The notes: generated by a model from the letters alone, not told the origin. Numbered from the stretch's first letter, positions 1 to 64,000 are shown. The stretch is 64,000 nucleotides of DNA from Paecilomyces variotii (GCA_004022145.1 RCNU01000011.1), one strand, 5' to 3'. Program-made: numbers and translations.

Positions 1-33
1 CGCGGTAGTGAGACTGCATACTAACTTTCTCAG

Positions 34-926
34 CGTCGCCTCCTACCTTCAGAAAATAGATGCGTTGCGCTGGACATCTCATATGGACGAGAGCCTCCGC
101 ATCCTAGCTGAAAAGCAGGAATGCCCCACAGATATTGTCTTGGTACAGCAGGTCCGACTGCAGTTGATCTCAGAGAAAGTGGCGCAGGGACCCTGGCAGT
201 ATGGAGCAGCTGAAAACACGAATTCTCATGAGCCCCCTCCCGCTTTTTACCTCCAGGCGCTTCAATCCCAGGTGATGGAAGCCGTGCAAAAGGCACCGCC
301 TGAATTGCAGCACAACGGTGAGTGGGAGTTGGCGAGACATTCGCTGCATAAGCCACTGACAAGTATGAATAGAAGTAGTTCTCCTGCAGCAACATTACAC
401 GGAACTCACCATCCAAGAAATCTCTCTGACGAGAGCACCTATTATGTCAAGTACCACCAACTTCCAGAGGCTCGAAAGTCTCTATTCATGCCTGAGCTCA
501 GCAAAGGCGTATACGGACATATTCTGCAACATCCCACCGGCTGAATTCTTCGGAATGCCATTCTCGACTTTCTCCCAATTCGGACACTGCTTAATAGCAC
601 TTTACAAACTATCTACTCTCGAGGATCCCGCCTGGGATAAGGCCATGGTTCGAAACACGGCGGATGTGTTACTTATAATAGACCGAGTGGTTCAGATTAT
701 GGGGCATGTAGTGGAGTTTGTGGCCGGTCCCGAGCAAGAAGACCGAACGTTCATTAAGGGAGCCGCACTGATGCGCTCCCTGCGACAGAAATGGGCGGAA
801 AACTTGTCTACTGTCTCGGGTGAATCTGACGCGAGCCTAAACAGACAGGACCCGGAGGATATATTGAGTGCTTTCCCGCTGGAATGGCCTGATGATGCGT
901 GGCTGAATGATATCTTTATGTGCTAG
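34..926 (+). CDS. Fungal-specific (probably Zn2Cys6-type) transcription factor, C-terminal part; 5' end lies outside the window
   Basis: Exons 34-317 and 373-926 (acceptor CTAAC..CAG ending at 33; intron GTGAGT 318..AG 372) join ORFs 8..544 and 444..926. Sequence 'LRWTSHMDESLRILAEKQECPTDIVLVQQVRLQLI', 'LYKLSTLEDPAWD' and the acidic aromatic tail 'WPDDAWLNDIF' resemble the C-terminus of cluster-associated C6 regulators. The DNA-binding domain is not visible. Confidence 0.7.
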
Positions 927-1057
927 GCTATTAACGAATTAGACTGTATAACTAGAGAAGAGGTTAAAAGTATCATCTTCATGAATATTAAATGATCAAA
1001 ACTGCGAATTTAATAAAGATAAAATAGGCATTAGGAGAGAATAAATTACAGAGATCG

Positions 1058-1116
1058 CCGTTTCGGATTTCGGATTTAAATGCCCCACGAAACCCGGCCG
1101 ATCAGGCTATATATCG
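1058..1116 (+). promoter_or_regulatory. Putative Zn2Cys6 binding sites (CCG-N3-CGG; TTTCGGA x2) and TATA box upstream of the MFS gene
   Basis: CCGTTTCGGATTTCGGATTT at 1058-1077, CCCGGCCG near 1093-1100 and TATATAT near 1108-1114, 140-190 bp upstream of ATG 1252. Confidence 0.4.
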
Positions 1117-1251
1117 AAACATCTCTTATGGGAAATATAAGAATCAGGAGAAATAATCGTGAGAAGCCTTAGTTCATACGTGAATATTCGAATCCCAAGT
1201 CTTTTCTTGCCAGTCCGCACGCAGTCGACAAGCACAACAAGCTCCTCGGAA

Positions 1252-3548
1252 ATGGGAGAATACACAACAACTCCCCCAGCTGGGGACGCAGCACATGAAA
1301 AGGGACAACAATTCCTCGAAAAGCAAACGAACCAAGCGCACGGCGAAGATGACAGCGCCGATACACTCGAAAACGACGCGAGAAGCAAAGAACCAGAAGG
1401 CATCACTGGTCTCCAGCTCTTTATCCTTCTGGGCTCCCTGACGCTGGTTATATTTCTTATGATGATGGATATGTCTATTGTTTCGACGGTAAATTTATGA
1501 ATATTCGGATGGAAGGGTGCGCATGATTTGCTGACTGAGGATTGCAATAATATAGGCGACTCCCCGTATCACTAGCGACTTCAAGTCCCTTCAAGATGTG
1601 GGTTGGTATGGGAGTGCGTATCAACTTGCGAGGTATGATGCTTCCTGATCATGAGAGAAAAGAAAAAAAGTGTAATTGGAATATACTGATATGTCGTGAT
1701 CAGTGCTTCTCTGCAACCATTGACGGGGAAGTTCTACACCTATTTCAAATCAAAGGTATGTATATTCCTTTTGAAACCCGATGTTGTAATTCTTAGACAA
1801 TGATGGCCTGACATCTTGTGCCTAGTGGACTTTTCTTGTATTCTTCGGGATCTTCGAGCTTGGCTCTTTGATATGCGGCGTTGCAACTTCATCAAAGATG
1901 CTCATTGTCGGACGGGCCGTGGCCGGTATGGGCTCTTCAGGTCTTCAGAACGGAGCTTTGACTATAATGGCTGCAGCTGTGCCAATGCAGAAACGACCAG
2001 GTGTGTATGACCGGCAACAATTGAAACTTACCCAGTAGGAGGACCCACTAACAATTTATATTGAAAGCTTTGTTGGGGATGATGATGGGTGGTAAGTAGA
2101 AATCTTGCTCAGATGTTTGCGGATCTCCATCAATGATGACTGACCATGTATTTCAGTTGGACAATTTGGTCTTATTATCGCACCGCTTGTTGGAGGGGCT
2201 TTTACAGAGTATACAACGTGGCGTTGGTGTGAGTGGTCCCTCTTTCTGCTTATGTACAGACATGGCAGCTGTTTTGTTCATATCATCGAGTTCGTTCGAT
2301 AACTTACACCCTATGCTCCTAGGCTTCTATATCAACTTACCCATAGGTGGATTAGTCGCAATCCTGCTCGCATTGATCCGTATTCCCAATAATTCCACCA
2401 AGTCCGAGAGTGGTTCGGTATTCCGGACTATCATCGAGAGATTCGATATTTTCGGATTCACACTCTTTGCACCAGCCGCTATCCAACTCCTGCTCGCGCT
2501 CCAGTACGGAGGGAACCGATACGCTTGGAATAGCGCTACTATAATTGGACTCTTCTGTGGCGCTGGAGGTACCTGCATCGTGTTCCTCTTGTGGGAATAC
2601 CGGAAAGGAGACAACGCTATGATCCCGTTCTCGATTGCCCGACAAAGGGTTGTGTGGTGCAGCTGCATATTTGGATTCTTCCTCATGGGCACTGTGATGT
2701 GTACTTCGTACTATCTTCCTATCTACTTCCAAGCCGTCAAGGGGGTGACTCCGACGTTGAGTGGAGTATATCTTCTACCAAGCATCTTGAGTCAGTTGAT
2801 GCTTGCTGTTATATCGGGTGCTTTAGGTAAGAGTTTGACTGAGTATGCGACTATCCACACAGACAGTATATGTTAGAGGATGGTCATAGTCAAGTTGCTG
2901 ACTGTATGCAAGTTTCGAAATTAGGATACTACCTCCCGTTCGCTCTCTTCAGTGGAGCCGTAACAGCAGTTGGAAATGGGTTGATTTCTACATTCTCACC
3001 AGGAACTTCCACAGGGAAGTGGATCGGATATCAGATAATTCTCGGAGTCGGTCGTGGTTGTGGATTTCAGATGGTGAGTCCAACCTATTCTCTTACTCTC
3101 TCTCTCTCTCTCTCTCTCTATGTATCGTGACTGCGTCAAGTACAACTTCCTAACTTTCTCCTCACTACAGAGCATCGTGGCAATCCAAAATATTCTCCCA
3201 ATGGCACAGATCTCCGTCGCCATGTCCGTGCTCATGTTCTGCCAGACGCTCGGAGGTGCTATTATCGTTACAATCGCAGACACGATCTTCAACAACAGTC
3301 TGAAGACTGAAATCCCTCGATATTCTCCGTCTGTCAATGCCGAAACGGTGATATCTGCCGGAGCGGCGGCCATCAGGGACGTGGTCTCGCCGAAGGATCT
3401 ACAGGGAGTGTTGTTGGCATACAGCAAAAGTGTCGACCATGTCTTCTATCTGGCTGCGGGACTTGCTGTTGGGTTTTTCTGCTTTGGATGGGGTCTGGGA
3501 TGGAAGGATATTAGGAAGAAGAAAGCAGTGGTGCCAGGTGAAGCATGA
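1252..3548 (+). CDS. MFS drug:H+ antiporter (DHA2, 14-TM) toxin efflux pump, GliA/AflT-like; multi-exon
   Basis: ATG 1252 (MGEYTTTPP...). Spliced exons give [48 protein letters not shown](C)[37 protein letters not shown], and end in [11 protein letters not shown] (TGA 3548). Confidence 0.92.
3096..3119. repeat. (CT)n microsatellite in an MFS intron
   Basis: Run of ctctctct... inside the intron starting GTGAGT at 3074. Confidence 0.85.
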
Positions 3549-6087
3549 GATGGTTCTATTAACAACGTCCGCGGCGGTCCGTTTTTGACTAACTAGGTAT
3601 ATGGAGCTCTGTTTAAGAAGCAACTTGAGAGTTCATTGTTTAATTCTTAATAACGTACCATACCACAGAATACTAGACTACATATGAGAATACAATAGAA
3701 GCATTGAAATAGAGCGTGAAAGCATACCATAAGAGTGAGAGACATCGAAAACTCAAAAGCTATTGTACCATAGATTCCGAACATACACGATGTTTAATTA
3801 CTTTAACCTTGGACGATATTTCACATGTTTGAAGGAGTTACTCTACAACAGCCTGCATTACGATCCAAAACAGGATAGATACAACATACAGAATTCCCCC
3901 AACAAAACACACTTGTGAAACTATACGAGGATCGAAAATACTACAAATGATCACATCGATGACGATAGGACGCCCGGATGTCTCTTCCCCGGTGGAGATA
4001 ACATCCGCATCCACATTGTGTTAACAACATACAGTACCATAAGTTAGAAGAATCCCCTAAGTACCTAAGGTAACATGGGGTCTCCATCGAATAGTAGCAT
4101 TCGACCATTATATCTCTCCAATTAAGGGAGGTTTATCTCAGCCTTTTTACATGTTCATTTTGAATATCTTGTTATGCCGTTTAGACTATGCAATGCTCCG
4201 GCTATGTTTTAAGCCTATATTAATACAGCGCTAAGGGGCCTATTAGATATCTGCTGCATTATATACCTAGATAACATTCTAATCTTCTTAATAGATAAGA
4301 AAGGATATAAATAGTATATCTCTAAAGTGCTAAAAAGACTCTATAAGTATAATTTATATATAAAGCTAAGTAAATATAAATTTTATAAAGAGGAAGTTTT
4401 TTTTCTTAGATTTATTATAAGATATAATAGGATTAAAATAAATCTCTCTAAGATTAAAATAATTTGTAATTAGCCTATATTAAAGATCTTTTATAATATT
4501 TAGATTTTTTTAAGATTTATAAGTTTTTTTAAAAGATTTATTTATAATTACTTCTCTATTATAATATTATTAATAGACTTATTTAAGGGCAGTAAAAATA
4601 ATAAAAAAATAAGCCTATTAAAATAAATATCTAAAATATAAAAAATATTTAAAGATTTAAAAACTATATTTATTAAACTACTAGTATTATAATATTATAA
4701 TCTAGAGAAGCTAATTATAATAGCTATAGATACCTTAGGATTTATTTTAGCTATTATTTTACTATAGCTTATAAGTAAGGTAATAGAATAATAATATCTA
4801 GTTATATATTTCTTAAAGAAATTTACTAAAATTAAATATTAATATAAAATATATAATTAGGAATTATTAGCAATAATTAAAGCTTTTAAATATTAAAGAT
4901 ACTATTTAGATAATAATAAATATCTTACTTAAATATAGATTAACTATATAAACTTACGCTATTTTTTTATAATAAAGACTTTAAATAATAAATAGGTAAG
5001 ATAGGTAAAGTTATTAGCAGGCTATAACTTTTATATTAAATATAAGCTAGGTTATTTAAATATAATTAATATACTATCTTAGAGATTAGACTATAAATTT
5101 TTAAAAAAAAATAAGAGATTAAACTACTATCTACTCTATAAAAAAACTAAAACTATATATTTTAAATAAAAAAAATAATATAAATAATTATAAATATTTA
5201 CTGCTAAGATTATTAATATTAAAAGTTACTAATAAGGAGATAATCTAAGATTTTTTAAAGCCTAATCTTCTAGAGTTACTTAAGCAGCTTTAATAAAAAG
5301 ATACCTTTATATTAAAGAAGATTAATAATTTAAAAACTAAGTAAGCTAAAAGCTTTAAATAGATTATAAATAATAAGAGTCTATTATAAAGATAAGATTA
5401 GATTTATATCTTAAATAAATATTTATTAAAATAAAAATTACTATAAATTTATTATAATAATCTATATATTAGCTATTAAAAAATTAAAACTATAAAAGAA
5501 TTACTTAAATAAAAGTTTTATTAGTTAAGTATATAAAATAATATATAAGAATATATAAAGACTTATAATATTTATAAAAGGAATAGAATTCTTAGATATA
5601 AGCTATATAAGCAGGTAAGCTTATTACCTATAATAGAAAGACCCTAATAGAATATATTAATAAACTTTATTATTAGCCTATTATTATTAACTTAATAAGA
5701 AGTTAAATATAATATAATCTTAGTAATTATAGACTAATACTCTAAGATAGCTTTATATATTTTAACTTAAGAAATAATTATAATAAAAGACCTGGCTAAC
5801 CTAATAATAAAAAGAGTATATTATTAATTTAATCTTTTAAAATTAATTATTTCTAATTAAAGATTAATATTTATTAATAAATACTAGACTAAGCTTTATT
5901 AATATATATAAATTACCTAATTAATAAATACTGCTTTTTATCTATAAATAAATAAGTAAATAGAGCGCTAAAATTAGACCTTAGAATATTACCTTAGAAT
6001 ATATATAAATTATTATTAAGATAATTAGGCATTATTATTAAGTATAGCAGAGTATACCTATAATAATATAAAGTATTTTATTATTAG

Positions 6088-6458
6088 TATAAAGAGCTAG
6101 GGTAAGGAAGCTCTTTATTAGAGGTAATTAGTTAGACTAATTAAACAGAATATAAGATAAGAAGTAAAAATACAGGCAAGTAGCTGTTTATATATAATAG
6201 AGTTAAGGGTTAGATTTAATAATAATTAGAATAAATTGCTAATCTATTTAACTTCTATTTCTTTAGGGGTTATTTATTTATTTATTTATTTTACTAGATT
6301 ATTTAAATAATCTAGTCTTAATAACTCTATTTATAACTAGCTAATTTAATTATTATATATAGATCTAATTATCTTATTATTCTTTATTATCTATTCTAGA
6401 TTATCTATCTTAGGTCTTAGTAAGTCTAGATTAAATATTATAGCCTTAATTTATAATA
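6088..6458 (-). repeat. Family A LTR (3' LTR of A-)
   Basis: TATAAAGAGCTAGGG...TTATAATA, a RIP-altered TGTAAAG...TTGTAACA; same 371-bp length as the other two copies. Confidence 0.9.
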
Positions 6459-6781
6459 ATATCTCCTTTTATTAAAAGGCTTATCTTAAGCTATATAAAG
6501 TTTATTATATAAGTCTAAATATTTAGGTATAGCTATAATAATAATAATAAGTTATTATTAAAATATACTTATTATATAAATTTATTTAATATTAGTTTTA
6601 TTTTAATATTTTTATTTAAGAGATTAAGAGTATTTCTATTTTTTATTAACTAACTCTTATTCTTCTACCTATATATTAAGTTATCTTTTTCTTATTTCTG
6701 TAGTTTATTTAATGCTATTTTTAATAGTTTAAATATAGAAATAGCTAATAATTATATAGGCATATTAAAAATAAGATTTTT

Positions 6782-8160
6782 AAGTTATTTTCTTTATAGG
6801 TCCTATATATATATTTAATATAAATTATAACTCTTTAAGTTTATATAATAATATTAATTAATATAATAATATTTCCTAAATATTTTAAGTATATTTTATT
6901 TATTCTAGGCTCTCTTAATAAGGCCTTTATAGCTAGCCTTAAGCTATTATAACTGCTAATTAAAGATTATTTATTTAATTATTAGCTTAATATAGATAAT
7001 AAATAGCTTAATAAACTATCTTTCTCTCTTATATCTCTAATTACTAATATAATATTAGAATTAATAACTTTTTCTTTATAAATTATTCTATTTATTGCTA
7101 TTAATAGTAATAATAAAATATCTTTATTAAAATTATTTATAGAGAACTCTTTAATAAAAGAGTATCTCCTACTTAAAATATATAGAGATTAGTTTATATT
7201 TAGTAATATAATTCCTCCTATATATAAGGAGGTATAAATTAATTTATTATATTCTTTTTAAAGATTAAAATATAATTATAATAATATTACTCTTACTATA
7301 CTTATAATAAAGAAAACTTTTACTTAGCTAGCTAAAAAATTATAAAGGAGATTAAAAATAAAGGAGGTTTTTAGTATAAAGACTTAGGGAACTTAAAATA
7401 TTATTATAACTTTTATTCTTAAAGTTAAAGCTATTATTAAAATACTTCCTTTTTAAATTAATTTAGCTCTTATTAAAATAATAATATTAATTATTATTAT
7501 TAATATTAATATAATAATAGATTATTTTATTACTTTTAAGGCAGACCCTATTATAAATCTTTTTAGCCTAAAGAATTTAATTAAAGACTTTTCTCTTATT
7601 TTATAGAAGATATATCTTTACTATTTAAAGGCCTTAATATAAGATTTAAAGTAATAATATATCTATTCTTATATTAATATAAAGTATCTTTATTATAAGA
7701 GCCTTTATAAGCTATATATTCTTATATTGCTAATATATAAAGCTAAATTAATTTATATTTAAAGTCTTAGCTAAAAGGCTTATTTTTTAAGTAATTTAAA
7801 GTCTTTTAATAAAGCTATAAATATATATATATTTTTTATAAAGATATATATACAAAAATCTATATTTAAGACTATTAAATACTAGCTTAATACTACTATT
7901 ATCTTATTAATCTTATTATATTTTAAATTAAAGTTATTATATCTCTTTTAAGAGTTATATTAAATAATCTATTTATTAAACTATAATATTTTATATATAA
8001 TAAATATATTTATCTAATTATAAAGACTGCCTCTATTCTTTAATAAGAAGAAAGAAGATATTATTAAGGGGTTTTATAGTAATAAAATAGCTAAATAGAA
8101 TAATTTTATAGGCTTATATTTAAATTATTAGCTAGGGCTAGCCTAATTAAATTAAATTAT
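6782..8160 (+). pseudogene. Putative fossil extra ORF (antisense to pol) in the 3' region of family A; second copy at ~22820-24200 on the - strand
   Basis: One + strand frame (positions = 2 mod 3) runs ~450 codons with no apparent frameshift and relatively few stops, all TAA/TAG and so explicable by RIP. Ends are approximate. Confidence 0.5.
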
Positions 8161-8613
8161 TTTTATTAAGATTCTTTTTTTCTATATCTTTTTTAAAACT
8201 CTTAAATCTTATAAAAAAATTAGAAAAAGAGTAATATATATAGTAATATATTTAATAATAGTTAAAAAACCTAATAGGAGAAAAAGTATTATTATCTATT
8301 TATTTTACTTTATTTTCTAATTTTTAACTCTTTTTTATCTTATTTTTATTTAAGCAGCTTATTTATATTAAAAGCCTTATTAAAGTTTTTATTATAATAT
8401 TTTTCTAGAGCTTTAATTATATATATAAAATCTTCTAATATCTATTATAAGTTTTTATATAAAGAATATTTTTTTTATTTTATTAGGAACTATTTTTTCT
8501 TATAAAAAGTTTATTTATTAAGAATTTTTTTTATCTTTTATTCTTATTCTCTATTAATAAAAATTAAATTTAACTATTTAAATTCTATCTCTTTTTATTA
8601 ATTATAGGGTTTT

Positions 8614-8762
8614 TATAACTAGGCGAAGCTATAGAAATATAGGAGGTAAGAAGGTTAATTGCTTTACTAGAGGGATACTGCTTACTAAGTGCTGCTAAGG
8701 TAGTTTAATAAGTAGTCTAATACTACTATAGCCGCAGCTATAGCAGAGCTATATCTATAATA
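8614..8762 (-). repeat. Family B LTR (3')
   Basis: Direct repeat of 16916-17064; adjacent to the polypurine tract. Confidence 0.9.
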
Positions 8763-11700
8763 AAATGCCCCCCCCCTTAAATAAAAGAAATAGTATCTGC
8801 GCTATAATATAATTAGATATAATTTATTAGCTATAGCTATTTTATTCTTTATCTAGGAAGACTTCCTTAGCGCTTAAAAGCTCTTTAATATTATTTTTTA
8901 TAATCCTAATAGGCTATATAGTACTAATTATAAATTTATTTTACTGAAAAACTAGCTATTTTTATTCTCTTTATTATTATTTTTATTAGTAATATTTATA
9001 TTAGTAGATATTAAGCTAGGCCTAGTAGCCTTTAAGGAAGCCTTAGTAAAGCTATTTAATAAGGTTAATAAGGCTATTATATATATAGTATTAAGGGAAG
9101 AAAATAATATTATTATATTTTACTAATTAATAATTCTTATCTATTAAATAATAAGGTTAGTTTTTTTATTATTATAATAAGCCTAGTAGAATTATTATAT
9201 ATAATAAGATTAATAGCCCTTTCTAGCAAAGCTATTATTTATTCTTTAAGAATCTTTTTTTTATTATATCTATTAAGACTTTTATTATAGCTATAAGCAG
9301 ATTCTTTAAGTCTAAAAGAATTAGGCGCTTAGGGCTTAATTCTTAAATAAGTATAATAGTTATAAAGATAAAGCATAACTCTAATTATAAAAATGCCTAA
9401 TATCTATTTATATAGATTATATTGCCTTAGTAATCTTATATTATTCTTATAATAGCTAGGTTACTTTACTTCTAAGGTTATAGGTTCTTAAACTGTTTTT
9501 TACTATTTATATTAGGCTACTCTTATTTATTATCTAGATATTTCTATATATATTATTTCTCTATCTATTCTTCTTTTTTATTAGGGCTTATATTATTTAT
9601 AGTATTATTAATATTATCTTCTAATATTAAGTTATTAGTATTATCTTTTAATATTAGATTAATAGTTAGGGGCTATAGCCTATAGTAGATTATTAGTTAG
9701 GCTAAGTATATATTAGGGCTATTGCTAGGGCTTAGATTTAAATTTTTATTTATAAGATTTTTACTAATATTAAGTTCTCCTACTATTATAATATAGTAAT
9801 ATTTTTCCTTAAAGATATATTAATAATATGCTTTAATCCGCTAATAGAATTATAGAATATTATTTAATTATATTAGTATTACTATTATAGCGTATATTAA
9901 GCATATTAATATTAAGTATTTTATTAAGTCTAGGAACTACTCTTTCTATCTAGCCTTATAATCTTATAATATTTCTCCTATTTAAATATTATAGTAAAGT
10001 CTTAGTCTCTTTTATAGGGCAGGTTATTTTACTAGCTATATATTTAGTTATATAATTATAATATAGCCTCCGTCCTTATTATTAAGTATAAAGATACTTA
10101 TTAATATATTAATATTTAATAATAATATAGGATAAATAGTAGTTTATACTAAATAAGGGAGATTAAGCTAATATTTTATTAAAATTAGCTATAGGTATAA
10201 TATAAGAATAAAATAGGTAAAGTATTATTAGTACTAATTAAGTAAGCTAATAATCTCTCTTTTAATAGTAAATATATAGAACTACTAGTAACTTTATTCT
10301 TATATTTTTTTATTAGCTTTAGCGCGTCTCTAAGATTATTAATATTATATTATATATTATATTCTAGCCTTTAGCCCTTTTATTAGACTAAGTATTCTAT
10401 AATAATATATTAGTAATATTAGTAGATATACTTATCTATAAGCTTCTTAATTTTATAGGTCTTAGTATTATCTTTTTCTATATATAGTGCTAGTAGTAGT
10501 TATAGCTATCTATTAAAAGGGTTATCCCCTAATAAGGCCGGCTTTAAGTATACTACTAAAAATATATTATATATTCTTTAGTATAATAATAGCTCTAGCT
10601 TATATACTAGTTTTCCTATATATTAAATTATTTTAAAAGGTCTAATATATTGTTATAAAAGCTTTCTTCTTAATACCTCTATTACTAGTATTAAGTAGCC
10701 TTTATAAAGATATAAATAGACCTAATTACTGGGTATAAAGGTAATATAGAGATATTACTAATTATAATATTACTTAGCTAATATAGCTATTATCTTTATA
10801 GCTTCTCTTATATTAATTTTATATATAAAGTTTTATTCTAGTTTTATATTATATATAAGATCTGTAAATATAGGTAATTTAATACTATATACTAGCTAAT
10901 ATAGTATATGCCTTATAGATATGCTTTTATTATTATTAAAGGCCTCTTAAAGCTATAATAGCGCTAAGGGCTAATCTATTAAAGTATTTAATATACTAAG
11001 AAAATACCTAAAAGCTATTTCTGCTTATTAGTTTATATACTTTAATTACTTATTTATTTACGGGTAAAACGCTATTAAAAATAATAGCTAAATATCTAGG
11101 TATTTAAAAAGTTTCTTCTATAAGTTAGATAGAAATTTAAGGTTTTTATTAGAGATAATTTTCTATAATAAATCCTAGTTCTTAATATATAGATAATTTA
11201 GCAGAGCTACTGCTTAATTAGCTATAGTCTAAGTAGCTTTTTTTAAAATAAATATTATTCTTTTAGTAAACTTATATATTATTAATATAGCTTAATTAAG
11301 GCTATCTCTTATCTTAGGCAGGCCTATAATAAAATTAATAGTTAGTATATTAAATAAGATTAGTAGCATTATAATAGGCTATATAGACTTAAAGGGCTAA
11401 TATTACTATATTTAATTTACTATATATTTAGGGCAGTAGGTAATATATTCTTATACTAGCTTAAATATCTTATAAATAGCTAAACTATTTAGTCTATTTA
11501 GTATCCTATTAATTCTAGGATAATTAATTTAATTATAGATAAGCTATAGTATCTTTAAGACTATTAATTATAGAATATATAGATATTAATATCTATTATA
11601 CTTATCAATTAAGTATAAAAGACTATCTTCTATCTTATATAGTAATATTGCCTTTAACTTATTCTATAGATTATCTAATATTTAACTTTATTTAGAGTTT

Positions 11701-14700
11701 ATTTAATAGCCCTTTACTAATTTCTCCTTAAACCTGGGGCTTATCTTAACTAGGGAGATATAATAAATATTTATCTTATTATTAATATTAGTAATAAAGA
11801 TATCTATATCTCTAATATCTTCTAATAAGGGGGTATATAGCTCTACTATAGCTAATAGTAAATATAATAATATATCTAGCACTATATTAATTTTACTAGG
11901 CTTATAGATAAGGTTTAAATTAAATTATTAAATATATTATATTATAAGGACTAAGTATAAGTTAGTCTACTTTATTAAACTAGATTTTAATATAATCTAC
12001 TTAGCTATTACTAGAATAATACTATAATCTATAAATATTATAATAGTTAACTTTAATATTTTAATAAGGTAGTATATCTTCCTAAGTATCTATATTAAAT
12101 ATATAACCTTTAGTTCTATTAGCTAATATTTTATTTCTGCAAAGTTTAGCTATTTTAATAAGAATAGAATTAGCTATATTTTTAACCTATTTAATATTGC
12201 CTTAGCTAATAGGCTAGCTATTAAGAGATAATATTTATCTACTAATATCTTATTATATAAGTAGTATATTATTATACTAAGACTATATTTTAATATATTT
12301 ACCCCGGAGCCGCCTATTATATTGAGATTAATATAGAATAGTTTATTTAGTAAAAAATAGGCTAAAAAGAATAAGTCCTAGAAATATTATTTAATTTTTT
12401 AGAATAATTATAGCTCTTATTTAATTAAAAGGTCTATTTAAGTATTAGTTATAAACTTTTAGTATAGTTTACTCTTAATAAGATTAGAGTATAGTAATAA
12501 TATCTTATGGTCTTATAAAGGACCTATAATAATTATATACCTTAAGATATATTAGTAGAATTATCCTGTAAGGGTAAGGAAATATTTAAAATTCTTTAAA
12601 ATAGCAAGGAAAGATAAGTTTATTATAGCCTTTATTTTTTCCTTTAGATTAGCTATATTAAAGGCATTAATCTAATAATTTAATAGCATTATTAAGGGAA
12701 ACCTAATAAAGGACTTTTTAAGATTTAGGGTAATATTAAGCTTCTATATTATAGAGAATAATATATATAGATATTATTTATAATTATTTAATATCTTTAA
12801 TGCTATAACTAGATTATCTATATAGATATAAATAAACTCCTAGAATTTCCGCAAGTAGTAATCTATAATTTATTAGATATAGGCAGATATATTATAAAAT
12901 CCTATTATAGCTATATTAAAAACCTCTTAGCCTTAATAGCTAATTACTATTAGTTATAATTAATAGGGTAGGAATACTCTCTATTAATAAAAAAAGGAGA
13001 TTATATTATAAATAGAGATAAATAGCTTTCTTACTATTATTACTAAGATTTTATCCTATAATAAAATAGGATAAATATTAGATTTTATCTCTTAGTTTAG
13101 TATGCAAATATCTACTATAATATATCCTTTTTATATTTATTAGCTATCCTTTTTTATTATTTTTTAGATAATAAAGACTAGGTATTTAGTAGGTATATAG
13201 CTATTAGCCTATTCTATATAACCTAAGTTATAAAGTTTATTAAATATATTATCTATAATCTTTTAGTCTATTAGTCTTAATAGGTAAACCTTAGATTAAT
13301 ATAAGAGCTGGGCTTTTTAATCTTTCTTTAATAATATTTATATCTATTAATTTTTTAGTATATTAGTAAAGCTATAGTTATCCTATATATTATATAATTT
13401 AATAATGTATTATAGCTAATTAGTAATATTCTTATCTCTATAAATAGTAATACCTTTTGCTATAATTTACTCTAGGCTTAGCTTATATACTATTTCTAGG
13501 GTCAGTCTGTTATATTCTTTTTATAGAGCCTTTATTAAGAGTATTATTATAGGGTTAATTATAAGAGTATTTATTCTATTTAATTTATTAAGTATATTTA
13601 ATTATATTTTTTATAGGATTACCTATAACTGCTTTAAGAAGTTAAATGCTTAAATAAATATTATTTTTATATTAACTATATAAGTAAATAGTGTAATATA
13701 ATTATAGTATAGGTTAAAGAGATAGTCTCTATTATTAACTAAATTGCCTTTTACTTTAACTAGCAGCTATATACTAGATTTTAATAGTATTATTACCCTT
13801 TAAGCTAAATAGATAAATTAGGGCATATAATACCCTAGCTTTATTATAATTTTTATTAGTATTATTACTCTTTAATAGATATTAATAATTATTATACTAA
13901 TACTTAAATTAAGTATAAATTTATATAGTATGAGAATATTATTGCTTATAAAGATATTTACTCTTAGCCTATTAACTAAATATACTTTTATTTTTAGTCT
14001 AGCCTTAATCTCTTAGCTATTAAAGATAGCAGGCAGGTTAATTAAAAGTTAGATAAACTAGATAAATAATATAGCTATACTACTAATACCCCTAACTATA
14101 ATTTCTAATATATCCTATATTAGTAGGTATAGGGCTTATTATTATAAGAACTATTTATTAATAATTATTATAGAGTAATTATTATTTAAATAGATAGTAG
14201 TATATTTTTAAGAGTTTACTATATATGCTAAAGCTTTAGTATAATATTATCCTTTAAAGGAGTATCTAGTGCCTATTTATAGCTGCGTTGGGGCTATAAA
14301 GTATATTATTTAAGGTATTTTATTTCTAGTTATTATAAATATCTGTAGTATTACTATCTCTTTATTATACTTAAATTATATGCTCTAAAAATATTAATAT
14401 AGTTTATTATTTAATTTAAACTTATATAAGTATATGTAATATTCTTAAGCAAGGGCTTTTAGCTAAATATAGTATATAAATTAATTATAGCTATTATCTC
14501 CTATATAGTCTATTATATCCTTTATGTATTTAATACCCTTATCTAGCTTATTATTAAATCTAGTGTCTTTGTATTTTATATAATATATGTCTTAGTAAAA
14601 CCTATCTATAAAAGAACTAGTTTAATTACTATTAATATCTATTAAATATTATAATATAAATAGCAGATCTCTTACTTCTAACTTATTATTAATATATATA

Positions 14701-16915
14701 TTATATACTTATTAGGGAATAGTATTACCTTAATTTAATTAGTCTTAATTTAGTATAAATAATTATTAAGCCCTATTATAGTTTTATAAGAATATTTATT
14801 AAGTAGTAATATTTTAATTTAGCTAGTTATAGTTTTATATAAATAATAATCTAAAAGATATAAAGAATCTACCTTCTTTACTTCCTCTATTAATAAATTA
14901 TCTTATCTAATCTTAAGGAATATTAGCTATAGGCCTTATGTTTAAGGATTATTGCTATAGCTATAGCCCTAGATTAAATTATTCTAGATTATTATAGCGA
15001 TATGCTTAGTATAATAATATCTATATATAGCCTTAATTGCTGTATTTATAATTGCTATATTAATTATATTATTCTAACTACTAATTATTCTTTAAATTAG
15101 CCTAGTCCTATTATATTATATAGGCTTTATTTACCGATTTTATAAACTATACTAATAATATATTCTTATTAGAATAGATAAGGTCTTTCTATATATATAG
15201 GGAAAACTTTATCTATACTAAATAAAGCTGTATATAAATTATATTAGGTCTTATTATCTTATGCAGCTAGATAATTATTTATATAAAATTTTATAATATA
15301 ATTCTATTTTATATATTAGCTATAGAGTATAATATTTTTTTTAATTTATATATTATAATACTTATATTAACTTTAAATTGCTTTAATAATAGTAGAATTT
15401 AAGCTTCCTTAATAAGATATATTTATAAACTATCTTATTTAAATTTAAAAAGCTTTATTATATACTATTATAATATTTATCTCTTAAAGGATATATAGAG
15501 CTATAGCTAAACTAACTTATTACTCTTAATTAAGATAAGGTCCTAAATATATTTAGTAAATAAATAAATATCTTTATAAAATATTTAGCTATTAATAATT
15601 ATTATCAGCCTTATTCTTATATATTTATAGTCCTTTAAATCTAGTTAAAAAAACCTAAGTTTTTCTTACTTTTAAAAGGCTAAGCTATTTAGGTATAATA
15701 ATAGTATTATTATAATATTACTAGCAGTATCTTAATTATAATTATAATTATTGCTTAAAGTAAAGTAGTTTCTATTAGATTATATATTATTCTATTATTT
15801 ACTAAGTTTATATAAAATATCTTAATTTTATTTTACTAGCTTAGTTATAGTCTTAGTTATTATTTTATTTAATATAGCTATTATTTTTATTATCTATATA
15901 AATAAAGTATTAATACTTATTAAATTAGAATTAATTTTTATTAATAGCCTTACCTTAATATTATTACTTATATCTTTACCTTTAACTAATAATAGTATAG
16001 TATTATATATAGGTCTTTTACCTTCTATATTGTTTATTTCTCTGTCCTATTATTAGTTAACTATAGTATTATCTTTATCTTATTTAGCTCCTGTGCTAAG
16101 CAGTAGTTATTTTATATTAAAGATTAAAGAATAGAAATTAGTTCCTAAATATAATAGCTTATTAAACTATATTTATAAAAAGTTTAAGGAGATATTAGAG
16201 ATATCTGTAAAATATTTAAGTATATAATATTCTTAATCTAAGAATACTAGAGTATTTCTTTAAGGGTTAGAGAAGGCTCTTATTTATATTATATATAATA
16301 ATAATATTTTAAAATAGCTGTAGCCTAATAGATTAGTTAGTTCTTATATTATTTCCTCTTTTAATAATACTCTTTACTCTTACTACTAGGATAAAAAGGT
16401 AAAGTTATTAATTAATACTTTTATTGCCCTGTAAAAGCTATTTATAGCTTAATTTAAAATATTTTAGTTAATTACCTAGTCTGCAGGAAATAAAAAATTT
16501 CCTATCTATAAAGTAATATTATCCCTAAATATAACTAAGTTAACTATAAGATAAGCTAATATTAAACTTCCTTTTAGTATTAAATAAAATAAAATAATAA
16601 AATTAATTAAGAATAAGATAATTTAGGGGAGTTAATTTCTATAATTTAACTAGCTTACCTAGAAAGCTATAAGCTAAAAAACAATTAATATAATTTAAAA
16701 AGGGATTATAAGTAAGTATTAGGAGGGAGAGTTTAGATTATTAGAAGATATAGGCATATAATATTATAAGAATACTAATATTATCTTTATTAATATACAG
16801 CAGATTCTTCTATAAGATAATAGGATTAATTAACTAAAGTCTAATAATCCTAAGGTCCTAAAGCTTAAGATAGAGATAGTAGAGATACTCTAATTAATTA
16901 AGATATACTATTATT

Positions 16916-17064
16916 TATAACTAGGTAAAGCTATAAAAATATAGAAAATAAGAAAGTTAATTACTCTACTAGAGGGATACTGCTTATTAAGTGCTGCTAA
17001 GGCGGTTTAATAGGCGGTTTAATACTGCTATAGCCGCAGCTATAGCAGAGCTATATCTGTAACA
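16916..17064 (-). repeat. Family B LTR (5')
   Basis: Direct repeat of 8614-8762; ends TGTAACA followed by TSD GTTTT. Confidence 0.9.
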
Positions 17065-20000
17065 GTTTTAATAGAGATATATAGAATATTAGATATATTT
17101 TATTTAAGCTCTTTAGTAGTTATAATTAATATACTTATTTTCTAATTATCTTTATTATTTTATAGGGTCTAGAAAATTAATAATTTAACTTTTTATTTAA
17201 TTAATTAGTTTATAAATTCTTTATTAATAGAAGAACTTAATCCCCTATTTTATATAATTTAAGTATATGTTTCTTATTATAGTACTTTACTTATATCTTA
17301 ATAGTATATTATAAATATTTCTCTAACTTTACCCTAATATTTAATAATTTTTTAAGTTATTCTTTAATAGTAGAAATATTCGACCTTATTCTTATATTAT
17401 ATTTATCTTAACTATTAGGATTAAAGCTATAAAGGGCTTTAAATAGTAAGTATTTAATAGTAAAATATTTTATATTATTATAAGTATACTTTGCTGCACT
17501 TAATAATAATGCCTAATTATCTTAATAATAATTTATATATACTCTTAAGTAATACTCTAAGGTTTAATTCTAATACTTTATTTGTCTATCTATCTATAAA
17601 TAAAAAGCAGTGCTTATTAATCAGGTAATTTATATATACTAATAAAGCTTAGTCTAATATTTACTAGTAAACACTAATCTTTAATTAGAAATAATTAATT
17701 TTAGGGGATTAAAATAGTAATATATCCTTTCTATTATTAGGTTAGCTAGGTCTTTTACTATAATTATTTCTTAGGTTAAGATATATAGAGCTATCTTAAA
17801 GTATTAGTCTATAACTACTAGAATTATATTATATTTAACTCCCTATTAAATTAATAATAGCAGGCTAATAATAAAATTTATTAATATATTCTACTAGGGT
17901 CTTTTTACTATAAATAATAAGCTTAACTATTTATATAGCTTATATCTAAGAACTTTATTCCTTTTATAGATATTATAAGTCTTTATATATTCTTATATAT
18001 TATTCTATATACCCGGCTAATAGAACTTTTATTTAAGTAATTTTTTTATAGTTCTAATTCTTTAATAATTAGTATATAGATTATTATAATAAATTTATAA
18101 TAATTCTTATTTTAATAAATATTTATTTAAGATATAAATTTAATCCTATCTCTATAGCAAATCTTTATTATTTATAATTTATTTAAAGCTTCTAGAGTAA
18201 TTAATCTCCTAATTACTAATCTTTTTTAATATAAAGATATCTCTCTACTAAAGCTGTCTAAATAATTTTAAAAGATTAAGCTTTAGAGAATCTTAGATTA
18301 TTTCCCTATTAATAATCTTTAATACTAATAGTTTTAGCAGTAAGTATTTATAACTATTTATACTATCTTCTTTATTTAAAATATATAATTTTAGTTTTTT
18401 TTATAGGGTAAATAATAATCTAATTTTCTATTTCTCTTTTAAGAGTTTATAATTTAATCTCTAAGATAATATATTAACTATATTTAAATAACCCAGCTTA
18501 TATTTAATATAAAAGTTATAATCTATTAATAACTTTGCCTATTTTATCTATTTATTATTTAAAGTCTTTATTATAAAAAAATAGCATAAGTTTATATAAT
18601 TAGTTTATACCTAAATAGGGTATTTACTGCTATTTAAATAGTATCTTTAATATTTAAAAGCTTTAATTATTGCTAATAATTCTTAGTTATATATTTTATA
18701 TTAATATTTAATTTTAATAAATTTCTTTAAGAAGTATGCAACTAGGTATTATTACTTTATTACCTTACTTATAAGCTATAATAAAATAGTAGCTAAAGTA
18801 AATCCTAAGATATTTATAGCTATTATAATTAGCTTTTCTAGATTATAATACTATAATACTAGCAGTTTAATAAATATAGTTTTTAAATCTTTAAATATTT
18901 TTTATACTTTAAGTATTTATTCTAATAGGCCTATCTTTTTATTATTTTTATTATTTTTAAATAAGTCTATTAATAGTGTTATAATAAAGAAATAATTATA
19001 AATAAATCTCTTAAAAAAACTTATAAATCTTAAAAAAATCTAAATATTATAAAAGGTCTTTAATATAGGCTAATTATAAATTATTTTAATTTTAGAGAAA
19101 TTTATCTTAATCCTATTATATCCTATAATAAATTTAAAAAAAAACTTTCTCTTTATAAAATTTATATTTACTTAGCTTTATATATAAATTATATTTATAA
19201 AATCTTTTTAGCATTTTAGAGATATACTATTTATATTCTTTCTTATCTATTAAGAAAATTAAGATATTATTTAAATATATAATATAGCAGATATTTAATA
19301 GGCCCCTTAGCACTATATTAATATAGGCTTAAAATATAGCTAAAGTATTATATAATCTAAATAGTATAATAAGATATTTAAAATAGCTATATTTAATTCT
19401 AAATATTATCTTTTATTTATCTCCCCTTTATATATAGATTTTATAATAGGCTTCTTAGAGATTAAGTTTTAAAAAAATTCTTGTATTTATTAATTAATCT
19501 AGTATCTTATCTATCTATAGTAATAAATAGTAATTCTTAATTATTTAGGCATTTAGTCCTTAATAATTAATATATAAGCATAATTTATTATCTTTCTTAG
19601 GGATAAAAATAATTAGTAATTTAGCTAAGCTAGTTAAAGCCTAGATTTAACCTTATTATTATATATCTTTTAAATATTTTTATAATACATTTAGTTCTCT
19701 AGCAGAATATAAGTATAGAGGCCCTTATAGCAGTAACTTATTATTAATTAAATTAATTATATAGGTCTTAATATTTTCTAATAAGAGTAATATTTTAGCT
19801 CTCTTTTTTAAAAAGATATTTTAAAATTATATATAATATAAAGGAAGTTAAATTTCTTTTATATCTATTTTAATATATTTCCCTTATATATAATAGATTA
19901 GTTAATTCTATACTATCTCTATAAATATTTATAGGGTTTAAATCTTAACCTAAGATAAAGCCTTCTATTAATATCTCTAAGTTAAATATCTCTAATCTAT

Positions 20001-21607
20001 AATAAGATTATTATAATATAACTATAATAATCTTAAGATTATATTTTAATTCTTCCTAATTATATTAAGTTCCTATATAGAAATAATCTAGAAGTTAATC
20101 TTATAATATTCTATTTTCTTCTCTAAGTCTTTTATCTTAATAATAATAGGGAAATAGCTATAAATTAGTATTATTTAATCTCCTATCTATAAGGTATAAC
20201 CTACTAGCTTTTATAAAAACCCCTTATATCTATAATATAATAAAAAGTTATAGTTAATAAAGTTAGTATATACTTAAGAATTAAGAAGTATATTTATTTT
20301 TATAATATAATCCTTAATTAATATACTTACTAAAGTTATAAACTCTAGCTCTACGCCTTTAAGGCACTAAAGTATATTTAGCCTAATACCTTTATCTTTA
20401 GGGGGTTTAGAGTTCTTCCCTATCTTATTAAAATATTATTTATTAATATATTTATTTTTCTTATAATTAAAATATTGCCCTTCTTTTATTAACTATTCTT
20501 ATTTCTCTAAAAATTTAAACCTCCTTATTTTATATTCTAAATAAGTCTTTATAGAGATTAATTAAAATAATTTATCCTTTTATTTATCCTGTATATATAG
20601 GTAAAATTAGTCTTTTTCCCTTATATAAGGTTAAGATTATTCCTTCTTCTTAAAGTCTTTTAATTAAGATTTAATAGAGTTTTTAAGACTTTATTTAATA
20701 ATTATAGCCTTAAAAGCTAATTAGTTTAAATTAGTTAGAATATATATGTACTTAAATAACTAATTCTATATATCTTCTTATAGTATAAAGAAGAAAGTTT
20801 AGCTTTAGATATTATTCTCTAGGGCTAATTTAGCTTTATAAAGCTTAAATTTATTATAAAATTCCTAAGTAATTTATCTTAGCTATTATTTTAGCCCCTA
20901 GAATTATATAATAGCTATTTAGGGTTAATATTATAGATTCTTAAGATAATTTAATAGCTATTATTAAAATCTCTACTATAAAGTTATAATTAAAGTAAGA
21001 AGTTTATAACTTTAAGCTATTCTATAATTATTTAAAAGCAATATAATAGTATAGTTTATCTTACTAGCTTCAGTTTAAAATATTAATATATTATAGGTAA
21101 AATATTAATCTATATAGCAGTACTAATAATAATAAATATTTAAATCTTTAACTTAATATTAATAAGGTTTAGGCAGTTTAATAATAAACTTAGATTTAAG
21201 AGCTATATTTATTTATTTTATTAGTTCTATAACTATAGCTATACTTATCTTTTCTAATAATCTCTAAGTTATATCTTATAGAGCTCTTATTACTATACTA
21301 TTAACTTAATGCTAAGAATTTAATAAGATAATAGGTTTAGTATTAATAGTATTTAATTCTTATTAAATCTTAAAGTCTATAATACTTCTTAAATTTATTA
21401 GATTTTTTAAGTCTATAATAATTATTAGTTTAGGCTAATTAAGACTAATATTACTTACTAATCTTAATTGCTTAAGATTAATAATATTTGCTAATTTAAG
21501 TTAAGCGCTAGGCTCTAAGCTATATTTAGATTCTTTATACTAATCTCTAATACTATTTCCTAATATCTCTTCTCTTCTTAATATACTATTAATTAAGCAA
21601 TTTAAAC

Positions 21608-21978
21608 TATAAAGAGCTAGGGTAAGGAAGCTTTTTATTAAAGATAACTAGTTAGACTAGTTAAATAGAATATAAGATAAGAGATAGAAATATAGGCAAA
21701 TAGCTATTTATATATAATAGAGTTAAGAGTTAAGTTTAGTAATAATTAGAATAAATTATTAATTTATCTAACTTCTATTTTTTTAGAGGTTATTTATTTA
21801 TTTATCTATTCTATTAGATTATCTAAATAATTTAGTTTTAATAGCTCTATTTATAACTAGCTAATCTAACTATTATATATAAATCTAGTTATCTTATTAT
21901 CTTTTATTATTTATCTTAGATTATTTATTCTAGGTCTTAGTAGGTCTAGATTAAGTATTATAGCTCTAGTTTGTAATA
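21608..21978 (-). repeat. Family A LTR (5' LTR of A-)
   Basis: Direct repeat of 6088-6458; ends TTGTAATA followed by ATTAA. Confidence 0.9.
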
Positions 21979-24524
21979 ATTAAATACTTACTATTTAAGG
22001 CCTTTTATAGCTTTAATTCTAATAGCTAGGATAAATATAATATAAGAATAAGGTTAAATATTCCCGCTATTAAGGAATAACTTAAAGAATTATTAAATAT
22101 TAAGGTAAAGTTAGAAAAATACTTATAATATATTATTAAGGTATAAGCGAAGTATTATAATAAGAAATATATATTTAAATTATATAAAATAAGGGATTAA
22201 ATTTTTTTATTAATAAAGAATCTATAAACTAATTAATTAAATAAAAAGTTAGACTATTAATTTTCTAGACCTTATAAAGTAATAGAGATAATTAAAAAGT
22301 AAGTATATTAATTATAACTACTAAAAAGCTTAAGTAGAATATATCTAATATTTTATATATCTCTATTAAAACTTTATAATTAATAAAAAGAGATAAAACT
22401 TAAATAGCTAAATTTAGTTCTTATTAATAAAGAATAGAAATAAAAAATAAAAGAAATTTTTAATAAATAAACTTTTTATAAAAAGAAATAATTTTTAATA
22501 AAATAAAAAAAATATCTTTTATATAAAAACTTATAGCAGATATTAAAAAATCTTATATATATAATTAAAGCTTTAGAGGAGTATTATAATAAGAATCTTA
22601 ATAAGGCTCTTAATATAGATAAGCTGCCTAAATAAAGGTAATATAAAGGAAAGCTAAAAATTAGAAAGTAAAATAAAATAAATAGGTAATAATACTTTTT
22701 CTTTTATTAGGTTTTTTAACTATTATTAAATATATTACTATATATATATTACTTTTTCTTTAATTTTTTTATAGGGTTTAAGAGTTTTAAAAAAAATATA
22801 AAAAAAAGAAATCTTAATAAGAATAATTTAATTTAATTAGGCTAGCCTTAGCTAATAATCTAAATATAAGCTTATAAAATTATTTTATTTAGCTATTTTA
22901 TTATTATAAAATCCCTTAATAATATCTTCCTTCTCCTTATTAAAGAATAGAGGCAGTTTTTATAATTAGATAAATATATTTACTATATATAAGATATTAT
23001 AATTTAATAAATAGATTATTTAATATAACTCTTAAAAAAGATATAATAACTCTAATTTAAAATATAATAAAGTTAGTAAAATAATAGTAGTATTAAGCTA
23101 GTATTTAATAGTCTTAAATATAGATTTTTATATATATACTTCTATAAAAAAAATATATATATTTATAGCCTTATTAAAAGACTCTAAATTATTTAAGAGA
23201 TAAGCCTTTTAGCTAAGACTTTAAATATAAATTAATTTAGCCTTATATACTAGCAGTATAAAAATTTATAGCTTATAAAGGCTCTTATAATAGAAATACT
23301 TTATATTAATATAAGAATAGATATATTATTATTTTAGATTTTATATTAAAGCTTTTAAATAATAAAGATATATCTCTTATAAGATAGGAGAAAAATCTTT
23401 AATTAAACTCTCTAGGCTAAAAGAATCTATAATAAAGTCTGCCTTAAAGATAATAGAATAATTTATTATTATATTAATATTAGTAATAATAGTTAATATT
23501 ATTATTTTAGTAAAAATTAAATTAATTTAAGGAGGAAGTATTTTAATAATAACCTTAATTCTAGGAATAAGAATTATAATAATATCTTAAATTCTCTAAG
23601 TCTCTATATTAGGAACCTTTTTTATTTTTAATTTTTTTTATAATTTTTTAATTAATTAAGCAGGAATTTTCTTTGCTATAGGTATAATAAGAATAATATT
23701 ATTATAATTATATTTTAACCTTTAAAGAGAATATAATAAACTAGCCTATATCTTTTTATATATAAGAAGAATTATATTATTAAATATAAACTAATCCCTA
23801 TATATTTTAGGTAAGAGATACTTCTTTATTAAGAGGTCCTTTATAGATAATTTTAGTAGAGATACTCTATTACTATTATTAATAGTAATAAATAAAATAA
23901 TTTATAAAAAAAGAGTTATTAGTTTTAATATTATATTAGTAGTTAAAGATATAGAAGAGGGAGATAACTTATTAAGCTATTTATTATTTATATTAAGCTA
24001 GTAACTAAATAAATAATCTTTAGTTAGTAATTATAATAGCTTAAGGCTAGCTATAGAGGCCTTATTAAGAGAGCTTAAAATAAATAAAATATACTTAAAG
24101 CGCTTAAGAGGTATTATTATATTAATTAGCACTATTATATAAATTTAAAGGGTTATAATTTATATTAAGTATATATATAGGATTTATAAAAAAAATAACT
24201 TAAAAATCTTATTTTTAATATATCTATATAACTATTAGCTATTTCTATATTTAAATTATTAAAAGCAGTACTAAATAAGCTGCAGAAATAAGAAAAGGAT
24301 AGCTTAATATATAGATAGAAAAATAGGAATTAGTTAATAAAAAATAGAAATACTCCTAATCTTTTAGATAAAAATATTAAAATAAAGCTAATATTAAATA
24401 AATTTATATAATAAGTATGCCTTAATAGCAATTTATTACTATTATTATAGCTATACCTAAATATTTAGACCTATATAATAAACTTTATATAGCTTAGGAT
24501 AAGCTTTTTAATAGAGGGAGATAT

Positions 24525-24895
24525 TATTATAAATTAGAGTTATAATACTTAATCTAGATCTGCTAAGACCTAGAATAAATAACTTAGAATAGATAATAAA
24601 AGATAATAAGATAATTAGATTTATATATAATAGTTAGATTAGCTAGTTATAAATAGAGCTATTAAGACTAAATTATCTAAATAACCTAATAGAATAGATA
24701 GATAAATAAATAACCTTTAAAGAAATAAAAGTTAGATAGATTAGTAATTTATTTTAATTACTACTAAATTTAACTTTTAATTTTATTATATATAGACAGC
24801 TACTTGCCTATATCTCTATCTCTTATCTTATATTCTGTTTAACTAGTCTGACTAGTCACCTCCGATAAAGAGCTTTCTCACCCCAGCTCTTTACA
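24525..24895 (+). repeat. Family A LTR (3' LTR of A+)
   Basis: Inverted relative to the other two A LTRs; 371 bp; the last ~70 bp are almost unmutated (...CCCCAGCTCTTTACA). Confidence 0.9.
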
Positions 24896-25278
24896 GTTAA
24901 TCGATCGGTATCTGAGTGTTGTTCTTGTTGTTCTTGTTGGCTAAGATTCAATATGGACAAACAAGGTCAGCGTCGCAATGACATCATGAGAAGTCCGACA
25001 TCCCGCAGCAACCAACGAGAATTGGGCGATTTCTCCTCCTGACATATTGGGAAAACCGCGGATGGGCTTCCGAGGAATTTATTTTCTTATAAATAAAGAG
25101 CGAGAGGAATCAAATTTGACTTGTTACTTACTGTACTTGTCAATCTTGGTCGTGTTCAATTCGTTAGGGCTAAGCTGTTGCTGTTGCTGTTCCATTCATA
25201 GCCTTCATTATACAAAAAGAACTTCGACCTCAAAGCCACACGGATCGCCAGGACAAACAAACATTGAAGTTCCAAACC

Positions 25279-26497
25279 ATGGGTAAAACTACATTAGCCG
25301 GACAGCTTAATGATGTCGGGCTCGACTTCGATATCGCCGTCAAGCAGGCCACCGTGACCCAACAACGGCGTCCGGCTACCGCGATCGATCGTGATATCGA
25401 GAAGCCAGGCGTAGCACGGGCGAACAGGGCCGTGTCGACCGACGAGCCAGAAGGAAAGAAAGAATACGTCGGAAAGTTTAAGGATTATGTGAGTTTCGCT
25501 CAATTGCAGCCCATAGCGAAATATATCGCAATGGAAAATAGAATGATGCTAACCATGTATATCCCCCAAACCCAGTCCGTCATGCAACAACATATTCTCT
25601 TCTGGGATCGTGATAATGACGGTCAGATCTATCCATGGGACACATACGTCGGATTCCGCGAATTGGGATTCAATATCTTCTTCTCGCTCCTTGCGGTTCT
25701 AGTCATTAATTTGAACTTCTCGTATCCGACTCGTCTGGCTCATTCGTGGCTTCCGGATCCGTGGTTTAGAGTCTATGTTGATAGTGTGCATAAGGCAAAG
25801 GTGAGTCTCGAAAACAAAACAAAAAAAGAACGATTTCCCCTCGAATTGGGGCATATGAACGAACGAAAGCGAAATCCATACACCCGGTAGATAAGAAGCT
25901 AATATCCCCCAGCACGGCTCCGATAGCGGTACCTATGACATGGAAGGACGATTCACACCACAATCATTTGAGAATATTTTTTCCAAATACGATATGGATC
26001 GAGATGGTGCTCTTAGTTTGAAAGAGACGTTTTCGATGATGGCTGGTCATCGATGTGCGGCTGATCCATTTGGGGTGAGTTGGATTATACATATCTCCTT
26101 TCTTTATTTCTTTCTTGTTTCTCAAGATATATATCCTTGTTTTTCTTTTGTTCGTTATCATTATGGTATATGGAATTTAAAACTGACTATCTCCATGATA
26201 CCAGTGGGGAGCAGCATTCTTCGAATTCGGAACCACTTGGCTTCTTGTCCAGCGTGATGGGAAGATTTTCAAGGAAGATTTGAGAGGAGTCTACGATGTA
26301 AGTTCTCTCTCGCCCGGTCGTAATATTCTAATTTCTCTTATCCAGACAGGTAAAAGGGTCCTTCTAACTTTTTTGACTGCTGCTTCTAGGGCTCTATCTT
26401 CTGGCGCATTAGGGACGCTCGCAAAACAAAGGCCGGATGGAACCAAGGTTTCGGTCTTGGAGGGGATGGGCTCTTTGGCGCGACGAAGGTGGCTTAA
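25279..26497 (+). CDS. Caleosin / peroxygenase family protein (multi-exon)
   Basis: QQHILFWDRDNDGQIYPWDTYVGFRELGF (EF-hand), proline knot 'FSYPT...WLPDPWF', HKAK-HGSDSG-YD.EGRF.PQ.FE.IFSKYD, DPFGWGAAFFEF; final exon GSIFWRI...TKVA* (TAA 26497). Confidence 0.9.
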
Positions 26498-27146
26498 GTT
26501 GATTACGTTCTGTTCTATCTCTTCAACATTAATGAATAGGGAGGCATATGGCAGTTTGAGCTGGAAGTATTATTTAGCTTATAGACATGAGCTCATAGAC
26601 ATGCATGCATGATAGTCATGATCCTTCTTTTCTCCGATCCTATAAATTATTTTTATAGGAATATGCCTAACAGATCCAGCAGATAGTGTCTCAGTATTCG
26701 TTATTTCGTTCCCGGACGAGTGTCCACTAGCCTGGAGAGTTGGCCTGATGATAGTAACTATCGCTTGCATAGTCAGATGTCCGTTCGAAAGCCATGATAA
26801 CCCGGCGCGGCATAATTGTTGGGCTCGATTCATGGCATCGGAGACCCATGACAGTGATTTTTGTTGCCGACTGCGTCAAGCTAACTTCGCAGAACAGCAA
26901 TGCTTCGAACGTCCGCGAGCTGATCTGATATCTCAGAAATGCGGCGCGACGTCATTAAAGACCCGACTCTCTGAATTCGAGTTTCAGTGATACAGCTTTC
27001 CGGAGCTGTTATTTCGCAAGAGCGCACCAAATGTGCCGCCGTATCAACCGTGGTTCTGATAAAGCAGCGCCAACAGAGAGAGGGGAAGAGAGAGAGAGAG
27101 GGCTTATGCGCGTTCAACCTCTGCCCTGTGAGAAAAAAGAGATAAT

Positions 27147-27896
27147 TTATGCAGAATCCACCTGGTGCGCCCTCAGCTTGTTCATGATCCCATCAATGGT
27201 ATCCATATCGCCAGCATCGACCTTCTCCCCGCGAGGATAGCCTTGGCCTTCGGGGAGATGCTTGACGAACTCGTCCATGCCAGGCTGGTAGTTGCGCACT
27301 GCTGAAGATAGAGCATAGACGGCCTTGCGGCGCACTGCCTGGTCTGGATCGGTGGTGGACATGTCCACGAGAGTGGGGAAGGCGTTGAAGACGAGGAGCT
27401 GTTTTAGAGGGAAAAAAAGTCAGTTAGCAATCTAATTCATGCAATCCAACACGAAAAGGGAATTTTCAAAAAAAATATATATGTATTTACGTACCTTATC
27501 CTGCGCCTTTTCATTATTCTGCACCGCCGTTCCAACACACCACGCCGCCATCTTCCGCATCTCTTTCTCCTCATGCTTCAGCAACTCCAGCAGCGGCGTC
27601 CACAGACCCAGATTCTCCATGTTATTCGCATTATCCACCGTCTCGATGAGCTGTTCGAAGTTGTCAAAGGCGATGAGCTTGTTTTCCAAATCGACTTCGT
27701 CCGAGTGCAGCGCCGCCATGGCTTCTTTCATCAGGTCAGCGTCGGAGGGGCCGCCGAATAGTGCGGCGAGGGCTTGCGGATTGAGACCCCGCGCCGGAGC
27801 ACCAGCAGACGAGGCATTGTTGTCTGTGGCATTGGTGGTGGTTCCGGAGGAGTTTTCGATTCCCCATTTGAGGAGATTGTTCATGTTGGCGTCCAT
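27147..27896 (-). CDS. FES1: Hsp70 nucleotide exchange factor Fes1 (two exons)
   Basis: [16 protein letters not shown]...[13 protein letters not shown]...[17 protein letters not shown]...[16 protein letters not shown]; exon 2 [15 protein letters not shown]. Confidence 0.93.
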
Positions 27897-30495
27897 TGTG
27901 GTGGTGGTGGTGGGTTTTCTTTTTTTGCGATCTCTGGTTTTCTATCGCGACGTTGACGATGGATGTATGTAATAATGTGTTCGTTTCAAAGAGTATAGGA
28001 TGAAAAGAATCGAACTTGAATCTGACTATTTCGGTGTCTCAAACTATAATCTAGGAAAGAAAAAAAAGGCCGTTTTTCTTACAGTAGGTAATAATGGTAG
28101 TTGACTGACGTATCTGGAGACGGAAGTGCGTATTAATTAATTAACTAGTAGGTTCGCGCGGACGCTTCTTCCTTCCACTGTCTTCCACCGCCAAGCCAGC
28201 TCTCCGCTCTCTCCGTGTGCGGGAATCTACATACAGTTTGACTGTATGGTATGGAGTAATGGAAAGCAAGTCTCGCATGAAGTGCGGTTATTTGTTTTGG
28301 TGTTACGAGACTCGTCTAGACTGAATTTTCGAGGGGTCGAAGGGGAAAAAGAGAGGTTGCATCCGCGCATCCCACCTTCTTACTACGTGCCCGATGTGCC
28401 CCGCCATCAGGAACCCCGCGCCGCTGAACAGGAATGAACACTCTGCGTGCGCTCTCGAAGCGGTTCTCACGGGGAAGCTAAGCCCATATCATATGCAGGA
28501 TGGCTCGAAGAATCGTATACCATACCATAGAAGGTGAAATATGCAAGTCACGAGAGTTGATTCCCCGCTCCAGCAGGATGGTGAATGATCCAATCAAGTC
28601 TGGACATTTGTGAACTGATAGAGTAAGTACTCGAGTAACTGACTACTTAGTGGCGCGGTGCCAGCCAAGAGAAATCCATTTGGTAGATGAGATAACGGTC
28701 GAATCTGTAACTATCATCAATCGACCGATGCATGACGACCTACTTTAGATCAGTCTCGCCCGCTTCTGCGAAGACCCTGCTTCTTGTAGTGTAGAATCTT
28801 AGATGTGATCTCCAGCCAGCTAGTCAGGAAGGGGAAGGAATCTGGAAGCATCGTAGTTCCTTACTAATAGCCGCGCTGAGCTAGTTTGCTACCTACCATC
28901 TGGGCATCTGGGCGCTTAGAATACTCTATATGTAGACACTTTGAAGATAGTGCGGTGGAAGTCTCTAACTGTTCAATAATGTCCACGGGAGAACTCCAGG
29001 TACGGAGTCTCTATGCATCACGTCCCCTAGTGATATAGGTTTAGTCTGCAATCACCAATGATTCCCCTTACTGAGGTATCATGATAAACATGGAATAGGG
29101 AATGAGGAACTCCTTGCGAATAAGCACGTGCACCAGCATCATATGATTAATTAGCGATTAGCCAGTATACTCTCTCTATGGAGGAAATACTACTACGCTG
29201 GGAAGAATGCCGCTGATGGATCCAGATCGATGCTGTCCAGGACTCTGTCTCGATGGAAGAAACGAAGGAATGCCCCAGGAGGGTCACATGACCACTAGAC
29301 CCCGCGCCAGGGAGTTTCGCTCAGCATCAGCGACTTTTCGCTAAGCAACAAAATACGGTGATGGGATTGGCAAAAAGGCGGTAAAGGGGCGGATTCTTCA
29401 CCGCGCAGTGCCAGGCGACCCCCAACCACGCTTCAGATTGCCATCCAGATAGGATACAGGCAGCTGGAATTCCGGTGGCCAGGAGGAACGCGCGTTAGAA
29501 GGCGCAGCCGGTGCCCTGTGTTGCCCAGCCATGGTTTGGTTTGGTTTGGGGAAGAAGCAGAGGCGCGAAGGCAGATACATTATTATTCCCCCCATGCCAA
29601 GAACAACGCAACGCAACGTCGGATGATGATATGATATCTTCGCGAAGCAATACGGAGTAATGAGAGTAACTATGTCGTTAGTGACTATTATTAGTCAGTT
29701 CCTGGAAGCAAAAGAAGAAGAACTTCGGCCAGCGTAACCTAATCTCGGGAAACATGGGTTTGGCAGCGCGGTGAGGCTCTGCGGACCCTCGTTTTGAGTA
29801 TTGTACTAGAGCACCTCTAGAACGCCAGTAGTGACTCCTACTACGGAGTCGATCATCCCCGGCATCCTCCAGAATTAGAAGTCATTATTCTCACACGCTG
29901 GGTCGCTGGCACGGGCTGCTGTGAACCGGCGGAACTGCTGGGCGTTGGCGTCTGGAACTGGCACGGGCAGACCCACGAGGTGTGCGCAAGTGGTTTTGCC
30001 ATCGCACGGTATGAGCCGGGAAACAGAGCCAAGAGCAAAGGGAGGAAGACGAAGAAGATGGGGGAGGAATGCGTATAATGGTGCTGCCTGGTGTTGGTGA
30101 TTGATTAAATAATAACAATCAGAATAATAATAATTATAATATATACCAAACAGGCGACCAGAGGGAAAAAAGCAGAGACAGCCGGATTCCCGCCCGCTGC
30201 GACTGGTGCGGTGCGCCTTCGAAGACCGGCGGCACACTCGCTCAACCAACAGGCCGACTGACCCCCTTCCCAGCCCACTACACTAAACTCATCCAACTCC
30301 CCTTCCCTTCTCCCATCGCCAACATCAACAACCCCGTCCTCCTATCTCATCCATCCCGCACCATCCCTCTCCTCCCGTCTACATCCTCATCTTGCCTGCT
30401 CTCTCCTCCCCAGTCGTGTTCGCTGCACGACCTTTTTAGATTTCTTCGTATTTGATTTTCTTTTCGTCAACCTCTTAATCTCTATTTCAGCCACC

Positions 30496-32237
<1,742 letters not shown>

Positions 32238-33476
32238 GGTATGACCAACCCAGAGACTCGACAGGACCTGTCATGAGCTGTATCTGACCTTTTTTTCTTC
32301 CAGCAACTACAGCGGATAATGGTTTCTTTCGTTCCTTCGTACCTTTCCAGGTTGTACCAAAACGCAGGGCGATGGCGGTGGCGGCTGATGATAGACCTTC
32401 TCTGAATCGCAATGTCAAGGCGATATCCTGCATAGGGACAAAATTGTGGAACAGAGACGGGCTATTTGGAAGGGTCTTAACTCTGCCGGAGGAACTCCTT
32501 TGACGGTTGATCGATTCAGCGTAGGAAAGTCCAAGGTGTTGGAGAGGAAAAGTTGAAGATACGATTGAAGGCTCTTGATATTACTTTCAATACTCGTACT
32601 TGGCCCCTTTTACCTTACCCGATACTTCTTTTTCTTCCTATCCACGGAATCTGAGTTCCCGAAAAAAAAAGGACAAAAAAACTGTCAAGTGCGACTCCCG
32701 TTGACTACTTAGGATCCTATATTTCCCCACTTCTTTCTATCACACCCTGCCACCATGCGCCCCTTTTTTCTCACATACATCTTATACTCGCCCTTTTCTT
32801 TTCGCAAACAAGCAGCAGCAGACAAACCCGAGTATCCTGAATATTAGTCGAATTATCAAAAGTTGACCACGCTTCTGCTCTGTGTAGGTAATAGTATCTC
32901 GTAGCGCCTTTTCGGAAGGACTAGTCTGTTCGCAGGAGCTCGTAGCTAGCTACCTATATATGCACTCTGCACGTGCCGGCTATACTCTATCTACTAAGTT
33001 TCTACTAAGTTTCTACCTACCTTATGTTAGGTAGGTACCTGAGTAATAGCTATGACGTAGTTTTTCCCGTGTAAATGGTAATATCTACTCCGTTGGGTAC
33101 CTTAGAAGCATGCATGTATCTCTTAATTAACCATTGAACTGAACTCATTTCTAGTTTAGGGACATTTCTACTGATTTGTATGTATGTATATCCGAACGGG
33201 CGTAACATCTTGCAAGTCTTGTGCGTCATCGTCTCCTTTGATTTCCTTCGCATTTGATCTCTGATTTTGGAACTTTTTTTATCCCTCGTAAATAAATGAC
33301 ATCTAGAGGATAGTGGGTAGTCAACCAAAAAAAAGGGGTAGATAGGTAGCTAGGAAAGTATAGCGTAACGTAACGTGATGTGACGGAACGGAAAATAAGG
33401 GTGATAACATGAAAAAATGGAAAAAAAAGGGAATCATTCTCGTTTTTTTTATCGAGGAAAGGGGAGGGGATCGAAA

Positions 33477-36043
33477 TCACGCGTCCCAGCTCTCCAGACC
33501 GGTAAGGACGCAGCTCTCCTCGCCGGCGTTCTTGACGCGGAGTTCTCCGACTTGGTAGACGGTTTCGCCTTCCTGCTCGAGAACGGAGCGGACGGCGTCC
33601 TCGCAGCCCTTCTCGACGACGATCACCATGCCGACACCGCAGTTGAAGGCACGGGCCATCTCGGCCGACGAGACATTGCCGGTCTTCTTGAGCCATTGGA
33701 AGACGGATGGCAGCTGCCACGAGGTGACGTTGATGTGAGCCGTCAAGGTGGCAGGCAGCATGCGGGGGACGTTCTCGACGAGACCACCACCGGTGATGTG
33801 GGCGAGACCCTTGATGGCGGAAGGGGATGTGGAGGTGTGGGAGGATGGGGTAGAGAGGGCCTTCAGCAGGGGCTTAACGTAGATGCGGGTTGGGGTGAGG
33901 AGGGCAGCTCCAACAGAGAGAGGAGAGGAGGATGAAGGCATCGTGAAGGGAGCAGGGTCGTGGTAGCTGAGACCGGAGCGTTCCACAATCTTGCGGACAA
34001 GGGAGTAGCCGTTGGAATGGATTCCAGAGGAACCCAGAGCGAGGAGAACGTCTCCGGGCTTCATGGAAGAAGTATCCGGCAGGATAGGTCTGGCATTGTC
34101 GCCAGTGGTGTTGATGGCGCCGACAGCAGCACCAACGGCATCGTACGTATCCTCGACGAAGAGACCTGGCATCTCGGCCGTCTCACCACCGACGAGGGCA
34201 CAGCCAGCCTGCACACATCCCTCCGCAACACCGGCGACGAAGGCAGAAGCCGTCTCGACGTCGAGGTGACCGCAGGAGTAGCAGTCCAAGAAGAAAAGAG
34301 GCTCCGCACCCTGGACGACAAGATCGTTGACGTTCATGGCAACAAGGTCGATACCGACAGTGTTGTGGATACCCATGACGTGCGCGATCTTAAGCTTCGT
34401 GCCCACTCCATCAATAGCTCCAATTATGGTCGGGGAGTGTGGGTGATAGGCTGGGTTCGCAGCAGCAAGAGAGAAGGTACCTCCAAAACCACCGATCACT
34501 GCGTCGGAACCGGGACGACGAGTGCGGGCCACGGAGGTCTTGATGCGGTTCACCAGCTCGTTACCAGCGTCGATAGAGACACCTGCGGAGGCGTATGTGA
34601 GGCCCTCCTCGGTCTTCTGTTTCTGAGAATCTCTGAAGGCACGGTGGGCAATGTCCTTGCGGTAATGCATGCCCTGGAAGTGGATCGTGGAGATACCGAC
34701 GTAACTCTTGCGAACGGCCTCCTCCAAGGTCTCAGCAGTAGAGGTAGCGGCGATGACACGTCCACCGGAGCTCTGCAGCTCGTTGCCAACCAACGTCGTA
34801 CCTGCGTGGAAGATCATAGTGTCCTCTGGGGTAGGATCCAGAGTAATGGGGCGTCCCTTGGCGTACGAGCCAGGATATCCTTCTGCGACAGCGATGACAG
34901 TCGTAGCAAACTTGGGCTCGACTTTAATGGCGACACCATCCAGCCAGTGTTCCGTACAAGCAACCATGATCTCAGCGAGGTCGGTATCCTCGCTGAGTAG
35001 AGGCAGAAGAGTCTGAGTCTCAGGGTCACCACCGCGGACGTTGTATTCGAGAACCTTAGGTCCATTCTTCGTCATCATGAGACCGGTGAAGAGGATACCG
35101 ACGAGAGGATATCCTGTTCTAGTTAGACTCACAGGGAAAAAGAAAAACAGAACAAGAGGATTTATTTCTCACCTTCTCGTCTCATTCCATCAATGGTAGG
35201 CTTGACGATAGTCCGGTCAATTTCCTCCAGAACTGCCTTTGAAGCAATCAATGTAGGAGCATAGCAGCCCATTCCTCCTGTGTTGGGGCCCTGATCGCCG
35301 TCAAAGATACGCTTGTGGTCCTGCGCCGGGGGCAGGGACTTGATCGTGTAACCGTCACTGAAGGTCAAAATACTAAGTTCGTCACCGTCGAGGTACTCCT
35401 CGATGACAACTTCATCCCCAGCTTCACCGAATTGGTGGTCCAGCATGATGTCGCGCAGAGCCTGGTGGGCCTCCTCCTTAGTCGTGGGAATGATGACACC
35501 CTTGCCGGCTGCCAGACCACTGGCCTTGATAACAACCTGGTGTGAAACAGAGTCGAGGTACTTGCGGGCGGCTTCATAGTCGGTGAAGTTCTCATATTCT
35601 GCGGTTGGGATGTGGTGGCGCTTCATGAAGTCCTTGGAGAAGGCCTTGGAGCCCTCCATACGAGCGGCGGCCTTGGATGGACCGAAGCATCGGATACCGA
35701 CTGTGCACAATCAGCAACATGTCCAGCAAAACAGCATCCGGGAAATAAATTGTATCTACATACCCGCCTGGAAGTAGCCTTGAATACCATCCACAAGGGG
35801 AGCCTCGGGGCCGGGAACGACCAGGTTGACATTGTGTTTCTGTGCCAGAGCGACCAGGCCGGGGTAGTCATCGACTTTGACGTTGGCGTTGATGATTTTC
35901 GACGATGTTCCTAGACCAGTACCACCGTTTCCTGGAGCGACATAGACGGCGTCGACCAGGGGAGACTGGCTCAGCTTCCATGCGAAGGCATGTTCGCGAC
36001 CGCCGTTGCCGACGACGAGCACGCGCAACCGTTCCTGGAGCAT
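33477..36043 (-). CDS. ADE5,7: Bifunctional GAR synthetase / AIR synthetase (PurD-PurM)
   Basis: MLQERLRVLVVGNGGREHA, GPEAPL, KASGLAAGKGV, QDHKR..GPNTGGMG, EYNVRGGDPE; AIRS half LTYASAGVSIDAGN, DGVGTKL, GGETAEMPG, SSGIHSNGYS, AHITGGG; two introns. Confidence 0.97.
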
Positions 36044-37204
36044 CTTCAATGCGGAGTTCCTGATTCAGATCTGAATCTGTTAGCAGTTGAATCACGGTAG
36101 ATATAATATAATGCTAGCAATCGAATTGAGAGTGTGATGGTGGGGGGTCGTGTCTGCCAAAATCCTCAACATGGACCGAACGGAACAAGTCCATTGCATC
36201 GTCCAAAATTGAGCGATCAGAGAGATCTGGACTAGATTTTGCCATTATTCTTGGAGAATCACGTATAACAGTAATCCTTGAAACCAAAGGCTGATCCTCA
36301 GATCAAAGCTCCTCCAATTGTTGGATTGGACAGGACCGACAGACTGATATCGAGTCATTCATGGAGGGGCAAGCGATTCTGCGGGGTTATTGAAACCAGA
36401 ACTGGTCGCAGAACGCCAGAACTGCAACACAGGGAGAGCATCGTGAAAACCAAGTCAAAAATAAGACATCCACACTCACCTTACTCGAAATCAAGAACGG
36501 ATCGCTGTGACAGACACTGACAGTTGAGAAGCAGAGCGTCTTTGAAAAGCCGCATCTGGAACTTTTTTTCTCGGGGACCGTCATCGGAGTGCGCTTTCTC
36601 CGACCCCACAAGAACTCTAAAGGACAAACCATTCAGCGTCGATAATAATGATATGGGCTCGATTCGAACACGGGCAATGCTACTGGGACTCGTCTGGTTC
36701 GTGAGAAGGTTAGATAAGTGTATGTTCTCTGGATTAGAGGAGAGCAAGAGGATACACAGGAGGTCGTGTCTTTGGAGTCTATGCTTCCTCTGACAGCCTG
36801 TAGTTAATTTACTCTTCGTGCACATTAAACAGGATGCCATATAGTGGCTCATGTCCAATGCTGGATATTAAATTTTCAAACGTAGTATATTATTTTCTGT
36901 TTACTAGCAACAATTGAACACCAAAATGATCACTGATATGTTGACCGTGCTCAGGAACAAGTAGCAAGTAGTAGTAAAAAGTAGTAAAAATAAGAATTCT
37001 CTTACTCTATGGCGACTTAGGAAGGCGGTGAAGGCGCGTAGGGCGAAGCCAGAAAGCCGAAGCCGCGCGCATCAAAAAAGTCCAAGAAGCTGGCGAGGCC
37101 GGCAGAAAGAGCTTTGTGGCAACCCTTCACCTGCAACGTTCCCTTCAATTCCTCGTTGCTTGTGTTGCTCGTCCCTTCTGCTGTACGTGGACTCATCTGC
37201 CTGG

Positions 37205-39802
37205 ATGTTTCGGGCCTCTCTGCGGTCGGTCTCAGACCCGTTCCGCGATCAAGTATGTTTCGCCTGTCTAGCCCGGAGGTCAATCGTCGAGAACTCCATC
37301 CGGACGTCGCCGTTCTACAGGACATACTCGTCAGGTCCTGATCACGGCGATGATGAATTGGGAGCTCCACCGCAGCCTACGGATTCCTCAATCCGTCTTC
37401 CAGGAAAGAAACCGGTATGTGGCCTCCTTTATGGGCGTGACTGTCCCATTGCGTACCTCTTCCCCCATGCGCCTGTAAGGACGTTTAACTGAGAATATTG
37501 CCTGCTCATAGGTGAAGCACCCCCGGCCGCCAGTGACGAATAGACCACTTGGACTACCGAAGGAAATCGTCCACAATCCTGGTGTACAAGTCTCCAGCCC
37601 GGAGCACGTCCAGAATGATCAGCCACCTGAGACACAAGCACCTCCGCCAGCTGAAGCTGCAAATGCTGGCATCAGCAAAGCGAAGCGGAGAAAATTGAAG
37701 CAGGCTGCTAAAAAGTCGAAAAAGGCTGAATCAGCGGTGGAGAGCGAGTCACAGACGGAAGAGGCGACACCGAAAGCAAAGCCACTTAAGATACGCAAGA
37801 CTAAAGTACCGAGCAAAAATGCTCTAAGAAAATCGTTAGACAAGCTAGCAGATACTGTGAATGCTCTCAACACGAAGAAGGCAGCCGCAAAGGCCGCGGG
37901 TGCTGTCCAGGAGGATCCGGTCGCTCACTTAAAAGGCTTCGTTTCAGCTAAGCAGACTGGCACACTGGAAGCTGGGAATTTGACACTTACTCGTGAGTAT
38001 CCTGGCCGCCGGTATACTACCCTTCGCTGGAAATGCTGACAAAAGCGGTCTCTAGCATTGGATGTCGAGACCGGGCAGGTACCGAATCTCTCCTTTGGCC
38101 TCGAGAGAGTCTTGTTCAAGTAAGTTACTCGGCCTCTTATACTACCTGTCACTGTACTAATTGATCGATATCTAGTCCCGGTGTTTACCATCTCCGTGAC
38201 CCACGTTCTCGAGTTTATAATTTCGATCCTTATCTGGGAGAAATCATGCCTGTTACGGAATTCGACTTCGACGCACTGAAGGAGTATATCACGTCTTCCA
38301 AGGATGAGACGCTGCGGAACGTAGCCGCGCAGCAAGGCAAAAAATACGTTGGCTCCTCTTCGAGCATGACCTCGGTCCTTGCGCACTTCCACTATCTCCT
38401 GTCCAATTGGCGGGCTGTCAACATATCAACGATGTCTCAACTCTTTCCTGACAAGATACGCAGTTTCACACGGCTGCTGAGGGCCCCTGCAGCTATGTTC
38501 CTCCGCTATCAGGATGGTGTCTATGCGATCGATGCGGACAAAGAGTTTGATAGCGCTAATATTCTCATGAATCTCGGCAAGTCAATGGAAAAGCTGCTCA
38601 CATTACCTAAAGAGGAGTTTGAGCGTTACCGCAGGTCAAGCAAAAATAAGATCTCTGCAGAGGAGGAACAGGCCATACCAGAAGCCTACCACTATTCTAC
38701 GCTGGGAGACTTCATCATGCGGTCTCAGCTTGATGCCTACGATCCACGACTCCCGGGCACTGGCATGTTTGATTTGAAGACCCGAGCAGTCGTGTCTATC
38801 CGCATGGATGCTAAGAACTTCGAGCATGGCTTGGGTTACCAGATCAAGCATCGATACGGGACCTACGAGTCTTATGAGCGCGAATACTATGACATGATCC
38901 GCGCTGCTTTCCTCAAATACTCATTGCAGGTGCGTATCGGTCGCATGGATGGTATCTTTGTCGCGTTCCACAACATCGAACGCATCTTCGGGTTCCAATA
39001 CGTGAGCTTGCCAGAAATGGACTTGGCTCTGCATGGGCAGACAGACACCGCACTGGGGGACACTGAGTTTCGCCTGAGTCTTTCCCTTTGGAATACGATT
39101 CTCGACAAGGCGACCGCCAAATTCCCCAAGCAGTCGCTGCGGTTCCATTTCGAGACTCGTGACACGCAGATTCCTTACATGTACGTATTTGCGGAACCTG
39201 TGACGGACGAGGAAATACATGCGATCCAGACCCGGAATAAGGATGCTATCGACGAGTATCAACGACGGGTCTTGAACCTTGGGCCGGAAAAGAAGGCCAA
39301 CGAGACCAATGAGCCTCACAGACCCGAGTCCTCCGTTTCAGAATCTAACACTCAGCCTGCTGCGAAGGATACAACCACCGTTTCCCAAAGCGCACAGCAG
39401 AACCCTGCTGAGGAGTTCGACAGCATGCATGGCATTAAAAAGGAGCCAGAGCAGGAACCCCGCGATCTGCTGGCGATGACACTTACGGTCCGCAATTTCG
39501 TCAACGGCAGACCTGTTGCGCGCCCGTTGAATTTCACTGCGAATGACAAGTGGACCATTGAGTACGAGCTCTCTGAGATGAAGCCCAACCAGACGCATGC
39601 GTTGTATGATGCACTCCAGAAGCGCCGCCGGAAGGCACTCTCTGGCCGCGGCGAAGATGAGACCGACCTGGCTGCGAATGTCTACATCCGCAGACTGCGT
39701 GAGATCAGCAAGGAGGGCAGAGAATGGCGTGCAGAGCAGGACAAGATCGACAAAGAAAAAGGCATCGTCGTCCTGACGGATCCTCTTCAACGAAGCTCAT
39801 AG
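37205..39802 (+). CDS. PET127: Mitochondrial RNA degradation/processing protein Pet127
   Basis: Arg/Ser-rich presequence MFRASLRSV...; VPNLSFGLERVLF-PGVYHLRDPRSRVYNF, YITSSKD, GSSSSMTSVL, RSQLDAYDPRLPGTGMFDLKTRA, REYYDMIRAAFLKYSLQVRIGRMDGIFVAFHN; three introns. Confidence 0.92.
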
Positions 39803-40742
39803 ACACCAAATGCGACGTGCGAGAAGTTCCAAGAACCCTAATCGATCTTTGTATATCATCATGTATATCCGTTATGATTCCATTAGTACCACGCTACTCT
39901 GATATCCTGACGTCTGAAAAAAAGTGGTCTGGCTGCTTATCTTTTTCCTAAATTTAGGGTTCATTGGTAGACTGGGGCATTTCGTACCAGATACCACTTT
40001 TGAGGATAAAGGTGTTTCTTCTCTGTTTGAATCAAATCTTGGGGAGTTCTACGGATCTGTACGAATTTGAAAAGTGGGCCTGTATAAGTACTCTAGTCTT
40101 TCTTCTCCTGGAACATTGATAATGGCATGTTTGTCCACTTGTCCTATATTAAGTGGGGGACTCATCTTATCCTGTTTTCTCACAAGTATTTTTGTACCTT
40201 AAATGAATTAATCCTTGCGGAAATTCGAAACCCCTAGCGCCATTTAACAGTTCCCGGGAAAAAAAGAACATACATACCCTTCGTACATGTACCAAAGCGA
40301 AGACCATTACGGAAATCATTCCATACGACGCGGCTTTCCCTCACAGCGAAAGATAAAACCTCAAATAGGACGGCGCAAAAAGGTGGTATCCAACCCGCAG
40401 GCGCAACAAACGGAGAGTATATAACGTAATGGAAACAGGGACGGGCCCTTTGAAGGCCCATTTCTCGAACTTCGGATCCAGCGAGCATCGGATATTTCTG
40501 GTTAACATGACATGGATAACATAATAGAGACAAAAAAGTTAGAGCAGAGCAGAGCATAGCAAAGCAAAGGGATATCTTTCTTTCGTCCACGGGCACCAAT
40601 TGCGGCCTAGCTAGGCTATCATGAGACGCGAAACCGTTGCTTTCGAGCATGAATTGCGTTTCCGTTTCCCGATTCATTTCCATTTCCACCGTCAAAAAAC
40701 AAATATAGGACTCGTATTTGTGGTTGATTTTCATTCTTCTAG

Positions 40743-41311
40743 TCAGAACTCCTCCTGTTCCTTGAAGAACATGGAGAAGCTGATGATCGTGCCGTAGATG
40801 AGGAGACCGCCGAGGATGGACATGACCATAGCAGGGATCTCGATGGCGCCGCTGTGGGCGAGGACTGCTGGGAGAGCTGGAGTAATTGTTAGTTTATACA
40901 TGTTTGGGTCTGGATATATCTAAGGGGAGCGTGGTAACAGAGTCTTCCTCAAGCTTCTGTATCATCTTTGAGATGAGAAGGGTAAACAAATGCACGTACC
41001 AATGCCCATCAACACGAGGAAACCCGTGAGGAAGCGTCCAAAGTCAATTACAGCATTGCCGGCACTTTCCATAAAGTCATCTGGGTTGGCGCATCGAGCG
41101 CAGATCCAGTTAGGCAGCGGCGCGACAACGTAGGTTGCGACGACGATAAGCGGTAGGAAGTTGTGCCATAGTGCAGAGGAGAGGATGACTAGGAGGAAGC
41201 CAATGGCGAGGACCTGCGCAGAGATGTCAGTACATAGTTTCGAGACGAACGGTCTATACCTGGGAGTCGTACGAATGAGAGCGCGATGATAGTCTTGAGG
41301 CCTGCCGCCAT
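40743..41311 (-). CDS. VPS55: Vacuolar protein sorting 55 (OB-RGRP family); absent from the ORF track
   Basis: Three exons: MAAGLKTIIALSF / VLAIGFLLVILSSALWHNFLPLIVVATYVVAPLPNWICARCANPDDF...GRFLTGFLVLMGI / ALPAVLAHSG...GGLLIYGTIISFSMFFKEQEEF*. Confidence 0.92.
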
Positions 41312-41755
41312 GGTTGCGGAGACGGGCAAGCCGGCGGTTTGCGGGAGAGAGGATGGGTTGAGGTAGATTGGGAGAATCGAGTTGAGGTGCTAGATGAGGA
41401 ACAGGTCGGAGTCAAGTATAGGACCCGGAGACATCAGCGCTGGCGCATGAAGCAGATTGGAATGGTCTTGTCCGTACTGAATAGCGTGAAGGTGCTGGAT
41501 ACGGAGGTGACGTTGGAGTCGCAGACGTGGACGGCCTCAGGCTGCGATGCTTGGCCCAAACGGGGCTGGAGCTCTCGCGTCGTCGTCGCTGACTGCCTGT
41601 CCAGCTCCATCTCCGCCAGACCTCCAGATCCCCTCCCACGACCTCTCTTGCGCCTCGCCCTCTCTCTTCACTGTTCAGGCTCGATATTTTATTGCCGCCC
41701 ATACTCCCGTTAGAAACGCCCTTCTTTCTCCTTCTCCGTCCTCCCGGCTGCAGCC

Positions 41756-42686
41756 ATGTTCAGAAACAACTACGACAATGATTCGGTCACCTTGTCAGTA
41801 TCTAGCTCCATGCCAAGATCGATATAGCTTCTAGATAGCTAATAAGCACTGGAAACAGTTCACCGCAGGGTCGGATATTCCAGGTGGAATATGCACAAGA
41901 GGCTGTCAAGCAAGGTTCCGTCGTCGTCGGAATCGCTAGCAAGACGCATGCTGTTTTGGTCGGCTTGAAGGTCCGCAATAGAAGCCCCGATCCCCGTTGC
42001 TAGGGATGTAGATATGGTTCTGACAGACAATACTCTCTGATTAGCGAAATGCCGAAGAGCTCTCCTCGTACCAGAAGAAGATCATCGCCATCGACTCTCA
42101 CATGGGCATCGCCATCGCTGGTCTGGCATCCGATGCCCGTGTGCTTTCCAACTTTATGAAGCAGCAGTCCCTGGGATCAAAGATGACTTACGGCCGCGCC
42201 ATTCCCGTCGAACGTATCGTTTCGCAAATCGGCGATCGCGCTCAGACTAACACCCAGCACTACGGCAAGCGACCCTACGGTGTCGGGCTGCTCGTGGCGG
42301 GTGTCGACGACTCTGGCCCGCACCTGTTCGAGTTCCAGCCCTCGGGCATGACGCACGAGATGGTTGCATGCGCAATTGGTGCCCGTTCACAGATGGCCCG
42401 GACGTACCTGGAGAGACATCTGGATGAGTTTGCGGACTGCGGACGGGAGGAGCTCATCAACCATGGCCTCAGGGCTCTCAAAGAGACCTTGTCCCAGGAC
42501 AAGGAGCTGACGCTGGACAACACAAGTGTGGGTGTGGTGGGCAAAGCACCAGAGGGTGCTAAAGCCAAGCTCGAAGCCTTTAAGCTCTACGATGGCCAAG
42601 ATATCGCGCCGTTGTTGCAGGCGTTGGAAGGCGCAGGAACGGGCGCGGAGGGTGCGACGGAAGAGACGATGGAAGTGGATTCATAA
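41756..42686 (+). CDS. PRE5: 20S proteasome subunit alpha-6
   Basis: [33 protein letters not shown]...[16 protein letters not shown]...[11 protein letters not shown]...[14 protein letters not shown]; two introns. Confidence 0.96.
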
Positions 42687-42985
42687 TGCAGCAACGTTTG
42701 ACATGTTATAGATATCAAAATTCCTTGGTCTTGACTCCAGGCTCTATTATCAACGGGAATATGGAACGGATAATGCTTGTGCTCGTCTCATCATTTAGCA
42801 GTTCATCGATTCGTAGCGGGATCTATCTTCTTATCATATATAGCGTAAATCTGTAGATTATGTACAGTGAGCCGGGACTTCTCAATCTATATTGAAGTTC
42901 CCCGGATCCACGCATCTAGATCACGGCCCTTTGAGGTTGAATGGGTTATCTCGAACCTGAGCACGTCATTCCCCAACTCCACAGT

Positions 42986-43834
42986 TTACTCTTGTCCCCA
43001 TTTCAACTGCAGTCGCCCTTCGCTCACTTTATAATTCCTCAACGCCTCCAAGACCTGATTGACATCCTTCGCTTCGACCAAGATGTTTGAATTTGCCTCG
43101 CTCACGAACCCTTCCTTAACTGCGTTCCGCACCCAAGCCAACACACCATCCCAATAACCCCCCACATTCAACAGCACGATACCCACGCGGTGAATGCCGA
43201 GTTGATTCCACGTCGTCATCTCCATGACCTCCTCCATCGTACCGAAACCACCTGCCAGAGCGACGAACCCAGACCCAGGTCCTCCCTCTAGCACTTTCGT
43301 CGCCATCAACCTCTTGCGTGTATGCATGTCCTCGACGATCGTCGTGATCCCATAAGGTGTCTCCTCAACCATGGCGTCCTTGCCTGATGACGGAAGGATT
43401 CGCTCTGGCGCCTTTCCGCCAGACCGCTGTTGGGCGATTTCAGTAGCCCCTGCTGTCGAGGTCGCATTGCTCTCCTTGTATCCTTCTTCAACTGACACGA
43501 GAGCGCGAGGGATCACGCCGTGAACCGCACGCGGGCCTGATAATGAGACAAGAGTACGAGCAAGCTCGCCCATAATACCGGCCGTGCCACCGCCATAGAC
43601 TAGTTGTACGTTGTTCTCGTGAAAGGTGCGCGCGAGGGCGCGCGCACTCTCGAGATGAACTGGATTGTTGCCTGAGATGGCGCCGCAACTAGCAGGAAAA
43701 GAAGAAGAAGTCAGTTCACTACACTACGCTATCAAAGTAGAATATGTAGAGGAAAGGGAAGTAAAGAAGACCCAGATCGTTCACACGTACAATACGCAAA
43801 CCACGGCGGGTTTTGTCTGCTGAGGAGTCGTCAT
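42986..43834 (-). CDS. LOG1: LOG family nucleotide phosphoribohydrolase (cytokinin riboside 5'-monophosphate phosphoribohydrolase-like)
   Basis: MTTPQQTKPAVVCV-(F)CGA.SG...LVYGGGTAGIMG...VHGVIPRAL...DMHTRKRLM...GFVALAGGFGTMEEVMEMTTWNQLGIH; one intron. Confidence 0.9.
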
Positions 43835-44998
43835 GATTCCTCGAACCGGGGAATAGTCTCGTCTTGAGACTTGAGATATAATGTTATATATGACTTAGTA
43901 GATGCAAAAGAAACGGAACAGGATTCCAAGCACGGAGTGCAAGCAAGCAAGTAGTAGTTAACGTCCTGTTTAAAATGAGACAGGTCTAACTACGTTATAC
44001 CGGTAGGTTTCGTACTCCACTTTTCGCTCACCCAAGAAGAACAGGAACTATCGCCACCTCCAAGGTATTATATGAGGATTGAAATCTAATCTATCAACTG
44101 CCAAGTTTTCGAGAAATAATTTCTTTGTCTAGAATCTATTTCATTGGGATGTTCTAGATAACTCACCGTCGACGAGGGGGCAAGCTTGGTGGGGTTCTAG
44201 AATGTCAGCCCCTCAGCGGTTATATACGGAACAATCTGATTGTATCTGGACTACAATTGCTGTTGTTTGAAATAGCTTTCATGAGATTACTTGTAGTTTT
44301 CTACAGTACATCTATATTTATCCATAGAGCAGTAATATATCCACTTCAGTTTACTCTGCTTGAAAATATCCATGTTATGTGTACCGCGGGGCATCTCGCC
44401 GCCATGTACAGTATGGTATGTAAGGAACGGCGAGTTTATTACGTCAAGAATCTTCAGTAGAAAATATGGTAGGTTATGCCATAATGATTATCCTCCCCGG
44501 CCAATTAGAGATCTCTATGAAAAGGAAGCTGATTATGGTGTTTGCTGTTGCTAACTTCACTCTAGTCTTATTCTTGATTTTGCACCTCGAAGTGTTTTGG
44601 TTGTCTCCAACCGATATAGCAATGTAACAACAATGCAATTTTCTCTAATCATCAGACACAGGGGCGAACAGCCATATTGAAGTGTCTATCAGGTAGTTAC
44701 TCGCTTTTCTTAAAGCTAGAAGATGGAGCGGGTTGGGTTGACCATAATTGAATTCTGGACGCTAAAAAGTCTTTATACATTGAAGTCCATAATGTCAAGT
44801 TTGTATCCAGCCTTGAGAATACAGAAATGCACCTGTTGTTTAGGACCATGCATTTTCATCTTGTGGAACGCTAATAATAAATGCCGAAAGAACCAATCTA
44901 TAAACGCCTGAGCTCCTGGACCTTTTCCCTCCATAACAACACCGCATGTATGCAAAGTTAAAATACACAAAAAGATTGCCAATTCACAGAGGGTATCA

Positions 44999-46118
44999 TC
45001 ATGGGGCAACAGTCCCAACTCTACTCTTCTTCCTTTTCAACTTATTGTCTCCATCGGGCGTGCTAGGCGTCTTTTCTTTCTCTTTCTCTGCAGCCTTTGG
45101 GCCTTTACCCGCATCAGCCTTGCCGAAACTTGGTGTCCCTACTCTCCCAATGGCCCCCGGAACAGGAGTAGCTGGTTTGTTCTGCTGTCGAGCAGCTGTC
45201 GTATCGCTTGATCTCGTCAAGATGAAGTTCCCAGGCTCACCAGCGAGGGGATTCTCATCCATGTATTCATCACCATATTTTGAAAGCAAAGAAAATGATT
45301 CCATGAGGTTACGCGTATCCTCCCATGTGGTGCCGCTCATGGCCGGTCCTGCCAAGGATGCCTTGCTCTGAGCGTTTGCATCTGGCATAGGGGTATTCTC
45401 CTTGCTCTGCTGCGGCTGCGCAGCATCTGTAGATTTCGGGAGGGGAGGCATATAGGTGTGTCCGTACGAGGCAGAGAAGATCGGGAGTGGAGAAGCGGTA
45501 TTCAATAACTTTGTCAGCGACGTCACCGCCGATAGCTGCAAAATTAAATTAGCTCTGCACTTGTGTATAGAAACGATGCTCTAGGCATACCAGTCGATTC
45601 CCCACCACACTTGCTACCGAAGGTGCCATGTAAATAGTGTCACCGACTATGAAATACGTCGAGAGCACTCTGACCTCATCGTCCATGCCTGGCCGCTTCC
45701 GCCGGTTCTGTTTCCTGATTACCCAGATATTGGACGGTTCATGCGCAAAGGTACCGTCCGTCTGCGCAGCTGCTTGTAGCGGATCATACGATACGATGAA
45801 CTCCAGCCCCTGCATTGTCTTCAACCGCCCCTCGAAGGCTTCTCGTGTCTCGACGAAATGCCGGAAAGTCTCATTGTAACTGGCCTGGATGGCTAGGGAG
45901 GCATTGTTCGAAGTCGAGTCGAAGAATGGAGATTCCGCGAAGTAGAATAGGACTGTATATGGTAGATTAGCAGGGACCTTATATCATAAAATGAATGACC
46001 TTCATGGGTGCTTAAGAAACTCACTATTGTTCGAATGCAGGTAGCCTCCCATCATCTGCACGTGTGGGGGAGACCGCCAGAGGATCTCCTCGAGCGCCGC
46101 ATCTTGCGATTCCGCCAT
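44999..46118 (-). CDS. MED6: Mediator of RNA polymerase II subunit 6
   Basis: MAESQDAALEEILWRSPPHVQMMGGYLHSNN-(V)LFYFAESPFFDSTSNNA...MQGLEF...WVIRKQNR...YFIVGDTIYMAPS; two introns. Confidence 0.92.
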
Positions 46119-46579
46119 GTCTTTGATTGCCCGCTTGGAACTTCAGGTGTGAATTTAACTCTCCAAGAAGAAACGAAAGCTGCGCAGATCAAGCCGGAGA
46201 TAAATGCAATTCTGTGGAGAAGACGGACCTGGAGTGCGCTTTCGTATCGTGTCTTGGTTGTATTCAATTCCGCGGAACAGACAATGTTTGGTCTGTTTGC
46301 ATCCAAGATTATCTATGTGATCATTGATAAGACTGAAGACTCTATGAGCTCACTAATTTAACTTTTATGTGGTCAATAGAACGAAATATACCGAATATAG
46401 AGTTACCTATAAACTACATCTCAGTATCACTAAGACGCTTGATTAAGAAGACTGCGGAGGGGCCTCCAGCTCGTTAGAAGGTACCCTAGGTAGGTATCTA
46501 ACTACATCCCTGAGGACTACAAAGCTCTCCTAAAGACGCATTTCCTCGGAGCATTCATATCTAAAGTTTAATTATTCTG

Positions 46580-46765
46580 CCCCATGGAGGTGGAAAAAGC
46601 AATGGTGAGGAGCGTCAGTAACACCGGGCGTCGCAATGGGATGCTGTCTGTGTCATCATACTTCTGCAGTAGACGAGTGATCCCATAACCGGCTTCGATA
46701 AGAGAGAAATTCTGCCCTAGACACGTATGTAGTCGGTCCAGAATTGAAAGGTAAATATTTCCATC
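46580..46765 (-). pseudogene. Cytochrome P450 C-terminal relic (heme-binding region, CYP52-clan-like)
   Basis: ORF 46568..46810 contains YLSILDRLHTCLGQNFSLIEAGYGITRLLQKYD, resembling YLPFNGGPRxCLGQxFALxEAxYxxxRLLQxF. The FxxG residues are decayed and no upstream P450 domain is visible. Confidence 0.65.
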
Positions 46766-47212
46766 CGGGCTATCAGCCAATTCAGCGGTCAGGGTCAAGT
46801 TGGTCGGCATAGACTTCCCTCATGCGATGTTTAACACAAACATAATCGCCAACCTCTTGTCATAACCGACTACTCCACTGAGTCTGTTCTATGAAGTCCT
46901 AGGCGAAACACGTGCTAGAGCTCTCTAGTCTTTTAGGATCCCAGAAGAAGCGAAGAGTATGTGCGGGTATTCAATAGAGAATCTATGACCCGTGAGACTC
47001 GATCGTTAGTTACAAGTATCTTCATGTGTACCAAGAAATGAGAACTTTCCCTATAATTATAGCATCGATGTTAGCAATAAGTTGCATGCCCCACACACAT
47101 GTGTCAGCTGATCTACGATGTTAAGGGGGAAGCTTTCCGGACTTCTGCGACTTGATTCTTGGTGCAAATATGTCTCAAGAGTCCCTCAATATCTTTCAGA
47201 TTCGCAATAAAT

Positions 47213-48034
47213 ATGAGAAACCTTACTAAAGAACTTCGCATTGCCATCAGTAATGGCAAAACCGATGAAGTCATCCTGTTATTGGAACAAGGAGCGCCAA
47301 TGATCATTGAACACTTTGTTCTTGCGACGCAGATGGAACTTTATGATGTCCTCAAATTATTTCTGGATCGTGGCTGGGATATCAACACTGATGTCGATAA
47401 ACTTATACCATCTGCTCTTGTGTAATTGCCTTCCGTGTTTCTTGCACTGTTTCTGGAAAACTAACGTAAACTACCTAGGTACACATTTCATGATATGACG
47501 CTTCTAACATGGTTCTTGGATCATGGAGCCGACCCAAATAAAAGATGTCAGATGCGCGATTGTACGCCGTTGTCATATGCTATTGTCGAAGCACCATTTG
47601 GTATCATTGAATTGCTTTTCAGATATGGCGGTTCTATTGATCGAGGCCAATTGCTCCACTATGCTGCAATGCGCGAATGCTCGGACAATTTGGAAGTCTT
47701 GAAATTCGTATATGATAAAAGTCCAGAGGTAGGCGCTATGAAAGTCAATAAATTGCTGGACGAAGATTGTCCCCAAGACTTTGCAATGAATTTCAGAGCA
47801 GGTTTAGGTACCCCACTTCACTATGCTGCACTCACGGGGTCATTGGATTGTGTGAAATTTCTGGTGGAGAAAGGAGGAAACCCTCTCATACGAGACCCTT
47901 ACGGACGAACTGCGCTAAGTCTTGCTATTTACAAGGGAAACGATTTAGTGGCACAGTTTTTGCAGGATCTAATAAAAGCCCCTGTATCAAAGCAAGAGGC
48001 AACAGGGCATAGTAACGTTGGCATAGCTGTTTGA
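47213..48034 (+). CDS. Ankyrin-repeat protein (possibly N-terminally frameshifted)
   Basis: Exon 47213-47421, intron GTAATT..CTAAC..TAG 47422-47478, exon 47479-48034 in frame; ankyrin motifs FLDRGWDIN, FLDHGADPN..TPLSYA, LLHYAA, GTPLHYAA..GSLDCVKFLVEKG..D.YGRTAL. Confidence 0.85.
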
Positions 48035-48662
48035 TTCGGAGCATCTTTGAGGAAGCATCTTTGAAGACTTACGAAAATTATGGCTGCACAGTTCAGGGAT
48101 AGCCGCATAAATTGTATCTTTGTATTAGTATCAACTCAAGATGTATTATTCCAGATAATTGCAATAAAAGGCGTGGGTCTTTAACACTGTGTCAGACTTA
48201 CACATCAGAAAGAACCTTTGGGGAGCCTTAATACTTAGCCACTAGTTAAGGAAGTTCTGGCTATAGACGTACAATAAGTGATTCAATTGAAAAGCATAAA
48301 GGCTACGTTAATCATCGTCCCTTTCCGGTCTGGAGAAGTTTTCCACTCGATAGTCTGAACGTGTCCCCCAAAATAGTCTTTGGCTTCAAATAAGTGGTTG
48401 ATTTACGTGGTACAGAACACTATCAGCAGATTTGTAGCATTAGGGTAGAATAGCTAAGTAGTGTAATACATTTTATGAGATAATGAGCCGAGATCCATCT
48501 AACACACATAGTAAGAAATAAGCCCTTTCAGAGGTCAGCTCACACAGAAAAAGCACAGCACAGTCTCTCGAAGATCGGTCTCTTTCATAAGAATTCGTTA
48601 CCTCAACGGATATCAGTTAAGAAAATAAAGATAAATACCATCGTGGTTCGACAAAGGTGCAA

Positions 48663-51600
48663 CTAGAAAAGGGTAATAGTCGCACTATGCAGGTTCTGAA
48701 TCTCCTGCAAACATGCAACCGCAGCGATCCAAGCAAAGCTGTGAAGTTTGAGGTCTCGATGGGACGGTTCGTTATGGCTCTGTACAGCGACCCAAAAGCA
48801 GGCTACTGAACGTTCTAAGGGTTCCCTATGATCAGAGCCTCGGTCAAGGATCGCGGAGACGGTGAATTCGACCAGGTCATCATATTCTGGTGCGGATTCT
48901 TTTTAGCAGTAGTCTTAGTTTATTTATGAGAATTTGTACTTACCCTCTCGCATGCTCTTAGAGATCTCCTTCTGGCGCTTGGTCAAACGGTGGCTTTCTC
49001 CCATGATAGTCCCGATGAACACCTCGAGCTCTGTCAAGGACGATTTCCACGGTGTGGCAGAGAATTGGTGCATCAGGTCACGCAGATTATCCTCATACCT
49101 AAAGACATCACAATTAGCAGGTATCATGGTGTTGAGATTGATCGGATGTTAGAAGCCATACACCTCCTTGATGGTCTGTCCCTCGACGACGTAGTGATCC
49201 CATATGAATCCCGCTGTCTCATTCTTAACGTAGTCCCACAGCTCATCCAAGAGGTTCGATCTTTTATCTTTGGAAGATGACTGTAACTCCTCCAAAAATG
49301 CTCTTTCATCTACAGCTCGATACAGGTGGCCCAGCGCCCGCTGGCTCTTATAGTAGCGGATTCCCGATTGTTCCTCTTCGTCGTCGGAATCCACCATATA
49401 CTGCTCTTTGTCTTCGAGGATCGAAAAACTATCTTCAACTCGGATGCGTGGACTTGGAGCCATGAAGTCGGGCCGAGACCGGGGGGATCTCGGTATGAGA
49501 CGCACATCAACCTGAAAGTTTCTAACGTTAGCGAAATGTTATCATCATATGGACCTTGGTTTCAACATACCGGTTTCCCCGTTTTCGAAAAGTCAACGGC
49601 AGTGGAGTGCAGTTGAGCTAGAAGAATGCAGACTGGATCGAATGTGCCCATTTCCTTTTGATCAGCAAGGATCTGATGAACTGTTGCTATCCGACCCAGT
49701 TGATCCTGTTTCATAAAGTCTATAAAGAAGTCTACAACATCTTCATTAGACACTGGGCGGTCGAGAACGTTTTCTTTACTGCGAGCGTAGTCCGCAGGTT
49801 CTACGATCCTCTTTGGTAGTAGTCGGTCATCGTAAATGATATTGAAGAGATCACCGTCTAGATCCCCACCGCTCAACTTGCTCGCCAGATCCCTTTGCCC
49901 CTTCTGACTGAAGACGACGCAGTTATGCAGCTGACGAAGTATGGAGTCTTTTGGCACATCTACTGCATTAACGAGCTGGATGTCTCCTGGATGCAGTGCT
50001 GGAGACCGAGTTATCACCACGTTATCGCGAACAAGGATTTCGCGGTGGGATCTTTCGTTCAAAACCGGACAGAAGATCTCTCCCTCATTCAAGTAACCAG
50101 TCTCATCCATGATTCCGTAAAGCGTCACTCCTTTGACAACTGGAATTCTGGCGCGGTATTTTAGGTCTCGAAGTTTGATGATGACTGCAAACTCGACTGC
50201 TCTTCGCAGAAAGTCATCATTCATATGATCAAGGTCAAGGTTCTGAAGGATCCGAATAAGCCAGGGCAAACGGGTAGACTTAGATATGTGAGAACTTTCT
50301 ATAAACCTTGCAGCTTGCTCCGCAGACTGTGTGGTTGACCTCAATCTTGCAATCTCTTCCTTCTGCAACTGTAGGAACGAGTCCAGTGTCACACCCAGAT
50401 CTTCTAGCAGTTTTATTATCTGCGCGTTGAGGTAAAAAGGAAGAGCATTTATACCAGCTCCACAGATCTCGATATTCCAGTCGTTCACAGCGTCGAATTT
50501 GATCATGGACTTCCGAAGTCTCACTTCATCGCCTGGTATAGACGTATCTAGTGATAGCATGCCCTTTGCACCTATGAATATATATCTTAGCAAGGGTAGT
50601 TGCATAGTGTTTGCAAGTGTGGAGCTCCTTACCAGACAATCTGACCTGGAAAACAGTAGGCTTAACTCGGGCACGAAGCGCGTACTCTCTGCGAATCTTC
50701 CACAAGATCCCTTTCGATAGCGTGCCACATCCATCGCTGAACACTCTCCCATTTCTTTCTACGTCCGGAATCTGTCGAACTGAGTCTTTCTTGACGGGAA
50801 TTGAGGTCAACGTGTCTGAGAAGGTCTGGCCTATCCGTGCGGCATATTTAGCAGGGGAATATATGTGTCCAAATTCGCCGAGTTTTGGAATGATAGAACG
50901 CGAGTTCAGGCGCTCTCCGTTCTCCCAGATGAACTCAGCCACGAACCAGCAGGACTGCGCTCGAAGAGAAGAGTGAGAGAATCCTAGGAATTCGAATAAT
51001 CTTCCAGCAACGCTGATACCACTTTTCATGATACTCTTAAAGCGACCATCATATATCTCGTCTAGATTAGATTTTGGGTCAAACCGTATTGGGTCTCCAG
51101 ATTCGTCCATAAACTCAACCCGCAAGAAGTAATCACTAAATGTCGAATATTTTCTCAACACACGGTTCTTTGTCTCGCCGTAGGGTCCATACAAAAAGAT
51201 CCCCGTTGGCGTTACACTGACTCTGTGGATGAAAATTTGGTTGTCGTTAGTACGTCCAGGCTTTCCTGACTGAACGTAACTCCCAGATTCGATCTCGGTC
51301 AGAATCTCAATCAACCTCTGAATACAAAACTCAGAGCTCTCAACTTCGGGTCCAGGATACTCTAGATTGTTGGGAAGTTCTTGCAGCACCTTAGCTGCCA
51401 TTCCCACACCAGCCCTTGACAAAAGGTTGGTCACAAATGGAAACAGCCGAAGGACGCTTTTTATCGGTAGAACACCGTTCCAGACCAGCATCTGGAGTTG
51501 ATACTTTATCTGGAAGGGAAATGCCTCTGTGCTTAGCACAATCAGGAATCTCCCAAGTTGTTCAGAGTATGACATATCTGGGAAAACCTTCACATCATGC

Positions 51601-52478
51601 CATCGGTCCATTCTGGGGATATGTCTCTCTTGTGAAAGGTTTCTGACCTGCTGCAGGTCGCTTGCATCTCTCAGGAAGAAGCGATACGTGAAACACGTGG
51701 ACACAATGATATTATGCCCGTCTCCAAGTTGGCTGATCCTTCTCCTCTGTGACTCTCTGTTTCCCGGCGCATTTGATAGTCCCATCAAGCTGAAAACTTG
51801 GGAAAGATCGTCTGGTGGCTTGTTATAGAGACGAGGAGCACCTTTGCATGAGAAAGTCATCGAGGGGCTCATACTCCCACCTAGATAAATCGGCATTGCA
51901 AAAGTCGAATAATCAAACTCTACCTCGAAGTTACCTTTCAAGTTTGTATGAGGGGGACATTTGACTGTTGCCCTCAGTGCATGCTTTCCGAACGTGATGC
52001 TTCCATGTTGCTGCAAATTGAAGTGTTCCACAAACACGGGAGTGTCTCCAGCATAATCGAAGACACCGCACGATATTGAAATGATGAAAAACGAACGTTT
52101 CTTCTTGGGAGCAACACGGTTTTCTGATGTCGATGTCCTCTGAATCGCAAGGTTTCGCCTGTTACGCTCTTCTTCCTGAAGAGCGGCGACAAGAAATTCA
52201 TCGACTGGGAACTTGCTTTTCTGAACGTAAATTATCCGATTCATGATCTTCAAAGTCTGGTTTTGAGGCCTCTTTTTTCCCATCGGCCCACTGGGATACA
52301 TGTTTAGAAATGCCTGGGCTTTCTCTGCGTCAGGGACGGTGAGGGTCGCATGTCCTCTGCGCGAATGTGTACGACATGCGAATGTATGGATTCCAAATTG
52401 ACGAAGAAGTGGCCTGAACTCATTTTCGATATGCTTCGCGTGCAACTGGTCCGGTAGATGATGGACAAATATCTCCAT
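48663..52478 (-). CDS. Eukaryotic RNAi RNA-dependent RNA polymerase, DLDGD type (SAD-1/RRP-3-like)
   Basis: MEIFVHHLP... (RRM-like N-terminus), VTPTG..NRVLRKY, FLGFSHSSLR, PAKYAARIGQTFS, FSDGCG, GAKGML, LYGIMDETGYLNEGEI, TRSPALHPGDIQ, KLSGGDLDGD, LHSTAVDFSKTG; three introns; last exon ends ...TITLF* (48663). Confidence 0.95.
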
Positions 52479-53299
52479 TGTGAACGTGTGATGGTAGCAC
52501 ACCAAGGTGACTTGGTGTCCCCAACTACTCGAAGACTATTGGGGGAACGTGACTAGGATCAGAAGCTGTCGAATATCCGCGGCTCTTGTCCAGAGTAATG
52601 AAAAAGATATGTGTGCCTGGATTGATGGATTGATAGATGATAGAACTCCTGGTGATGGGTAAGTGAGAGCTGCTGTGAGTGAGAGATAACTGGAGAGGGA
52701 GAAGCCGGTAGCTCAGTCGAGCCCACCAGAAGGAGTCGGGATTACCATACTAAACAAAAGGCAGCAGAGCGGACTTTACTGACAAGGTGGAGTCAGTAAG
52801 TGTTAACTCCCCCAGATAACCGATTCCTCCCGGTTGCTAGAGACATCTGTTTGCCAGTGCTGTAGCTATGCGGCAGATGCATGACCCGATGGGTTAGCAT
52901 GAGGCTAAACAAAGAACGCTGTGCCCGTGACAGATACAGTAGGGATCCTTTCAAAAAGATGCAGCGTCCTTGCAACGATGAGCCATATCCCTCCTGACTT
53001 GCAAATCGTGGCTGCTAAATTTTGAACCTTATATCGAGTCCTAGATGAACAGATAGACTATTTACAGGTTTCTCTCTCTGATTTTGTAATAAGACAATGT
53101 CTCTTTAACGCGCCAAAACACCAACGCTAATGTTGAATAACTTTCCCATGCGATATCCAGCCTCGTCATACACCGGTCCTCAAGATGGACGACACGGGCC
53201 ATCATCCAGTAAGTAGTGCGTGTGTTGAAAAACCTGCCCCTCATGAAACTCCACGAACGACCATCAAAACATAACAATGACATGCAAGTCCAGAAATTG

Positions 53300-55777
53300 C
53301 TACTTGCGCACCTGGTTGGAAGGTGTGAAGATGTTCAATACCGTCCTCAATTTCGTTATCATCTCATCCCATTCACCTTCTGCTGTACTTAAAGTGGTGA
53401 CTGCTCCCCCGGCACCGACACGCCATATTTGCTTATCATCCGTGTCTTGGGAGTAGCTGAAAGCTGTCCGAATAACAACAGAAAAGCTACCTCCACCTCC
53501 TAGGTCGAGATATCCCATGACTCCTGAATATATCCCACGATTGCGTCTCTCAATGGAACCAAGATGCATGCAGGAACGCTCTTTAGGTGCCCCAGTCATT
53601 GACCCCGGAGGTAGACAACGCTGCAGGGCAGTGATTCCGTGCATAGACATATTCGAATTGTGTCCCTGCAGTTGGGAAATGGACCTGACCCCGTGTCCTG
53701 GATTCTGATAGTCAATGTGGCCTTTCACATGTGTGATCATCTGAAAAACTCGCCCGTGGTCTTCAACCTCGAGCAGCTTTTCCACATAGACTCTCGAAGA
53801 ACCACAGATACCGTACAGGTCATGACGGATAAGATCCGCAATCATCAGATTCTCTGCCATCTCCTTTGTCGAGCCAAGAATTTCTTTGGCCTTCTCTAGG
53901 TCGATACCAGGCGCCTTCTTGACTGTTCCTTTCATCGGCTTCATCTCGAGCATGGATTTCCTATCCCAGTTAAGGAAACACTCGGGACTGCTGCTCGCAA
54001 TCTTAACATCCCCAAGTCTCGCGTAAGCACTGAATGCCGCAGGATTGTACTTTCGAAGCTTTCGATAAAGCAACCACGGACGCAAGTTGCGATCTTTTTC
54101 ATCTTTGTTTCCCTCCAGAATAATGGGTGTCTCGCACGTTAGACAGAGTTCATACGACTCCCCTGCTTCAAGCTGAGCTTGGCAAGCTTTAACCTGTGCC
54201 TTGTAATTCTCCTCGTTCGGCAGGATAATCTCTGCATTTTCGAACACGGGATTGAGTAGTTCGTCTACTTCCTGAGAGTTGTCAAGCTGCGGAGAGTTGG
54301 AGAGCTGCTCAAGCTTGTGTAGTGTCGAGATAACCCAGTCCTCGTCATCTTGTACCGTTGATTGTACGTATGTTCTTCCGGTTTCGTTGTCCACGACCAC
54401 ACTTCTCTCGACCCAAAGTAGACCCACATCCGGAAGATTATCAACAAAGGACTGCCCGTCCGGAGGCTGCTCATGGGACTGAGATTCTGAATGAGCAAGG
54501 CCAGCAATTCCCATTTCATAAGAAAAGTAGCCCAGGAAACCGCCCCAGAAAGGGATCTCATCACACCCAGCGCTGACGCTTTTAACCTTCATCAAGTATC
54601 TCAGCATGTCCCAGAATTCGGAGACTCCAAGGGATGTCTGAACGGCAGTCGTGTTATGTTTCTGCCCGTGACCAATCGAGTTGACGGATTTAGCGTCACA
54701 TCCAGATTGTAACTTTTGCAGGATCAGTCTCTTCGTAGACACGTAAAACTCCAACCTCCAAGATCCGGGACTTGGCACCGAGATAATGCTGTATCTTCCA
54801 TCCGACTGGAATAAGACCGTTGGCGACCCTGGCTCGTTGAGAGCTTCACATATCGTCTCTGGCGTAAGCTTTCCGAGCGATTCGGAACGACTGACAGAAG
54901 ATTCCGATGTGGATGCGCTCCATTGCAGCATGTAGGACACGACATCAGGAGGAGAATAAAGCAAGCCGTTAGATTTCACAGCCTGTTTTATAGGTTCAGG
55001 AGATATCACCCTTCGAGTTCTTTTATTGAACTGAAGGGATGCGTTCCACCAATTTTTCAATAATCTTGTGCAGACATCTCTGTCTGACTTACACGACTCT
55101 GGGTGGAACTGGAAGCCCCAGAAAGGTTTCTCTCTGTGACGTACAGCCATCGCAACCTGCATCGAACTGGTAGAAGACGGCTCCTCAAGGGAAAGCCAAG
55201 CAAGAAACGAAAGATCATCGGGGCTTGGGAGCTTCCGATTACTACTTCCGTTTCTCTCGTTCTGGTCCAGCTTGCCTCTGCTGCCATCCGTAACTGCGTA
55301 CAGCGAATGGTAAAGAGTCACTTCGAAATCCGGGACTCCACGGAACACGTCGTCGTCAACTGGCGTGATATAACGAACCTGACCATGAAGCGGATATGGA
55401 AGTTGCTCAATAGGAATCCCATGGTGAAAGCATAAGCTCTGAAACCCAAGACAGATGCCTAGAACGGGTACCAGGTTGTCTTCGATGACAGTCCATAGGT
55501 CTTTCATGATACCGACATCACCAGGAGTAGCAGGATTTCCGGGGCCCGGCCCCAGAACAACTGCGTCAAATTGTTGGAGAAATCCGTTCATGTCCCCATT
55601 CGGCCATTCGGAATCAATCGTCATCACCGTAACTCGGACCTCCAGGGCCTCTTCCAGCATGGCAACAACATTATAGGAGAAAGAATCATAAGCATCAATG
55701 TACAGGATCTTGTGAGAGTGCGATGTATGCACATCCTGCTGACAGGAGCGAGGCTTTCCCAGCACCGCAGAGGGCAT
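53300..55777 (-). CDS. ABZ1: Aminodeoxychorismate (para-aminobenzoate) synthase, PabA-PabB fusion (pabaA)
   Basis: IDAYDSFSYN, GPGPGNP, GICLGFQ, YHSL, GFQFHPES (glutamine amidotransferase); GESYELCLT, SSPE, KPMKGT, KEMAENLMIADLIRHD, PPGSMTGAPK, GAGGAV; likely ATG at 55777. Confidence 0.96.
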   Translation of the reverse strand: MPSAVLGKPRSCQQDVHTSHSHKILYIDAYDSFSYNVVAMLEEALEVRVTVMTIDSEWPNGDMNGFLQQFDAVVLGPGPGNPATPGDVGIMKDLWTVIEDNLVPVLGICLGFQSLCFHHGIPIEQLPYPLHGQVRYITPVDDDVFRGVPDFEVTLYHSLYAVTDGSRGKLDQNERNGSSNRKLPSPDDLSFLAWLSLEEPSSTSSMQVAMAVRHREKPFWGFQFHPESCKSDRDVCTRLLKNWWNASLQFNKRTRRVISPEPIKQAVKSNGLLYSPPDVVSYMLQWSASTSESSVSRSESLGKLTPETICEALNEPGSPTVLFQSDGRYSIISVPSPGSWRLEFYVSTKRLILQKLQSGCDAKSVNSIGHGQKHNTTAVQTSLGVSEFWDMLRYLMKVKSVSAGCDEIPFWGGFLGYFSYEMGIAGLAHSESQSHEQPPDGQSFVDNLPDVGLLWVERSVVVDNETGRTYVQSTVQDDEDWVISTLHKLEQLSNSPQLDNSQEVDELLNPVFENAEIILPNEENYKAQVKACQAQLEAGESYELCLTCETPIILEGNKDEKDRNLRPWLLYRKLRKYNPAAFSAYARLGDVKIASSSPECFLNWDRKSMLEMKPMKGTVKKAPGIDLEKAKEILGSTKEMAENLMIADLIRHDLYGICGSSRVYVEKLLEVEDHGRVFQMITHVKGHIDYQNPGHGVRSISQLQGHNSNMSMHGITALQRCLPPGSMTGAPKERSCMHLGSIERRNRGIYSGVMGYLDLGGGGSFSVVIRTAFSYSQDTDDKQIWRVGAGGAVTTLSTAEGEWDEMITKLRTVLNIFTPSNQVRK

Positions 55778-56604
55778 GGTCGCAGGGTGATGGGTATATA
55801 TGCGTGACAAAGTAAACAAAATAAAATGGAAGTAGATAATAATTAAATCTCAGAGAAAATCGAAAACACTGCCATATCTGAAACTTATCTGGGAGGCCGT
55901 TGCGATGACTATCTTTTTTAAAGTTGTAGTCTGACGCAGAGTGGCGATCCGCCGCTTTCCAGATATTAGTGGCTGACGAATGATGTCCAACCTCTCAGAA
56001 TGTTAATAACATAGGAGACAGCTGCATGTTTTGGAATCAGACGGGTCACGATGAACAAGACTTGTGACTCTGGAGAAATAATAGTTGTGGTGAGAAAAAG
56101 ATCGACGAGCAAAGGGAAAATGTGGCGTGCCGCATCGAAAAAAAAAAGCATAGATAAACTTTCCGAGCGACTGGAAAGCGACGGGAAACCGAAAAGTTGG
56201 GGGAGCATCGCGCGCTAAACCGTGGCCGGACAGTTCGGTTGATCTTCCGGCACTGTGGTACAATAATAGTCTTAAGAGATATAAGAGATAATATTGTTAG
56301 AGATCCAGCTACGACAAACTAGTTAGGAGCTCTCCTTTTTGGTCGACTAGCAAAAGCCATCAGATACTAATCACTCCAGGCAAATTGTACTGCTAGCATC
56401 ATCCCACAATCAGCAAGCGGAAGTTGTCTATATTAGTCTAGCTGCCCATCACCATCTGAATAACCAATCTAAACCCACATGCAACGCATCAAAAGGTCGA
56501 CATTGATACACCGGGTATATGTACACTAGCATACACATAATCGATATCGTAGAAAAAAGGGTATGTTGAAAAAGCGCAATATAGAATGGTGTTAAATGCA
56601 AATC

Positions 56605-59600
56605 TCATGCGGATACGGATGGGCTTGCGGAGAGTTTAGCCACAACCTTCGCAAAATATTGAGCCACAAAGCTCTCCCTGGTATCCAGTTAGTATCGCGA
56701 CAAATATAATTAATTAGAGAAGTGAACTCACGTGTAATAGCTGTGGTCAGAACTGTGATCTGCGACCAGATTATGTGCCAGTTCGTGGCACAGAACCACC
56801 CACCAATAAACTAAAGCTTCCGCTCGGCTGCTCCCTAGATTTTGAAGCACTTGTGTCTGGTGTAGCTGCTTGAAATAGTGGTAGTTACAGAAAAGACTAC
56901 CTCCACGGTTGAAAGCAATTGTCTTTCCGCCTGGATCATAGAAAATACTGATACTGTCGAGGCGGAGCGAAAAGACTCCAGCACAGTCTGCCAATATTGA
57001 GGCAAAGGTGTTGATCCCAAAACTGTTTTCGGCAAGAAATGCGCTTCTATCACCGGCTGACTTCGCCATAAGGAAGTTGATACTGGATGGGAGCGTTGCG
57101 GCAAACTCTAAATCGTGGCTCGGTCTCTCGTCACAGTAGGACTTGCTTTCTGTGACTTGGTTCATTTCTGGCCGACTGTACACACTGGATGCTCCGTTGG
57201 GACGACAAGATTGAATGGCAGAAAGGAGGTTTGATTGCAACATATGCGGAGACGTGACAGCCTTGGGTTCTTGTGGCTTTGGCTTTTGAGGATCTTCGGC
57301 AGTATAGGGAGGCGGCGGAGTGTCTTTGCTTCTCCCATCCGGAGTATCACTAGATGACTGTCCCTGAAGGAAGGATTGAATTCCTTTGCTAGTCCGGCTA
57401 CCGTCATCGAGACCAAGGCGTCTGGTCAGGTTTGAGAACAGACCCCGGGGGCGGTAGTCACGGGAATCATCAAGCTGTTCATCCTGACCTCCATGTGTCG
57501 TTTTCGAGTTTTGCGGAGAATCTGGGAATAGTCCTGGCATCGCCTCGTGGTTCTTCATCTCCTCTGCCTGCTGCTCTTGGGCTCTTCTCCATTCAGATTC
57601 CCTTTCTTGCAGCTGCTTGCGTTCCTCTTCAAGTTGCTTGTGGCGTCTATCCTCTGCCAGCCTTGCCTCTTGCGCCTTTTGTTTCAGAATACGTTCGACA
57701 TTATACCCTCGAGCTCTGAGCTCTAACAAATCGGTCTTTAGGAGCATCTCTAACGTAAGAGTCGAGTGCAGCTTTGGTCGGGCTAGCATCAGGTGGACAA
57801 GGGCCTGGCTTATTTGGTAGAGATCGTATTTCCCTGGACAGATCCATAGGATATAATCTCTCGCCTGTTGCGTAATAATAGCGCTCCGCTTCTGAGTATG
57901 CGATGCTCGCCGCCCTCGAAGTGACCTTCGGAGAGATATAGAGTGGACAACTTGGACGCTAAGGTGTTTTTCAAGCCACCTTGTGTCATGCTTTATGGAA
58001 TCCGGAGATTGGTCGTGGAGGAACAGTCTCGAACGCTCAAGGATCAGCTTCTGTAACTTCACGGCCGGCCTTTGGTCCGAAGAAACACTGCCCCAATGTG
58101 CCTGTTCTTCGACAATGCTACTCAAAGGAGGAGCGCCCAACGAGATATAGAAGTTCTCAAGCACTTCCTCCTGAGGAGCAGCAAGCACATGTTCCTTGAA
58201 CAGACTGTAACTTTGATAATCATCCACAACAACAGCATCTTTTGCCATTGTCAGTTGCCACTCTTTTATGCTCTGTTCTTCCTCCGCGTAAATATCTTCT
58301 TCGTCCGATTCAGTATGCCTCTTCACATCATCCTTCTTTTCCGGGCGTGAAGCTTTCGATGGCAACTCTCTGCTGGCTAGGACGAAAGGGGCCTTCTTCA
58401 TTTCACTGTAAAGTTCTCTGTCTTTCTTCAGAACAGACACATGCTCAGCCAGACTCCTGAGAAGTTTGAGATACTTGTCAGGGCTCTGAAATTTCGATGA
58501 GATCCTTGCTGGTTCCTTTACCAAGATACGAGCAATTTCCACTTTGGTTGGTTCCGGCTTTGAGCCTACTGCCATCAAAAAAACGTTGGCTTCTTGGCCA
58601 AAGTCAACAAAGTCAAATATGTCACCGTAGTCTTCACTGTCCCCTAGGTAGCAAAGTTTGGGGGCAACGTGTCGAACACGAGGTATTTTTTCAGACACCT
58701 CATCATTCGACACGGGAATAATGGGTGCTGAACCAACGCGATCAGCATCTGCTCGACTAATTTCTCCTACCCTACCGGCCATGTAACTGAAGATCGATCT
58801 GGCGTCTCTCTTTGTGGTAGGAGGCTTCTTGATAAGAATGTCCAGGCATTCACCGATCGAGGGATGCTGCTTAACGCCAAGCTTTGAAGCGTGCGGATGG
58901 AGACCTCTTCGGAGGATGCTAAAGCCAAAGAGAGCTGCGCCATCACTTGTAAAGCAATCTCTAGGTGCAACCATACGCTCTGATCCTTCCACAGGCAGGA
59001 AATGGGCGATCACCTTAGTGCAGTCAAAAGCAGCATATCCGTTCAAGTGATGCTCGCAGATGAAATAAGACAATGCCTTGCTGTGAAGTGCCATATTACC
59101 TTCCACTGCAGCGTCAACCATCAACTGGATGATCTCAACTGCGGATGGATAGGCCTTTAGCCCCAGCATGTTGAGAAACCTACCCTCGACGCTTCCAGAT
59201 TGATATTTTCCGGGCCACTCCAGTAGTGGAAGCCCAAGATTGCGGAGGGAGTCCTTGGGTTCGTAGAGCTCAGATACTTGATAGCGCACACGCTTGTTTT
59301 GGGCAGACTGGCCCACAGATTCAGCCGTACAAATTTTGGTGTTTTTAAGTTTTTGGATATCGGCACTCGGGATATCTTCCCTGACAGAAGCAAGATATTT
59401 GATCAGATCAACATGGCTCCATTTCTTCTTCGAGGCATCATCTTCACCCGCTGTGTCGGAGTCGTTCAGAAGTCGTTCAAAAATGACGCCGAGTTCCACT
59501 GTCTTACGGACACCGAGAGCCGCCAAGAACTTTTCTTTAACACTATTTAGACCGTGGACTGTAGGTAGATCGTCGAACAGCCGCACTGAAGTGAAATATG

Positions 59601-61949
59601 CCTCCGGAGGGCGCCTCATTCCCACCTTGGTAGGAACAATAGTCTGGGGTTGCAACAAGCCCACTATGGTCTGCTTCGAGGACTGAGAAAGGCCGTCCCA
59701 TTGCTTGGACAAGACCGGCAAAACCTGTGCAGAGAACGACGGAGTCCGAGTCATATCCTGTTCGAGCTTGAGAACGCTGCGATCTCCAGCATTCTCAATT
59801 AACCACCGGATCCAGGGCACTGTCTGCAGCTCTAACCACCCCAGGGCATCCAGCTCCCGTTTCCCCAAGGCTTTCGTATACTTGAAAGGCATCACTGAAG
59901 CAGGTAATGGGAGATCTGCAGGTATCCGTTGGGGGTTAAGGTAGCTATCGATTTCCGCCAGGACCAGTACACCACTGGGAACACCGGCGGAACTTTCGTC
60001 ATTCGCAACCGCTACACGTAGAAGAGCCTTAACTGTTGCCTGATCAAGATCCCCTGATGCTGCTTTCCGACTAATCCATGCAAGGAACTCGCTGAGCTGT
60101 TTCGAAGTTAACGCACTCGCCTCAAGCTCACGCTTAATGTCAGATACTGTCACGTCTGTTACCAGACCGAAGTCTGTTAATTTCCTGACGAATTCTGCAG
60201 CGCCTAGGACGAGTTCTTCTGGAAGAACAGGTATTGAATCCATAAAGGTCAGTTCCTTAGGTGCTATGCGAACCTGGTGGGTCGGGAGGACCCCGCGGCT
60301 AGAGAGGACCTCGATGTAAGCATTCTTGTTGCACATCCAGAATGCATCCTCTATAATCTGACCGAGTAGAGAGGACGGCGTCGACTCCCGGAACGCAAAT
60401 TGATTGGTAGTATGTATGGCTTCAGGAAGAACACCGGCGATATCCTCCTTCCGCACCTTTGAACTGCCGCCGGTCGGCATAATTCTAGATTTTAGAGATG
60501 CCATCTCAGCAGACCACGCAATACGACAGACAATACCGGCCGCCCTTAGCATCTCGTGGTTCCATTTGCTTATGTATCGAGTGTTCAGATCAATGCTCTC
60601 TCGCTCCACTGTGGGAATGACTGATGGCGCTGATATATGAGCATTCAAGCCGGTCGTCTGATGAGTAGGAAATCCAATGAAAATCCTGCCCGATTTCGAA
60701 GGCAGAACTGAAGATAGAATCTCTGACTTTGTCACTGTAGCTATATTCGCATCATATGAAGGTGTCAAAATAGCCAGACTCGTCTTTTTGGGTGGCGGTT
60801 TCCGTGTCGCTCTCTCGAGCTCATTACTAAGAGACTGACTGACAGATGCTTGTACAGATGCAGTGTTGATGTGCAAAAACACAGACGCTGTGGAGATCTT
60901 TGTCAGATCATCAGTGTCTGTCACAGGCTCAGTTTTCTCTGCGTTGGGGGCTTTGTCTGGTGTATTTTGTGAAGAGCTGGTGAACCTGGAAAAGAAAGTA
61001 CGAAGCGAGCCTGTCGTATCCCTAATGCTGCCTTCAAGGCGCGCTGCGACGGCCGATTGTTGTTTCCACTCGACAGCCCGCATCCAATTCGCATCGATCT
61101 GAGCAACTTCGCGTGAGACACTTGTCACCTTCATAAGGCCTTCCGCTGTTTTCGTTTCAATATCCCGAGGAAGGACGACATTCACACTGGGTGCAGTCTT
61201 CTTGGTAAGCTTTAAAACGTTCCAATCATCGAGCCAAAGATCTATGCTTTCCAGACCAACGAAAGTAAGACTGGTAGCAAGGAACTGAGCTAGTTGCATC
61301 AGCGAAGGCACCGGAGAAGAGTCGTTGCGGTAGTCAAGCACGAAAGTTGTATCCGGGTTTGCCTCCGCCTCTCCAACCTGCAGTCTGCGTGTGAAAAGAG
61401 CGTTCCCTTTCCAGTAAAATGCCATAGCTTGTCCTCCGGAGGACACAAATGGCTCTTCACAGTCATCAAACACACTGTAGAACCCTACACCAAAAGCACC
61501 GATTTTGGTCTCATCAGGGTTGCCATCCGCAATTCTCTTCAACCTAGCCCAGTCCTTCTCACTGAACGGCGCACCATTGTTCGAGATCAAGAGGCGCTTC
61601 AAAGTATGATGCGATATAGTATGTTTTAACAAGGTACTCGGATCAGCTGGATTGGGCAGAGGTACTGTAGTTGACGGCAATGTCTCAAACTTGATGGTCA
61701 CCCGAGTGGCGGACGCATCAGCAGCGTTTTGGATCATCTCTCGAAGAACCGTCCTAAAGGTTGTATACGATTAGAGAATCGTCCTGAAAATATGCATATA
61801 CAAGCAGTAGATTTAACTTACCATTTTCCTGAATACCGTGAGAGGACTTTGGATATCAGACCGCGCGTGTCTACAGTGACCGCCTCCTCATCATTGCTGG
61901 ACACCATGGTCCGCGCCTTCAGCGCATTAAAATCAATAGCCGCCGCCAT
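56605..61949 (-). CDS. Large uncharacterised protein: GHKL/Hsp90-sacsin-like ATPase N-terminus, DUF3684-like middle, C-terminal HExxH motif
   Basis: Exon 1 MAAAIDF...SRYSGKW; main exon TVLREMIQNAADA..SNNG..IADGNPDETKIGAFGVGFYSVF; coiled coil near the C-terminus; IAFN..GSLFCN...WVVLCHELAHNLVADHSSDH; short last exon ending TGA at 56605. Confidence 0.85.
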
Positions 61950-62625
61950 CTCTAGGCGTAGGCGTATATCACGAGCGACGAAATAGATCCCATGTATTAG
62001 AGTGGCGTGTTGCTCAACCCTGTAGAGCCTTGATGACAGAGTCCAGCCGCAGTCAACAAAGGCGCAGTGCGGGACACCTGTTTCAGAGACGTAAGAAAGA
62101 CCGAATTAAGAGGACGGGGATGTCCTAAATTTCAAGCGTAAAGAGAGTCGCCAAACAAGCACCGCAACGAAAGACGTGAGCGGAGAAATAGACAGACAAC
62201 AGGAAAGAAATGTAAATAATACACGAAGCTCCCTCGCAGCCTCGCCACTGAGACACGGAGACTGCGGAGAAACCGAACTTATCGCCTTATCACCGGATTA
62301 CCGCCTGAGGTGTCAACAGCCCTTCACCGCCTTTCCGGCAGCCTATAGCGACCATCCGCGCAGCGTGACAGGGGCAGTTTGGTCCACCCGAATAGTTAGT
62401 CCGATATACTCGTGGGGATACATATATGTTCTTGTCTTGCTGTCGTCCCGGGTGTCATCGAGCTGCTATCCGTTCATGAGCCCTTTGCTCCTCTGTCTGC
62501 TCTTGAATGGAGGCTTGCGCAATGTTCCTTTCCCTTATGTATGATTTCTAGAGCCCCTCCAATCTTCCTGGACGCGGTCTTGGGCGCAATCACGGACTGC
62601 CTCCGCTCAGCGGCCAGATGCCACC

Positions 62626-64000
62626 ATGGGACTCGACCCTCTCTCCCCTATCGCCCCTGCGCGTCTGCGAGCGCTTCTTCTTCCTGTCGGCAAGATCAAA
62701 CGCTCGCGTTTCCTGAGCTTTGCCGCAAGGCTACAGGCTGAGAATGTCGTTCGACTCGGGGACATCAGCCCGGACTCGCGGCCCAACAGAAGTACGTGTC
62801 CAACTTACGGCAGGATGATATTACGGGGGATTTTTTGAGGATCTATGAGGCTTATTCTGGTTTACGGCAGACATGTTTTCTCCCCTAGCATTCCCCACTG
62901 GAATGATAATATACGACCTTTCTATTTCGGTTCCGCCGACTTCTCATCTAGAGCTATTCCCGTTCGAAGTATTCAGGGAACCTTTGGTTGTAATAGGAAT
63001 TGCGGATGGCACTGAGCTCCCTGGGCCGTCAGAGATCTCGAATGGCGCCCCGGTAATACCGTCACAAGAATCCGGTACGCTCAAACCGCCAACCCCTCAC
63101 GGACTCGAGGGTCTATTGGAGGAGTTGAAACTGGTCAAGGAACATAATCCAAGAGCGCAGGTCCACCAGTTACTTGTGTTTGATTATCATGGTCTGGATA
63201 AGCTTGTTAGTGGTCCTGAAGAGGTCACATGGGTTCCCCGGCCGGAAGCCTCGAAGGCGACAACTATAAAGACCGTATTGTGCGACATTACCTCACTTCT
63301 TTTGGGCGAGCTTGATGAGTTCGCAAAGATAATGCAGAGTATACCCTCAATTGAATCCCCGCGGGCATCTTCCTGGGGGCCTCGGCGGAATCCAGAGCTT
63401 CGTCCGCGACCAGTAGACAAACTCTTACATCGAGTGACTATGCCTGCACAGCTACCGTCCACACCAAACGGTGCCCCCGATGGCCATCCAGCGTCTGGAC
63501 GCAGTTCACCAGCCTCCGCAGATCATGATTCTCCCACCACGTTCGATGAAATCACTCGGTCCATACAGTTGGCTAACCGTGCCAGTTCTCTGGGGAAGCC
63601 TAGTTCAGCATCTTCTTCCAAAGAGCACAGCCGTGACCGGATGTCAGTGCAGGGGTTAAGTGCAACAGACCGGACCAAAAATCGCATTAAAGGACGGTTC
63701 GGGGTAGTAGTCGGTACCCTGTTTCTCCAGGCTGGTCGGTGGCCAGACGCTCTGAAAGAATTAGTTGAGGCTGCATCTATGGCAAGAGCTAGCAGTGATT
63801 ATGTTTGGCACGGAAAAGCACTTGAGTCTATCCTTCTTTGTTTATTGATGTTTGGCTGGGCCGGGATGGATTTTCAAGTATGGCATTTCCCTGGCTATTC
63901 GACTCTGTATATAGGACCTTCATTGCTGACACCTGACAGATACCCCCCATTTGCTATCCCGTTGCGGATAAATCGAGTTCTAAGGCATCATACTATACGG
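62626..64000 (+). CDS. TRS120: TRAPP II complex subunit Trs120 (HypA); continues beyond the window
   Basis: MGLDPLSPIAPARLRALLLPVGKIKRSRF...VRLGDISPDSRPNR-(N)MFSPLAFPTGMIIY...ELFPFEVFREPLVVIGIADG...GR.GVVVGTLFLQAGRWPDALKEL..DYVWHGKALE. Confidence 0.92.

Follow-up and report, generated by a model that had tools for sequence, protein, structure and literature searches.

What lies between pol and the 3' LTR of the RIP-degraded chromodomain retrotransposon found in this part of the Paecilomyces variotii genome? The window (the whole stretch of 64,000 nucleotides that was analysed) contains two copies of this element, family A, and in one of them the region 6782-8160 had been predicted, from the sequence and from stop counts made by hand, to hold the fossil of an extra gene of ~450 codons running antisense to pol. 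A working antisense gene of ~450 codons, transcribed from the side of the 3' LTR, is probably the best explanation of what the sequence contains. Here we describe the setting of this putative gene, the evidence for its reading frame and strand, and the other ways in which the same data could be read.

The interval belongs to an AT-rich block of 21 kb (~3.95-24.9 kb, 15-22% G+C) with flanks of normal composition. Self-BLAST, Pfam searches on translations with stops written as X, and phmmer resolved the block into three nested RIP-degraded Ty3/gypsy elements, A1, A2 and B; an intact relative, P0001, was the phmmer reference used to place pol. Copy A2 (+ strand) is truncated in the RT at ~3950, extends to 6086 and resumes at 21979-24898. 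Inserted in it, with a target duplication of 4-5 bp, is A1 (21980-6088, - strand), a complete copy that is itself split by element B (8612-17062, - strand), a separate gypsy element located right after the integrase SH3 domain of A1. Without B, A1 has a length of ~7.4 kb. Its two LTRs of 373 bp are found on the - strand at 21608-21980 (5', by self-BLAST) and 6088-6461 (3', by self-comparison), and the polypurine tract (6462-6470, - strand) abuts the 3' LTR. In A2 the polypurine tract (24513-24521) and the 3' LTR together occupy 24513-24898 on the + strand.

The pol of A1 is encoded on the - strand, with the RT near 19.6 kb and the end of the integrase SH3 domain at 17064, and picks up again at 8617, beyond the 8.4-kb insert B. 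This C-terminal end (8335-8617, - strand) aligns to residues 828-1005 of P0001 and includes the chromodomain at ~8387-8540. Alignment to P0001 also places the pol end of A2 (+ strand) at ~22648 and its chromodomain at ~22441-22594. The Pfam domain order in the RIPed copies was RVT_1, RT_RNaseH, Integrase_H2C2 and SH3_Tf2-1. The Pfam Chromo model gave no match to the RIPed A copies; residues 155-205 of A2 align to the Chromo domain of P0001 (Pfam, 948-998) and both tryptophan positions are now stops. Family-A pol ends ~35 residues past the chromodomain. With this pol order and C-terminal chromodomain, LTRs, polypurine tract and short target duplication, family A is a chromovirus. The gap of ~1.9 kb that had been noticed between the chromodomain and the polypurine tract of both A copies is real, the pol-to-polypurine tract interval measuring ~1.87 kb in A1 and A2. 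Over the last 2.5 kb the two copies show 309 differences, with one 2-nt indel, and since 305 of the 309 are transitions this divergence is a RIP signature. The 12% difference between them (6088-8617 and 22364-24898) falls at other C/G sites, CpA/TpG being saturated in both.

Direct repeats of 149 bp bound element B (8612-8760 and 16914-17062), and its target duplication is GTTTT-like. Its RT is located at ~13380-12500 and its SH3 domain at ~10520, and the ~3.7 kb upstream of the RT, strongly three-periodic at 13500-14100, exceeds the usual need of gag plus protease. No stop-poor frame comparable to that of family A was found in the 3' tail of B. The 5' edge of A2 (3950-4160) has far fewer mutations than the rest of the block and its RT motifs are still readable. 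This edge adjoins an intact-looking transporter gene (ORFs at 2100-3550), and there RIP stops within ~200 nt of the repeat boundary.

One frame on the strand opposite to pol had been described as relatively open. A recount of this + frame confirmed its 13 stops in the 220 codons of 7442-8101. For 7441-7680 the stops numbered 5, 8 and 13 in the three frames, the first two as counted before and the third one fewer than the 14 originally given. It is also true that all the stops are TAA or TAG, but trivially so: RIP eliminated TpG and, with it, TGA from all six frames. Along 6782-8160 the six frames have 30, 35, 59, 61, 63 and 80 stops per 459 codons each, and this asymmetry stood up to dinucleotide-preserving shuffles, 0 out of 1000 having 30 or fewer stops in the lowest frame (shuffle mean 47.4). 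The same test was non-significant for the true RIPed pol (18000-18749, P = 0.76) and for the LTR (P = 0.16). In addition, the sequence has a three-base periodicity of the coding type, with maxima at 6900-7800 and 23250-24000 that exceed any level reached in pol. It is long-range (lags to 120 nt), persists after short-repeat masking and involves no tandem array.

The original prediction had left the strand tentative, pointing out that the in-register frame on the pol strand is stop-poor as well. It is, with 13 stops against 14 in the antisense frame per 250 codons over 6818-7567, and this raises the possibility that the extra ORF was an env-like or ORF3 gene downstream of pol in the sense orientation, the antisense frame being its stop-poor shadow. 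True RIPed pol does cast a shadow of this kind: in A1 (17064-21608) the real frame has 146 stops in 1594 codons and one antisense frame in the same relation has 148 in 1589 (0.092 and 0.093 per codon). Stop-poor sense/antisense pairs are therefore expected whichever strand coded. The interval also shares the purine skew of pol. In RIPed DNA stop counts alone are a weak and strand-ambiguous signal, without power to assign the strand.

Other composition-based approaches were tried. A codon-usage classifier trained on the RIPed pol of A and B leaned to the antisense frame; it was dropped because in 12 control windows it gave the top rank to the true frame only five times. Codon-position G/C content as an argument for strand is symmetrical under RIP, hence not decisive. 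A deRIP consensus, which had been proposed as a check, could be built from the two copies; it took no stop out of the true pol frame and no more than four out of any other. It is uninformative here because CpA/TpG is saturated in both copies, which differ elsewhere.

Much more can be said from protein searches. A profile made of the aligned antisense-frame translations of A1 and A2 was compared with 1.84 billion representative proteins (E cut-off 0.001) and exactly two passed, P0014 (E 1.6e-35) and P0015 (E 1.2e-23). P0014 is a database-predicted protein of 207 aa, with an ordinary residue make-up and without AT skew, and P0015 has 82 aa and is partly RIP-like. When compared back with the window, P0014 matches only the antisense frame, at 7418-8092 in A1 (E 1e-34) and at 23568-22891 in A2 (E 1.3e-39). 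Both peptides that had been quoted from the raw translation as resembling a helical protein fall within this match. The register in A1 consists of 7406-7816 plus 7886-8095, that is 137 + 70 codons, the exact length of P0014. At every one of these 207 A1 positions, a codon for the P0014 residue yields the present codon through C>T or G>A substitutions and no others. In A2, 205 of the 207 are RIP-compatible with P0014 in the MAFFT register, and a single ancestral codon suits A1 and A2 jointly at 206 of 207 positions. As a control, P0014 shifted by 1-50 residues was RIP-compatible at 17-25% of positions. The 11 stops of A1 face Q (six), R (four) and W (one) in P0014, just as proposed when they were attributed to RIP of CAA, CAG, TGG and CGA codons, and the C-terminus of P0014 coincides with TAG/TAA in both copies.

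The validated part of the antisense ORF in A1 (+ strand) is thus composed of a first stretch at 7406-7816 (residues 1-137 of P0014, with seven stops today) and a second one at 7886-8098 (residues 138-207), which includes the stop at 8096-8098. Its end is at 8098 and not at 8160 as first predicted. A spacer of ~235 nt (8099-8334) separates this stop from the end of pol, the two reading frames being convergent, tail-to-tail. In A2 the equivalent validated region, on the - strand, is 22885-23577, counting the stop and a 69-nt segment that in A1 separates the two stretches (7817-7885, + strand, 23 codons). This segment is missing from P0014, and P0015 reads through it to the TAG. The reading frame is kept with or without it because its length is a multiple of three. 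It could represent a short in-frame intron, or else sequence that the gene model or the source copy lacks. Today its ends read ATAAAT...TAG, compatible with a RIPed GT...AG intron, and its length is typical for fungi; the "intron" may also have been a device of the gene predictor to skip a stop. Judging from an unmutated or lightly mutated relative, it is close to certain that the antisense frame was open over 207 codons before RIP, and if the 69-nt segment was read through the open frame would be of 230 codons, ending at 8096-8098. The antisense ORF is seen in both window copies, plus the sources of P0014 and P0015. These four sequences differ by RIP-type changes only, leaving no divergence with which to show purifying selection.

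Within the first stretch, Tandem Repeats Finder reported (AAT)14 at 7477-7519, a tract that aligns to a T/V/I/L/A/D-rich portion of P0014 and corresponds to RIP-collapsed coding sequence. A tract that looks like a microsatellite in RIPed DNA is not necessarily an ancestral repeat.

The match to P0014 also bears on the strand. For the pre-RIP candidate codons of 7406-8095, two pol-strand frames have 10 and 4 stops whichever synonymous codons are chosen, and the third has 26 stops in 207 codons today, the background level, against 11 in 207 for the gene frame. For this reason, and with P0014 matching antisense frames only, the tentative call of the strand opposite to pol as the coding one is upheld over 7406-8095. 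The sense-strand ORF fares badly on the same ground, since the very frame that is stop-poor over 6818-7567 is the one with four unavoidable stops. It also meets with 10-15 stops in the pol-strand frames of 6519-6815, against one in the antisense frame. Word-based protein searches with both antisense and sense frames found no match; the empty sense-frame search is a weak point against a sense ORF, and none of these nulls is evidence of absence, because the method also missed P0014. Altogether we consider a sense-strand ORF highly improbable.

How far the antisense ORF extended upstream of 7406 has to be judged by other means. Of the ~450 codons originally predicted, 207 are validated by P0014, and ~290 upstream codons are read from stop density and codon phasing only. 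The nearest putative continuation, 6839-7405 (+ strand), is in the same frame as the P0014 stretch and has 11 stops in 189 codons. This is 0.058 stops per codon, the background of the RIPed block being 0.122 (range 0.090-0.151). In codon-position composition it is nearly equal to the validated stretch (chi-square p = 3.8e-4), and one pol-strand frame is equally stop-poor here (10 against 11 of 189). Nearer the LTR, a block at 6519-6815 has a single stop in 99 codons in a different + frame, the other five frames having 10-19 (binomial P = 3.9e-5 at mean background), and in this block the + strand alone is stop-poor. Its first codon is ATA, immediately preceded by a TAA and located 59 nt in from the LTR edge. 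The join between the 6519-6815 and 6839-7405 frames would be either an intron or an indel. The candidate upstream part in A2 (23578-24464, - strand) shows open runs and stop counts as in A1. These features suggest an ORF of roughly 430-500 codons from ~6519, in line with the predicted length, and a start probably nearer 6519 than the 6782 first proposed. Positions 1-196 of the profile (6818-7405) matched no protein among the 1.84 billion representatives, and in both copies there is a TAA four codons upstream of the Met of P0014.

P0001 was the nearest intact pol that we found (E 7e-44 to the RIPed A1), with the domain order RT, RNase H, integrase, SH3 and chromodomain. Its family provided 581 confirmed stretches in metagenome assemblies, of which 80 were kept, corresponding to 79 distinct loci. 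This family was very abundant in one metagenome assembly set, and in 75 of the 79 kept loci pol was 71-97% identical to P0001. The loci (L001-L079, for example L001 at 7404-13918) have a median G+C of 0.33, and many copies are mildly RIP-like; the RT motif of P0001 itself carries P>S, G>D and A>V substitutions. Ten loci were examined for their ends. In eight of them the LTRs measured 373-409 bp (one of the others has a doubtful LTR pair and one has none) and in eight the gap between pol and the 3' LTR was 459-464 nt, most elements being ~6.48 kb long. The P0001 family is like family A in having LTRs of the 373-bp size and differs from it beyond pol, with ~463 nt against ~1.87 kb. In tblastn searches (E<=10) P0014-like sequence was absent from all 79 loci, and P0015 gave only one 12-residue chance match (E 9). 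As the nearest relatives have the ~463-nt spacer and no P0014-like sequence, the ORF-bearing segment is an addition that is particular to the family-A lineage.

An addition of this kind might have been a passenger with no role for the element, captured by an ancestor of family A, in antisense orientation, from a host gene or some other mobile element. Apart from the absence of the segment in the nearest relatives, the make-up of P0014 is like that of an ordinary ascomycete protein, and its Atlas neighbours are unnamed clusters of ascomycete hypothetical proteins (0.88-0.90), which serve as leads only. However, at protein level the interval showed no similarity to other parts of the window, Pfam found no family in the pol-to-polypurine tract interval in the six frames of A1 or in three frames of A2, and beyond P0014 and P0015 no further protein among the 1.84 billion representatives was matched by the profile, which is weakened by RIP. 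Moreover, the ORF would occupy the interval almost from the LTR edge to the end of pol, a better fit to an integrated gene than to a random fragment. A passenger origin is in our opinion quite unlikely.

The protein itself is an orphan in the collections that were searched. P0014 had no family in Pfam, no solved relative among PDB sequences and no relative in JGI metagenome contigs, and Rfam found nothing over 6000-8700. The Atlas recognition value of P0014 is 2175, below the 2300 reached by 91 in 100 proteins of known families. The AlphaFold model from the single sequence was poor (mean pLDDT 40); its first half, rich in proline and alanine, is disordered, and helices occur within residues 109-200. 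Sampled words were present at 60-83% in three sequencing runs of one organism label and at 6-12% in many runs, including one metatranscriptome, values that are no evidence of copies, habitat or expression.

This orphan character, with the poor model and the recognition value under the usual level, would also be expected if the ORF were fortuitous, the 3' region being non-coding and an antisense frame having stayed open for ~200 codons by chance in GC-normal DNA and then been annotated by a gene predictor, with no protein ever made. The gene model needs a 69-nt gap, there is a TAA just upstream of the Met of P0014, and the known versions are RIP variants of one sequence only, all of which fit such an accident. 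Against it, the stop-poor frames cover ~1.58 kb and not 0.6 kb, and the codon-phase periodicity is significant and exceeds that of true pol. The 0.053 stops per codon of the validated part, well under the background of 0.122, is close to what Gln, Trp and CGA-Arg codons usually amount to together. Besides, relative to the nearest relatives, this segment is a specific addition. We regard a chance ORF as unlikely.

The antisense gene thus remains our preferred reading, and its history could be pictured as follows. Before RIP, family A would have been a chromodomain Ty3/gypsy element of 7.4 kb with a convergent ORF opposite to gag-pol, the protein-coding ORF taking up ~1.6 kb of the 1.87-kb interval between pol and the polypurine tract. 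Transcription would have started at an antisense promoter within the 3' LTR or adjacent to it, a location proposed because a start 59 nt from the LTR edge leaves little other room. The product may have been an accessory protein peculiar to the element, rich in proline and alanine in its N-terminal part and helical in its C-terminal part, acting on the cycle of the element itself or on its silencing, as suspected for the antisense ORFs of plant Ty3/gypsy elements and for brtn of Boty. Saturating RIP has turned Q, R and W codons into stops, and both window copies are dead; expression of these RIPed copies is unlikely.

A more specific version, in which the gene is an independently acquired regulator expressed from an antisense promoter of the 3' LTR that protects or tunes the element (for instance against RNA silencing, or by convergent transcription over the 3' end of pol), is quite unlikely. 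Deltaretroviruses have antisense genes with a layout comparable to such a regulator. If this were the case, the presence of the gene in family A and not in the nearest relatives would mean that a fungal chromovirus had recently gained a de novo protein.

Some of these results concern RIPed DNA in general. When it is scanned for genes, stop-poor frames come in sense/antisense pairs, and a two-copy deRIP consensus carries no information once CpA is saturated, but a profile of translations with stops as X can still retrieve the unmutated protein. An intact version of the protein in public data, together with close relatives lacking the segment, makes family A a further example for study, and intact copies in a culturable fungus, if they exist, would permit knock-out and expression tests.

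The original prediction assumed that canonical fungal chromoviruses encode only gag and pol and that antisense 3' ORFs are described in some plant Ty3 lineages. The second part agrees with the literature and the first is incomplete, as Boty carries the antisense gene brtn (PMC7264820, PMC4227169). The Boty-like elements of Botrytis cinerea and Sclerotinia sclerotiorum are described as having a chromodomain within gag-pol (PMC4227169), and brtn, which runs opposite to gag-pol, occupies part of the stretch from pol to the 3' LTR (Zhao et al. 2011, Virology 417:248, as cited in PMC7264820, PMC8365987 and PMC5987419). Compared by layout alone, the family-A ORF is like brtn in having a chromodomain-bearing fungal Ty3/gypsy host, an antisense orientation and a location 3' of pol. 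Family A departs from the description of Boty in its 373-bp LTRs, its length of 7.4 kb, the heavy RIP and the fact that both copies are dead. The two matches of our profile are unnamed. If BRTN is among the 1.84 billion proteins, this RIP-weakened profile failed to reach it. An "add. ORF" of unknown function is also marked for some fungal chromodomain Gypsy elements by Novikova et al. 2010 (PMC2864245), a likeness with family A (an extra ORF in a fungal chromovirus) that is drawn from the figure legend alone.

In plants, antisense ORFs between pol and the 3' LTR (aORF-3R) are reported for Grande1, RIRE2, Retand and PvRetro13 (PMC7264820; PMC11963269). Family A has the corresponding position, with the putative ORF (6519 or 7406 to 8098) between the pol end at ~8335 and the polypurine tract at 6462-6470 and the same layout in A2, and the corresponding strand, P0014 matching only the + strand of A1, where pol is on -, and only the - strand of A2, where pol is on +. 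Besides position and orientation, the plant ORFs are described as domain-less orphans and lineage-specific (PMC7264820), as this one seems to be. On the other hand their hosts, likened to family A by layout, are mostly non-chromovirus elements (Tat/Retand-type) with much longer internal regions and belong to another kingdom, and the ORFs offer no sequence similarity for a comparison. By its predicted arrangement the antisense ORF of family A is a further case of the known antisense-extra-gene layout. To the antisense extra ORFs of plants and of Botrytis, family A would add a second, apparently unrelated, case in another lineage of fungal chromoviruses.
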